This document shows positions 1 to 6,524 of a DNA stretch of 6,524 bases, one piece after another. The notes beneath the pieces are model-generated. The model had not been told where the DNA came from, did not search any database, and worked only from the letters and a program-made list of their open reading frames with translations. Numbering within the stretch: position 1 is the stretch's first letter; the number at the start of each line of letters is the position of its first letter. The translations under genes and the position numbers were made by a program. Source of the DNA: a virus (taxonomy: Duplodnaviria; Heunggongvirae; Uroviricota; Caudoviricetes); IMG/VR virus record IMGVR_UViG_2703718859_000008. The stretch is one strand, 5' to 3'.

Positions 1-213
1 TACCTGTTCCGCTTCGGCAATCTCCCGTTCTGTCAGCGTGGCAAAGTTTGCCGCCGCTGTGGTCATGAATGCGCTTATCAGTTCGGGATGCTCCTTCGCG
101 TATCCTTCCCCCGCGTGGCGGTCTATCGTTCTGATTGCCACCTTTAAAGCGTGCTCTGTCATGTCTAACGCTTTATATTTTGGCTGTGTTCTGTCTTTGC
201 GTTTTTGTGTCAT
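1..213 (-). CDS. hypothetical protein, 3' end truncated by window edge (N-terminus MTQKRKDRTQPKYKALDMTEHALKVAIRTIDRHAGEGYAKEHPELISAFMTTAAANFATLTEREIAEAEQV...)
   Basis: Not in the supplied ORF track because it has no in-window stop. Hand translation of the minus strand from ATG at 213..211 gives 71 sense codons to position 1 with no stop. GGGGAG Shine-Dalgarno-like motif lies about 5 nt upstream of the ATG (plus 214-225). Same strand as the upstream helicase gene. Confidence 0.4.
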   Translation of the reverse strand, partial: MTQKRKDRTQPKYKALDMTEHALKVAIRTIDRHAGEGYAKEHPELISAFMTTAAANFATLTEREIAEAEQV

Positions 214-225
214 CTCCCCACCTAT

Positions 226-417
226 ACCCACTTTTACTCCCCACTTTTCACAATTCCCCATCTCGTTAAAGGCGTGGGATTTGTAATTTTTATCATACTG
301 TTTCATAAGGATTTTTTTGCTCCCCACTTTTTGGGATGTATACAGGTCAAAAAGTGGGGGATCGTGTTTAAATTTTGTTAAATTCCCCATGCCCACCACT
401 TTTGCCCCCCACTTTTT
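226..417. repeat. iteron-like repeat cluster, putative replication origin
   Basis: Five direct copies of CCCCACTTTT or its CCACTTTT core at about 227-235, 239-248, 322-331, 396-403 and 407-416, plus one inverted copy (AAAAAGTGGGGG at 349-360). AT-rich spacers at about 281-320 and 361-390. The cluster lies immediately 3' of the helicase gene stop (416-418). Confidence 0.5.
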
Positions 418-1825
418 ACAGTGGCCCTACATCATCGCCGTCAACATAGATAACGCCGTCTTTTTCCAGCTTGCCCAGCCAGCGCCGGAAGTGCTTTATT
501 TCGTACCCCAGTTTTTTCATGTCATCACGTAACAGCGGGATCGTGCACTTGTCGCCGTTCTGTGTGCGTGAACGGATACACCCCCATAGCGCGGTATGGT
601 TTTCCGTCTTGTTGCCTGCCTCTTCGATGCGCTCCAGTTCAACGGGAGGGCGCGGCTTATCCACCACCACCAGCGACGTGATTAACTCCCCGTCAGCGTC
701 GGTAAAAAGCTCCACCACCCGCAAATCATAGGCAGCCTCTTTGAGTTCCTCCGCGTCCTTCATTTTGGTGCATGAGATAACCAGCGCTTCGCTTCCTGCG
801 TCCTCCCTGCGTATCCGGTATTCAGCATCCAGCGAAGCACGAAATGCACTGGAACCGCGCGCGCCTTTCGTCTCATCCTTGCCGGAATGGTGAACCACCA
901 GCACCGTGGCCCCTGTGCGTCGTTTCAGTTCGTCACAACCACGGATAAACGCCCCCATATCACGGGAATCATTTTCATCATTGCCACCAAAGCAACGCGC
1001 CAGAGTATCAAGAATAATCATGCGTACAGGTTTACCCGTTTCCCGCTCCACCTGACGGGCAGCGATAACCATTTCATCAACATCAAGCGGGACAGCCGGA
1101 AAGATGGGACGGTTTACCAGATACAGATTTTTCACCTGCTCACCGTGCACAACCTCCCAGGCTTTTACACGACGCGGAACGCCGATACCGCCTTCACCAA
1201 CCACATAGAGAACAGCGCCATGCGCCACCCTGCGGCCTCCCCACTGGCGGCCCGTGGAAACGTGACACGCCCACGATCCGGCAAGGAATGATTTATAGGA
1301 ACCGCTCGCCCCGTATATGCTGCAAAGCGACGATGCCGGAATAATCCCCTTTACCACGTAATCTAATTGCGTGTCGTATCCGGTAGATCCAACGCTCATC
1401 GGTAGCGTGGTTTTTCGCTGGGGGATTTTTTTCATGACCAGGCTTTCCCCGCGTTCCCATGCCTCCCTAAGCCGTGGAAGCTGGTCGCTCCATTCCTCCA
1501 GCAATTCGAAATTTTCAGAAAGTAGCCGCGCCTCCTGGACTCCGGCGATCGCCAGTTTCGTGGCGATGGTTAACAGCTGCGGCTCTTCAATATTTCCGGC
1601 GCGTATCACCGTCGCCCTGTATCGCCCATCATCAACAATCTGGAGGTTATCCAGTTCGCTTAACTGATAACGCCCCAGATAAACGGGAGGGACTGGATCT
1701 CCTGCTTTTTTTGCCTGTGCAATGATGTAATGCTCTGCGAATGAATGAGCATCAATACCCGCAAAAATAATCGCATCGGTGTATTTATCTTTCGGTAATC
1801 GTTTTACGTTCGGTGCCAGTTTCAT
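416..1825 (-). CDS. replication-associated RecA-fold ATPase/helicase (AAA_25/RepA-like) with C-terminal winged-helix-like segment
   Basis: 469-aa ORF. Walker A-like GASGSYKS, Walker B-like hydrophobic stretch ending in D (MIILDT), and VHHSGKD motif typical of RecA-like replicative helicases. AGGAG Shine-Dalgarno 6 nt upstream of the ATG. ATGA start/stop overlap with the upstream 99-aa gene. N-terminal ~150 aa not recognised. Confidence 0.75.
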   Translation of the reverse strand: MKLAPNVKRLPKDKYTDAIIFAGIDAHSFAEHYIIAQAKKAGDPVPPVYLGRYQLSELDNLQIVDDGRYRATVIRAGNIEEPQLLTIATKLAIAGVQEARLLSENFELLEEWSDQLPRLREAWERGESLVMKKIPQRKTTLPMSVGSTGYDTQLDYVVKGIIPASSLCSIYGASGSYKSFLAGSWACHVSTGRQWGGRRVAHGAVLYVVGEGGIGVPRRVKAWEVVHGEQVKNLYLVNRPIFPAVPLDVDEMVIAARQVERETGKPVRMIILDTLARCFGGNDENDSRDMGAFIRGCDELKRRTGATVLVVHHSGKDETKGARGSSAFRASLDAEYRIRREDAGSEALVISCTKMKDAEELKEAAYDLRVVELFTDADGELITSLVVVDKPRPPVELERIEEAGNKTENHTALWGCIRSRTQNGDKCTIPLLRDDMKKLGYEIKHFRRWLGKLEKDGVIYVDGDDVGPL

Positions 1826-2121
1826 TTTTTACTCCTGAATCCGTTAATCATGGTTTTCAGCTTCTGGATGTTTGCCCGTGCCCTGGCGTTGCTGGTGGGC
1901 ACGTTATGCGGCGCGGTCTGTACCAGAGAAAAATCACGCCGGAACTGATAAACAGGCATCACGCAATCATATTCGTAACCTTCACGGCGGTAAGTTACGC
2001 ACCGTCCCGCCACGCCCTTAATCATTACCGTGCCGCCGTACTGGTCGCGGTAAATATCACCGCGCGTAAATTTAGGGTGAGTGTTGCCACTGGCAGTTAA
2101 GCCAGAATATTTAAGTTTCAT
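1822..2121 (-). CDS. hypothetical small protein (99 aa)
   Basis: ORF with GGAGA Shine-Dalgarno-like motif about 10 nt upstream of the ATG. Stop overlaps the helicase start (ATGA). Sits in a same-strand overlapping gene chain. No recognisable motif. Confidence 0.55.
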   Translation of the reverse strand: MKLKYSGLTASGNTHPKFTRGDIYRDQYGGTVMIKGVAGRCVTYRREGYEYDCVMPVYQFRRDFSLVQTAPHNVPTSNARARANIQKLKTMINGFRSKK

Positions 2122-2126
2122 TATTT

Positions 2127-2360
2127 TTATTCTCCGGTGTGCTGTTCGTTATATCTGTCGTGCAATGTCTCTATTTCCTGCAACTCATTTATTACAGGCT
2201 CAAGAAGCGTTATTAATGCCGTGACAATTCTTGATTTTTGTTTGTCGCGTTCATTGTCGCCAAGTGTTTCAAGCCATATGCGCAATATTTCCAGCATGTT
2301 TTCACTGTGAGAAAGTGCAAGAAATACGCGTTCTGTTGTTTCGTGGTAAATATCACGCAT
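2127..2360 (-). CDS. hypothetical small protein (77 aa)
   Basis: ORF with GAGGATG Shine-Dalgarno-like motif 7-8 nt upstream. Start overlaps the end of the upstream gene by 8 nt. Predicted helical, acidic. No recognisable motif. Confidence 0.55.
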   Translation of the reverse strand: MRDIYHETTERVFLALSHSENMLEILRIWLETLGDNERDKQKSRIVTALITLLEPVINELQEIETLHDRYNEQHTGE

Positions 2361-2586
2361 GGCTTACATCCTCAGGAAATTTTCTTCTGTAACGCGCCTC
2401 TGCCACATATTCCGCATAATCGGCGGCGATATTCAGTACATCAAGCCCCGTTGATTTATATTCTCTCGTGGAAAGTAAGAAAAAAGCCGCTCTAATAAGT
2501 TCTGGCATTGACGAAAGCGCATCAGCCGCATCATCAGGAACGCCGGAAAATTCCTGTTTCAGGGAATTAAAACGATCATCACGCAT
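2353..2586 (-). CDS. hypothetical small protein (77 aa from ATG at 2586; ORF track extends to 2613)
   Basis: The ATG at 2586..2584 overlaps the stop of the upstream 79-aa gene in an ATGcgTGA arrangement, suggesting translational coupling. The upstream ATG at 2613 would lie deep inside the preceding gene. Confidence 0.45.
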   Translation of the reverse strand: MRDDRFNSLKQEFSGVPDDAADALSSMPELIRAAFFLLSTREYKSTGLDVLNIAADYAEYVAEARYRRKFPEDVSHA

Positions 2587-2818
2587 AACCCCCCCCATTT
2601 TCACAATCAGCAATCAGGATAGCTTTGGCCTCATTCAGCGCCATATCAGCACTAAGTTGCATAACCGCCAGCGAATGAGGGACGAAAGTCCCGGCATATT
2701 CTGTTTCACTGGTGGCGTGCTTATGTGCCCTGTCCGCGATAACAGAAATATCAATCAGCGCGTGCATCAGCGTTTTGATGGCTTCGGCGGCTGCGTCCGG
2801 TGTGGTTTTATTGTGCAT
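2579..2818 (-). CDS. hypothetical small protein (79 aa, MHNKTTPDAAAEAIKTLMHALIDISVIADRAHK...)
   Basis: C-terminal part of the 228-aa track ORF. The portion upstream of the ATG at 2818..2816 is Pro/Arg/Leu-rich and looks like off-frame translation. AGGGGGA Shine-Dalgarno about 6 nt upstream of this ATG. Confidence 0.45.
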   Translation of the reverse strand: MHNKTTPDAAAEAIKTLMHALIDISVIADRAHKHATSETEYAGTFVPHSLAVMQLSADMALNEAKAILIADCENGGGYA

Positions 2819-3368
2819 AGGTTTCCCCCTGGCGAATACGGGCGGCAAATACAGCAACACAACCGGACGGGCAACGGCTACGCGCTTCGCGTTCCGTCCA
2901 GGCGGTGACGTGGATGATTTGATGGTCTGACGCGCCAAAGATGATAAAGCGCCAGAGAAAGGCGGTTTGAGAATGTACAAGGGTAGGGATAGTAGCCATG
3001 TTGGCAGCCTCCTCAGTGTGGTTAAGATAACCGCCACCGGAAACGCCAATTTCGCTGGTGGCGGACTGTACAGGGTTGGCGTAACCGGACACTGAAGAAA
3101 CCGGCGCGGATTGCTCCGCCCCCGTACAGCCCACCATTGATAAGGTGTGACTATGCGGCACAAAAAAACACGCGGGGCGCGTGTTATGCGCTTCAGTTTT
3201 GCCCAGGACGCCAATCCCGGCACCCGTTTTATGAGGTGCGCGGGAATCATAGCTATTTTCGACACTGGCGATCAACTGGTTTTTTTCTCCGATATTCAGG
3301 GCCAGAAAACGCCACACAAAGGCCGTTTGTGTGTGTACAAGGTGTGGTATATGATTTACGGCAACCAT
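2808..3368 (-). CDS. hypothetical protein with two paralogous small modules (IPxLVHxQTAFxWRF motif twice) joined by a Gly/Ser/Ala-rich linker; possible in-frame internal start at 2999
   Basis: 186-aa ORF, first gene after the repeat-bearing intergenic region. GAGGAG Shine-Dalgarno 6 nt upstream of ATG 3368. A second in-frame ATG at 2999..2997 is preceded by GAGGAGG and begins the second copy of the motif. Differences between copies fall largely at third codon positions, consistent with protein-level conservation. Confidence 0.5.
   Translation of the reverse strand: MVAVNHIPHLVHTQTAFVWRFLALNIGEKNQLIASVENSYDSRAPHKTGAGIGVLGKTEAHNTRPACFFVPHSHTLSMVGCTGAEQSAPVSSVSGYANPVQSATSEIGVSGGGYLNHTEEAANMATIPTLVHSQTAFLWRFIIFGASDHQIIHVTAWTEREARSRCPSGCVAVFAARIRQGETYAQ
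3161..3184 (-). terminator. intrinsic-terminator-like hairpin plus T7 tract inside the coding region of the 186-aa ORF
   Basis: On the minus strand, 8-bp stem AACACGCG/CGCGTGTT with a 3-nt loop, followed by a run of T (plus-strand A7 at 3161-3167). In frame it encodes NTRPACFF. Confidence 0.3.
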
Positions 3369-3439
3369 AACGGCTCCTCGTTTACGTTGTTGGTTAGAAG
3401 CCCCGTTACTGCTCCTACAGTGCGGGGTTTCGTCTTTTC

Positions 3440-3545
3440 GTACATGAGATACACATAATCATCATGTGAGATACACGTTACATTGATGTGATATACATTT
3501 CAAGTTTTTTATATCTCACTTTACTGTATAGTGATATACACACAA
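3440..3545. promoter_or_regulatory. divergent promoter/operator region with phased GTGA(G/T)ATACAC repeats
   Basis: Direct copies at about 3445-3455 (TGAGATACACA), 3466-3476 (GTGAGATACAC), 3488-3498 (GTGATATACAT) and 3531-3543 (GTGATATACACAC), spaced about 21-22 bp or twice that. One inverted copy at 3511-3520 (ATATCTCACT). Lies between the start of the minus-strand operon (3368) and the plus-strand 100-aa gene (3563); AT-rich. Confidence 0.5.
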
Positions 3546-3562
3546 TAAACTGGTGATTAATT

Positions 3563-3865
3563 ATGTCCGTATACAAAAACGCAAAATCTCAAATGACAAC
3601 GCTCAGAGTCCCTCACGATGTCATGCAAGGCATGGAATCCGTTAAGCTGGACGGCGAGAGCAATGCAGGATTTATCGTAACCGCCATGCGCGGAGAAATA
3701 GCACGCCGCCAGGCAGAAGGCAGCGGAGAAAATCCCCTTGTGTCTTCACTGGATGCTCTGGCTAAGGTCGAACAAATCGGCATCAAAGCAGCGGAAGAAA
3801 TCGGGCAACTTGTCACCGTTGCACGCGAAGAACTCCAGCGTCGCAAGGCCAAAGAAGCGGAATAA
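3563..3865 (+). CDS. small putative DNA-binding regulator (100 aa; possible ribbon-helix-helix-like N-terminus), function unconfirmed
   Basis: Only convincing plus-strand ORF. GGTGA about 8 nt upstream of the ATG. N-terminal MTTLRVPHDV segment followed by predicted helices resembles a beta-strand-then-helix DNA-binding fold. Charged helical C-terminus. Followed by a plus-strand terminator. Confidence 0.5.
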   Translation: MSVYKNAKSQMTTLRVPHDVMQGMESVKLDGESNAGFIVTAMRGEIARRQAEGSGENPLVSSLDALAKVEQIGIKAAEEIGQLVTVAREELQRRKAKEAE

Positions 3866-3943
3866 TCCACCAGCAAACCACCACACTGATCACATTGCCC
3901 ACCAGCCAGCAAATCGCTATGATGTTCGGGCTTATGTTTAGTG

Positions 3944-3972
3944 TTTTCCCATTGGCGACCGCCCCCGGTCGC
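3944..3972 (+). terminator. rho-independent terminator for the 100-aa gene
   Basis: Stem GGCGACC (3944-3950), loop GCCCCC, stem GGTCGCC (3957-3963), followed by TTTGTTTTAT. Located between convergent genes (100-aa gene on plus, alpA-like gene on minus). Confidence 0.55.
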
Positions 3973-4000
3973 CTTTGTTTTATGTGTCATATGCTCCCCT

Positions 4001-4225
4001 TTACGCTGCCTTACCTGAATTAATGCGATCCCGGCTTTTAACCCATTCCATAACCTCGGACAGCAGCCAACCTACAGAACGACCGCCCAGATTAAGGCGT
4101 GACGGAAATCGCCCTTTTTTCTCCAGTTCGTAGCGTGTAGTACGACATACTCCAGTTAACTTACGACATTCATCCTCACGGATTACGCGATCTGATAGTG
4201 ATTGAAATTGTGTATTTTGATTCAT
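4001..4225 (-). CDS. alpA: AlpA-family (Phage_AlpA / excisionase-like HTH) transcriptional regulator
   Basis: 74-aa ORF. The segment CRKLTGVCRTTRYELEKKGRFPSRLNLGGRSVGWLLSEVMEWVKSR matches the conserved AlpA pattern (HTH, FP, LGxRSVGW, EW..R) as recalled from memory. Position near a P4-type integrase is typical. Confidence 0.8.
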   Translation of the reverse strand: MNQNTQFQSLSDRVIREDECRKLTGVCRTTRYELEKKGRFPSRLNLGGRSVGWLLSEVMEWVKSRDRINSGKAA

Positions 4226-4260
4226 AAAAAAACGTCCTCGAACGTTGCCGAACGAGGACG
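4226..4260 (-). terminator. intrinsic terminator after the int/264-aa transcript; hairpin also sequesters the alpA Shine-Dalgarno
   Basis: Minus strand reads CGTCCTCG-TTCGGCAACGTT-CGAGGACG followed by TTTTTTT and then immediately the alpA ATG. The inner part can extend the stem around a GCAA tetraloop. The only Shine-Dalgarno-like sequence for alpA (GAGGA, about 9 nt upstream) is the 3' arm of the stem. Confidence 0.55.
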
Positions 4261-4287
4261 ATTCTAGACGGTGGTAAAACGCCGTTT

Positions 4288-4320
4288 GTGTGATATCACA
4301 CTATCGGTACGTGATATCAC
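4288..4320. promoter_or_regulatory. pair of palindromic operator-like sites (GTGTGATATCACAC and GTGATATCAC)
   Basis: Perfect 14-bp palindrome at 4288-4301 and perfect 10-bp palindrome at 4311-4320, centres about 21 bp apart. The second overlaps the stop codon of the 264-aa gene. Core resembles the repeats at 3445-3543. Confidence 0.5.
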
Positions 4321-5111
4321 TTTTGACGTTTCGGAACGTCACCAATATCACGCCCCAAATATTTCTGCCATGTCTGCCTGTGAGTGCTGGGTAGCTCAAC
4401 CCCTCTTTGCGCAGCGATAACCTCTATCATTTCTGCAATTTTGGTTACTGGTGTCTCCTCCAAATCCACATCCTGCATCTCAGGAATCAGTTTTATGAGT
4501 GCAGGTATTATCTCGGCTTTTTTAGCTATGGTTTTCGGAGATTCTCTATCACCTCCGCCATATACAGGTTTTGCCGCATAATCAAAATTCGAAAGTTCAT
4601 TTTCGAAAACGACTAATCTTTCCTCCGGAATAAACAACCCCCAAATTCCAGCTAAATATAGCTTTTTGTAATGTGCTTTTATGGTGTAAAGATGTTGTGG
4701 TTTGACGTCAACAGCATTGTGCGGACCTGATAATTCAACATCCACAAGATACTGCGACGGAATTGCAAAAAAACCCTTTAAATAATTTGCATACCAACCT
4801 GGCAGTCTGAATATCCCTGTGTCGGTATCCTCAACATAATCATCATTGTAATGAAGATAAGATATCTTATACATATCACTATCTATTACATTTCGTTCTT
4901 TTATCTGTTCAACATAATAACTTTCGCTATCATCTTCAAAAATCACTCTAGCAGAGCACTTATTCTCACTTATTAATAAGTCGTTTTCACCAATATATGC
5001 ACATATTTCAAGTCTATTGGTTGCCCCAAGATGTAGAATATCATCCACCGTGCAGCCGAGTTTTTTTGCTGCCATAGGCAAAGTATAATATACACGAGGA
5101 AAATCTTTCAT
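4317..5111 (-). CDS. uncharacterised 264-aa protein with N-terminal HTH-like segment (excisionase/AlpA-like HTH_17 pattern) and unknown C-terminal domain; AT-rich cargo gene
   Basis: AAGGTGG Shine-Dalgarno 6-7 nt upstream. ATG overlaps the integrase stop (ATGA). N-terminal YYTLPMAAKKLGCTVDDILHLGATNRLEI resembles a helix-turn-helix. Region about 4400-5100 is visibly more AT-rich than the rest of the window. Confidence 0.7.
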   Translation of the reverse strand: MKDFPRVYYTLPMAAKKLGCTVDDILHLGATNRLEICAYIGENDLLISENKCSARVIFEDDSESYYVEQIKERNVIDSDMYKISYLHYNDDYVEDTDTGIFRLPGWYANYLKGFFAIPSQYLVDVELSGPHNAVDVKPQHLYTIKAHYKKLYLAGIWGLFIPEERLVVFENELSNFDYAAKPVYGGGDRESPKTIAKKAEIIPALIKLIPEMQDVDLEETPVTKIAEMIEVIAAQRGVELPSTHRQTWQKYLGRDIGDVPKRQK

Positions 5112-6328
5112 TTAGCCACCTTCAGCATAACAATATTTTCATGATTTCCAGCCAGCACATCGAGACGCTCAACCCATAGATTCAGAGCGTCCCGTTTCGC
5201 CTGTAAATAGCGTGAATGGTTATAGGTTTTTTGCTGACCGGGCATCTGATGCGCTGTGATGTGCTCCACGATATGCGGATCGATACCTAAATCGTTCAGC
5301 ATCGTTGTAAACGTGTGGCGAAAGTCATGCAGCGTCCAGTGTTCCTGGTTAAGCCGCTTATGCGCATTTCGCCCATATTGCGCTACCGTGGTATCTTTTT
5401 TCAGTTCTCCGAGCAATAACCCTGTATGTCGGTTCTGCTCCACCAGCTTCTGAATGAACGGCAAAATGCCATCGGGGATTGGCCTGAATATCGTTACCTT
5501 CGTTTTGCTGTGCTCTTTTGGCACTGTCCACAACATTTCTTTCAGATCCCATTCTTTGATCTCTGAAAGTCTGACCTCTGCCGTTCTGCACCCGAACACA
5601 ATCAGCAAGCGCATTAACGCGCTGTAGTAAGGCGCGAACACATCACCATCGATAGCGCGTAAAATTTCCTTTAATTCGCTGTTACTGTGCACCCTCTCGC
5701 GAATTTCTGCTCTCTTACCCACATCGCTGACGATCAAATCGTCCAGGGCATTACTGAACGCGTAGCGCCTCCTGCGGCAGAACTTTAGCGCCTGTTTGCA
5801 GGTTTGCATGACGTGCCCTGCTGCTACTGGTGCTTTTTTTCGTACACGGTCAAAACATGCGATCCACTGCCTTGTATCACATTTATCAAGAGGAATTGCC
5901 CCTATATGGCAAATGATGTGCTTATCCATACGTTGCACCAGCTTTATGTAGTCTTTGCGGTTATCCTTCGCATATTCATCCAGCCAGTAGTTAATCGCCT
6001 CCTTCACCGTAACGGGTTTTAGCGCTTCCTGTACTGTGGAGCACAACTCATAACGGGGGTTTTTACCCTCAGCCAGCCATGCCCGGCACTGTGCGCGTTT
6101 TTCCCTTGCAGCTTTCAGCGACAATTCAGGGTAAGCCCCCAGCTTTAACCGCTCTGCGGCAACCTCACGCCCTCCCGTTCGGTACCGGAAATACCAGGTT
6201 AATTTGCCGCCCTTTGAGTGTTTAATCTCCAGCCCGCCCCCGTCGGAGTAAAAACGCTCTTTTTCTGCCTGGACAGCCACCAATTTTTTTAACGTTGAAT
6301 CGCTCAGTTTGTTTAGTGCCTTTCCCAC
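5108..6328 (-). CDS. int: tyrosine recombinase / P4-type phage integrase (N-terminal arm-binding DUF4102-like domain)
   Basis: C-terminal catalytic motifs HDFRHTFTTMLNDLGIDPHIVEHITAH and a downstream Tyr. N-terminal GGGLEIKHSKGGKLTWYFRYR matches the arm-binding domain of P4-family integrases. Track ORF runs to 6439, but its first 37 codons are Cys/Val/Leu-rich and start on an unsupported GTG. The in-frame GTG at 6328..6326 is preceded by AAAGAGGA and begins ...GKALNKLSDSTLKK, typical of this family. Confidence 0.85.
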   Translation of the reverse strand: MGKALNKLSDSTLKKLVAVQAEKERFYSDGGGLEIKHSKGGKLTWYFRYRTGGREVAAERLKLGAYPELSLKAAREKRAQCRAWLAEGKNPRYELCSTVQEALKPVTVKEAINYWLDEYAKDNRKDYIKLVQRMDKHIICHIGAIPLDKCDTRQWIACFDRVRKKAPVAAGHVMQTCKQALKFCRRRRYAFSNALDDLIVSDVGKRAEIRERVHSNSELKEILRAIDGDVFAPYYSALMRLLIVFGCRTAEVRLSEIKEWDLKEMLWTVPKEHSKTKVTIFRPIPDGILPFIQKLVEQNRHTGLLLGELKKDTTVAQYGRNAHKRLNQEHWTLHDFRHTFTTMLNDLGIDPHIVEHITAHQMPGQQKTYNHSRYLQAKRDALNLWVERLDVLAGNHENIVMLKVAK

Positions 6329-6339
6329 TATCAGATCCT

Positions 6340-6524
6340 CTTTCCTGTCCTCCAACCTCAAAAAACTGACCACACAACTGACCACACATTTCGTTGAAGC
6401 TCTACGAACAACGACGAACAACAACAAACAAGAAAACACAATAATTCAATACATATCAAACACATACACAAACAACCACGAACACCCCCGAACCACAAAA
6501 AACACTAAATGAGAAAATACGGGT
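6340..6524. repeat. strand-biased AC-rich tract with short tandem repeats upstream of int (possible promoter / arm-site / att-proximal region)
   Basis: Plus strand is almost devoid of G and T over about 180 bp. Tandem ACTGACCACACA x2 at 6365-6388 and CGAACAAC x2 at 6405-6422. Immediately 5' of the integrase start. Confidence 0.35.

Follow-up and report, generated by a model that had tools for sequence, protein, structure and literature searches.

What role a short, repeat-rich spacer plays between a helicase gene and its downstream neighbour in a phage-satellite island is the question raised by the locus described here. The spacer lies in a stretch of 6,524 nt (the window), whose coordinates are used throughout; all long ORFs of the window are located on the minus strand, which is also the coding strand of rep and of the spacer. 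In a first-pass annotation, an iteron cluster at 226-417 had been put forward as candidate origin of replication, which would render the element an autonomously replicating, satellite-like island. The functional unit delimited in the present analysis, 214-418, is slightly wider. On the strength of comparative sequence evidence, it is very probably the replication origin of a PICI of the capsid-forming type (cf-PICI), with the 469-aa protein encoded upstream as the putative initiator and replicative helicase. An origin located 3' of rep is an expected feature of such an island; the part beyond expectation is a correspondence between one residue of the helicase and one base of its repeats.

Apart from the initiator-helicase gene (416-1825), the minus strand of the window carries ORFs for an integrase (5108-6439), a 264-aa protein (4317-5111), AlpA (4001-4225), an Ash-family protein (2808-3368) and a DUF4222 protein (1822-2121) as well as, at 1-213, the start of the gene following the spacer, which belongs to an 83-aa family (phrog_1231). 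An E. coli island located between thiM and rcnR (L001) matches the window at 98.3% identity; on about 14 kb, it carries int, rep, ssb, perC, a regulator gene of the AlpA type and packaging/capsid genes. Past the point where the window ends, this island continues with ssb and perC, followed by genes for major capsid protein, prohead protease, portal, head closure, connector, HNH, TerS and TerL. It therefore displays the gene set of capsid-forming PICIs, namely int, an AlpA-type gene, a rep-ori and own capsid, portal, protease, HNH, TerS and TerL genes on about 15 kb without tail genes (10.1101/2022.09.08.507074). Judged by this near-identical relative, the element in the window is presumably a cf-PICI as well, in line with its earlier description as a satellite-like island.

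Several other features of the island were noted. The 264-aa ORF between int and alpA, for which no Pfam, PHROG or PADLOC match was obtained, recurs in related E. coli islands under the name 'hypothetical protein' and represents a candidate accessory gene; PADLOC returned nothing for four uncharacterised ORFs of the window. Between this ORF and the AlpA gene (4282-4320), GTGATATCAC occurs twice, 21 nt apart and palindromic in each case, and may serve as a regulator-binding site. Additional repeats comprise three 24-nt direct copies (CACnTnA...GTGATATACA) at 3452-3540, upstream of the only plus-strand ORF (3563-3865; annotated as YlcI/YnfO family in L001), and a 46-nt pair at 2946-2991 and 3306-3351 in or near the Ash-family ORF, which look like an operator/regulatory region of the island. 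The rep-ori type described below is also carried by a circular Klebsiella pneumoniae record of 16,971 bp (CP018459.1, locus L093) deposited as plasmid. Its genes are cf-PICI-like (integrase, helicase of this family, capsid, adaptor, terminases), and they include one of 3.4 kb with the annotation tail tape measure protein, which would not be expected in an element described as devoid of tail genes. The circular record is compatible with an episomal form and could also be an artefact of assembly or a circle that was excised and does not replicate.

The spacer 3' of the helicase gene measures 202 bp (214-415) and ends at the start codon of the next gene. Allowing for up to one mismatch, CCCCACTTTT is matched seven times in the window, compared with a mean of 0.57 in dinucleotide-preserving shuffles (n = 200), none of which attained seven matches. 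Six of the matches are situated in the spacer and the seventh is an isolated one-mismatch copy within the helicase coding sequence (506-515), while the same scan disclosed no second cluster of such repeats elsewhere in the window. The direct copies read CCCCACTTTT on the plus strand and, with a repeat length of 10-13 bp, AAAAGTGGGG(N)G(C/T) on the coding (minus) strand. Starting from the helicase gene, the first iteron (407-416, AAAAGTGGGG) overlaps the helicase stop codon by one nucleotide and is followed at a distance of 13 nt by a second one with one mismatch (394-403, AAAAGTGGTG) and by a degenerate half-iteron, ATGGGGAATT (381-390). This proximal set (381-416) is separated by a first AT-rich spacer (361-380, GC about 35%) from a central pair (322-359), in which the sole inverted iteron (350-359, plus strand, exact) forms the palindrome arm nearer to the helicase gene and an exact direct iteron (322-331) the second one. 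The main AT-rich stretch (270-318), a candidate DNA-unwinding element, comes next, and the distal set (214-261) completes the spacer; it is composed of an exact 10-nt repeat of the half-iteron ATGGGGAATT (252-261), an exact iteron (239-248), one with a single mismatch (226-235, AAAAGTGGGT) and a degenerate copy, AGGTGGGGAG (214-223). Hence, the five direct copies (three exact, two with one mismatch) and the one inverted copy counted in the first-pass annotation were recovered, immediately 3' of the helicase gene as it had stated. The AT-rich stretches that it had seen among the repeats are likewise confirmed: GC content drops to a minimum of 22.5% at 281-320, and no 25-mer of the spacer forms a less stable duplex than the one at 284-308, which ranks fourth in this respect within the whole 6.5-kb window. 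Compared by eye, the AT-rich spacer deviates from the IHF consensus at two positions.

The cores of the central inverted pair are 32 bp apart, corresponding to about three helical turns, and enclose ACCTGTATA; the entire palindrome centre (336-347) reads ACCTGTATACAT on the coding strand. With arms of 12 bp, formation of a hairpin or cruciform is possible, and the predicted single-strand fold is stable (-11.7 kcal/mol, z = -5.25). As both arms additionally change together between alleles, in the manner of compensatory changes, the palindrome could be regarded as a hairpin of RNA or DNA in the interval from rep to its downstream neighbour, i.e. a terminator, an RNA-processing site or a stabiliser, with the other copies being incidental. 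However, on the coding strand the stem is not followed by a run of T, a scan of positions 1-700 gave neither a terminator nor a sigma-70-like promoter in 214-415, and Rfam returned, at a permissive threshold, just a meaningless lncRNA match (E = 0.67). Moreover, the four to six direct copies, which are unable to pair mutually, carry the same base change as the arms, and this change tracks residue 445 of the helicase, as described below. With direct copies, arms and protein all changing in step, the hairpin explanation fails and is considered highly improbable.

The presumed initiator was characterised by Pfam, PDB and Foldseek searches and by its RefSeq name, 'helicase RepA family protein'. 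Its 469 residues are predicted to form an N-terminal domain of about 125 aa, a helicase core (AAA_25, residues 151-318) and a C-terminal winged helix. The core matches Pfam AAA_25 (2e-43) and, at the sequence level, RepA of RSF1010 (PDB 1g8y, E = 0.007), while Foldseek retrieved chiefly RecA-fold proteins, RadA/Rad51 among them, with the full-length model and NCBIfam gave weak RadA matches only. Going by these sequence and fold matches, the helicase is classified as a RecA-fold, RepA/DnaB-like protein and not as an AAA+ one. The AF2 model of the core is of low confidence in places because of a shallow alignment. No primase domain was detected by Pfam in this 469-aa allele; longer relatives of 680-700 aa display a primase fusion (Prim_Zn_Ribbon and Toprim_3 in P0119).

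For the isolated segments 1-151 and 322-469, Pfam gave nothing even at E-values up to 10. Residues 400-469 (419-628) are nevertheless modelled by AF2 with pLDDT above 90 as three helices and a beta-hairpin wing, and winged helices prevail among the best 50 Foldseek PDB matches of this C-terminal domain, including HrcA, DtxR/IdeR (also as DNA complexes), MepR, PcaR and MCM. Their E-values are modest (0.01-0.1), as usual for a domain of 65 residues, at probabilities of 0.95-1.0. The C-terminal winged-helix-like region proposed earlier is thereby substantiated as a prediction. Within it, His445 (codon at 491-493), the candidate determinant of the fourth base in the GTGNGG core of the repeats, directly precedes the third helix (446-455), which is the usual recognition helix of such domains.

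The N-terminal domain of about 125 aa (1450-1825 for residues 1-125; 4601-4980 in locus L091 and 5242-5620 in locus L092) yields a confident alpha/beta model without any Pfam match; macrodomain-like and other low-scoring Foldseek matches of this domain were not trusted. It is 46% identical to the N-termini of EcCICFT073 Rep and Sakai Sp7 Rep. As reader of the repeats it was dismissed, as it is common to Reps with unrelated repeats and as a similar N-terminus is combined with GTGCGG repeats in locus L002; repeat specificity must hence reside elsewhere in the protein. Possibly, these Reps use the N-terminal domain as a common adaptor for a partner supplied by the host or the island.

When bacterial genomes were scanned, with each species represented once, 80 loci with relatives of residues ~135-469 emerged, 78 of which were long enough for comparison of the downstream DNA. 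The relatives are 51-72% identical and occur in Xenorhabdus, Pectobacterium, Serratia, Morganella, Pantoea, Kosakonia, Citrobacter and other genera of the Enterobacterales. Their N-termini vary, resulting in protein lengths of about 350, 455 or 680-700 aa. Following the helicase stop codon, the loci share the order direct copies, inverted copy, centre, direct copy, AT-rich DNA and more direct copies. The inverted/direct pair is present 3' of the stop in 62 of the 78 loci and begins 41-67 nt past it; its cores are spaced by exactly 30 nt in 60 of these 62 loci, compared with 32 nt in the window. A TGTATA-like centre is found in 58 of the 62, proximal direct copies in 59 and distal ones in 58. 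Direct cores amount to 4.9 per 246 nt downstream of the stop versus 0.55 within the coding sequence. In the remaining 16 of the 78 loci the palindrome pattern was unmatched; the 11 of them that were inspected turned out to be missed degenerate variants, deletions or decayed copies. Among the loci, L022 has lost most of its repeat cluster through an internal deletion, and in L022, L066, L071 and L073 the cluster is mostly gone or the helicase tail is frameshifted, probably identifying these four as decaying islands.

At shorter evolutionary range, alignment of eight E. coli origins locates the invariant columns mainly in the repeat cores and in the ACCTGTATA centre, whose columns are invariant or nearly so, and the spacers between them diverge. 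The repeat spacer is matched in 644 of 5,426 complete E. coli genomes, at up to three places in a single genome. In many O157:H7 and other genomes the central palindrome (299-361) is the sole part of the spacer still matching (87%); there, it falls into unannotated DNA beside the RepA-family helicase of a classical (non-capsid-forming) PICI situated between phoQ and roxA (L083). An additional observation stems from Xenorhabdus beddingii (L003), where a GTGAGG-type origin is followed, at ~4260-4370 and 225-310 nt past the helicase stop, by the apparent last codons of a second helicase and a second origin of GTGGGG type. By its sequence, this double origin looks like a tandem remnant, consistent with cassette exchange.

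Such an exchange is directly visible in E. coli ST130, where the same island backbone carries another rep ('DNA primase family'). Homologous DNA breaks off exactly at 213, with the start codon of the following gene, and is picked up again at 1749; the start of the 83-aa-family gene thus marks the distal border of an exchangeable rep-ori cassette, and the recombination junction on the other side lies 25 codons into rep, in the N-terminal domain of the helicase. In place of the repeats described here, the ST130 spacer holds about a dozen GGTAGA(G/A)GG-type repeats. In the same position, EcCICFT073 combines its own Rep with GGTAGAYA-type repeats, and Sakai Sp7, taken as representative of the EcCIEDL933-type island, its own Rep with TAACCCGCA repeats. 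Since the downstream gene is kept while rep and repeats are swapped together, the repeats belong with rep and not with flanking genes or island regulators. In the ST130, EcCICFT073 and Sp7 swaps as well as in the residue-base co-variation treated below, rep and ori vary together, as expected of repeats specific to the cognate Rep.

These swaps bear on two further explanations of the cluster. The repeats may well be bound by the winged helix and yet chiefly regulate transcription or translation of the downstream genes, as operator or roadblock separating rep from the ssb/packaging genes, with replication starting elsewhere or depending on the helper. The spacer is indeed embedded in a co-directional string of genes, the last degenerate repeat, AGGTGGGGAG, coincides with the Shine-Dalgarno sequence for the gene whose ATG lies at 213 (G->A in Asn-type alleles), and plasmid iterons are able to double as autoregulatory sites. 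A regulatory role would, however, be at odds with the lack of a promoter or terminator in the spacer, with the joint replacement of rep and repeats next to a retained downstream gene, with the restriction of such repeats to a single cluster in the window and with a layout that fits tested PICI/SaPI origins (flanking arrays, fixed-spacing inverted pair, AT-rich DNA), so that this explanation is regarded as unlikely. The other possibility, a packaging (cos/pac) or recombination site, starts from the HNH, TerS, TerL and integrase genes of the related island, whose products all need DNA sites. Yet the cluster is far from the int and terminase genes, and islands sharing the integrase side and the rcnR insertion site differ in their repeats when rep differs. 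As it is the helicase that the repeats follow, and neither terminase nor integrase, this possibility has next to no probability. For the spacer as replication origin, the association between helicase and repeats can be followed down to a single residue.

The fourth base of the GTGNGG core splits the loci into three classes (G, A and C), and this division follows residue 445 of the helicase, defined as x in the C-terminal motif K-x-F-x-R-W. His445 is combined with GTGGGG in 8 loci, Lys445 with GTGGGGG in 34, Asn445 with GTGAGG in 24 and Ser445 with GTGCGG in 7, and not a single exception was encountered in these 73 loci, in further E. coli alleles and in the Klebsiella circular element. As the loci are phylogenetically related, the 73-locus table amounts to a handful of independent switches, and close pairs are the informative cases. 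In the E. coli loci L085 and L089, the last 62 residues of the helicase differ only in the exchange of His for Asn, and the repeats read GTGGG(G/T) versus GTGAGG in all copies. The same H/N exchange along with the base switch distinguishes the window from L090 and from the O157 island L083, and L084 from L087. Asn recurs together with A in Xenorhabdus, Pantoea and Gilliamella, and Ser together with C in the Klebsiella element. In E. coli, close H/N pairs hence account for at least three of the independent switches, to which the Asn lineages of other genera are to be added. Throughout the eight aligned E. coli origins, all aligned repeat copies change the base in concert. In our estimation, chances are even that a one-residue code (G read by His or Lys445, A by Asn, C by Ser) redirects the origin specificity of these self-loading RepA/DnaB-like initiator-helicases. 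If so, satellites sharing a cell could keep orthogonal replicons by means of one residue and a concerted repeat change, the rep-ori pairs would be naturally orthogonal and engineerable, and a bacterial SF4-type helicase would act as its own origin-recognition protein.

Based on the repeats and their conservation, on the exchange of cassettes, on the co-variation of residue and base and on the predicted fold, all of them established by computation, we infer a course of events that comprises binding, melting, self-loading and firing after helper-phage induction. The C-terminal winged helix would read the AAAAGTGGGG repeats, with His445, positioned at the start of the recognition helix, contacting or selecting the fourth base of the GTGGGG core. 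Copies of the protein would occupy both flanking direct arrays and the central inverted pair, which, owing to its fixed spacing and conserved centre, could organise two oppositely oriented assemblies. Subsequently, strand opening would take place in the AT-rich DNA, whose least stable part is 284-308, or at the palindrome centre, and the RecA-fold RepA/DnaB-like ring would load itself, in parallel to the model for SaPI Reps (PMC9371898). Priming would be supplied by the host, considering that this allele is without a detected primase domain, and the island contributes its own SSB gene two genes downstream. That the iterons are read by their cognate initiator-helicase, as the first-pass annotation had suggested, is accordingly in keeping with the conserved layout, the cassette swap, the co-variation, the winged-helix prediction and the PICI precedent. 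A concrete candidate origin with its putative initiator is thereby available for widespread enterobacterial phage satellites. Additionally, specificity between His445 and the fourth base of GTGNGG could explain how replicon cross-talk between co-resident islands is avoided, and it could be exploited in engineering as a source of orthogonal replicons. Literature searches brought up no account of this RepA-helicase rep-ori type; the iterons in Fig. 2a of PMC6092414, which were not read, might be an earlier depiction.

Compared with replicons already known, the layout had initially been likened to PICI/SaPI as well as to plasmid origins, and the plasmid part of this comparison does not stand. Classical iteron plasmids such as pSC101, R6K, RK2 and pPS10 rely on Rep_3 proteins with tandem winged helices and without helicase, on iterons of 17-22 bp and on DnaA boxes. 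In contrast, the 469-aa protein contains no Rep_3 domain, the repeats have 10-13 bp, and the 18 matches to the DnaA box TTWTNCACA (up to one mismatch) compare with 14.6 expected and are not clustered in the spacer, which contains a marginal one at 244-252. Since these matches do not exceed chance, a DnaA-dependent, plasmid-type origin is not supported. IncQ plasmids come closer insofar as the helicase core of the window protein belongs to the same family as RSF1010 RepA (1g8y, AAA_25). An IncQ origin consists of iterons and AT-rich DNA as well, and three distinct proteins provide iteron binding (RepC), helicase (RepA) and primase (RepB'), whereas the predicted winged helix is fused to the helicase in the window; domain searches of the window ORFs revealed neither RepC and RepB' nor any other replication protein. 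Hence, the locus was not assigned to the IncQ replicons, with which it has only the helicase core in common. Phage P4 alpha, the multifunctional replication protein of another E. coli satellite, offers a parallel in that its C-terminal domain binds short repeats, as predicted for the window protein. P4 alpha, for its part, unites a primase with a superfamily III helicase, and its octamer sites are distributed over two separated regions, ori and crr.

The PICI part of the comparison, on the other hand, holds. Origins of Gram-negative PICIs are located immediately 3' of rep and are composed of iteron sets around an AT-rich region, and the rep-ori of EcCICFT073 drives plasmid replication (Fillol-Salom et al. 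2018, PMC6092414). This element shares with the window type the backbone of int, AlpA-type regulator gene, DUF4222 gene, rep, 83-aa gene, ssb and perC, the origin in the spacer right after rep with iteron sets around AT-rich DNA, and the N-terminus of Rep, at the identity stated above. Beyond this domain, its Rep (584 aa, 'DNA primase family protein') shows no relationship to the RepA-like helicase, its origin holds GGTAGAYA-type repeats, and of the two replicons it is EcCICFT073 for which replication has been tested. For the EcCIEDL933-type island, replication was observed after helper induction (10.1101/2022.09.08.507074). Its representative Sakai Sp7 has the capsid-forming architecture of L001 and an iteron-rich spacer 3' of rep; the Rep is a 710-aa primase-type protein with nothing but the N-terminal domain in common, and the repeats are TAACCCGCA.

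In terms of working, the SaPI Reps are probable counterparts. They belong to the AAA+ class, with superfamily III and MCM helicases as relatives, and act with 3'-5' polarity; their C-terminal winged helix binds iterons immediately downstream of rep, with the iterons on each side pointing in opposite directions (PMC9371898). Like SaPI Rep1 and PriRep5, the window protein would combine initiator and helicase in a single polypeptide with a C-terminal winged helix, here a predicted one, and the repeats are again found just 3' of rep in two sets flanking AT-rich DNA, with primase fusions occurring in some relatives. The repeats themselves are longer (10-13 bp as opposed to 5-6 bp in SaPIs), and the flanking arrays all share one orientation, with a single copy inverted, instead of opposing each other; this copy is part of a palindrome of fixed 30-32-bp spacing with conserved centre, unlike in SaPIs. 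Membership in the SaPI Rep family, defined by the AAA+ fold, was rejected in view of the core matches to AAA_25, RSF1010 RepA and RadA/Rad51. The helicase thus appears SaPI-Rep-like in its working without being a homologue, and the PICI order of rep followed by its own iterons would hold also with a RepA/DnaB (RecA-fold) helicase.

What the first reader, a model, noticed from the sequence alone, without database searches (positions are those of the whole stretch)
1822..3368. Tightly overlapping operon of five small unknown genes feeding into the helicase gene
Start and stop codons overlap by 4 to 11 nt along the whole chain (186, 79, 77, 77 and 99 aa, then helicase), implying translational coupling and fixed stoichiometry. 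I recognise none of the small proteins. In satellite elements this position often holds helper-phage interference or hijacking functions.
Basis: partly seen in the sequence, partly recalled or inferred. Interest (0 to 1): 0.35.

Follow-up and report, generated by a model that had tools for sequence, protein, structure and literature searches.

The report
P4-style RNA switch heading satellite operon
The "five small unknown genes" are a phage-P4-type antisense-RNA immunity switch (two small RNA genes inside a read-through reading frame that ends in a small Icd/Kil-like gene), followed by four real small genes of unknown function chained by overlapping stop/start codons to the replication helicase of a phage satellite; this kind of control is already known, here found in a different element.

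Summary
The ORFs exist at the stated coordinates. Overlaps are 11, 8 and 8 nt, then a 5-nt gap (not an overlap), then 4 nt.

The 186-aa "gene" is not a plain protein gene. It contains:
- a sigma70-like promoter (3275..3246)
- an isrK/seqA-type leader RNA with terminator (3239..3163)
- a C4/CI antisense RNA (3141..3054)
- a 63-aa Icd/Kil-like ORF (2999..2808), whose Shine-Dalgarno is 12/12 complementary to the C4 loop

Across 76 related C4 copies the RNA helices covary. The 21 loop variants each match their own upstream and downstream targets. Phage P4 has the same anatomy: seqA-CI-seqC-kil nested in eta, then 8-nt-overlapped small genes, then the replication gene.

g2-g5 are genuine coding genes (third-codon-position excess) with conserved junction geometry; g5/helicase is ATGA in 78/78 loci. 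Their functions remain unknown. g5 is DUF4222, a small beta-barrel. There is no match to P4 epsilon or to defence families.

Best reading: an RNA-gated, translationally coupled early/replication operon of a PICI/cf-PICI satellite. This is a new member of a known kind and of moderate interest. A length-variable poly-G tract fuses or splits g2 and g3.

The parts
2808..3368 (-). Eta-like read-through ORF (186 aa). It starts upstream of the internal promoter, runs in frame through both RNA genes and ends as the Icd/Kil-like ORF.
   Evidence: The ORF is listed, and SD GAGGAG 3379..3374 plus ATG 3368 are visible. It matches phrog_6928 (202-aa profile, positions 37-194), the same family that P4 Kil/Eta matches. 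tblastn against P4 8521..8195 gives 31.5% over 111 aa, E 9e-7. P4 has the equivalent 199-aa ORF. Pfam Phage_ASH covers residues 40-133, which is the translation of the RNA genes. There is no codon periodicity across isrK/C4.
3294..3368 (-). 5' remnant (about 25 codons) of a second icd/kil-type gene, now the N-terminus of the long ORF. It marks the recombination junction with the RNA cassette.
   Evidence: Alignment with C4-less relatives (L121, L131, L128, L001) is near-identical from the upstream leader through codon ~25, then homology stops. The Nterm186 tblastn pattern agrees.
3246..3275 (-). Sigma70-like promoter TTGATC-18-TATGAT (P4 PLE-like), 7 nt upstream of the isrK 5' end.
   Evidence: Consensus scan. 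The same motif lies at a constant 134-137 nt upstream of C4 in 27 of 33 first-type cassettes.
3163..3239 (-). isrK / P4 seqA-type leader RNA, with upstream targets b1 (TTGGCGT 3214..3208) and a1 (ACTGAAG 3197..3191) and an intrinsic terminator (hairpin 3185..3167 plus a U-run).
   Evidence: Rfam RF01394 66 bits against a gathering score of 50. The terminator scan is. a1 and b1 covary with the C4 loop and tail across relatives.
3054..3141 (-). C4 / P4 CI-type antisense RNA, with a' loop UUUCUUCAGUGU and b' UACGCCAA.
   Evidence: Rfam RF01695 77.6 bits against a gathering score of 45. My own CM scores it at 92 bits. Helix covariation is 96-100% paired, with 10 and 6 pairs carrying double changes and 0/500 shuffles reaching the observed score. 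The predicted fold is -46.9 kcal/mol.
3008..3049 (-). Downstream targets: b2 TTGGCGT 3049..3043 and a2 ACACTGAGGAGG 3019..3008. a2 contains the Shine-Dalgarno of the Icd/Kil-like ORF.
   Evidence: The a' loop pairs 12/12 with a2 (duplex -20.1 kcal/mol against -9.9+-2.2 for shuffles) and b' gives -15.0. There are 21 distinct a' loops, each with a cognate a2 at +33..+38 (mean 10.05 nt against 5.28 non-cognate), and 10 b' types with cognate b2.
2808..2999 (-). Icd/Kil-like ORF (63 aa), the first independently initiated ORF downstream of the RNA genes.
   Evidence: NF033153 3.6e-16. It matches phrog_1743, as P4 Kil does. Variable sites by codon position are 12/14/30.
2579..2818 (-). g2 (79 aa), unknown function. 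It overlaps the icd stop by 11 nt.
   Evidence: It matches phrog_2512 (N-half) and phrog_5146. Codon-position variability is 25/23/47. It is not homologous to P4 epsilon.
2589..2596 (-). Poly-G tract (8 G) just before the g2 stop / g3 start. Its length decides whether g2 and g3 are separate or fused.
   Evidence: The census gives 6G:1, 7G:19, 8G:31, 9G:19, 10G:4, 11G:2 in distinct contexts. All three frames occur in complete E. coli genomes.
2353..2586 (-). g3 (77 aa), unknown function. It has an 8-nt ATGCGTGA overlap with g2.
   Evidence: It matches phrog_2512 (C-half) and phrog_24341. All 122 protein clusters are from E. coli/Shigella and none has a Pfam domain. Codon-position variability is 28/21/41.
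2127..2360 (-). g4 (77 aa), unknown function. It has an 8-nt ATGCGTGA overlap with g3.
   Evidence: It matches phrog_2196. Codon-position variability is 25/20/37.
1822..2121 (-). g5 (99 aa), DUF4222: a small beta-barrel plus a C-terminal helix. It lies after a 5-nt gap from g4 and has an ATGA overlap with the helicase start.
   Evidence: PF13973 2e-23. The AF2 model has pLDDT 77 with the core above 90. It gives only generic KOW/SH3-like matches. The g5/helicase junction is -4 in 78/78 loci.
416..1825 (-). RepA-family (AAA_25, RecA-fold) replicative helicase, the last gene of the chain.
   Evidence: PF13481 2e-43. It matches phrog_2850. PGAP names it 'helicase RepA family protein' in L001/L002.
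228..417 (.). Iterons CCCCACTTTT(T), about 6 copies in both orientations, directly 3' of the helicase stop: the probable replication origin.
   Evidence: the repeat finder.
3445..3556 (.). Operator-like repeats TGAGATACAC/TGATATACAC in the divergent region between ylcI (+) and the operon (-). This is the probable site of the upstream (PLL-like) control.
   Evidence: the repeat finder. No function was tested.

Best explanation
The region is the early/replication operon of a P4-like-regulated PICI/cf-PICI satellite, and it is gated by a P4/P1-type antisense-RNA immunity cassette.

In the repressed route, an internal constitutive promoter (3275..3246) makes a leader. Most of it stops at the isrK/seqA terminator, and the rest is processed to a stable C4/CI RNA (3141..3054). 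The a' loop and b' tail of that RNA pair with b2/a2 (3049..3008), which bury the Shine-Dalgarno of the 63-aa Icd/Kil-like ORF. The a1/b1 copies in the leader are the second, upstream target. Without translation of that first ORF, the downstream cistrons are not expressed. g2, g3, g4, g5 and the RepA helicase are joined by 11-, 8-, 8-, (+5)- and 4-nt junctions, so the loss comes from failed coupling and Rho polarity. The satellite therefore does not replicate.

In the induced route, transcripts starting further upstream carry the SD and ATG at 3368. Ribosomes reading the 186-aa Eta-like frame run straight through the terminator, the C4 sequence and the a2/b2 site, which makes expression immunity-insensitive. 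P4 eta does this for PLL transcripts.

Shown here: the anatomy, RNA family membership, helix covariation, target covariation, coding status and junction conservation, and the parallel with P4. Inferred: processing, repression, polarity, the bypass, and the functions of the proteins. I take Icd/Kil-like to be a growth or division inhibitor, g5 a small beta-barrel accessory of the replication protein, and g2-g4 fast-evolving accessory proteins.
For: RNA and cassette evidence:
- Rfam hits for isrK and C4 are above their gathering scores.
- The C4 structure is supported by compensatory changes in 76 copies.
- There are 21 a' loop variants and 10 b' variants. Each matches its own a2/b2 at fixed distance over the SD of an ORF whose ATG is at +52..+59, and its own a1/b1 upstream.
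- Duplex energies are -20.1 and -15.0 kcal/mol, against about -9.7 for shuffles.
- The promoter-like site is at a constant distance from C4, and the intrinsic terminator lies inside the long ORF.
- There is no codon periodicity over isrK/C4 (14/15/13 and 15/14/16 variable columns by codon position), but clear periodicity in icd and g2-g5.

Parallel with P4:
- P4 shows the same order isrK-C4-SD-kil inside a 199-aa ORF, followed by 8-nt overlapped genes and the replication gene.
- P4 and the window share PHROG families 6928 and 1743.

Conservation of the design:
- In sister cassettes ORF continuity is kept, with 297 nt retained through three different indel combinations, while the encoded amino acids change completely.
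- The same C4 -> short ORF -> 8-nt overlaps -> primase-helicase design occurs in Pectobacterium and in 17 of 80 helicase loci of other genera.
- Junction geometry is conserved.

Experimental precedents:
- Gifsy-1 isrK-orf45-anrP.
- P1 c4-icd-ant.
- Own knowledge: Citron & Schuster 1990; Biere et al. 1992; Deho et al. 1992; Forti et al. 1999.
Against: - Nothing here shows the RNAs are made, processed or repress anything.
- About half of sister elements (32 of 69) lack any C4 cassette and have icd directly behind the upstream leader. The RNA gate is therefore dispensable for the operon.
- g4/g5 are separated by 5 nt and every gene has its own SD-like sequence, so coupling may be partial.
- The published model for E. 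coli PICI/cf-PICI induction needs only AlpA.
- In the window the long ORF's 5' end is a recombination remnant, and two of three frames are open across this GC-rich stretch. Its openness could therefore be accidental.
- BLASTP between the Icd-like ORF and P4 Kil finds no pairwise alignment.
- g5 identity does not track the identity of the replication protein's N-terminus. This weakens the idea of a specific partnership.
Confidence: 0.7

Rival explanations
1. The 186-aa ORF is an ordinary protein gene (an 'Ash family' or transcriptional-regulator protein) and the RNA-family hits are incidental. Under this reading the chain is simply five small proteins plus the helicase.
For: The ORF is open, has a good SD and start, matches Pfam Phage_ASH and matches phrog_29966 over its full length. 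The frame in phase with icd is open through C4 in all E. coli-type cassettes.
Against: Helix and target covariation show selection on RNA pairing. There is no third-position excess in the isrK/C4 part. In sister cassettes the amino-acid sequence across C4 changes frame entirely while only the length is preserved. A promoter-like site and an intrinsic terminator lie inside the ORF. PGAP splits the same sequence into an 'ash' pseudogene plus a separate Icd-like gene. The N-terminus is a remnant of another icd gene.
Confidence: 0.08
2. g2-g5 (or some of them) are helper-phage hijacking or interference factors, such as a helper derepressor like P4 epsilon. They are placed early so that they act as soon as immunity is lifted.
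For: g2 occupies the position of P4 epsilon, directly after kil with an overlapping start. g2-g4 are mosaic, variably present and restricted to E. coli/Shigella, as expected for arms-race genes.
Against: There is no homology to epsilon. There are no PADLOC hits and no functional annotation in PHROGs. There is no experimental link.
Confidence: 0.3
3. g2-g5 are replication accessory proteins for the RepA helicase (loader, origin binder or initiator partners). Coupling would ensure co-production.
For: g5 (DUF4222) abuts the replication gene with ATGA in 78/78 loci, even where the rest of the replication protein is a different enzyme. It has a small beta-barrel fold typical of nucleic-acid or protein binders. 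Origin-like iterons lie just downstream.
Against: g2, g3 and g4 are often absent or swapped. g5 similarity does not track similarity of the replication protein's N-terminus. The fold matches are generic, with E >= 8e-3.
Confidence: 0.35
4. The overlaps are only genome compaction typical of phage DNA, with no regulatory coupling. Each gene is translated independently.
For: Each start has its own SD-like sequence. One junction is a gap. Overlapping stops and starts are common in phage operons (general knowledge).
Against: The exact junction geometry is conserved while the flanking coding sequence diverges. The same 8-nt ATGnnTGA/TAA design is found in P4 and Pectobacterium. Coupling has been shown experimentally in the homologous isrK-orf45-anrP locus.
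Confidence: 0.15

Closest known systems
Satellite phage P4 immunity region and left operon (PLL/PLE - seqA - cI RNA - seqC - kil nested in eta - epsilon - orf151 - orf106 - alpha)
   Same: The order and spacing are the same: an alpA-like gene upstream, a promoter, the isrK/seqA leader with terminator, the C4/CI RNA, a target over the SD of a ~65-aa first ORF, that ORF nested in a ~190-200-aa frame starting upstream of the promoter, then small genes with 8-nt overlaps, then the replication gene. The PHROG families for Kil and Eta are shared.
   Different: The downstream small genes are unrelated (g2 against epsilon: probability 0.4%). The replication protein is a RepA/AAA_25 helicase, not the P4 alpha primase-helicase. 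A divergent ylcI gene separates alpA from the operon. The long ORF's start is a remnant of another icd/kil gene. In the nearest relative the element carries a capsid/packaging module instead of P4 sid/psu/delta.
Phage P1/P7 immI operon (c4 RNA - icd - ant1/2)
   Same: Both have a C4 RNA with a'/b' pairing to a1/b1 and a2/b2, with a2/b2 over the icd ribosome-binding site. Both have an Icd-like first ORF, a downstream gene dependent on icd translation, and specificity variants that give heteroimmunity (own knowledge: Citron & Schuster 1990).
   Different: The controlled cargo is a replication operon, not an antirepressor. The host element is a chromosomal satellite, not a plasmid prophage.
Salmonella Gifsy-1 isrK - orf45 - anrP locus
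   Same: Both have an isrK promoter and terminator, with read-through to a processed C4-like RNA (STnc1160). Both have a small upstream ORF whose translation is needed for the next gene.
   Different: There the short IsrK RNA acts as an activator of orf45 translation, and the cargo is an antirepressor leading to AntQ toxicity. Whether the window's isrK-like RNA activates, titrates C4 or only terminates is unknown.
E. coli PICIs and capsid-forming PICIs (EcCICFT073, EcCIEDL933)
   Same: Both have the int - alpA - rep backbone. The nearest relative (98.3% identity) has capsid, protease, portal, connector, HNH and TerS/TerL genes without tail genes.
   Different: Published induction models invoke AlpA only. 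C4/isrK hits in Gram-negative PICIs were mentioned in a single sentence (PMC10111431) and were not analysed.

Membership tests
C4 antisense RNA / P4 CI RNA (Rfam RF01695) | Covariance-model score at or above the family gathering score | tested here: met
   The score is 77.6 bits against 45, E 1.9e-14, with a full-length match at 3141..3054.
C4 antisense RNA / P4 CI RNA (Rfam RF01695) | A long closing helix plus two internal hairpins, supported by compensatory changes | tested here: met
   In A2, 96% of cells are paired and 10 pairs carry double changes. In A3, 100% are paired and 6 pairs carry double changes. Slid controls give 31-53% paired, and 0/500 shuffles reach the observed score.
C4 antisense RNA / P4 CI RNA (Rfam RF01695) | Loop a' and tail b' are complementary to a downstream site that covers the RBS of the first ORF and to an upstream copy | tested here: met
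   The pairing is 12/12 with ACACUGAGGAGG (SD) and 7/7 with UUGGCGU, and upstream a1/b1 are present. The targets covary over 21 a' and 10 b' types.
C4 antisense RNA / P4 CI RNA (Rfam RF01695) | The RNA is cut out of the leader transcript (RNase P) and represses in trans | not testable with these tools
   This needs Northern blots or RNA-seq and reporter assays.
isrK / P4 seqA leader (Rfam RF01394) | Score above the gathering score, two 5' hairpins and a Rho-independent terminator directly upstream of C4 | tested here: met
   The score is 66 bits against 50. The terminator hairpin 3185..3167 plus U-run is.
isrK / P4 seqA leader (Rfam RF01394) | Its own promoter immediately upstream (PisrK / PLE) | tested here: inconclusive
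   There is a consensus match TTGATC-18-TATGAT ending 7 nt before the RNA 5' end, at a constant distance in 27/33 relatives. No transcription data are available.
P4 kil/eta nested genes | A short first ORF (about 65 aa) forms the 3' part of a longer in-frame ORF that begins upstream of the internal promoter | tested here: met
   The 63-aa ORF 2999..2808 lies inside the 186-aa ORF from 3368, and the promoter-like site is at 3275..3246. The P4 equivalent is 65 aa inside 199 aa.
P4 kil/eta nested genes | Sequence relationship to P4 Kil/Eta | tested here: inconclusive
   Both fall in the same PHROGs, 1743 and 6928, and tblastn gives 31.5% over 111 aa, E 9e-7. BLASTP of the 63-aa ORF against Kil finds nothing. 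Much of the similarity lies in the RNA-encoding part.
P4 kil/eta nested genes | Translation of the long ORF suppresses immunity-dependent (Rho) termination | not testable with these tools
   Only indirect evidence exists: ORF length is preserved through compensating indels in sister cassettes.
Icd-like protein (NCBIfam NF033153) | HMM score above the curated cut-off | tested here: met
   The score is 58.9 bits against 25 for the 63-aa ORF.
Icd-like protein (NCBIfam NF033153) | Inhibits host cell division when expressed | not testable with these tools
   This is known for P1 Icd and, for cell killing, P4 Kil (own knowledge). It was not tested for this protein.
DUF4222 (Pfam PF13973) | HMM score above the gathering score | tested here: met
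   The score is 82.1 bits against 27 for g5.
P4 epsilon (helper derepression protein) | Homology of the gene that follows kil | tested here: not met
   BLASTP finds only a 22-aa patch. hhalign gives probability 0.4%. The PHROG families differ.
Capsid-forming PICI | An int, alpA and rep backbone | tested here: met
   The integrase ORF is, Phage_AlpA is, and the RepA-family helicase is.
Capsid-forming PICI | Its own capsid, portal, protease, connector and terminase genes, with no tail genes | not testable with these tools
   This lies outside the window. It is present in the nearest relative L001 (98.3% identity, 94% coverage). Another relative (L002) has a different head module.
Known anti-phage defence systems (PADLOC) | Any protein of the chain matching a defence model | tested here: not met
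   There are no hits for icd, g2-g5 or the helicase at E <= 0.1.

The most novel reading that the evidence does not exclude
C4/CI-type RNA immunity would be a modular, exchangeable control layer of enterobacterial PICI/cf-PICI replication operons. It comes in 0, 1 or 2 tandem cassettes and at least 21 pairing specificities. It would set satellite-to-satellite (and phage-to-satellite) heteroimmunity, and it would be overridden by ribosomes reading an Eta-like frame whose only selected property is that it stays open. In addition, a hypermutable poly-G tract would toggle g2 and g3 between separate and fused proteins. This would add an RNA layer to the current AlpA-only induction model for these satellites.
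Probability: 0.35. Interest if true: 0.55.

Novelty: new member of a known kind. Interest (0 to 1): 0.35.

Why it matters
The published induction models I found for E. coli PICIs and cf-PICIs invoke only AlpA. If the C4/isrK cassette works as in P4, about half of these satellites would carry an additional RNA immunity switch in front of their replication genes. That switch has many specificities, which predicts exclusion groups among co-resident satellites and prophages. It also predicts a translation-dependent bypass at induction.

There is an annotation point as well. Pfam Phage_ASH and PGAP 'ash family protein' largely describe the translation of an RNA gene region. Gene callers therefore report one long ORF where the biology is two RNAs plus a nested small ORF.

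The four downstream small proteins remain uncharacterised. They are the obvious candidates for early satellite functions.

Tried and rejected
1. I first read the 186-aa ORF as a pure gene-calling artefact over RNA genes. I revised this after the P4 comparison and the evidence for frame-preserving indels. It is better described as an Eta-like read-through frame.
2. I tested g2 as a homologue of P4 epsilon and rejected it.
3. The 264-aa protein next to int has the same length as P4 cII, but there is no similarity.
4. PADLOC defence models gave no hits.
5. PDB sequence searches for g5 and for the helicase gave no hits.
6. A fold search with the g5 model gave only generic small-barrel matches (KOW/SH3/Tudor), with E >= 8e-3 and TM <= 0.45, so no function can be drawn from it.
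7. I looked for coevolution between g5 and the N-terminus of the replication protein. It is not seen: g5 is 96% identical where the N-terminus is 46%.
8. Very long in-frame ORFs (up to 800 aa) upstream of some cassettes appear to be shadow frames antisense to ylcI/alpA. I did not use them as evidence.
9. Papers on P1 icd (PMC204598) and P4 eta/kil were not held in the library. Those points rest on my own knowledge.
10. I did not use the second structure-prediction job. g2-g4 are short helical proteins for which fold matches would be uninformative.

Full report
**Observation.** They are 3368..2808 (186 aa), 2818..2579 (79 aa, g2), 2586..2353 (77 aa, g3), 2360..2127 (77 aa, g4), 2121..1822 (99 aa, g5) and 1825..416 (469 aa). 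The junctions are an 11-nt overlap, two 8-nt ATGCGTGA overlaps, a 5-nt gap between g4 and g5 (not an overlap), and a 4-nt ATGA overlap into the helicase gene.

**Context.** The window is the left arm of an integrated satellite.
- On the minus strand it carries a tyrosine integrase, a 264-aa unknown protein and AlpA (PF05930).
- A divergent YlcI/YnfO-family gene follows on the plus strand, and then the operon in question.
- The closest complete genome (E. coli S19-141, 98.3% identity over 94% of the window) continues past the helicase. It carries SSB, PerC, major capsid, prohead protease, portal, head closure, connector, HNH and TerS/TerL genes, has no tail genes, and sits between rcnR and thiM. 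That is the capsid-forming PICI layout.
- Parts of the window occur in 2338 of 5426 complete E. coli genomes.

**What the 186-aa ORF contains.**
- *RNA genes:* Rfam finds an isrK RNA at 3239..3163 (66 bits; gathering score 50) and a C4 antisense RNA at 3141..3054 (77.6 bits; gathering score 45).
- *Transcription signals:* A sigma70-like promoter, TTGATC-18-TATGAT (3275..3246), ends 7 nt before the isrK 5' end. The isrK 3' hairpin plus U-run (3185..3167) scores as an intrinsic terminator.
- *Nested ORF:* Downstream, an SD (GAGGAGG) and an ATG at 2999 open a 63-aa ORF that matches the Icd-like family NF033153 (3.6e-16).
- *Pfam hit:* The Pfam hit of the long ORF, Phage_ASH, covers residues 40-133, exactly the translated RNA genes.
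- *PGAP annotation:* In a relative with an identical sequence, PGAP annotates an 'ash family' pseudogene plus a separate Icd-like gene.
- *N-terminal remnant:* The first ~25 codons of the long ORF are nearly identical to the leader, SD and N-terminus of the icd gene in sister elements that lack the RNA cassette. Homology stops near 3294, where the cassette begins. The long ORF is therefore a recombinant: an icd 5' remnant, then promoter-isrK-C4, then a complete icd.

**Is the RNA cassette functional?** I built a covariance model. It recovered 54 C4 copies in E. coli/IMG-VR loci and 22 in helicase-anchored loci from Pectobacterium, Morganella, Serratia, Pantoea, Dickeya, Lonsdalea and Citrobacter.
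- *Helix covariation:* The helices are 96% and 100% paired. They have 10 and 6 pairs with changes on both sides, and no shuffle out of 500 reaches the observed covariation. Slid controls give 31-53% paired.
- *Downstream targets:* The hairpin-2 loop (a') is hypervariable, with 21 distinct sequences. Each has an 8-12-nt complement at +33..+38 after the C4 3' end. That complement overlaps the GGAG(G) of an ORF whose ATG is at +52..+59 (cognate mean 10.05 nt, non-cognate 5.28).
- *Tail and upstream targets:* The single-stranded tail (b') has 10 variants, each matched at +2..+6. Both a' and b' have matching upstream copies, at -56..-69 and -73..-82.
- *In the window:* a' UUUCUUCAGUGU pairs 12/12 with ACACUGAGGAGG (3019..3008), at -20.1 kcal/mol against -9.9+-2.2 for shuffles. 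b' pairs with UUGGCGU at 3049..3043 and at 3214..3208.
- *Codon periodicity:* Variable columns sorted by codon position of the long ORF show no periodicity in isrK (14/15/13) or C4 (15/14/16). They show the usual third-position excess in icd (14/14/29).

**The P4 parallel.** Phage P4 (NC_001609) has the same anatomy on its left operon.
- ORF88 (AlpA-like) comes first. Then come an isrK hit (8692..8615, the seqA region), a C4 hit (8507..8420, the CI RNA), and SD-ATG kil.
- Epsilon and orf151 follow, each overlapping its predecessor by 8 nt. Then come orf106 and the alpha replication gene.
- A 199-aa frame starting with three ATGs over the ORF88 stop runs through seqA and CI into kil.
- From my own knowledge (Forti et al. 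1999, J Bacteriol; Deho et al. 1992; Ghisotti et al. 1992), that frame is eta. Kil is the first gene translated from the constitutive PLE promoter and is under CI control. Translation of eta on transcripts from the upstream PLL promoter prevents immunity-dependent Rho termination.
- The window's 63-aa ORF and P4 Kil share phrog_1743. The 186-aa ORF and P4 Kil/Eta share phrog_6928. tblastn gives 31.5% over 111 aa.

This changed my first reading, which was 'artefact over RNA genes'. The long frame is best seen as Eta-like.

Sister 'second' cassettes support selection on openness rather than on sequence. Their long frame starts with an ATG overlapping the preceding icd stop (ATGCGTAA). It keeps exactly 297 nt to the next icd ATG in 8 of 8 aligned examples, despite three different indel combinations. 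The ~38 codons between the indels encode completely different amino acids.

A Pectobacterium locus shows the same logic in another form. The alpA stop overlaps the start of a long frame running through C4. A 22-aa ORF sits behind the a2 SD. An ATGTATGA overlap leads to a 61-aa ORF, and an ATGAGTAA overlap leads to a 678-aa primase-helicase.

**The four remaining small genes.**
- *Coding status:* g2-g5 are real genes. Variable sites by codon position are 25/23/47, 28/21/41, 25/20/37 and 52/43/72.
- *Conserved junctions:* g5/helicase is -4 in 78/78 loci, g4/g5 is +5 in 21/21, and icd/g2 is -11 in 13 of the 17 scored icd/g2 junctions; the other four have an extra gene between them. g2/g3 is -8 or -28 and g3/g4 is -8 or +1.
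- *No internal terminator:* No terminator-like site lies between icd and the helicase start on this strand.
- *Family matches:* Function is not resolved. g2, g3 and g4 hit only PHROGs of unknown function. g3 has 122 protein clusters, all from E. coli/Shigella. Nothing matches PADLOC.
- *g5:* g5 is DUF4222. Its model is a five-stranded small barrel plus a C-terminal helix (pLDDT 77, core above 90). It has only generic KOW/SH3-like neighbours (best E 8e-3).
- *g2 and epsilon:* g2 sits where P4 epsilon sits but is not homologous to it.
- *Mosaicism:* g2-g4 are mosaic and variably present, whereas g5 always abuts the replication gene.

**Mechanism proposed.**
- *Repressed state:* The internal promoter gives isrK-like and C4 RNAs. 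C4 masks the icd SD, and the untranslated leader is terminated. The coupled chain down to the helicase stays silent, so the satellite does not replicate.
- *Induced state:* Transcripts from the divergent upstream region (operator-like repeats at 3445..3556) carry the ATG at 3368. Ribosomes on the Eta-like frame override the terminator and the antisense site and deliver translation into g2-g5 and the helicase. The helicase then acts on the iterons just downstream (228..417).
- *Shown versus inferred:* The anatomy, covariation and conservation are shown. RNA processing, repression, polarity and bypass are inferred from P4, P1 and Gifsy-1 isrK-orf45-anrP, where translational coupling through the small ORF was demonstrated.
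- *Caveat:* Of 69 comparable loci, 32 have no C4, 29 have one and 8 have two. The gate is therefore optional and modular.

**Novelty.** That Rfam C4 and isrK hit some Gram-negative PICIs, and correspond to P4 CI/seqA, was stated in one sentence by Mageeney et al. 2023 (PMC10111431). The cf-PICI papers discuss only AlpA. This is therefore a new member of a known kind. The added value is the dissection of the ORF, the 21 covarying specificities and the Eta-like frame. Interest is moderate.

Noticed in passing
window 2589..2596 (- strand): There is an 8-G homopolymer immediately before the g2 stop / g3 start. In relatives with identical flanks the run is 6-11 G (7G:19, 8G:31, 9G:19). 7 or 10 G fuse g2 and g3 into one ~154-aa protein (phrog_2512). 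8 or 11 G give two genes with an ATGCGTGA overlap. 6 or 9 G extend g2 by 7 codons. All three states occur in complete E. coli genomes: 7G in O157:H7, 8G in Nissle 1917, 9G in S19-141. This could be a hypermutable switch, a slippage site or partly sequencing error.
   Followed up: partly
window 2353..2360 and 2579..2586; L116 3885..3915: The g2/g3 and g3/g4 junctions share the sequence ATGCGTGAT, and both g3 and g4 start MRD. One relative joins g2 directly to g4 through it, and database proteins include g3-g4 hybrids (P0198). It looks like a recombination joint for shuffling small-gene modules.
   Followed up: partly
window 228..417: About six copies of the iteron CCCCACTTTT(T), in both orientations, lie directly 3' of the helicase stop codon. 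This is the probable origin of replication of the element.
   Followed up: no
window 3445..3556: There are four to five operator-like repeats, TGAGATACAC/TGATATACAC, with 22-nt spacing, in the divergent region between ylcI and the operon. This is a candidate binding site for the regulator of the upstream promoter.
   Followed up: no
L086, L091, L092, L094, L096, L098, L102, L110, L116 (IMG/VR); L065 (Morganella): Some elements carry two tandem C4-icd cassettes with different pairing specificities. The second long frame starts with an ATG overlapping the first icd stop (ATGCGTAA). Other elements have none.
   Followed up: partly
window 3054..3250 (residues 40-133 of the 186-aa ORF): Pfam PF10554 (Phage_ASH), the PGAP name 'ash family protein' and several PHROGs labelled 'transcriptional regulator/repressor' match the conceptual translation of the isrK-C4 RNA region. 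These protein families appear to be built largely on an RNA gene.
   Followed up: partly
window 3613..3990 (- strand): A 125-aa ORF lies antisense to the YlcI/YnfO gene. In some relatives it is continuous with the Eta-like frame, giving apparent ORFs of 400-800 aa. It is most likely a shadow frame, not a gene.
   Followed up: no
window 4317..5111 (- strand): A 264-aa protein is translationally overlapped with the integrase stop. It has no family match in Pfam, NCBIfam or PHROGs. It occupies the place, and has the same length, as P4 cII, but shows no detectable similarity to it.
   Followed up: partly
L055 1008..1828; L065 877..1316: STAXI and EFASI structured RNAs lie upstream of alpA in the Pectobacterium and Morganella elements that also carry C4. 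The window has neither.
   Followed up: no

Follow-up and report, generated by a model that had tools for sequence, protein, structure and literature searches.

The 6,524-nucleotide (nt) stretch of viral DNA analyzed here (Caudoviricetes; IMG/VR record IMGVR_UViG_2703718859_000008), referred to below as the window, carries an open reading frame (ORF) in which a short protein motif occurs twice, each time behind a ribosome-binding site, and this raised the question of what a single frame with two possible starts encodes. The initial annotation interpreted the ORF as two paralogous modules of ~60 amino acids (aa) that may yield both a full-length two-module protein and a C-terminal single-module protein, took the third-position divergence between the copies as a sign of protein-level selection, did not recognize the family, and suggested structure prediction of each module and comparison with homologues. 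Its basic observations were reproduced: the 186-aa, ATG-initiated ORF is present at 2808..3368 on the minus strand; GAGGAG-type Shine-Dalgarno sequences precede both copies, at 3374-3379 for the ATG at 3368 and, as GAGGAG(G), at 3008-3014, 8 nt before the in-frame ATG at 2999; and no in-frame stop separates the two starts. The family, in contrast, proved recognizable. The entire ORF matched phrog_29966, aa 40-133 matched the Pfam family PF10554 (Phage_ASH; 63.2 bits versus a gathering threshold of 26), and aa 137-180 matched the NCBIfam model NF033153 (Icd-like; 62.2 bits with a cut-off of 25). Moreover, the earlier reading had overlooked that the ORF contains a promoter-like site, a terminator, and two RNA genes recognized by Rfam. 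With good confidence, we assign the region to a P4-like phage satellite or PICI, as the segment that holds its immunity functions and early leader; it is built like the eta/kil/cI region of P4 and the c4-icd region of P1. Its features are as follows.

3374-3379, minus strand: Shine-Dalgarno sequence GAGGAG of the long ORF, 5 nt before the ATG at 3366-3368 (sequence)
2808..3368, minus strand: long Eta-like ORF of 186 aa with an ATG start (ORF list; phrog_29966 covers aa 1-186)
3288..3368, minus strand: module 1, ~27 codons, apparent 5′ fragment of an Icd-like gene (repeat statistics; intact genes elsewhere)
3246-3275, minus strand: putative sigma-70-like promoter, TTGATC-18 nt-TATGAT, 6-7 nt upstream of the isrK-type RNA (promoter scan)
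3163-3239, minus strand: isrK/seqA-type leader RNA (Rfam RF01394, 66 bits versus a gathering score of 50)
3208-3214, minus strand: target b1, TTGGCGT, in the leader RNA (co-varies with the C4 loops)
3191-3197, minus strand: target a1, ACTGAAG, in the leader RNA (co-varies with the C4 loops)
3162-3185, minus strand: predicted intrinsic terminator of the leader RNA, stem plus U7 (terminator scan)
3054-3141, minus strand: C4/CI-type antisense immunity RNA (Rfam RF01695, 77.6 bits versus a gathering score of 45)
3089-3100, minus strand: C4 hairpin loop a′, TTTCTTCAGTGT
3076-3082, minus strand: single-stranded C4 segment b′, ACGCCAA
3043-3049, minus strand: target b2, TTGGCGT, in the kil/icd leader (7-bp helix with b′)
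3008-3019, minus strand: target a2, ACACTGAGGAGG, in the kil/icd leader (12-bp helix with a′)
2808..2999, minus strand: Icd/Kil-like gene of 63 aa (NF033153, codon-position variation, predicted fold, P4 Kil alignment)
2816..2818, minus strand: ATG of the next gene, overlapping the end of the Icd-like gene (stop at 2808-2810)

The long ORF thus begins upstream of the putative internal promoter and finishes as an Icd/Kil-like protein. The −10 hexamer of this promoter was invariant in 27 of 27 distinct cassettes, the −35 hexamer read TTGATC in 23 of the 27, and the site appears to be the counterpart of the P4 promoter PLE. In the window, both the promoter and the terminator are consensus matches. 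Within the C4 fold, 11 of the 27 pairs are maintained through two-sided changes among nine homologues. The separate c4-a1b1 model reached only 21.2 bits against 46.7 in the window, and an Rfam search for a second C4 copy upstream of module 1 found none in the window or in the related loci L005 and L008. The Phage_ASH segment (aa 40-133) is the same stretch that holds the promoter-like site, isrK, C4, and the leader; because this segment has neither a codon-position bias nor a predicted fold, the Pfam match may reflect conserved RNA-coding DNA rather than a protein domain.

The pairing between the C4 RNA and its targets was compared across related loci. The comparison set comprised 80 IMG/VR loci retrieved with the 63-aa protein as the only query and was extended by loci found via two homologous proteins and by P4; a scan of genome contigs gave only two loci, and it was the IMG/VR scan that provided the set. 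Six specificity types were found, P4 included. In each of them, a′ matches both a1 in the isrK leader and a2 over the inner Shine-Dalgarno sequence, and b′ matches both b1 and b2. Across the six types, cognate a′/a2 helices span 9-12 bp, compared with 4-7 bp for non-cognate combinations. The elements concerned read as follows.

Window: a′ TTTCTTCAGTGT, a2 ACACTGAGGAGG, b′ ACGCCAA, b2 TTGGCGT
L005: a′ CCTTTGACG, a2 TGTCAAAGG
L008: a′ TCTCTAGTG, a2 CACTAGAGA
L031: a′ TTCTTCGTTA, a2 TAACGAAGAG
L019: b′ AAGGCTAA, b2 TTAGCCTT
P4: a′ TCCTGTGAA, a2 TTCACAGGA

In the window, a2 contains the Shine-Dalgarno sequence of the inner start, and the a′/a2 helix covers GAGGAGG at 3008-3014. Since this Shine-Dalgarno sequence is the co-varying target of the upstream antisense RNA, initiation at 2999 is very likely genuine and regulated. 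The loop of a hairpin at 3401-3427 holds a sequence, CACTGTAGGAG, that also resembles a2; it was rejected as a third a-type candidate because its equivalents in L005 and L008 do not track the C4 loops of their own loci.

The gene that follows this start was recognizable on its own. The 63-aa product alone matched NF033153 at 58.9 bits (cut-off of 25) and aligned with P4 Kil, its ATG was invariant in all 27 distinct cassettes, and the start context GGAGGCTGCCAnCATGGCTAC was conserved, conforming to GGCTGCCAn(C/T)ATGGC in all cassettes retrieved, including that of P4. In the close relative L001, PGAP divides the same ORF into an "ash family" pseudogene and a 63-aa Icd-like coding sequence that lies at the equivalent place and has the same end. 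Furthermore, we counted the variable alignment columns of the 27 distinct cassettes by codon position. The counts at positions 1/2/3 were 14/14/28 in the Icd-like gene, 12/12/11 in isrK, 12/9/15 in C4, 9/8/10 in the leader, and 11/11/12 in the 60 nt upstream of isrK; the Icd-like gene alone among these five segments showed a third-position excess. An AlphaFold model, built from a 38-sequence alignment that excluded the P4 row, gave a beta-beta-alpha-beta fold with a pLDDT of 72-86 for approximately aa 132-182, whereas most of aa 1-131 had a pLDDT of ~30 and no secondary structure apart from one short helix at 118-126. Searching the model against the PDB with Foldseek returned no match with an E value below 1.5. 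Collectively, the C-terminal 63 aa are the sole part of the ORF with both protein-like evolution and a confidently predicted fold; these last 63 codons alone resemble a protein gene, and most of the remainder appears to encode RNAs or to be regulatory. Translation of the Icd-like gene and of the next gene is probably coupled, as the ATG of the latter lies within the end of the former. The next gene encodes a product that shares 91% identity with the N-terminal half of a 154-aa L001 protein.

The surroundings are those of a satellite. Neighbours in the window include an integrase, AlpA, a divergent gene of the YlcI/YnfO family, DUF4222, and a RepA/AAA_25 helicase, and relatives additionally carry SSB, PerC, and a capsid gene. 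In P4, the left-operon leader comprises PLE, the targets seqA and seqC, and the eta and kil genes, which are nested and overlap cI (Forti et al. 1999 and Sabbattini et al. 1995, as cited in PMC10111431 and PMC4825925). Within eta sits a constitutive promoter, the transcript of which is terminated early via CI/seqA RNA interactions and processed to the CI immunity RNA; Kil, a truncated Eta, is translated upon read-through, while full-length Eta is made only from the upstream late promoter, coupled to the alpA homologue, and its translation prevents termination (PMC10111431). The Rfam C4 and isrK profiles pick up relatives of CI and seqA (PMC10111431), and IsrK is a structural homologue of the P4 SeqA RNA (PMC4825925).

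The window largely reproduces this layout. As in P4, a C4/CI-type structured RNA, an upstream, target-bearing leader of the isrK/seqA type, and a downstream target over the ribosome-binding site of a nested C-terminal gene (63-65 aa) all lie in one long frame, which also contains a promoter-like site, and the context of the inner start is shared. The P4 genome (NC_001609) has one such ORF at 8168..8812, the C-terminal 65 residues of which begin with MATTLTPSHPEF...; it contains an isrK match at 8615-8692 and a C4 match at 8420-8507, in the same order as in the window. Alignment of the two ORFs through the C4 region and into the short gene gives 32% identity over 111 aa (E = 4e-8). The work of Forti in 1999 reportedly gave a length of 65 aa for kil and 197-199 aa for eta. 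Unlike in P4, the N-terminus of the long ORF in the window is unrelated to that of Eta and appears to be a fragment of an Icd-like gene. Furthermore, the long ORF is uncoupled from the alpA homologue in the window, where a separate 125-aa ORF (3613-3990) in a different frame and the divergent gene intervene after alpA, whereas the two are coupled in the relatives L011, L024, and L037. Spacing in the window is also 87 nt shorter, the a′/b′ specificity differs, and the replication gene encodes a RepA/AAA_25 helicase instead of the alpha primase. The 264-aa ORF at 4317-5111, equal in length to P4 cII, showed no similarity to it.

In immI of P1 and P7, the order is a1b1, c4 antisense RNA, a2b2, icd, and ant. 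The window shares with it an RNA of the C4 family that bears two recognition elements and has targets on either side, a downstream target that occludes the icd ribosome-binding site, and a product in the Icd-like family. In the P1-like phages D6 and RCS47, residues 46/47-178 of the query aligned by tblastn in one piece into the icd region, so the frame is continuous there too, and in D6 this region is the annotated "inhibition of cell division" gene. In contrast to P1/P7, satellite replication genes rather than ant lie downstream in the window, and the element is an integrase/AlpA satellite rather than a plasmid prophage. A third parallel is the isrK-orf45-anrP locus of Gifsy-1 in Salmonella, where an IsrK-type short RNA is likewise ended by an intrinsic terminator, and the longer RNA that arises when this is read through is processed to yield a second small RNA (PMC4825925). 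There, an ORF overlaps the RNA region, with conserved nucleotide but varying amino acid sequence (PMC4825925), to which the lack of codon-position bias in the RNA segment of the window is a parallel. However, the Gifsy-1 locus has an antirepressor as its downstream gene and an IsrK that acts as an activator in trans, and it contains neither an Icd-like gene nor a duplicated N-terminus.

The duplicated N-terminus of the window ORF is module 1. The internal repeat claimed in the initial annotation is significant, with a Smith-Waterman score of 77 compared with 25.4 ± 4.7 in 2,000 shuffles, none of which scored as high. Its core comprises I7-F21 in copy 1 (IPHLVHTQTAFVWRF, nt 3306-3350, minus strand) and I126-F140 in copy 2 (IPTLVHSQTAFLWRF, nt 2946-2990, minus strand). 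The two modules of ~60 aa did not hold up: the core is 15 aa long, clear similarity extends over ~16 residues, copy 1 stops after ~27 of 63 codons, and the Icd-like model matches the ORF once, with no second stretch in module 1. Longer relatives, such as P0010 and P0048, give two matches, and in relatives of ~202 aa it is a longer first copy (MAVRQHTPRLAHTQTAFVWRFIALSTAQPRVITIEATSEQEARQK...) that passes as the second stretch; in others, module 1 is shortened to a few residues, replaced, or missing. Elsewhere, module 1 occurs as the start of a stand-alone gene: its sequence is identical to the N-terminus of intact Icd-like genes of 65-66 aa. Because intact genes start identically and the copy varies or is absent in relatives, module 1 is best read as the 5′ part of another Icd-like allele, retained here as a fragment. 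Between the 45-nt cores there are 12 nucleotide differences, 8 of them at third codon positions by our own count. The third-position excess in the earlier claim therefore stands, but it is not a sign of present selection on a two-module protein; the divergence most likely dates from when both copies belonged to separate working Icd-like genes. Module 1 also contains a terminator-like hairpin at 3313-3333, followed by GCGTTTTCTG (terminator scan).

Forty-four of the 60 loci with module 1 are without the isrK/C4 cassette. In these cassette-less loci, the same leader, ATG, and first ~27 codons continue directly into ...SQIIHVTAWTER..., forming the intact 65-66-aa gene, and the Shine-Dalgarno sequence is TAGGAG in most and GAGGAG in one; in one of them, L003, an Rfam search found no C4. 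One of the relatives, L074, follows L020 as far as GCCGGAGAA and resumes the match at AGAATCTCAAATC, which in L020 lies exactly 360 nt later. Identity between the two is ~99% in the ~300 nt upstream and in the 3′ part of icd, and the joint is a 4-nt AGAA microhomology. A second, independent junction lies inside the conserved TGGCGTTTT in L047. Repeat-mediated deletion would be the simplest reading of the cassette-less forms, although the opposite direction, in which the cassette was gained, is also conceivable. Module 1 itself would have been left by the recombination that placed or exchanged the RNA cassette and would have been kept in frame. A more tentative idea, which we consider somewhat unlikely, is that the Icd-like direct repeats around the promoter/isrK/C4 cassette serve as recombination handles for in-frame loss, and perhaps exchange, of the module.

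Whether the long frame is itself maintained was judged from the segment upstream of the inner ATG. In these 300 nt, no in-frame stop occurred in 26 of the 27 distinct cassettes, the exception being L034, compared with 3-11 and 1-3 stops in the other two frames. It should be noted that frame −2 is likewise poor in stops (1-3) and that, among relatives this close, common ancestry rather than selection could account for part of the lack of stops in the RNA segment. From the isrK start, the inner ATG is 240 nt away in the window, 243 nt in L005, 240 nt in L008, and 327 nt in P4, all multiples of three. Three sequences carry +1 and +2 indels, 37 nt apart, that jointly restore the frame, and the N-terminus upstream of the promoter occurs in at least four junction types or architectures, each of them in frame. 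In L004 from Escherichia albertii, the upstream frame is broken and the isrK-to-ATG distance is 242 nt; since both L004 and L034 have a broken frame, the open upstream frame is not obligatory. On balance, we lean toward the view that openness of the frame is selected rather than a particular sequence and that the long ORF acts as an Eta-like translated leader. We likewise give a slight preference to a P4-eta-like role, in which ribosomes crossing the RNA cassette would break up the structures of the leader and thereby prevent termination.

Because the constitutive-looking promoter sits downstream of the ATG at 3368, the common transcript cannot encode the long form, which would be readable only from transcripts starting upstream. 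Candidate origins are alpA and the operator-rich segment at 3442-3556, which contains three operator-like direct repeats of 22-25 nt. A promoter is probably present upstream, because the cassette-less relatives, which have a near-identical leader, must express icd and the replication genes from there. A weak candidate promoter, TTGAAA-17-TAACGT at 3503-3475, was noticed by eye and was not reported by the promoter scan. In several relatives, a single open frame runs from just past alpA to the icd stop, as in P4; this continuity is broken in the window.

An alternative that we regard as unlikely holds that the long ORF is never meaningfully translated, that only the 63-aa gene and the RNAs are functional, and that module 1 is an inert recombination scar. 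The open frame would then simply follow from conservation of the RNA sequence and from recent shared ancestry, which would fit the "ash family" pseudogene called by PGAP, the absence of a codon-position signal upstream of 2999, the tolerance of a broken frame in L004 and L034, and the fact that cassette-less relatives dispense with the whole segment. However, both translation of P4 eta and its suppression of termination have been reported (PMC10111431), and the independent junction types and length differences are all in frame. Moreover, the leader and ATG at 3368 serve a stand-alone gene in the cassette-less relatives, and ribosomes should therefore load there whenever that RNA is present.

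Far less probable is the original view of a tandemly duplicated two-module protein whose full-length and C-terminal single-module forms are both functional. In its favour, the repeat is statistically significant, most differences between the copies fall at third positions, each copy is preceded by a Shine-Dalgarno sequence and an ATG, and relatives with a longer first copy match the Icd-like model twice. Nevertheless, copy 1, with its ~27 of 63 residues, is without the later strands and the helix of the predicted fold and is shortened, replaced, or missing in many relatives. Structure prediction did not yield a fold for each module, as only approximately aa 132-182 were modelled confidently, and the linker, which has no codon-position bias, is made up of a promoter-like site, a terminator, and two RNA genes. 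This ORF does not contain two complete, foldable homologous domains. Of the initial proposal, the inner start is well supported, and the idea that one frame gives a long and a short product has an experimental precedent in P4 eta/kil (Forti et al. 1999, as cited in PMC10111431); a full-length two-module protein is unsupported, and a translated leader is a more probable reading of the long product than a protein of two domains.

The least credible possibility, that the repeated coding segments are themselves the antisense targets (equivalents of seqA and seqC), conserved for RNA pairing and not as protein, could appeal to their position as direct repeats on both sides of the C4 gene and to a TGGCG in both copies able to pair with CGCCA of b′, but it is largely refuted by the co-variation of targets located elsewhere (a1/b1 at 3191-3214 and b2/a2 at 3008-3049), the repeat sequence remains unchanged when a′ or b′ changes, and TGG CGN TTY simply codes for the conserved WRF motif.

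Taking the region as a P4-like immunity region, P1 and P4 suggest how it would operate. While the element is resident, the majority of transcripts initiated at the internal promoter would stop early, and the processed C4 RNA would mask the ribosome-binding site of the Icd/Kil-like gene. With Icd/Kil untranslated, transcription would terminate before the downstream replication genes. The Icd/Kil-like small protein, if made, would inhibit host cell division or kill the cell.

Collectively, the ORF with the duplicated small protein is an ordinary member of the known RNA-immunity regions of the P4/P1 type, and the known mechanism in P1 and P4 is unchanged by these results. A modest new detail comes from the Icd-like repeats on either side of the cassette and from the in-frame difference of precisely 360 nt between relatives. 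A correction does follow for annotation, since the long ORF is widely annotated as an "Ash family" protein, an "Icd-like" protein, or a "transcriptional regulator"; this point is broad because the 1-kb region is matched in 1,977 of 5,426 complete E. coli genomes (~36%). The co-varying a′/a2 and b′/b2 types constitute a small catalogue of satellite immunity specificities. If the repeats do act as recombination handles, the outcome would be a chimeric intact Icd-like gene and a replication operon shifted from RNA immunity to control by the upstream operator region, and the in-frame repeats that flank the cassette suggest how immunity modules get lost or swapped.

The Icd-like gene forms the C-terminal 63 codons of the 186-codon long ORF, and the features that surround and punctuate this ORF in the window are as follows.

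Features in and around the long ORF
3613-3990 (-): 125-aa ORF with the Shine-Dalgarno sequence AGGGGAG and an ATG 10 nt past the alpA stop codon
3563-3865 (+): divergent YlcI/YnfO-family gene, crossed antisense by the 125-aa ORF
3445-3556: three direct repeats (22-25 nt each), TGAGATACAC...TGTGA plus offset variants, within the intergenic stretch that separates the long ORF from the divergently oriented YlcI/YnfO gene
3401-3427: hairpin CCCCG-N17-CGGGG, immediately 5′ of the long-ORF ribosome-binding site
3313-3333: 8-bp hairpin CACACAAA/TTTGTGTG followed by GCGTTTTCTG, within module 1
2579-2818 (-) and 2353-2613 (-): the two ORFs of the split downstream gene

The three direct repeats resemble operator sites to which a protein regulator would bind. 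In plus-strand orientation, the hairpin at 3401-3427 is followed by TTTCGTCTTTT and is therefore terminator-like in that direction; among relatives, its loop is highly variable, while the stem and the downstream TCTAACCA are conserved. Within module 1, the 5′ fragment of another Icd-like gene, the hairpin at 3313-3333 is terminator-like on the coding strand, given the GCGTTTTCTG that follows it. This hairpin is shared with stand-alone Icd-like genes and is absent from the second repeat copy.

Downstream of the Icd-like gene, and overlapping its 3′ end, is a gene broken into ORFs of 79 and 86 aa because of a single additional G in a poly-G tract (2589-2596; G8 in the window). The counterpart in a relative's locus (L001) carries G7 and constitutes an undisrupted 154-aa ORF. 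A sequencing error could account for the split, as could pseudogene status or phase variation.

Over aa ~22-138, its ′Ash′ part, the long ORF matches the 5′ ends of lambdoid-phage genes (SfV orf37, Stx phages, cdtI and 118970_sal3) that carry antirepressor, Rha or transcriptional-regulator annotations, as well as the c4-icd region of P1-like phages (D6 and RCS47). The former treatment of P4 cI as a protein-coding gene may be the origin of PHROG labels like 'transcriptional repressor'. At another relative's locus (L005), positions 395-529 gave Rfam matches to the sRNAs ES036 (38.1 bits) and STnc480 (87.6 bits), which adjoin the integration site of the satellite there.

The 125-aa ORF had no match in PHROG or Pfam. 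In six relatives (L011, L024, L037, L040, L045 and L046), one uninterrupted frame of 362-479 aa runs from an alpA-proximal ATG, located 11-20 nt past the alpA stop codon, through to the Icd stop codon. In the first three of these, the N-terminus reads MT/AxKTKATGGGRQW, as does that of the window 125-aa ORF. This arrangement is reminiscent of phage P4, in which eta is coupled to the alpA homologue.

Follow-up and report, generated by a model that had tools for sequence, protein, structure and literature searches.

A hairpin and U-tract inside an eta-like reading frame is probably the isrK/seqA terminator of a P4/P1-type immunity cassette

Satellite phage P4 offers one of the closest described systems. 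For P4, PMC4825925 describes a CI RNA that pairs with seqA and seqC, leading to premature termination of transcription, and the same paper treats IsrK as a structural homologue of P4 SeqA. Through such termination, the P4 replication operon is held off (PMC4825925, PMC10111431). In P4-like prophages, IsrK and C4 go under the names seqA and CI (PMC3632133). IsrK ends at a Rho-independent terminator, which part of the transcripts read through (PMC4825925). The summary of Forti 1999 given in PMC10111431 states that the promoter inside the P4 gene eta yields a quickly terminated transcript and that Kil is made on read-through; that translation of eta from the upstream late promoter prevents this termination; and that nonsense mutations in eta lead to premature termination. 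More generally, ribosome coupling blocks the formation of intrinsic hairpins (PMC5021804). In this study, we compared with these systems a terminator-like hairpin found inside the first gene of a phage operon.

The window, that is, the whole stretch of DNA analyzed, comprises 6,524 nt of IMG/VR virus record IMGVR_UViG_2703718859_000008. The original prediction did not take in a conserved internal promoter that lies 55 nt before the hairpin, the C4/CI gene 21 nt after it or a nested 63-aa gene. With these elements in place, the hairpin and its U-tract are, on the sequence evidence, very probably the terminator of the isrK/seqA RNA of a P4/P1-type immunity cassette, homologous to t1 of P4. The features are as follows, each with its basis.

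3287..3368, minus strand: 5' part of an icd-like gene, 'module 1' (comparison with E. coli S19-141).
3246..3275, minus strand: putative internal sigma-70-type promoter, PLE-like (promoter scan, conservation).
3163..3239, minus strand: IsrK/SeqA-like small RNA or leader (Rfam RF01394, covariance model R1).
3162..3185, minus strand: probable intrinsic-terminator hairpin with U7 tract (sequence, terminator scan, Rfam isrK alignment, shuffles, compensatory stem changes).
3054..3141, minus strand: C4/CI-type antisense immunity RNA (Rfam RF01695).
3008..3050, minus strand: seqC or a2-b2-like target region (sequence, duplex calculation).
2808..2999, minus strand: nested 63-aa Icd/Kil-like gene, 'module 2' (NCBIfam NF033153, PGAP equivalent).
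2808..3368, minus strand: eta-like 186-aa ORF (ORF list, Pfam, PHROG, open-frame conservation).

On the minus strand, the 5' arm of the hairpin, AACACGCG, occupies 3185..3178, the loop CCC 3177..3175 and the 3' arm, which reads CGCGUGUU / CGCGTGTT, 3174..3167. The site as a whole reads GCAUA ACACGCG CCC CGCGUGU UUUUUU GUGCC. The first two bases of the T7 run (3168..3162) are also the last two of the stem; hence, the site can be read either as an 8-bp stem followed by T5 or as a 6-bp stem followed by T7. The GC-rich 8-bp stem, 3-nt loop and T7 that had been predicted were all found, with G-C pairs at five of the eight stem positions, but the span had been given as 3161-3184 and is 3162-3185, a shift of 1 nt. 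The hairpin begins 183 nt past the ATG of the 186-aa ORF (3368..2808) on the coding strand, in agreement with the predicted distance of about 180 nt. Taken alone, it is of modest calculated stability (predicted stem energy −9.7 kcal/mol). It was among the three best terminator-like sites of the window in a generic scan. A strict search for at least 8 Watson-Crick pairs, at least 4 of them G-C, a loop of 3-8 nt and an adjacent T-run of at least 5 found one such site in the window versus a mean of 0.007 per dinucleotide-shuffled window (300 shuffles). A terminator on the plus strand was rejected: there, an A-run precedes the stem, no T-run follows it and the only candidate listed was a weak overlapping one of 5 bp. 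No claim is made for an outer helix around the terminator and U-tract because a mismatched-partner control scored almost as high.

Searching the whole window against Rfam returned two hits that pass the curated cut-offs, isrK and C4. The isrK match (RF01394, gathering threshold 50 bits) is full-length (model positions 1-77) and lies at 3239..3163 with 66.0 bits and E=7e-13; a purpose-built covariance model, R1, scored the same region at 74.5 bits. The match ends exactly in the hairpin and its U-tail, which the Rfam alignment places at model positions 56-77. Hairpin 1 of the RNA corresponds to 3239..3220, hairpin 2 (3218..3209) holds a b1-like target, GGGAUUGGCG, and the linker before the terminator carries an a1-like target, ACUGAAG (3197..3191). 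The locus has what is expected of an RF01394 member, namely a score above threshold, three hairpins ending in a GC stem with a U-tract, a promoter of its own and a C4 RNA downstream. The folding energy of the 85-nt isrK region was no better than that of shuffles (z=−0.96) and was uninformative.

The candidate internal promoter reads TTGATC-18-TATGAT, with the -35 element at 3275..3270, an 18-nt spacer and the -10 element at 3251..3246. The predicted transcription start, about 3239, coincides with isrK position 1 and lies 7 nt after the end of the -10 element. The hairpin is therefore best placed as the end of an RNA of about 77 nt, 55 nt downstream of the internal promoter, and that it falls 180 nt into the first gene is incidental. 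For the eta-like ORF itself, a sigma-70 scan of 3400-3560 gave no convincing upstream promoter, and the candidates found there by eye were weak. The intergenic region upstream contains five copies of TGTAT[AC]TCAC at 22-nt spacing.

The C4 match (RF01695; 77.6 bits against a gathering threshold of 45 bits, E=1.9e-14) extends over 3141..3054, begins 21 nt downstream of the U-tract and lies on the same strand as isrK. Its a' loop, UUUCUUCAGUGU, is at 3100..3089 and its b' segment, UUACGCCAACCC, at 3084..3073. Downstream of C4, AUUGGCGU (3050..3043) is complementary to b', and the a' loop is matched by ACACUGAGGAGG (3019..3008), within which lies the Shine-Dalgarno (SD) sequence of the icd/kil-like gene; read from the sequence, all 12 positions of the latter duplex can pair, three of them as G-U. 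On the upstream side, CGCCAACCC of C4 faces the b1-like target in isrK hairpin 2 as well as the site at 3050..3043, and the ACUGAAG directly 5' of the terminator opposes CUUCAGU of the C4 loop. C4 thus has complementary targets on both sides, with the SD of the first gene in the downstream one, as a C4 RNA should. The calculated duplex of C4 with isrK was stronger than in shuffles (−60.6 versus −47.9 ± 5.3 kcal/mol, 11/500), and so was that of C4 with the 79 nt downstream of C4 (−57.8 versus −44.2 ± 5.5 kcal/mol, 8/500), whereas the control, C4 with the region upstream of the promoter, showed no excess over shuffles (258/500). The c4-a1b1 model matched the 5' half of isrK below its threshold (21.2 versus 46.7 bits); the upstream target site is therefore proposed on complementarity only.

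The eta-like ORF is preceded by the SD GAGGAG (3379..3374), 5 nt before its ATG at 3368. It starts upstream of the internal promoter and reads through isrK, the terminator and C4, and its C-terminus is the Icd/Kil-like protein. The Pfam family Phage_ASH matches it with 63 bits (aa 40-133), compared with 82 bits for P4 eta, and phrog_29966 matches it from end to end with 364 bits. The nested 63-aa gene (ATG 2999) matches NCBIfam NF033153 (phage_ICD_like, cut-off 25 bits) with 58.9 bits, compared with 73.1 bits for the Kil part of P4 eta, and PGAP annotates its equivalent in E. coli 01_3327. This is nesting of the P4 eta/kil type, in which an ORF from upstream of the promoter spans seqA, cI and seqC and its Icd/Kil C-terminus has an SD of its own. 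The Icd-like pseudogene that PGAP places after alpA in a relative was not seen in the translation of window positions 3868-3990. The automated protein labels ('ash family protein'; PHROG 'transcriptional regulator/repressor') cover a stretch in which what is conserved is largely RNA information.

A C4 core pattern run against viral contigs hit 120 loci, and 95 distinct cassettes among these had full flanks. In about 90 of these 95, a hairpin followed by T5-T8 lies 20-130 nt upstream of C4; the terminator stems vary and include GACGCG, GGCGC, AGACGC, AACACGCG, AACCGCG, AGCGCC and ACCGCC. A three-hairpin covariance model found 102 copies. Among 79 distinct isrK-like homologues, the 19 pairs of the structure were 90.3% paired versus 77.5% in shuffles (0/500), a pairing somewhat inflated by the fitting of alignment A3 to the structure; slid-partner controls were 39-45% paired. 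MAFFT alignment A1, of four isrK sequences, misaligned the terminator of SfV and was left out of the model. Compensatory changes were seen in all three isrK helices of the 79 sequences, and overall covariation was 0.337 versus 0.129 in shuffles (0/500). In the terminator, the outer two pairs occur as GC58/CG12/AU4 and AU60/CG8/GC3/GU4; because the three inner pairs never vary, covariation is carried by the outer pairs only. A -35/-10 pair stands about 7 nt before isrK +1 in nearly all of 74 distinct upstream sequences, that of P4 included.

The reading frame is conserved together with the RNAs. From -150 to +150 around the C4 start, one sense frame is free of stops in 84 of the 95 cassettes, and the long frame is open through the cassette in 84-87 of them; the other two sense frames contain 2.1 and 4.5 stops on average (open in 3 and 10 of 95), and 2 of 95 cassettes are open on the antisense strand. 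The open frame survives terminator-to-C4 spacers of 21-107 nt. From these sequences we conclude that the frame of the long ORF is maintained, as it is in P4 eta, and that the peptide specified across the RNAs is probably not what selection acts on. The original prediction had also offered the hairpin as a sign of a wrong gene model. The model is incomplete, in that it omits the two RNA genes, the internal promoter and the nested gene, but the long ORF stands: it is widely open across cassettes, follows a strong SD and is the counterpart of P4 eta. At the DNA level, unrelated phages match the region only at 3239..2980, from isrK through the start of icd. The matches include SfV (annotated 'immunity region'), a P1-like phage (Icd), and Stx and cdt phages, and the isrK-C4 pair is present in SfV and in a P1-like phage.

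The P4 genome (NC_001609) holds a promoter (TTGCCT-18-TATAGT), an isrK match and a C4 match in window-like order. The isrK match (60.8 bits) ends in GACGCG-CCA-CGCGUC and T7, followed by GUG, and its terminal hairpin is the only terminator-like site in the 1.2 kb examined. The C4 match (74.9 bits) is the CI RNA. In P4, as in the window, the hairpin is the sole terminator-like site between a PLE-like promoter and C4, the position of t1, and we take the P4 hairpin between PLE and cI to be terminator t1. Briani is said in 2000 to have described t1 as a Rho-independent site between PLE and cI that needs CI RNA and seqA. The 214-aa ORF of P4 (eta) begins upstream of the promoter, and three consecutive Met codons in it would give proteins of 197-199 aa; its tail, a 65-aa segment starting MATTLTPSHP, is the nested gene kil.

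The hairpin had been placed between two paralogous modules. The placement is right, and the likeness of the modules is limited to 16 aa (IPxLVHxQTAFxWRF; 12/16 identical, E=6e-9). The closest E. coli island, S19-141, is 98.3% identical over 94% of the window, and neither an isrK nor a C4 match was found in it. It carries a single 65-aa Icd-like gene, the N-terminus of which is module 1 and the C-terminus module 2. The difference is an in-frame block of about 360 nt (about 3286..2926 in the window) that contains the promoter, isrK with its terminator, C4, seqC, the SD and a second icd 5' end. The two modules are explained by this comparison, because S19-141, which is without the cassette, has one icd-like gene. 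Two histories are possible: either an icd-like gene received the cassette by insertion, or recombination between direct repeats of about 50 nt removed it from S19-141.

Several other readings of the hairpin were weighed. That it is a functionless chance palindrome in coding sequence is extremely improbable: the ordinary folding energy of the 85-nt region would suit such a reading, which is refuted by the shuffle expectation of 0.007 and by the retention of position and structure, with compensatory changes, in nearly all cassettes. The T7 run had also been suspected of being prone to sequencing error or frameshifting. As a rival reading, it would be an error of sequencing or assembly, or else a site of programmed slippage or frameshifting that changes the frame of the first gene. 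In the window, the run does stand in X XXY YYZ phase (UGU UUU UUU GUG), and no stop interrupts the +1 frame from 3265 to 2579. However, T7 is identical in independent near-identical sequences, a run of T6-T8 follows the hairpin throughout the family, as a terminator tail would, and no shift is needed for the ORF to stay intact. P4 (GUC UUU UUU UGU) and the SfV type have the run in other phases, few cassettes have the alternative frames open and the -1 frame stops 3 codons later. In addition, the hairpin lies upstream of the run, whereas a frameshift stimulator is expected 5-9 nt downstream. A programmed -1 frameshift site was rejected, as the heptamer is in phase only in the window and the alternative frames are not conserved, and error or slippage of any kind is very improbable.

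Two further readings accept the conserved RNAs. One holds that the 186-aa ORF is no gene, that the region consists of the isrK and C4 RNAs followed by the 63-aa gene and that the long ORF and the Pfam 'Ash' family are artefacts that arise when conserved RNA genes are translated. In its favor, the Phage_ASH match coincides with the isrK-C4 stretch, and DNA conservation with unrelated phages covers exactly 3239..2980. Moreover, in a relative that is 96.6% identical, the 'ash family protein' is annotated by PGAP as a pseudogene, and the codon phase across the hairpin is one base apart between the window and P4; hence, the peptide at the hairpin is not conserved. Nevertheless, the stop-free sense frame is set against frequent stops in the two other sense frames and an antisense strand that is rarely open, and it stays intact over spacers of very different length. 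The strong SD and the end-to-end phrog_29966 match argue the same way, as do the P4 eta nonsense mutations (Forti 1999, summarized in PMC10111431). The evidence for a maintained frame appears stronger, which makes a purely non-coding region quite improbable. The other reading gives the hairpin the main role of making a trans-acting IsrK-type activator of icd/kil-like translation, as in Gifsy-1. The isrK score above threshold would fit, and so would the 250-nt read-through RNA, in which the middle of isrK is predicted to pair in cis with the C4 loop (z=−4.35), resembling 'structure A' of Hershko-Shalev 2016. The context, however, is P4-like (integrase, AlpA, replication helicase, eta/kil) and not a lambdoid antirepressor locus. 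Moreover, the activator and attenuator roles are compatible, and both require the hairpin as a terminator. We regard this as the main role of the hairpin as somewhat unlikely. The regulatory sign may differ between elements, because the short IsrK of Gifsy-1 is a translational trans-activator.

The preferred reading remains that of an isrK/seqA terminator, and the earlier proposal of an intragenic attenuator limiting the downstream genes, including the helicase, gains support from the homology with the P4-type terminator. The anatomy, homology, conservation and complementarity of the cassette follow from the sequences: a putative constitutive internal promoter, isrK/seqA with its terminator, C4/CI, and seqC over the SD of the nested icd/kil-like gene lie in frame within the longer eta-like ORF. 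For its workings, we consider the following scheme, built by analogy with P4 and Gifsy-1 IsrK, somewhat more probable than its alternatives taken together. Transcripts from the internal promoter would mostly stop at the hairpin and yield a short RNA, and those that read through would provide the precursor of the C4/CI RNA. C4/CI may then pair with the seqA-like sites 5' of the hairpin, strengthening termination and controlling its own level, and with seqC and the SD, blocking icd/kil translation and favoring termination further downstream. In the lysogen, the downstream replication genes, including that of the RepA-family helicase, would thereby stay silent. Transcripts begun at a promoter upstream of 3368 would carry the start of the eta-like ORF, and ribosomes translating it would mask the hairpin and the antisense targets, so that transcription continues. 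The open frame retained in 84 of 95 cassettes lends this last step indirect support. Termination at this site, its efficiency and its dependence on C4 are what we infer from the described systems.

A terminator inside the 'first operon gene' seems paradoxical until the promoter, the two RNA genes and the nested gene are recognized. The locus would then be a lysogeny/immunity switch that silences the replication genes of the island. The value of this assignment lies mainly in annotation and interpretation. The open frame (84/95) and the presence or absence of the cassette in near-identical islands may also guide work on the competition between translation and antisense RNA at intrinsic terminators. 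We tentatively propose, as a conjecture with slightly less than an even chance of being right, that the isrK-C4 cassette of about 360 nt is a portable module placed in frame within icd/kil-type genes, with translation through it as an immunity override throughout the family. If so, the override device that is demonstrated only for P4 eta would be a general, largely unrecognized property of the RNA-immunity family, and an open frame would be selected through the promoter, the terminator and two RNA genes in nearly all cassettes, whether P4-like, P1-like or lambdoid. The 'Ash family protein' of Pfam and NCBI would then be chiefly a ribosome track and not a folded protein.

Among known systems, t1/seqA of P4, where PLE, seqA, t1, cI, seqC and timm follow one another inside eta/kil, shares with the window a GC stem of 6-8 bp, a 3-nt loop and T7 followed by GUG, an internal promoter that ends about 7 nt ahead of the RNA, and a long ORF that runs from upstream of the promoter to an Icd/Kil-family end. 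The two differ in the spacer between terminator and C4 (21 nt in the window, 107 nt in P4) and in the codon phase described above. The N-terminus of the eta-like protein is a duplicated icd 5' end in the window and is unrelated to that of P4 eta. Unlike in P4, alpA is not the neighbor preceding the ORF; the two are separated by a divergent YlcI/YnfO-family gene and an intergenic region filled with repeats. For replication, the window has a RepA-family helicase where P4 has alpha.

IsrK of Gifsy-1 (RF01394), like the RNA in the window, has three hairpins, a promoter of its own and a Rho-independent end, and its read-through reaches a C4-like RNA (STnc1160) and downstream genes, as in the window layout. 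Gifsy-1 differs in being a lambdoid prophage with orf45 and the antirepressor AnrP downstream. Its IsrK has been shown to activate translation in trans (Hershko-Shalev 2016).

The P1 cassette controls an antirepressor. In immI of P1/P7 (c4-icd-ant; RF01695, RF03163), C4 is flanked by an upstream a1b1 and a downstream a2b2 site, and the SD of an icd-type gene falls within the latter; both points hold for the window, although the a1b1 model stays below threshold there (21 bits). The cassette of the window precedes replication genes, in which it resembles P4 and differs from P1. The hairpin is very probably a regulatory terminator of a kind already described in P4 (1990s-2000) and for Salmonella IsrK (2016), and the curated Rfam models detect it.

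The immunity cassette (internal promoter, isrK/seqA-like RNA with its terminator, and C4 RNA) is a natural presence/absence polymorphism between the window and an island of E. coli S19-141. Regions 3290-3590 of the island (L125) and 2926-3286 of the window were compared. The island, 98.3% identical to the window, is devoid of the entire promoter-isrK-C4 cassette. It carries a single 65-aa Icd-like gene, composed of the N-terminus of module 1 (the 5' icd-like part of the eta-like ORF) and the C-terminus of module 2 (the nested icd/kil-like gene). Two or three tandem isrK-like copies are present in some phage contigs (L023, L109, L040, L013, L067, and L102), and the copies are ~655 nt apart in the first four. 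This arrangement suggests arrays of stacked immunity cassettes.

Downstream of the icd-like gene, a 79-aa ORF (window 2579-2818, - strand; MHNKTTPD...) starts at ATG 2818 and overlaps the icd-like stop codon (ATGcacaaTAA). This ORF is likely the real next gene. The 228-aa ORF proposed by the ORF finder (3265..2579), which runs through C4, is likely a spurious upstream extension of it.

Two further terminator-like hairpins and a set of repeats were located in the window:
3313-3333, - strand: second terminator-like hairpin, CACACAAA-CGGCC-TTTGTGTG, then GCGTTTTCTG
3954-3973, + strand: strong terminator-like hairpin, GGCGACCG-CCCC-CGGTCGCC, then TTTGTTTTAT
3444, 3466, 3488, 3510, and 3531 (starts): copies of TGTAT[AC]TCAC, one inverted

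The hairpin at 3313-3333 lies within module 1, 5' of the internal promoter, and cannot form in the paralogous stretch of module 2. The hairpin at 3954-3973 separates the YlcI/YnfO-family gene (3563..3865, + strand), downstream of which it lies, from an alpA-like gene (4225..4001) that converges on it. In the S19-141 relative, the stretch that corresponds to window 3868-3990 carries an Icd-like pseudogene fragment according to PGAP; no such fragment is recognisable in the translation of this stretch of the window. The five repeats (3444-3540, spacing ~22 nt) are intergenic, with the YlcI/YnfO-family gene on one side and the eta-like ORF on the other. The chance expectation was 0.54 copies, and five were reached in no shuffle. 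The repeats look like candidate operators or iterons for some DNA-binding protein.

An additional outer helix, GCGCA/UGUGC, could enclose the terminator and its U-tract through pairing of their flanks (window 3186-3190 with 3159-3163). The counterparts are GCGACAU/GUGUCGC in phage P4 (L004, about 2105-2146), GGCGAU/AUCGUC in the SfV type, and GCGCAU/AUGCGU in L018. The helix is weakly supported, because a control with mismatched partners scored nearly as high (at least 5 bp in 79%). It would be possible in read-through RNA only. The 250-nt read-through RNA (window 2990-3239, - strand) is predicted to be unusually stable (predicted folding, -109.3 versus -87.9 ± 4.9 kcal/mol; z=-4.35). In the predicted fold, the C4 loop region is paired in cis with the middle of isrK, and this pairing resembles the translationally inactive 'structure A' of Gifsy-1 isrK.

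Follow-up and report, generated by a model that had tools for sequence, protein, structure and literature searches.

A conserved, helically phased repeat array upstream of ylcI as a probable operator of the YlcI/YnfO protein in capsid-forming PICIs

The window analysed here is a 6,524-nucleotide stretch of viral DNA (IMG/VR record IMGVR_UViG_2703718859_000008) that spans only the int-to-helicase half of an island (Table 1). A P4-type integrase gene, a 264-amino-acid open reading frame (ORF) and alpA lie to the right. To the left, a minus-strand operon whose first ORF starts at 3368 runs leftward through an isrK-like RNA, a C4 RNA, an Icd-like frame, small ORFs, a DUF4222 gene and a RepA-type helicase gene. 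Between the two lies a rightward gene for a 100-amino-acid protein with its ATG at 3563. The C4 RNA scores above its Rfam gathering threshold and lies upstream of the Icd-like frame, the arrangement of a P1-type immI RNA module. The Icd-like domain corresponds to residues 137–180 of a 186-amino-acid ORF (2808–3368, minus strand) that matches Pfam Phage_ASH and the NCBIfam Icd-like family and spans both RNA genes; RefSeq relatives have only short Icd-like pieces annotated where this ORF runs. The Phage_ASH and Icd-like 'protein families' may partly be translations of conserved RNA genes.

The missing half of the island can be seen in relatives. A near-identical Escherichia coli locus (L001) is 95.7% identical over window positions 3300–3900, and its operon continues co-directionally into genes for SSB, PerC, capsid, protease, portal, connectors, HNH and TerS/TerL, giving an island of about 15 kb that lies beside rcnR. 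A second locus (L002) has the same layout with a primase instead of the helicase. Both carry int, alpA and a replicase gene together with their own capsid-to-TerS/TerL genes, and neither has tail or lysis genes. By this gene content, the window represents the left half, for regulation and replication, of a phage satellite of the capsid-forming phage-inducible chromosomal island type (cf-PICI). The element type is common, with regions homologous to it in 1,311 of 5,426 complete E. coli genomes.

Table 1 Features of the window around the repeat array
Feature	Position	Strand	Description
RepA-type AAA_25 helicase	416–1825	−	
C4-type antisense (immunity) RNA	3054–3141	−	In the P_L operon; Rfam RF01695, 77.6 bits against a gathering score of 45
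isrK-like RNA	3163–3239	−	Early in the P_L operon; Rfam RF01394, 66 bits against a gathering score of 50
Leader hairpin	3401–3427	−	Two-part, conserved, in the leftward 5′ leader ahead of the RBS and the ATG at 3368; followed by a conserved CTCTAACCAC-like box
Site 1	3444–3454	+	ATGAGATACAC; 1 mismatch; in the transcribed leader of the leftward promoter (about +15 to +25); kept in class-1 relatives
Site 2	3466–3476	+	GTGAGATACAC; 0 mismatches; covers the final 2 nt of the P_L −10 and the predicted P_L start
P_L, putative leftward promoter	3475–3503	−	−35 TTGAAA (reverse complement of 3498–3503), 17-nt spacer, −10 TAACGT (reverse complement of 3475–3480)
Site 3	3488–3498	+	GTGATATACAT; 1 mismatch; in the leftward-promoter spacer, abutting its −35
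P_R, putative ylcI promoter	3504–3532	+	−10 TATAGT (3527–3532); poor −35 GTTTTT (3504–3509)
Site 4	3509–3519	−	GTGAGATATAA; inverted copy; 2 mismatches, the weakest match; within the P_R spacer; paired with site 3 by the mirror symmetry
Site 5	3531–3541	+	GTGATATACAC; 0 mismatches; covers the final 2 nt of the P_R −10 together with the predicted +1; paired with site 2 by the mirror symmetry
ylcI	3563–3865	+	100-amino-acid YlcI/YnfO-family protein; proposed array binder
Hairpin with T-run	3954–3973	+	Terminator-like, downstream of ylcI; unidirectional, with no T-run on the minus strand
AlpA	4001–4225	−	
264-amino-acid ORF	4317–5111	−	Between int and alpA; no family match
P4-type integrase	5108–6439	−	

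The DNA between the leftward operon and the 100-amino-acid gene contains five copies of the 11-bp motif (A/G)TGA(G/T)ATACAC, the fourth of them inverted. A preliminary description of this DNA had reported four direct repeats and one inverted repeat about two helical turns apart between the small-gene/helicase operon and the 100-amino-acid gene, and both the repeats and their location are borne out. Start-to-start distances within the array are 22, 22, 21 and 22 bp, and this two-turn spacing places all the sites on one face of the DNA. When the pattern from the preliminary description is allowed up to two mismatches, it occurs 8 times in the whole 6.5-kb window against 2.35 expected, with five of the eight matches inside the 98 bp of the array. 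Agreement comes from a motif-free search of the 135 bp upstream of the 100-amino-acid gene, in which the best 9-mer, scored on both strands with at most one mismatch, has five sites; this number was reached by only 2 of 2,000 dinucleotide shuffles, with the regular phasing not counted. The centres of sites 2–5 (3471, 3493, 3514 and 3536) are mirror-symmetric about 3503.5.

The 100-amino-acid protein matches the 42-residue N-terminal YlcI/YnfO profile NCBIfam NF041551 over residues 8–49 (68 bits against a cut-off of 30), and its RefSeq relatives are likewise annotated YlcI/YnfO; we refer to the gene as ylcI. Relative to the ylcI ATG the five sites lie at −118, −96, −74, −53 and −31.

Two putative promoters can be placed within the array. 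A scan of positions 3250–3700 with the sigma-70 consensus called no promoter, so the assignments rest on positional conservation among relatives. In the leftward promoter (P_L), which scores about 8 out of 12, a (G)TCAAG element, which reads TTGAC on the minus strand, and a TAAnnT-type box are kept in position. In the rightward promoter (P_R) the −10 position is occupied by a TATAAT, TATACT, TATAGT or TATATT box, with no recognizable −35. The two would stand back to back with their −35 regions adjacent and predicted starts at about 3468 (minus strand) and about 3539 (plus strand), some 70 bp apart, and so polymerase binding at one is probably exclusive of binding at the other. On this map, one site per promoter lies in the spacer beside the −35 and another covers the −10 and +1; both appear to be positions of repression.

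Other signals surround the two transcription units. The hairpin in the leftward leader is present in 15 diverse loci, with compensatory changes in three of its seven pairs. Downstream of ylcI the hairpin and T-run would act on rightward transcription only, and an ORF that begins just after alpA (ATG 3990) runs antisense through ylcI; transcription reading through from alpA would thus converge on ylcI. In the annotation of RefSeq relatives this ORF corresponds to a truncated Icd-like pseudogene. We considered whether positions 3866–4000 might be a duplication of the icd leader and found no convincing alignment.

We compared the region with loci drawn from one-genome-per-species contigs (18 loci), from IMG/VR (80 loci) and from several annotated E. 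coli regions. Sites at about −120, −98, −76, −53 and −31 from the ylcI ATG recur in 20 diverse loci (Escherichia, Xenorhabdus, Photorhabdus, Enterobacter, Erwinia, Serratia, Yersinia, Pantoea and others), so that the geometry is kept while the motif sequence varies with lineage. The 230 bp upstream of ylcI in these 20 lineages follow one plan. The left half contains the leftward ORF start, a GC hairpin, one or two sites, a minus-strand TAAnnT-type box, a further site and (G)TCAAG; the right half contains a T-tract, the inverted site, a TATAAT-like box, the last site, an RBS and the ATG. Among close relatives that share the motif of the window (class 1), the sites are invariant or nearly so and the spacers between sites 1 and 2 and between sites 2 and 3 vary, a pattern of conserved sites and drifting spacers that reads as a phylogenetic footprint. 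The same geometry recurs in 101 loci. Together with the footprint and the placement of sites over the −35, −10 and +1 elements of two predicted promoters, this supports the earlier view that the divergent control region contains an operator array.

The sequence of the motif partitions perfectly with the predicted N-terminal β-strand of YlcI over the 101 loci, with cross-class counts of zero or near zero. Proteins with the class-1 strand KSQMTT[LI]RV (n = 21) are paired with five or six copies of TGA(G/T)ATA(C/T)A; these loci have none of the motifs of other lineages, save for zero to two copies of GATACAC (M3), which itself overlaps the class-1 motif. The strand KSQLTTVRV (n = 52) goes with three to five copies of GAAA(C/T)AC and KSQSLTARI (n = 17) with four copies of (C/A)TTACA(C/T). 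Rarer pairings are KSQ[LVI]KN[IV]RI with A(A/T)TACACA (n = 3), and KSQIKNVRV with ATGCACA, KSKQISIRI with (G/A)AATCACA and KSQQINARF with GAAT(C/A)(C/T)CA (n = 1 each). In all there are about eight motif classes, and at least that many. Between classes 1 and 2 the β-strands show conservative differences only (M11L and L14V/I), which suggests that specificity would rest largely on the N-terminal arm; the arm is SVY in class 1 and ATAN or PTPN in class 2, in which the YlcI sequence begins MATANKNAKSQLTTVRVPL.

A comparison of the window with L002 locates the change. Identity is 95–100% over window positions 3318–3437, falls to 30–55% over 3438–3572 and is at least 85% from 3573 onwards, with the exception of one 20-nucleotide bin at 75% (3613–3632). 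The swapped block therefore consists of the array and the first codons of ylcI, and there are additional point changes at ylcI codons 11, 14 and 18. These mosaic boundaries fit a specificity module. The operators lie only 20–120 bp from the DNA encoding the YlcI N-terminus, so part of the covariation between class and protein could reflect co-inheritance alone. In the roughly 15-kb islands L001 and L002, a search for the class motif, which the preliminary description had proposed for related islands, finds it at the array and at no further position.

The array tracks YlcI and varies independently of AlpA, Int, the helicase and the 264-amino-acid gene. The preliminary description had named the 100-amino-acid protein, AlpA and the 264-amino-acid protein as candidate binders. 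Covariation with the YlcI N-terminus, and with that alone, speaks for the first and against the other two. The case for AlpA starts from published experiments, in which EcCIEDL933 and other PICIs require AlpA for induction, and from position, alpA being 460 bp distant and oriented toward the array; the repeats would then be AlpA sites that switch on the leftward operon. AlpA proteins 97–98% identical to that of the window are nevertheless found with class-2 or class-4 arrays (L043, L055, L094 and L097), as are proteins 91% identical to it (L047, L060 and L096), whereas loci with class-1 arrays include ones whose AlpA has no more than 31–50% identity. The site positions suit repression and not activation, islands of the O157:H7 EDL933 type have AlpA and no array, and a different repeat upstream of alpA (GTGATATCAC, two copies) travels with alpA and not with YlcI class. 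We regard AlpA binding to this array as very unlikely. Operators of the 264-amino-acid protein are a still poorer fit, with a likelihood close to nil: the gene is in the same element and the preliminary description judged it to encode an HTH protein, but the protein has no Pfam match and a search for homologues gave the window and L001 and no other locus, while about 100 loci that do not have the gene possess arrays with this geometry.

Iteron plasmids and SaPI origins have 17–22-bp iterons phased at about 22 bp beside AT-rich DNA. The array, with its 22-bp phasing and the AT-rich T-tract at 3505–3510, resembles such an origin, and its repeats could be iterons bound by the RepA-type helicase; six loci (L009, L011–L014 and L019) even have a consensus DnaA-box-like TGTGGATAA beside the leftmost site. 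We give this reading very little credence. The window array has no DnaA box, and repeat class is not inherited with the replicase: one locus (L085) has a helicase 97% identical to that of the window yet class-4 repeats, and another group (L021) combines class-1 repeats with a replicase of the primase type and an AlpA of 50% identity. A separate cluster of CCCCACTTTT iterons at about 205–420 does follow the helicase. It comprises at least five copies in both orientations that flank AT-rich DNA (about 280–320) immediately downstream of the helicase gene. At least five CCCCACTTTT copies are present in 10 of 13 helicase-bearing loci and none in 84 of the 89 other loci, independent of YlcI class. 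This cluster is probably the replication origin of the island. The TGTGGATAA element of the six loci, all from outside E. coli, lies about 105–115 bp upstream of ylcI, where the window has site 1.

A binder from outside the island, such as a helper-phage repressor, Cro, an antirepressor or a host protein, is harder to separate from YlcI. Helper phages are published to control PICI induction, and tight linkage could mimic covariation if the YlcI N-terminus merely hitch-hikes with the operators. Against such a factor stand the number of classes (at least eight) and the concentration of YlcI changes in the N-terminal arm and at the predicted DNA-contacting positions 11 and 13, with the remainder of the predicted DNA-binding domain and the C-terminal helix largely conserved between classes. 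The adjacent gene is also predicted to encode a DNA-binding fold, and the slot has been replaced as a unit by other genes with repeats of their own. In one locus (L101, 7268–7502) the ylcI slot holds a 57-amino-acid Arc-like ribbon-helix-helix (RHH) ORF with its own GGTAATTACC palindromes, and in another (L103, 1890–2124) a 58-amino-acid Arc-like RHH ORF with its own palindromic repeats GGTATACAWTGTCA. Both slot genes have the YlcI C-terminal ending ELQQRGIEPKG and are followed by the same downstream operon, so the slot behaves as an exchangeable repressor–operator cassette. A tblastn search with YlcI found no match in 50,697 phage records, a result that bears on YlcI homologues and says nothing about unrelated phage proteins. 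We consider an external binder improbable. Sites for CRP or another host factor were rejected, as the sole resemblance is a TGTGA half-site in class 1 that is missing from the other classes.

The N-terminus of YlcI is predicted to be an RHH DNA-binding domain of the Arc/Mnt/omega type. In the AF2 model an extended segment (residues 11–17, with the strand at about 11–16) is followed by helices at 18–27 and 34–52, a short linker and a long helix at 58–99; the first three elements have the β-α-α order of an RHH monomer, and the strand is unpaired in these monomer models. Pfam PSK_trans_fac, which we take to belong to the RHH clan, matches 20 of 23 YlcI homologues weakly (E values 0.001–0.02, best 0.0011, below the gathering score). 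Alignments by hhalign to the Mnt and Arc sequences are both weak. That to Arc (7.7% probability) places the strand in register, with KSQMTTLRVPHDV aligned with KMPQFNLRWPREV, and pairs YlcI R15, T13 and M11 with Arc R13, N11 and Q9, respectively. Q9, N11 and R13 are the base-contacting residues of Arc. R15 is invariant in YlcI, matching the near-invariant CAC end of the sites. A Foldseek search of the PDB with the full-length model returned no meaningful match. The C-terminal region gave a marginal hit to the Hef helix-hairpin-helix in a profile search of PDB sequences (E = 0.012), which we discard because the AF2 model has one continuous helix there. This helix has a 3–4 hydrophobic spacing but also an invariant glycine (Gly73). 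One Xenorhabdus vietnamensis contig (L010) carries two ylcI genes of the same class in opposite orientations about 4.6 kb apart (at about 5191 and about 10108), and so co-resident copies of one class exist.

We propose that the repeats are the operator array of the adjacent YlcI protein, which would repress both the leftward operon and its own gene; we hold this to be probable on the comparative and structural-modelling evidence above. One YlcI dimer would bind each site of about 11 bp, and dimers two helical turns apart would be linked through the C-terminal helix. The preliminary description had called the array cooperative, a property deduced solely from its two-turn phasing. At a distance of 22 bp the RHH cores cannot reach one another, and cooperativity, if there is any, would depend on the C-terminal helix. 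Sites 3 and 4 would each serve one promoter from the spacer by the −35 and sites 2 and 5 from over the −10/+1, with site 1 in the leftward leader. With the sites bound, RNA polymerase would be shut out of P_L, the presumed source of transcripts for the isrK-like and C4 RNAs, Icd, the small ORFs and the RepA-type helicase, and probably also for the replication and packaging genes further downstream. As occupancy rises, YlcI would occlude its own promoter too. As at P_ant and P_mnt of phage P22, ylcI expression could benefit indirectly when the leftward promoter, the stronger of the two, is repressed.

The switch as such would be ordinary, an RHH repressor acting on divergent promoters; what is new is the protein family, the host element and an unusually clear specificity series. 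A 22-bp centre-to-centre spacing is unusual for RHH operators. In P22 immI, Mnt and Arc act on the divergent, overlapping P_ant and P_mnt through single operators of 17–21 bp with half-sites one turn apart, whereas the window has four or five sites at two turns; similarity of Mnt and Arc to YlcI in sequence is insignificant, and the P22 operon starts with arc-ant while that of the window starts with P1-type isrK/C4 RNAs and Icd. The RHH proteins omega (of the inc18 plasmid pSM19035), ParG and CopG bind arrays of direct and inverted repeats. The omega heptads are contiguous, with a 7-bp pitch at which neighbouring dimers touch; by contrast, sites of about 11 bp at a 22-bp pitch would have to be bridged by another domain. 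NikR is an RHH tetramer that binds half-sites about two turns apart on the same face of the DNA through a separate tetramerization domain. The two-turn, same-face geometry of the array is similar by analogy, but YlcI has no ACT/metal-binding domain, offers a single C-terminal helix as its candidate oligomerization element and would bind more than two sites.

The operon itself recalls the c4-icd-ant immI region of phages P1 and P7 and the P4 CI RNA region in its C4 RNA and Icd-like frame. The P1 immI promoter is under the control of the protein repressor C1 at Op51. In the window the proposed repressor is instead a divergently encoded RHH protein with its own array, and a helicase and satellite genes lie downstream in place of ant. 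Stl of the Gram-positive PICIs (SaPIs) is also an island-encoded repressor whose gene diverges from the replication and packaging operon, a likeness of function only. Stl proteins are large HTH proteins that helper-phage proteins inactivate, and we know of no interaction of that kind for YlcI.

Control of Gram-negative PICIs and cf-PICIs has been thought to lie with AlpA, which published work identifies as master activator both in Gram-negative PICIs and in the cf-PICI EcCIEDL933, and an island-encoded repressor has not been described so far. A recent cf-PICI preprint treats the gene next to alpA as a variable region of unknown function. With the proposed RHH repressor and its phased, mirror-symmetric array on the replication and packaging promoter, that gene would gain a concrete role, and YlcI and YnfO, both in the E. 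coli y-ome, probably a first function for their N-terminal domain; in the literature library that we searched we found no functional study of YlcI, YnfO or DUF3950 and no RHH regulator of PICIs. 'Master regulator', the term used in the preliminary description, does not suit the binder of this array: AlpA holds that position, and the ylcI cassette is optional, since EDL933-type islands have no divergent gene in the slot. The roughly eight operator classes, each paired with defined residue changes, provide material for studies of RHH recognition and for orthogonal repressor–operator pairs.

A wider reading, which we put forward as speculative and rather unlikely, is that YlcI is the long-missing, Stl-like maintenance repressor encoded by a large subset of Gram-negative PICIs and cf-PICIs. 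The swappable N-terminal arm and strand would, with the operator array, define at least eight 'immunity' specificities. The invariant C-terminal PLxSSLDALxxxExIG would be the surface at which a helper-phage protein relieves repression, unless convergent read-through from alpA does so. Induction would then require two keys, activation by AlpA and derepression of YlcI.

Two further elements lie on the alpA side of the window. The GTGATATCAC repeats are perfect 10-bp palindromes (4290–4299 and 4311–4320), 21 bp apart, that overlap the stop codon of the 264-amino-acid gene and lie just upstream of a TAGAAT box before alpA. They resemble the class-1 motif, and we considered them as additional YlcI operators; they are kept in two loci whose slot regulators are of other classes (L103 and L104), and so belong to the alpA module and not to YlcI. 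An AlpA autoregulation site and a site for the upstream protein of 240–264 amino acids are candidates for their function. A GC-rich hairpin (CGTCCTCG-N12-CGAGGACG) with T7 after it (4226–4258, minus strand) directly precedes the start codon of alpA, and equivalent hairpins with different stem sequences are present in L005, L018, L060 and L096. The hairpin looks like a terminator or attenuator between a putative alpA promoter and alpA, and could be the point at which a helper phage turns on alpA by antitermination.

Follow-up and report, generated by a model that had tools for sequence, protein, structure and literature searches.

A 100-amino-acid (aa) protein of the YlcI/YnfO family, encoded by a single gene running against its neighbours, is a candidate regulator of an Escherichia coli satellite island, part of which was analysed here as a stretch of 6,524 nucleotides (hereafter the window). 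The gene is under purifying selection and lies beside an array of real, non-random repeats, and a ribbon-helix-helix (RHH) fold of its product is well supported by structure modelling. From the co-variation of repeats and protein between islands we consider it likely that the protein binds the repeats and, with less assurance but still as the favoured reading, that it is a type-specific autoregulated repressor of the leftward operon extending from the icd-like gene to the helicase gene. That it is also the main maintenance repressor of the island is doubtful.

The gene and its island context

The window covers the integrase-proximal part of an E. coli chromosomal satellite island. It is collinear with, and 97–99% identical to, an island adjoining rcnR in E. 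coli S19-141, the sole break in collinearity being window 2820–3285. Further on, the S19-141 island encodes PerC, SSB, an HK97-type major capsid protein and a prohead protease, and its gene order corresponds to the layout of a capsid-forming phage-inducible island. Among the hallmarks of such islands, int, alpA and the RepA-type helicase gene fall inside the window, and the capsid and protease genes outside it. The genes and signals are as follows (ORF, open reading frame):

5108–6322, minus strand: tyrosine integrase
4317–5111, minus strand: 264-aa ORF, function not assigned
4001–4225, minus strand: alpA
3954–3983, plus strand: intrinsic terminator of the rightward transcript (hairpin 3954–3973, then TTTGTTTTAT)
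3563–3865, plus strand: YlcI/YnfO-family gene, 100 aa, ATG start, TAA stop
3552–3556, plus strand: likely ribosome-binding site GGTGA, 6 nt before the ATG (read from the sequence)
2808–2999, minus strand: Icd-like (host cell-division inhibitor-like) ORF, the first protein gene 3' of an RNA cassette (start likewise read from the sequence)
1822–2121, minus strand: DUF4222 gene
416–1825, minus strand: RepA-type AAA_25 helicase
Minus strand, beside the icd-like and DUF4222 genes: several small ORFs

The sequence-only reading had described a lone gene transcribed against the grain, beginning right after phased repeats and equipped with its own terminator, and these observations hold. Apart from ORF 3563–3865 the window has no credible gene on the plus strand, the integrase gene, 264-aa ORF, alpA, icd-like gene, small ORFs, DUF4222 gene and helicase gene all being on the minus strand. 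Its start lies 22 bp past the last repeat, and the terminator hairpin (an 8-bp stem with seven G-C pairs and a 4-nt loop) follows 89 nt after the stop codon and is conserved in four related loci (L001, L014, L031 and L034). Related loci have GGAG or GAGG at the position of the ribosome-binding site.

Purifying selection is evident from dN/dS values of 0.06–0.19 against ten homologues, for which dS is saturated. A total of 247 homologues were found across the Enterobacterales, including Escherichia, Yersinia, Klebsiella, Enterobacter, Citrobacter, Serratia, Xenorhabdus, Photorhabdus and others, and the long form of the gene, as present here, occurs in 654 of 5426 complete E. coli genomes (~12%). 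No match to the gene turned up in a tblastn search of 50,697 phage records, and the long form is accordingly assigned to satellites or islands and not to phages. A 125-aa ORF overlaps the gene on the opposite strand (3613–3990), which could suggest that 3563–3865 is a chance reading frame and the real feature only antisense-strand sequence or the promoter region. The conservation pattern rules this out: with low dN/dS, homologues in many genera, a match to a curated family and a confident fold model, the probability of a chance frame is negligible.

Several features surround the gene and its operon. According to the S19-141 annotation, the spacer between the gene and alpA (3866–4000) includes a truncated minus-strand pseudogene of Icd-like type; it also has a 42-aa hydrophobic plus-strand ORF with a TTG start (3895–4023) and a promoter-like match at 3895–3923, and in other islands it contains variable small plus-strand ORFs. 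The right end past the integrase start (6349–6519) is A/C-rich and G-poor, with short direct repeats of the ACGAACAAC type and two copies of CTGACCACACA at ~6365–6388; these could represent arm sites for the integrase or belong to the attachment-site region beside rcnR. Immediately 3' of the helicase gene, six copies of CCCCACTTTT, direct and inverted, occupy window 227–417 and are likely replication-origin iterons; the origin of islands of this kind is located downstream of the helicase gene (PMC6092414).

Protein family and predicted fold

The protein matches the NCBIfam model YlcI_YnfO_N (NF041551) with 68 bits (cutoff 30), residues 8–49 covering model positions 1–42 of 42, and RefSeq assigns the identical gene in strain S19-141 to the YlcI/YnfO family, which is defined by these N-terminal 42 residues. 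PHROGs lists the family as function unknown, and a literature search found no functional study of YlcI, YnfO or DUF3950. The Pfam family DUF3950 (PF13132), to which K-12 YlcI belongs, gave no match to the 100-aa protein at E≤0.1 and was matched by two of 45 relatives. None of the curated RHH models exceeded its threshold for the 100-aa protein (PSK_trans_fac, E=0.02); sub-threshold Pfam matches across 45 family members were mostly to RHH families (PSK_trans_fac, TacA1, NikA-like, CopG_antitoxin, RHH_1 and RHH_5).

The strand-then-helix N-terminus proposed from the letters alone was recovered by AlphaFold2, which predicts an extended segment at residues ~9–17, helices at 18–27 and 34–53/54, and a long helix at 58–99. 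The full-length model has a pLDDT of 81 and a model of residues 1–57 a pLDDT of 91.8. The predicted strand-helix-helix topology spans ~45 residues, as in the RHH superfamily, and structural similarity to solved RHH proteins was found. Fold searches with the full-length model gave no informative match because the long helix dominates, and a sequence search of the PDB gave no significant match. The strands of Arc and Mnt end in LRWP and FRMP, and RHH proteins open helix B with a G-x-S/T/N turn; in the present protein R15-x-P17 closes the strand and G31-E32-S33 precedes helix B, with E32 nearly invariant and S/T at position 33 conserved in alignments. The hhalign register agrees with these strand-end and turn matches and is sensible, and its probabilities of 5% to Arc and 1% to Mnt indicate no significant sequence relationship. 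Taken together, an RHH fold is well supported by the models, with the predicted N-terminal domain at residues ~9–54.

The predicted C-terminal helix (58–99) is amphipathic and well conserved, with a pLDDT of 83–95 over residues 61–100 and hydrophobic residues every 3–4 positions (L59, L63, L66, V69, I72, A76, I80, L84, V87 and L91). On this model it probably mediates oligomerisation by joining dimers. In short family members (~60 aa) this helix is absent and a basic tail closes the protein. Residues 45–86 gave a borderline profile match (E=0.005) to the helix-hairpin-helix of the archaeal nuclease Hef, with a Hef-like motif L-x-x-V-E-x-I-G-x-K-A-x-E-I at residues 57–90 (window 3730–3830) in which G73 is invariant. 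The structure model lends no support to a helix-hairpin-helix reading of the C-terminal part, predicting one continuous helix instead.

Repeat array, putative promoters and co-variation

The repeats lie between the gene and the start of the leftward operon, together with putative promoter elements and a hairpin:

3444–3454, plus strand: site 0, extra upstream copy, ATGAGATACAC
3466–3476, plus strand: site 1, GTGAGATACAC, just past the putative leftward -10
3488–3498, plus strand: site 2, GTGATATACAT, within the 17-bp spacer of the putative leftward promoter
3510–3519, minus strand: site 3, inverted, GTGAGATATA, upstream of the gene's own -10
3531–3541, plus strand: site 4, GTGATATACAC, overlapping the likely start site and the last bases of the rightward -10
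3475–3503, minus strand: putative leftward promoter of the icd-to-helicase operon (-35 TTGAAA at 3503–3498, 17-bp spacer, -10 TAACGT at 3480–3475)
3527–3532, plus strand: putative -10 TATAGT of the gene's own promoter, with a weak, T-rich -35
3400–3426: conserved hairpin CCCCG...CGGGG, flanked by the array on one side and the first leftward start codon on the other

With the weaker fifth copy at 3444–3454, there are five 11-bp repeats whose start-to-start spacings are 22, 22, ~22 and ~21 bp. GTGAKATA occurs four times, always within 3466–3538 (73 bp), against an expectation of 0.30 per window, and none of 200 shuffles reached four copies. A strict consensus promoter scan called neither the leftward nor the rightward promoter, and the elements listed above were recognised from an alignment of 15 islands. 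The conserved scaffold there is TCAA(G), the minus-strand -35 TTGA(C/A), followed at exactly 17 bp by a TAnnnT -10; the columns for TCAA and for the TA of this -10 do not vary, unlike the bases in between. On the plus strand, the 15 islands share a T-tract and a conserved TGTG-TATAnT. The array sites would thus overlap the -35, -10 and +1 of both divergent promoters. The hairpin at 3400–3426 is present in all 35 related loci compared below, even with differing flanks, and a smaller overlapping hairpin (3411–3428) with the same T-rich tail was flagged as plus-strand terminator-like; the element could be part of the 5' untranslated region of the leftward transcript or a plus-strand terminator.

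The 35 related loci come from E. coli and eight other genera and include the model island EcCICFT073. In all 35 the gene is divergent from the icd-like gene, and four sites lie at ~-97, -75, -52 and -30 from the ATG. The cores of these sites are alike within an island and fall into at least eight types between islands, each accompanied by its own N-terminal arm and strand type:

MTTLRV: core GTGAKATACAC (this window)
LTTVRV or LFTVRV: core GTGTGTTTCA (E. coli, Xenorhabdus, Photorhabdus, Serratia)
SLTARI: core GTGTAAG (E. coli, Enterobacter)
QISIRI: core TGTGATTC
MKNIRF: core GTGTGYA
QLNARF or QINARF: core GGTATTCA or GGGATTCA
LKNIRI or VKNVRI: core GTGTGTATTTA
ALKARV: core GTGTGGCCCAC (EcCICFT073)

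In Mantel tests, distances between site regions correlated with those between N-terminal domains (r=0.65–0.70, p=2e-4), compared with 0.23–0.31 for the C-terminal half of the protein and 0.14 (not significant) for Icd. In 25 pairs sharing at least 90% of the C-terminal domain but with different N-terminal domains, the site regions were only 58% identical. Among types A, B, C and G, residues 1–16 differ by 31–69% and residues 17–50 by only 3–9%, so that divergence is concentrated in what would be the DNA-reading elements of an RHH protein. Types G and A, however, differ by few residues (the N-terminal arm, M11L, L14V and Q23E), and their cores differ at only two of seven positions, which is plausible for a change of specificity but falls short of proving one.

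Part of this co-variation could be simple linkage, as the sites and the N-terminal codons are only 30–120 bp apart, and linkage alone could make adjacent DNA co-vary with the gene even if the repeats were bound by AlpA, Icd, a replication protein (as iterons) or a helper or host factor. The ORF would then have an antitoxin-like or packaging accessory role, a notion to which the frequency of RHH domains in antitoxins and the position of K-12 ylcI, beside the DLP12 cos site and divergent from the terminase gene nohD, lend something. We regard it as improbable. On its other side the array has the icd gene at a similar distance, yet icd is not linked to site type: Icd-like proteins are near-identical across six site types. 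AlpA and the replication-protein types (D5-type primase, AAA_25 helicase and DUF927) are likewise shuffled relative to site type, and all three were rejected as the specificity partner of the repeats. Origin iterons are an unlikely identity for the array, given the separate set of six CCCCACTTTT copies where such islands have their origin (PMC6092414). The existence of at least eight island-specific site types would not be accounted for by a helper or host factor, and the window has no credible partner ORF on the plus strand after the gene. Binding of the repeats by the adjacent protein is therefore the preferred explanation.

Similar repeats occur near alpA. GTGAKAT is found 13 times in the window against 1.3 expected, and two perfect GTGATATCAC palindromes resembling the array cores lie 21 bp apart 5' of alpA (4290–4299 and 4311–4320). 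Recognition of both the array and these palindromes by one protein was ruled out by island L031, where YlcI type and array cores are different but alpA and the GTGATATCAC palindromes are identical. As other alpA types also have their own repeats, the GTGATATCAC palindromes belong to the alpA module.

Proposed silencing, induction and comparison with known systems

The position of the sites over both putative promoters makes an autoregulated repressor of the leftward operon the most likely role of the protein. The paired N-terminal strands of an RHH dimer would form a beta-ribbon reading the DNA major groove, and the long amphipathic C-terminal helix would join dimers, giving cooperative binding at sites two helical turns (22 bp) apart, the targets being the four to five 11-bp sites at 3444–3541. 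The leftward promoter, expected to drive isrK/C4, icd, the small ORFs, the DUF4222 gene and the helicase gene, would have its spacer and start region occupied at sites 1 and 2; binding at sites 3 and 4 would mask the -10 and start of the promoter of the gene itself and so limit synthesis of the protein. In the resting state the early/replication operon, including the toxic Icd-like gene, would be kept silent by the protein. The arm and beta-strand, together with the site cores, would act as an exchangeable specificity cassette, and we propose that different islands would therefore not cross-regulate.

The leftward leader also carries a cassette of two RNA elements:

3163–3239, minus strand: isrK-type RNA element (Rfam RF01394, 66 bits, gathering score 50), related to the target/seqA region of C4/CI immunity
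3054–3141, minus strand: C4-type antisense immunity RNA (Rfam RF01695, 77.6 bits, gathering score 45)

The cassette lies inside the non-collinear segment 2820–3285, which duplicates the 5' part of icd, and an RNA immunity cassette has already been reported in Gram-negative islands of this kind (PMC10111431). It is present in three of 17 related loci and missing in the other 14, including EcCICFT073 and the nearest relative of the window. The RNA cassette thus appears, from this distribution, to be an optional second lock and the RHH gene with its sites the constant core. The long ORF 2808–3368, residues 137–180 of which match NCBIfam NF033153, was rejected as a single 186-aa 'Ash+Icd' regulator protein, as it overlaps the isrK and C4 genes, a cassette inserted relative to the nearest island; its Pfam Phage_ASH match may partly reflect translated RNA genes.

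With isrK/C4 in the leftward leader, the protein is not the only candidate repressor in the window. The proposal of a candidate repressor made from the sequence alone gains from the operator-like, co-varying repeats over both putative promoters. Its further remark, that in satellite islands such a regulator typically sets the lysogeny/induction decision, finds no support here. In the islands tested, AlpA is the activator and a helper phage turns alpA on (PMC6092414; bioRxiv 10.1101/2022.09.08.507074), and in EcCICFT073 expression of AlpA alone leads to excision and replication despite the presence of a homologue of the gene (PMC6092414). Any repression can therefore be bypassed, and the protein is not the sole switch.

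These observations also favour an account in which the protein binds the repeats but merely autoregulates, fine-tunes or activates the leftward promoter, and silence results from the lack of AlpA, with or without C4 RNA. AlpA is necessary as well as sufficient for induction in EcCICFT073, the C4/isrK cassette is present in the window, and alpA has in its leader a terminator-like hairpin and repeats of its own, suggesting that the decision is taken at alpA. Against this, sites 1 and 2 lie inside the putative core of the leftward promoter, a position for repression and not for activation; the C4 cassette, missing in 14 of 17 related islands, cannot be a general silencer; and tight control would be expected of an operon whose first protein gene is toxic and Icd-like. 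We judge this account to be the less likely one, and retain the autoregulated repressor as the preferred reading.

Induction of an operon so repressed might proceed through AlpA-dependent transcription from the alpA promoter, running leftward, antisense through the gene and into the operon, a speculative idea but the most economical one, for which late-promoter (P_LL) transcription in satellite P4 offers a model. In the alpA leader (4226–4320, minus strand), whose region folds with z = -4.3, a strong hairpin (4233–4240/4253–4260) is followed by seven U directly before the alpA AUG. It looks like a terminator controlling alpA, and such a terminator combined with antitermination could explain AlpA self-activation or helper-dependent switching.

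Phage-inducible chromosomal islands carry virulence and defence genes between enterobacteria, and the whole life cycle of the Gram-positive islands depends on a master repressor. A global repressor has yet to be identified in Gram-negative islands of the present kind (PMC6092414), and no paper naming one emerged from our literature search; a recent survey has 'YlcI/YnfO family protein' only in its list of accessory genes of capsid-forming islands from Enterobacter (PMC13612085). A conserved divergent RHH gene with type-specific operators over the early promoter is a concrete repressor candidate. As a tentative generalisation, the RHH protein and its short-form relatives may be the missing repressor of the enterobacterial phage-inducible islands, a swappable arm/strand and four-site immunity cassette of at least eight non-cross-reacting types, with the repressor overridden or inactivated at induction through AlpA-driven convergent read-through or a helper-phage protein directed against it. 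If true, this would predict immunity groups among co-resident islands, provide a handle for island engineering and give the uncharacterised YlcI/YnfO family its first function. Neither the type of protein nor its mode of action is unusual; what is new is the proposed role.

The 100-aa protein shares its NCBIfam family with YlcI of DLP12, YnfO of Qin and C_RS30120 of EcCICFT073, which are short forms of ~59–64 aa with a basic tail and without the 45-residue C-terminal helix. C_RS30120 (59 aa; L037 7474–7653, E. coli CFT073 NC_004431.1 1380473–1380652) occupies the same position as the window gene, divergent from icd, with the same four-site scaffold and its own core GTGTGGCCCAC. To judge by the high number of its RefSeq locus tag, the gene seems to have been annotated late and may therefore have been overlooked in functional studies. 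K-12 ylcI (L038 6252–6834) is the last gene before the lambda-like cos of DLP12, on the strand opposite to nohD, which places short phage-borne members in a quite different context from the island copies. The same regulatory module was also seen in three islands (L020, L021 and L019) inserted in prophage late genes (the capsid E/decoration region and the large terminase gene), which are of the helper-embedded sort described in PMC10111431.

The arrangement can be set beside several known systems. A type II RHH antitoxin would not fit: the window has no credible plus-strand ORF between the gene and its terminator, and neighbouring plus-strand ORFs in other loci are variable and match no toxin family. 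Among RHH proteins of the Omega (pSM19035) and CopG type, Omega binds contiguous 7-bp heptads, whereas the putative sites here are of 11 bp and 22 bp apart, and the island protein has in addition a long C-terminal helix. The isrK/C4-type RNAs and icd-like gene at the head of the island operon recall the RNA immunity of P1 (c4-icd-ant) and P4 (CI RNA), to which the cassette corresponds, and P1 also combines a protein operator at the promoter with C4 RNA; RNA immunity nevertheless differs from an RHH protein in both molecule and mechanism. The Stl/Rpr repressors of the Gram-positive islands (SaPIs) are likewise island-encoded regulators divergent from the excision/replication operon, as is the silencer proposed here (PMC6092414). 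Stl is a larger, helix-turn-helix protein, co-oriented with int and inactivated by helper-phage proteins, whereas the present protein is predicted to be RHH and is encoded opposite to int, with AlpA activation in addition. It thus shares divergent transcription with the SaPI/PICI master repressors but neither the co-orientation with int nor the helix-turn-helix.

The closest working analogue, by analogy of architecture, would be Mnt of phage P22, an RHH protein with a C-terminal oligomerisation helix that is transcribed divergently from the operon it represses and whose operator lies over both promoters. Mnt and Arc in P22 immI have one operator and an operon carrying an antirepressor, whereas the island has an array of four to five sites 22 bp apart and an operon of satellite icd and replication genes.

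Follow-up and report, generated by a model that had tools for sequence, protein, structure and literature searches.

A Hairpin Abutting alpA in a Satellite Island

In a 6,524-nt stretch of viral DNA (IMG/VR record IMGVR_UViG_2703718859_000008, hereafter the window), we found that the regulatory gene alpA is directly preceded by a 28-nt RNA hairpin whose 3' arm holds the Shine-Dalgarno (SD) sequence of the gene and which is followed by seven T residues. On balance, it appears somewhat probable that this hairpin insulates alpA against read-through from the upstream operon, which consists of int and a gene coding for a 264-aa protein, while alpA's own promoter starts transcription within the hairpin. 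A terminator, an anti-SD arm and probably a promoter discriminator are packed here in 35 nt.

The window is identical (100%) to a sequence of Escherichia coli S19-141, where it adjoins rcnR. It forms the left end of an island and carries int, the 264-aa gene, alpA, icd-like genes, a DUF4222 gene and a RepA helicase gene; past the window edge, the island continues with capsid, protease, portal, head-closure and connector genes. Judged by this gene organization, which is as described in 10.1101/2022.09.08.507074, the island is a capsid-forming PICI-like satellite. The tyrosine integrase gene int (406 aa as annotated, positions 6328-5108, minus strand) is the first gene of a co-directional unit, and the 264-aa gene (5111-4317, minus strand) overlaps it by 4 nt. 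Both point toward alpA on the same strand, and the hairpin lies 57 nt past their operon. The 264-aa protein had no significant match in Pfam, PHROG or NCBIfam, nor by Foldseek against the PDB, and it showed no similarity to DUF6387.

The alpA gene (4225-4001, minus strand) codes for a 74-aa winged-helix regulator of the Phage_AlpA family (PF05930, E 2e-16; phrog_2790; PDB 8c3t, E 6e-8). In PICIs, AlpA turns on its own promoter and alpA transcription is helper-induced (PMC6092414), and AlpA overexpression causes a runaway replication that is harmful to the cell (PMC6092414; PMC11773190). A preliminary description of this locus linked alpA to excision; AlpA of PICIs activates the entire induction program (PMC6092414) and is the self-activating master switch of these Gram-negative phage-inducible chromosomal islands.

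Other RNA elements were observed elsewhere in the window. Rfam models matched a C4 antisense RNA (3141-3054, minus strand, 77.6 bits) and an isrK RNA (3239-3163, minus strand, 66 bits), together with weak matches to c4-a1b1 targets within 3054-3252 (minus strand). These RNAs adjoin the icd-like genes, an arrangement that resembles a phage P1 immI-like RNA immunity module in a satellite. On the plus strand, a terminator-like hairpin (3954-3973) composed of GGCGACCGCCCCCGGTCGCC then TTTGTTTT sits between alpA (3' end) and a convergent ORF of the YlcI/YnfO family (3563-3865, plus strand), and an icd-like pseudogene (3990-3613, minus strand) overlaps that region.

Structure and Energetics of the Hairpin

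The hairpin occupies positions 4260-4233 of the minus strand and comprises a G+C-rich 8-bp stem and a 12-nt top. Its 5' arm, CGTCCTCG (4260-4253), is the anti-SD sequence, of which CGTGGACG is an altered form that exemplifies disruption of the arm. The top (4252-4241) reads TT-CG-GCAA-CG-TT; from this sequence, the stem is crowned by a small internal loop (TT at 4252-4251 and 4242-4241), two further pairs (CG at 4250-4249 and 4244-4243) and a GCAA loop (4248-4245). The 3' arm, CGAGGACG (4240-4233), includes the SD GAGGA (4239-4235), located 9 nt before the start codon. As previously described, this is the sole purine-rich run ahead of the alpA ATG that could bind the ribosome. A T7 run (4232-4226) forms both a U-tract and the spacer between SD and start codon, and the ATG (4225-4223) follows without interruption. 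A near-identical island (L006/L265) differed in having T6 where the window has T7, a homopolymer length polymorphism affecting both the terminator tail and the SD spacer.

With eight contiguous pairs, six of which are G-C, and two inner pairs, the hairpin alone had a predicted free energy of -17.0 kcal/mol. When positions 4330-4215 were folded with RNAfold (116 nt, -39.1 kcal/mol, z = -4.3), exactly the same hairpin was present in the minimum free energy (MFE) and centroid structures, and none of 200 shuffled sequences reached an equal stability. The preliminary description, which had placed hairpin, T7, ATG and SD-containing 3' arm at 4226-4260 and had suggested folding this same segment, was thereby confirmed by both sequence and fold. 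The standard terminator scan misses the hairpin because its loop limit is 8 nt. A custom scan that required 8 or more contiguous pairs (5 or more of them G-C), a loop of 3 to 14 nt and 6 or more T among the 8 following positions detected three sites in the window compared to 0.053 per dinucleotide shuffle, making such sites approximately 50-fold rarer in shuffles, and any site of this quality appeared in just 13 of 300 shuffles. No Rfam family matched the hairpin when 4226-4330 was scanned at E ≤ 1.

By its anatomy, the element is equipped with the full set of features of a strong intrinsic terminator. Its d'Aubenton-Carafa-type score (d = +31.7) was the highest among the 36 hairpin variants described below. 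A terminator role on the plus strand was discarded, as the tail there is ATTCTAG.

In read-through RNA, which contains both arms, the SD was predicted to be fully paired (unpaired probability 0.0) and its opening cost 15.0 kcal/mol. For RNAs starting at 4254 to 4252, the opening cost fell to 2.3-2.6 kcal/mol and the SD bases had unpaired probabilities of approximately 0.1 to 0.9 each. Some S1-dependent initiation might still take place on read-through RNA by way of the U-rich, single-stranded spacer.

Conservation and Covariation Among alpA Relatives

We compared the regions preceding AlpA homologues drawn from viral, metagenomic and genomic sources, which yielded 54 distinct upstream contexts, of which 31 were non-redundant, and 36 different variants of the hairpin. 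The hairpin preceded genes whose AlpA products were 57 to 100% identical, and all 36 variants had the 8-bp stem, the 12-nt top and an SD-like 3' arm. This arm took forms such as CGAGGGC, CGAGAGC, CGGGAGC, CAGGAGC or CAAGGGC, with SD-like runs such as GAGG, GGAG or GAGAG, and 7 nt separated the hairpin from the start codon in almost all variants. No such hairpin was found in another large alpA clade (N-terminus MREINEDRV...) nor in EcCIEDL933. A scan of viral contigs with the CGTTCGGNNACGTTCG pattern retrieved types A and B, which were already known, and otherwise only chance matches, and a single-protein search of genome contigs added only four distant, uninformative loci.

Pair counts were made on an essentially gap-free alignment (A2). 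The cells of this alignment were paired at 90%, compared to 33 to 44% when the 3' partner was slid by one to three columns. Both sides had changed at 7 of the 10 pairs, and compensatory changes were present in 43 cells against 15.5 ± 5.5 in shuffles, none of which (0/500) reached 43. RNAalifold independently predicted the same eight pairs, six of them with double changes. Among the non-Watson-Crick cells, 23 were G·U or U·G and only 4 were A·C or C·A, which indicates selection on the hairpin as alpA-sense RNA and fits neither a palindrome acting in DNA nor an RNA of the opposite strand.

The U-tract was far less constant than the stem. It was absent or weak in 22 of the 36 variants and the terminator score was above zero in only 14, with conserved stems being followed by tails such as TTAACCA, TCACTTA, TACATAA or CCTATCA. 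It was the E. coli and Citrobacter types, the window among them, that had the terminator property. Since the U-tract is often lost while the stem is kept, SD occlusion at a constant distance from the start codon is the conserved property of the hairpin, and termination would be an extra one.

The top of the hairpin was conserved in its own manner. Most variants had AA/AA in the 2x2 internal loop and the window type had UU/UU, while the pairing combination AA/UU was never seen. Written as DNA, the top (4241-4252, minus strand) has the form TTC-N6-GTT in the window type, whereas most relatives (L177-L184, L231-L343) have AAC-N6-GAA. These two forms are reverse complements, so that the window type looks as if a palindromic element had been inverted. 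The insulation we propose below gives no account of this conserved internal loop or of the AAC-N6-GAA top.

Some relatives (L267, L178, L324 and others) have stems starting with TG, so that the base of the stem holds an ATG that shares the alpA reading frame. As a result, 86-aa 'AlpA' proteins (P0002, P0003) are reported by gene callers, while some relatives carry a stop codon just ahead of the real ATG. The 86-aa calls are probably an annotation artefact, a tiny upstream ORF being the less likely alternative. As a leader ORF or alternative start, this ATG was rejected: the window and several relatives do not have it, stop codons come after it in others, and no SD lies ahead of it.

Candidate Promoter, Start Site and Operators

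The hexamer TAGAAT (4266-4261, minus strand) abuts the stem and is a putative -10 element of an alpA promoter. Upstream of the stem, the 31 non-redundant contexts were unrelated in sequence save for this hexamer and for family-specific palindromes. The stem-abutting hexamer followed the pattern nAnAAT, with A at position 2 in 24, at position 4 in 27 and at position 5 in 30 of the 31 contexts and T at position 6 in all of them. It was also the only positional peak of a -10 position weight matrix (PWM) upstream of the stem, with a mean of +0.67 bits compared to approximately -5 almost everywhere else. As a -10 element it is weak: position 1 was T in 10 of 31 contexts, position 2 was T instead of A in 7, and just two contexts scored above 3 bits. 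Its conservation could partly arise from pairing between the A-tract and the U-tract, or from the ATG found in many relatives. Tract pairing as the sole cause was ruled out by variants that keep AAT without a T-run. The window had no recognizable -35 element and the promoter scan listed no promoter at this position, so that transcription from here would require an activator. With TAGAAT as the -10 element, alpA transcription is predicted to start at C4254 or G4253, the two innermost bases of the 5' arm.

Published Cappable-seq data provide an analogue. In EcCIEDL933, alpA transcripts began 44, 36 and 27 nt ahead of the start codon and followed an AACAAT -10 element (PMC10469882 supplement 6), and a start site was also detected for int of this related island. 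The alpA starts were found in most growth conditions, which indicates basal promoter activity without helper phage. In the corresponding region (L346 21860-21930; EDL933 1681860-1681930), we noted a GTG start codon and AACAAT/CACAAT -10-like hexamers. We did not retain these data as a direct start-site test: strain EDL933 is without the island at cspD/clpS, its 'AlpA' starts at 318131/318134 belong to a P4-like element, its region around 1.11 Mb is unrelated, and EcCIEDL933 itself (1.68 Mb) carries an alpA allele without the hairpin, which limits its use to that of an analogue.

Two palindromes lie upstream of the hexamer in the window. With T4261, the last T of the hexamer, numbered -7, the proximal GTGATATCAC palindrome (4299-4290, minus strand) is centered at -40.5 and the distal one (4320-4311, minus strand), which overlaps the stop codon of the 264-aa ORF, at -61.5. 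Operators placed near -40 and -61 in this numbering match the arrangement classically seen at regulated sigma-70 promoters. A proximal-type palindrome was present at -38.5 to -40.5, mostly at -39.5 or -40.5 and once at -38.5, in each of the 17 contexts in which the upstream gene codes for a homologue of the 264-aa protein (31 to 63% identity). A distal-type palindrome was present at -61.5 or -60.5 in 11 contexts, with a proximal-distal spacing of 21 bp in most and 22 bp in one. In contrast, no context with a DUF6387 gene upstream had a GTGATATCAC-type palindrome.

For each family of upstream genes, a distinct palindrome occurred at a constant spacing from the hexamer. In other contexts, we observed TCACCG-N3-CGGTGA at approximately -34 and GGAAnTTTCC at approximately -39.5, as well as a -35-like GTAACA at 18-bp spacing (TGTAACA at approximately -34), all positions being read by eye from the alignment. 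Upstream genes other than that for the 264-aa protein, namely DUF6387 and others (e.g., in loci L051, L178, L322, L232, L316), were paired with different motifs. These associations suggest that regulator-operator pairs are swapped as modules ahead of a constant hairpin-alpA unit. The strict co-occurrence of the 264-aa gene with GTGATATCAC operators over the alpA promoter makes its product a candidate induction regulator and a candidate DNA-binding regulator of that promoter.

Proposed Insulation of alpA and Alternative Explanations

We propose that the hairpin treats alpA transcripts according to where they begin. RNA started upstream would carry both arms and form the stem, and the stem with its U7 tail, as found in the window island, is predicted to end most read-through at approximately 4226-4230. 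In RNA that escapes termination, the SD would be locked in a stem costing approximately 15 kcal/mol to open and would not be translated. The own promoter would use the stem-touching TAGAAT as its -10 element and start near G4253, the last base of the 5' arm, under control from the palindromes near -40 and -61, probably through the 264-aa protein and/or AlpA. With a start inside the 5' arm the stem cannot form and the U7 no longer trails a terminator hairpin, so this mRNA, which lacks the anti-SD arm, would be neither terminated nor occluded and would expose a free SD in a 28-nt leader. The 5' arm would then have a dual role, as promoter discriminator in DNA and as anti-SD in read-through RNA, and the outcome would be a positive-feedback alpA switch shielded from leaky upstream transcription.

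The covariation demonstrates that the hairpin forms in some transcript, and this could be alpA's own mRNA if it starts at or upstream of the stem base. The hairpin would then act as a translation throttle and/or a 5' stabilizer, and as a throttle it would set a high threshold for AlpA positive feedback, like the SD-sequestering stem of IS200 tnpA. We consider this unlikely. IS200 does provide a precedent, with a constitutive SD-sequestering stem in its own 5' UTR (PMC4513863), EcCIEDL933 alpA leaders reach 44 nt, and a few contexts have upstream -10-like hexamers that would place the start at the stem base (TATAGT in L234, ATAAAT in L316). However, no such signal is conserved upstream of the abutting hexamer across the 31 contexts, and starts at the stem base would move the operators to approximately -30 and -51, away from the classical positions. 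A fully paired SD with an opening cost of approximately 14-15 kcal/mol would nearly abolish translation of a gene needed for induction, and RNA of the window type would terminate itself at U7. The inverted repeat might instead matter as duplex DNA, bound over +1 to +28 by a dimer of AlpA, Int or a repressor, the RNA hairpin being incidental. Its 8-bp arms adjoin a regulated promoter, its 12-nt center contains GAAC (or GTTC) repeats 10 bp apart, the reversal of that center in the window type resembles a DNA-level inversion, and AlpA-family proteins are Xis-like DNA binders. The excess of G·U over A·C is, however, expected only for sense-strand RNA, the arms vary by many compensatory pairs while the invariant residues of AlpA stay, and the constant 7-nt distance to the ATG together with an obligatory SD-like 3' arm are features of translation. 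A DNA site as the reason for the repeat is thus very improbable.

The preliminary description read the locus as a switch operated by attenuation or antitermination and by unmasking of the SD. Extended to the satellite, this would mean that upstream transcripts stop or are occluded at the hairpin until a factor of the helper or the island antiterminates or opens the stem, giving the first AlpA molecules and then autoactivation. Its observations on terminator anatomy and on SD occlusion in read-through RNA stand, whereas the regulated switch appears quite improbable to us. Strong terminator anatomy does lie directly ahead of the ATG, the island has other RNA control elements in its C4 and isrK-like RNAs, and the reporters used for Gram-negative PICIs measure transcription through alpA (PMC6092414). 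However, no competing antiterminator pairing was predicted in the MFE or centroid structures, and since the upstream sequences are unrelated in the 31 contexts, no conserved alternative structure is possible. Neither an Rfam match nor a leader peptide or ORF start was found in the window leader. Many relatives keep the hairpin and lose the T-run, so termination is not what is conserved, and the hexamer with its fixed operators suggests an own promoter whose transcripts never form the hairpin. In published work, alpA of PICIs has its own AlpA-activated, helper-induced promoter (PMC6092414). Hairpin-less alleles (EcCICFT073-like, EcCIEDL933) are helper-induced all the same. There is only a slim chance that a factor encoded or induced by the helper (antiterminator, RNA chaperone, helicase or sRNA) gets transcription past U7 and opens the stem to yield the first AlpA, with autoactivation locking the state; if true, a helper-opened hairpin would be the long-sought, RNA-based induction mechanism of this Gram-negative PICI clade.

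The antiterminator named AlpA in Pseudomonas aeruginosa was also considered as a lead for antitermination and rejected. It is a far larger, Q-like protein of eight helices, with C-terminal helix-turn-helix contacts up to residue 142 and an N-terminal ring in the RNA exit channel (PMC9371919). The 74-aa AlpA of the window is unrelated to it in sequence, which leaves the shared name a coincidence. The sole significant PDB sequence relative of the window protein was chain 8c3t (73 aa) rather than any of the P. aeruginosa AlpA complexes, and a literature search for a publication on 8c3t retrieved nothing relevant.

The comparison also locates the likely alpA promoter and its operators for a large satellite clade in Enterobacterales, and it makes the variable gene between int and alpA a candidate regulator. 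The element may also serve as a compact natural insulator part for engineered PICI 'drones'.

Comparison With Known Systems

The hairpin resembles intrinsic terminators in its -17 kcal/mol stem, its U7 tail, its A-rich upstream partner (AGAAU) and its position after a co-directional operon. It differs from canonical ones in that the U-tract abuts the ATG of the next gene and the 3' arm is the SD of that gene, and in that relatives keep the stem and often lose the U-tract. As in dual-acting riboswitches and attenuators, one stem affects both transcription and translation, but no sensor, alternative fold or leader peptide was found here.

The transposase genes of IS10 and IS50 are reportedly shielded from outside transcription by fold-back of RNA onto the ribosome-binding site (RBS). 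The proposed likeness is as follows: an upstream segment of the read-through RNA pairs with the RBS, the own promoter starts past this segment and only the own mRNA is translatable (both predicted features in our case), which would keep a dangerous self-mobilizing function silent whatever the flanking transcription. In the island, by contrast, the protected gene codes for a satellite transcription activator instead of a transposase, the impinging transcription would come from the element's own int operon, the stem of the window is also a full intrinsic terminator by anatomy, and the start is placed inside the stem by inference. IS200 combines a terminator with an SD-sequestering stem-loop, in that a Rho-independent terminator just upstream of the transposase start (approximately nt 40) at its left end blocks impinging transcription (PMC4513863). 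Two hairpins (nt 12-34 and nt 69-138) are used there and the SD stem is part of the own mRNA (PMC4513863), whereas a single 28-nt hairpin would do both in the window and the own mRNA is predicted to be without it.

Among PICIs, EcCICFT073 and EcCIMP1 (PMC6092414, PMC11773190) as well as EcCIEDL933 (PMC10469882) have the same order, with int upstream and alpA as the first gene of the induction operon. The alpA leaders of EcCIEDL933 are short (27-44 nt) and their -10 element is of the nAnAAT type (AACAAT), like the window hexamer. Unlike the window, the described PICI alpA alleles have no SD-containing hairpin, and in EcCIEDL933 the spacer between int and alpA measures 364 nt and contains a separate hairpin of terminator type after int. 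Neither a hairpin nor a terminator at alpA is mentioned in the papers on these three islands. Although missing from Rfam and from the PICI literature searched, the element appears to be an insulation device of a known sort, compressed into a single 28-nt stem.

Follow-up and report, generated by a model that had tools for sequence, protein, structure and literature searches.

The stretch of DNA analysed here (6,524 nucleotides, referred to below as the window) is, judged from Pfam, PHROG and NCBIfam scans and from comparison with a near-identical annotated island of E. coli S19-141 (L001), the left end of an E. coli capsid-forming phage-inducible chromosomal island (cf-PICI), inserted beside rcnR. 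With the exception of ylcI, its genes are all encoded on the minus strand. The tyrosine integrase gene int is located upstream of an uncharacterised gene, designated X, and of alpA, the three being transcribed in the same direction, and the start of X overlaps the stop of int (ATGA, 5108-5111). The window also contains a convergent YlcI/YnfO-like gene and a divergent operon extending from an Ash/Icd-like gene through a RepA-type helicase, and in L001 the replication genes are followed by capsid, protease, portal, connector, HNH and terminase genes. An earlier note on this DNA had linked alpA to the control of excision. In PICIs, alpA is the master activator of induction and more than an excision factor (PMC6092414). 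Control of the gene is tight: it activates its own expression and is induced by helper phage, and over-expressing it does harm (PMC6092414, PMC11773190).

Table 1. Features of the window, in order of position (functions of the operators and of the hexamer are predicted).
Feature	Position	Strand	Remarks
Divergent operon, Ash/Icd-like gene through RepA-type helicase	416-1825 (helicase)	-	
YlcI/YnfO-like gene, convergent	3563-3865	+	
alpA, 74 aa, Phage_AlpA family	4001..4225	-	Pfam PF05930, E = 2e-16
T7 run	4226..4232	-	follows hairpin, directly abuts alpA ATG
Conserved hairpin	4233..4260	-	5' arm CGTCCTCG (4260-4253), 12-nt loop, 3' arm CGAGGACG (4240-4233)
TAGAAT, putative alpA -10 hexamer	4261..4266	-	also base of extended hairpin stem
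Spacer, proximal core to hexamer	4267..4289	-	23 nt in the window, 22 nt in every lineage outside E. coli
Proximal operator (putative)	4288..4301	.	GTGTGATATCACAC, exact palindrome, centre 4294.5
Distal operator (putative)	4311..4320	.	GTGATATCAC, exact palindrome, centre 4315.5
Gene X, 264 aa, uncharacterised	4317..5111	-	candidate reader of palindromes
Tyrosine integrase int	5108..6328	-	Pfam matches; near-identical island L001 has RefSeq 406-aa integrase

Reading along the minus strand, the end of X is followed by a distal site, 11 bp, a proximal site, 23 nt, the hexamer TAGAAT, a hairpin, a run of seven T and the alpA ATG (4225). The earlier note had described the two sites as perfect palindromes with centres 21 bp apart, overlapping the stop of the 264-aa gene, and the letters bear this out: the TGA of X (4319-4317, minus strand) is contained in the distal palindrome, and the core of the proximal site (4290-4299) is the same 10-mer as the distal one, its 14-bp extension GTGTGATATCACAC being confined to the E. 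coli group. Apart from these two exact copies of the 10-mer GTGATATCAC, the window contains no other; 0.01 were expected, and none of 200 dinucleotide-preserving shuffles contained two copies. Allowing up to two mismatches again recovered just these two copies, with 2.5 expected in the window; this count being no higher than expected, the signal of the pair resides in its exactness and adjacency. According to the motif scan, each island has a single pair, and no further one occurs in 20 kb of L001 or at the other loci. The shorter word GTGATAT is present 11 times in the window (0.8 expected), four of them being half-sites of the palindromes, two belonging to YlcI operators and five lying in coding sequence as (G/R/S)-D-(I/M) codons.

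Related loci were gathered from annotated E. coli genomes, from species-representative genomes scanned with protein guidance and from IMG/VR scanned for the exact pattern; the protein-guided scan gave four loci and the diversity came from the IMG/VR pattern scan. Eleven independent lineages carry X, all with one layout: two E. coli groups, Erwinia endophytica, Kosakonia cowanii, Buttiauxella massiliensis, an uncultured Enterobacterales genome and five viral-contig lineages, the most distant of which have an X only 31-43% identical to that of the window. The distal GTGAwwTCAC supplies the in-frame TGA of X in 11/11 lineages, though the C-terminal tails of X vary in length, and the flanking DNA and the X tail diverge while both GTGAwwTCAC sites stay. 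The centre-to-centre distance is 21 bp in nine lineages and 22 bp in two, leaving 11-12 bp between the sites. After the spacer, each lineage has an nnnAAT hexamer and a hairpin whose loop is 12 nt; the alpA ATG lies 62-64 nt past the proximal site in all 11, and seven lineages share a gapless 108-nt module. The 10-bp proximal core is exact in 9/11 lineages and reads GTGATTTCAC in two, L010 having the weaker TTGATATCGC. Nineteen of the 22 sites are perfect dyads, the three non-palindromic ones being GTGAAATCAC and GTGATTTCAC (twice), and variation is confined to the central two bases (AT to AA or TT), apart from the weakened proximal TTGATATCGC in Kosakonia. Variation restricted to the centre is usual for the non-contacted middle of a dyad operator. 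We consider that the palindrome pair is very probably a conserved protein-binding operator pair that controls alpA; the suggestion of the earlier note that an operator-like pair stands just upstream of the alpA leader is thus supported by a phylogenetic footprint of fixed geometry in 11 lineages.

A 131-bp module was found in 66 of 5426 complete E. coli genomes, each time with a hypothetical gene adjoining, and 15 more complete E. coli genomes match the hairpin and alpA start alone. The module-bearing E. coli include some O157:H7, O145, O103 and O121 STEC, and the subfamily is also present in several other Enterobacterales. The IMG/VR scan also recovered two unrelated phage groups, one GC-rich and one AT-rich, the contigs of the latter measuring about 35-60 kb, with arrays of 4-8 TGATATCA-type sites flanked by small genes whose products have a ribbon-helix-helix (RHH)-like N-terminal pattern. 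From this gene context, the GTGAwwTCAC word is predicted to be a recurrent operator for small phage regulators, and the phage arrays are unrelated to the PICI module.

Downstream of the sites, the hairpin of the alpA leader was established by covariation: 93.4% of the cells are paired, compensatory changes occur in 7/11 pairs and 0/500 shuffles were as good. It had been missed by a terminator scanner because its loop is 12 nt long, and Rfam gave no match at gathering score, the sole hit being ctRNA_p42d (19.9 bits, gathering 50). The alpA Shine-Dalgarno sequence GAGGA (4239-4235), nine nucleotides ahead of the ATG, is part of the 3' arm, which always contains such a motif (GAGGA, GAGGG, GAGAG or AGGTGG). 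By its form, the hairpin with its T7 run is an intrinsic-terminator-like element against read-through from int-X. The T-run is found in most lineages and is absent from L057 and L058, so that hiding of the ribosome-binding site may be the universal role of the hairpin and termination a common one.

In a consensus scan of positions 3900-4500, neither strand showed a sigma-70 promoter possessing both hexamers. A -10 matrix was then scored at every offset in the 11 lineages, anchored on the proximal site, and the hexamer abutting the hairpin was the sole consistently kept -10-like offset outside the palindromes (mean 4.3 bits, minimum 1.6, with ±1 wobble). If TAGAAT (4266-4261) is taken as the -10, the site centres fall at -40.5 and -61.5 in the window and at -39.5 and -60.5 to -61.5 in other lineages, and no -35 hexamer is found in any of the 11 lineages, the corresponding position being occupied by ACAAAC in the window and by CCnAnn-type hexamers in its relatives. 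The hexamer is also part of the stem, its AAT pairing with an ATT beyond the hairpin, so that its conservation has a second explanation and is no proof of a -10 role; a canonical A at -11 occurs in no more than about half of the lineages. The spacer that separates hexamer and proximal core is invariant in length and unalignable in sequence across lineages, as would be expected if the distance from an activator to the -10 were constrained. In L005, a relative without X, TTGCAC-N16-TAAGAT can be recognised at the corresponding place. A location of the promoter between the palindromes was considered and rejected, as no conserved -10 signal is present there in the 11 lineages. The minus-strand promoter that the earlier note had placed within about 4260-4330 is accordingly kept as the best reading of a fixed-geometry footprint in these lineages, and remains a prediction.

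To look for the protein that reads the sites, a tblastn search with X, AlpA, YlcI and Int of the window against all PICI-type loci was combined with the motif scan. The pair was present in 15/15 loci with X (31-100% identity) and in 0/5 loci without X, a co-occurrence that could partly reflect physical linkage, the sites touching the 3' end of X. AlpA does not follow this distribution: L007, with an AlpA 100% identical over residues 12-74, and L005, with one 90.5% identical over its full length, are islands without a single site, and the Erwinia locus L008 has kept the sites with an AlpA only 51% identical. AlpA was rejected as the reader, identical DNA-binding domains being found in islands without any such site. 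Int was rejected likewise, since the Int of L005 is 96% identical yet its island has no sites, and the sites lie about 2 kb from the att end. The same holds for YlcI on grounds of co-variation, as L004 encodes a YlcI 92% identical to that of the window in an island without sites, and five site-bearing loci gave no YlcI match in either search. The prototype islands studied by experiment, EcCICFT073 and EcCIEDL933, which encode a 62-aa AlpA and have an int-alpA spacer of about 365 bp, contain neither X nor the palindromes nor the hairpin, so that results published for their alpA promoter (PalpA) are not directly transferable to the window. The helper phages HK106 and HK446 have no GTGAwwTCAC word; their satellite EcCIEDL933 being devoid of the module, they are uninformative about it.

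The X family comprises 22 clusters, all from Enterobacterales, with 28-99% identity. Its N-terminus, among the best conserved parts of the family, is an excisionase/MerR-like winged helix akin to those of Xis, BldC, RdfS and AlpA. X belongs to no Pfam, PHROG or PADLOC family and its sole NCBIfam match was insignificant; no solved relatives were found by sequence, and Foldseek gave no significant whole-protein fold match in PDB or BFVD. X is most likely the reader of the palindromes: no other protein of the island is present wherever the sites are, and its own N-terminus is an excisionase-like winged helix. A 10-bp palindrome is short for two winged-helix domains.

The divergent region of the island contains another set of repeats. 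Five copies of GTGAkATACA(C), 11 bp long and non-palindromic, lie within 3444-3540. These repeats have their own sequence in every island compared, always in the form GTG-N5-CAC and with one copy just past the -10 of the ylcI promoter, and their central five bases co-vary with a predicted N-terminal beta-strand of the YlcI/YnfO-like protein (Table 2). This co-variation is most simply explained if the 3445-3543 repeats are the operators of the island's own YlcI-type regulator, which would give the YlcI/YnfO family a predicted role as island-specific regulators of divergent promoters. The YlcI N-terminus had no match in 50,697 phage records by tblastn, and a single-sequence AF2 model, of low confidence in this region, is compatible with an RHH fold and no proof of it. 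The earlier note had presented the core of the palindromes as a close variant of these repeats. The shared letters GTGATAT hold, the common class of site does not, an 11-bp asymmetric site with a central N5 being distinct from a 10-bp dyad with a central N4, GTG-ATAT-CAC.

Table 2. Predicted N-terminal beta-strand of YlcI/YnfO-like proteins and divergent-region repeat of the same islands.
YlcI strand	Repeat	Loci
QTVAAR / QTIAAR	GTGTTaAACAC	four loci incl. Kosakonia
QSLTAR	GTGTAAGTAAC-type	two loci
QMTTLR	GTGAkATACAC	window
QLTTVR	TGAAACACAC	L004, YlcI otherwise 92% identical to that of the window
QQLNAR	GTGaATCGCAC	
QALKAR	GTGTGGCCCAC	
KKLEAR	GTGTCAGCCAC	
LQVSVR	GTGAACACCAC	

We propose that these elements form a compact alpA-control module, limited to PICIs in which X stands between int and alpA. 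One regulator would bind as two dimers to a single face of the DNA, with centres near -40.5 and -61.5, and would switch on an alpA promoter devoid of a -35. With TAGAAT as the -10, transcription would start at about 4254-4253, in the last bases of the 5' arm of the hairpin, and the alpA message would therefore be free of the anti-Shine-Dalgarno arm and translatable, whereas read-through from int-X would be terminated or left untranslatable by the full hairpin. The position of the promoter, the identity of the binder and the sign of the regulation are what we infer from this arrangement, and the whole mechanism, with the operator pair, X as its reader and an activated -35-less promoter starting in the hairpin, is plausible to us, if with slightly more doubt than conviction. 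It is rather doubtful, and put forward here as speculation, that X would be a transcription factor of the island, unrecognised until now, which binds the GTGAwwTCAC pair, gates alpA and so would be the missing link from helper infection to induction in one Gram-negative PICI subfamily, including capsid-forming members, through a promoter placed in a terminator/anti-Shine-Dalgarno hairpin such that only activator-driven transcripts yield AlpA.

The same pair could serve repression, X or another factor holding alpA off until a helper phage relieves it, as Stl does in SaPIs. The bound protein might block sigma region 4 or alpha-CTD, cover a promoter between or over the palindromes, or stand as a roadblock in the way of read-through from int-X. 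No master repressor is known for Gram-negative PICIs. Because X is co-transcribed with int, as the ATGA overlap indicates, it is probably produced during quiescence; positions -40 and -61 could also suit a repressor, and a weak TAnnGT motif is found between the sites in 7/12 sequences. However, there is no consistently kept -10-like signal between the sites, which are upstream of the best core-promoter candidate and not over it, and a transcript begun between them would carry the full hairpin, with the alpA ribosome-binding site hidden. The fixed 22-nt distance to the hexamer fits the geometry of activation better, and we regard repression as unlikely. A reader encoded outside the island, either a conserved Enterobacterales host factor or a helper-phage regulator for which the pair would be a helper-response element, appears distinctly unlikely. 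Helper phages do induce alpA even without AlpA, and the phage arrays beside small RHH-like genes indicate that phage regulators with such a specificity exist; the element is nevertheless absent from EcCICFT073 and EcCIEDL933, which have no X and are helper-induced, and the IMG/VR scan gave no enterobacterial phage with the pair apart from PICI-type contigs and the unrelated contig L025. To our knowledge, no E. coli regulator has a GTGAwwTCAC consensus.

Binding of AlpA itself, for positive autoregulation or for loading of a Q-like antiterminator that reads through the hairpin, would account for the terminator-like hairpin downstream of the sites and has precedents: AlpA activates its own promoter in EcCICFT073 (PMC6092414), and a Pseudomonas AlpA-family protein is a processive antiterminator which bypasses a downstream terminator (PMC7969949). 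This is very unlikely here, given the near-identical AlpA proteins of L007 and L005 in islands without sites and the divergent one of L008 in an island with them; moreover, the Pseudomonas element is an asymmetric GGGACG-N5-GGTA between -35 and -10 (PMC7969949), and that spacer is not conserved in our lineages. The two copies might also be the arms of an RNA or cruciform stem-loop that stabilises or terminates the X message at its 3' end. Each 10-mer being self-complementary, the copies can pair, and the minus-strand RNA is predicted to form an 11-bp stem of -15.2 kcal/mol (z = -3.4). In L025, the pair stands after an antirepressor-like ORF and is followed by the T-run GCTTTTTATTTTT, as in a terminator, and in L008 the centres have changed to AA and TT with the arms still complementary. 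No T-run follows the pair of the window, however (ACAAACGG; ACAAACGGCG after the proximal arm), L011 breaks a central pair, and the change in L008 is the one compensatory change overall. Seven of the ten inter-site pairs never vary and their covariation is not significant (99/500 shuffles as good), while the hairpin 30 nt downstream covaries strongly; it is thus the sequence itself that is conserved and not mere pairing. A stem-loop would require neither palindromic arms nor one exact word across genera, and this explanation is highly improbable. Least credible is the proposal of the earlier note that one regulator serves both regions, the binder of the 3445-3543 repeats also binding the palindromes and coupling the divergent promoters to alpA. 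The GTGATAT letters and the general GTG...CAC form are common to both, but the difference in site class described above speaks against it, the palindromes stay the same in islands that between them have at least seven operator/YlcI beta-strand types, and they occur where no YlcI homologue was found and are missing beside the 92%-identical YlcI of L004, so that the claim of a shared regulator is not retained.

A probable operator pair for alpA, most likely read by X, bears on the question of how helper phages switch on alpA, which is acknowledged as open: the 2018 and 2025 ISME J papers (PMC6092414, PMC11773190) and a cf-PICI preprint leave the inducer and the cis elements undefined. For one PICI subfamily, the module offers a cis element that is precisely defined and can be mutated, together with one candidate trans factor; if X reads the sites, a 60-bp probe and one protein would suffice for a direct test of induction in these islands. 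The promoter-inside-hairpin design, if true, would be an example of how a toxic master regulator is insulated from upstream read-through. Dyad operator pairs and activator-dependent promoters are already well known. No description of this module, of its strict link to an uncharacterised winged-helix protein or of a promoter in a hairpin before a PICI master regulator was found in the searchable literature.

A close comparison is with PalpA of EcCICFT073 and EcCIMP1, where alpA is likewise the master activator, helper-induced and auto-activated, with its promoter between int and alpA (PMC6092414, PMC11773190). Gene and kind of island are the same; the difference lies in X, the GTGATATCAC pair and the hairpin, from which EcCICFT073 and EcCIEDL933 are free, and no cis elements of the alpA promoter of either type are described in the literature searched. 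The AlpA element of Pseudomonas aeruginosa is near a promoter, in the context of an AlpA-family gene and followed by an intrinsic terminator (PMC7969949, PMC9371919). The sites of the window differ from it: they are dyads, they lie upstream of the -35 position, and their presence does not follow the type of AlpA. Within the same island, the YlcI-linked GTG-N5-CAC sites of the divergent icd/ylcI region (3444-3540) resemble the palindromes in their GTG...CAC ends and a spacing of about 22 bp, and differ from them in being present in 3-5 copies of 11 bp, asymmetric, variable in their centre and island-specific. Stl of the SaPIs, the Gram-positive PICIs, is a divergently transcribed repressor. As in that system, an island DNA-binding protein encoded beside int would gate the lytic programme and might be a point of helper sensing; X, in contrast, is co-directional with int and alpA and unrelated in sequence, and the geometry of its candidate sites points to activation.

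In lambda, OR1 and OR2 at PRM, and in CRP/FNR-type class II and class I promoters, dyad sites are spaced about two turns apart on one face of the DNA. The sites of the window differ in being only 10 bp long, and their candidate reader has an excisionase-type winged helix where those systems use a lambda-type HTH or a CRP fold; the predicted promoter start would also be placed inside a terminator/anti-Shine-Dalgarno hairpin. The arrangement is otherwise like that of lambda cI at PRM and of combined class II and class I activators, with sites that would be centred at about -40.5 and -61.5 were TAGAAT the -10 (such activators have centres near -41.5 and -61.5), the proximal one abutting the -35 position, and no -35 hexamer. 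This lambda/CRP-like geometry predicts that the regulator would bind cooperatively to the two palindromes and contact RNA polymerase.

The divergent-region repeats upstream of icd and ylcI were found to co-vary with the YlcI/YnfO-like protein, both in the window (repeats at 3444-3540, protein encoded at 3563-3865, plus strand) and in the compared loci L002-L006, L010, L013, L015, L024, L058 and L061. Every operator of this region, in the window and in the compared loci, has the form GTG-N5-CAC, and its central five bases track the predicted N-terminal beta-strand of YlcI, KSQxxxxR[VIFL]P; the same strand goes with the same operator, even between genera. This co-variation predicts that the YlcI/YnfO proteins act as island-specific regulators, ribbon-helix-helix (RHH)-like in type, of the icd/ylcI divergent promoters. 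A single-sequence AF2 model of YlcI was only compatible with an RHH-like fold. A protein of the YlcI/YnfO family is encoded by a lambdoid prophage of E. coli EDL933 (L072, 25076-25270), where its gene adjoins the packaging gene nohD. Relatives of the putative island regulator are thus present in phages of the helper type.

The 7-mer GTGATAT, which occurs in two YlcI operators and in the palindrome pair upstream of alpA, is present in 11 copies in the window versus 0.8 expected. Another five belong to coding sequence on the minus strand, where they are read as xGT-GAT-AT(T/G) codons and yield (G/R/S)-D-(I/M), and these probably reflect an effect of codon usage. The 12-mer GGTAAATATCAC (GTGATATTTACC on the minus strand) is found twice in the window, at 2049-2060 and 2345-2356, translating to GDIY in the DUF4222 gene and to RDIY at the start of a 77-aa ORF; a small duplication or chance may possibly account for it.

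Features and their coordinates (in the window unless a locus is named).
Feature	Position	Remarks
GTGATAT copies	957, 2054, 2350, 3488, 3531, 4290-4320, 4345, 4873	
First gene of the leftward operon	2808-3368	186 aa; Ash-family domain fused to an Icd-like domain at the C-terminus
GC-rich hairpin GGCGACCGCCCCCGGTCGCC	3954-3973	T-runs on both sides (plus strand); between convergent alpA and ylcI
Short ACGAACAAC / AACTGACCACACA-rich direct repeats	6360-6440; L013 8180-8250	beyond the int start, toward att
(G)TGATATCA(C) arrays in phage contigs	L022 4960-5090 and ~40 similar IMG/VR contigs; L045 4860-4990; L056, L066, L038, L065	

The palindrome word is also met in unrelated phage contigs, AT-rich (~35-60 kb) as well as GC-rich, where 4-8 (G)TGATATCA(C) sites form an array with a period of ~11-12 bp. 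Small genes whose products have an RHH-like N-terminus lie on the flanks of these arrays; the word has come into use as an operator independently. Other occurrences call for different readings. In L025 (2165-2195), the same 10-mer pair with its 21-bp spacing lies 30 bp past a 294-aa gene of ORF6N/antirepressor-like type, with GCTTTTTATTTTT coming next, and its palindromes are probably the arms of an intrinsic terminator. The pair found in the viral contigs L016 (~14193) and L021 (~2041) falls within coding tandem repeats whose 21-bp period corresponds to seven-residue repeats, and these are chance pattern matches.

The segment most widely common among E. coli islands, 3880-4193, comprises the C-terminal 63 codons of alpA with ~120 bp downstream and was found in hundreds of the 884 matching genomes, homology repeatedly breaking at ~4193, within alpA codon 11. 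This wide sharing and the recurrent breaks suggest a recombination junction at ~4193 and a conserved function downstream of alpA, which is perhaps the real target of AlpA. The GC-rich hairpin at 3954-3973 looks like a terminator of ylcI and is possibly bidirectional.

The int stop and the start of X, the 264-aa gene, share an ATGA overlap (5108-5111), which implies that translation of X would be coupled to that of the integrase. In the X-less relative L005, the alternative cargo gene DUF6387 overlaps int as X does in the window. In place of the Ash/Icd fusion, the RefSeq annotation of L001, a near-identical island, has separate ORFs that are shorter. The direct repeats beyond int may be arm-type sites of the recombinase or a promoter region, and similar (G)ACGAACAAC-type repeats are found 3' of the int stop in EcCICFT073, one of the two experimentally studied prototype PICIs.
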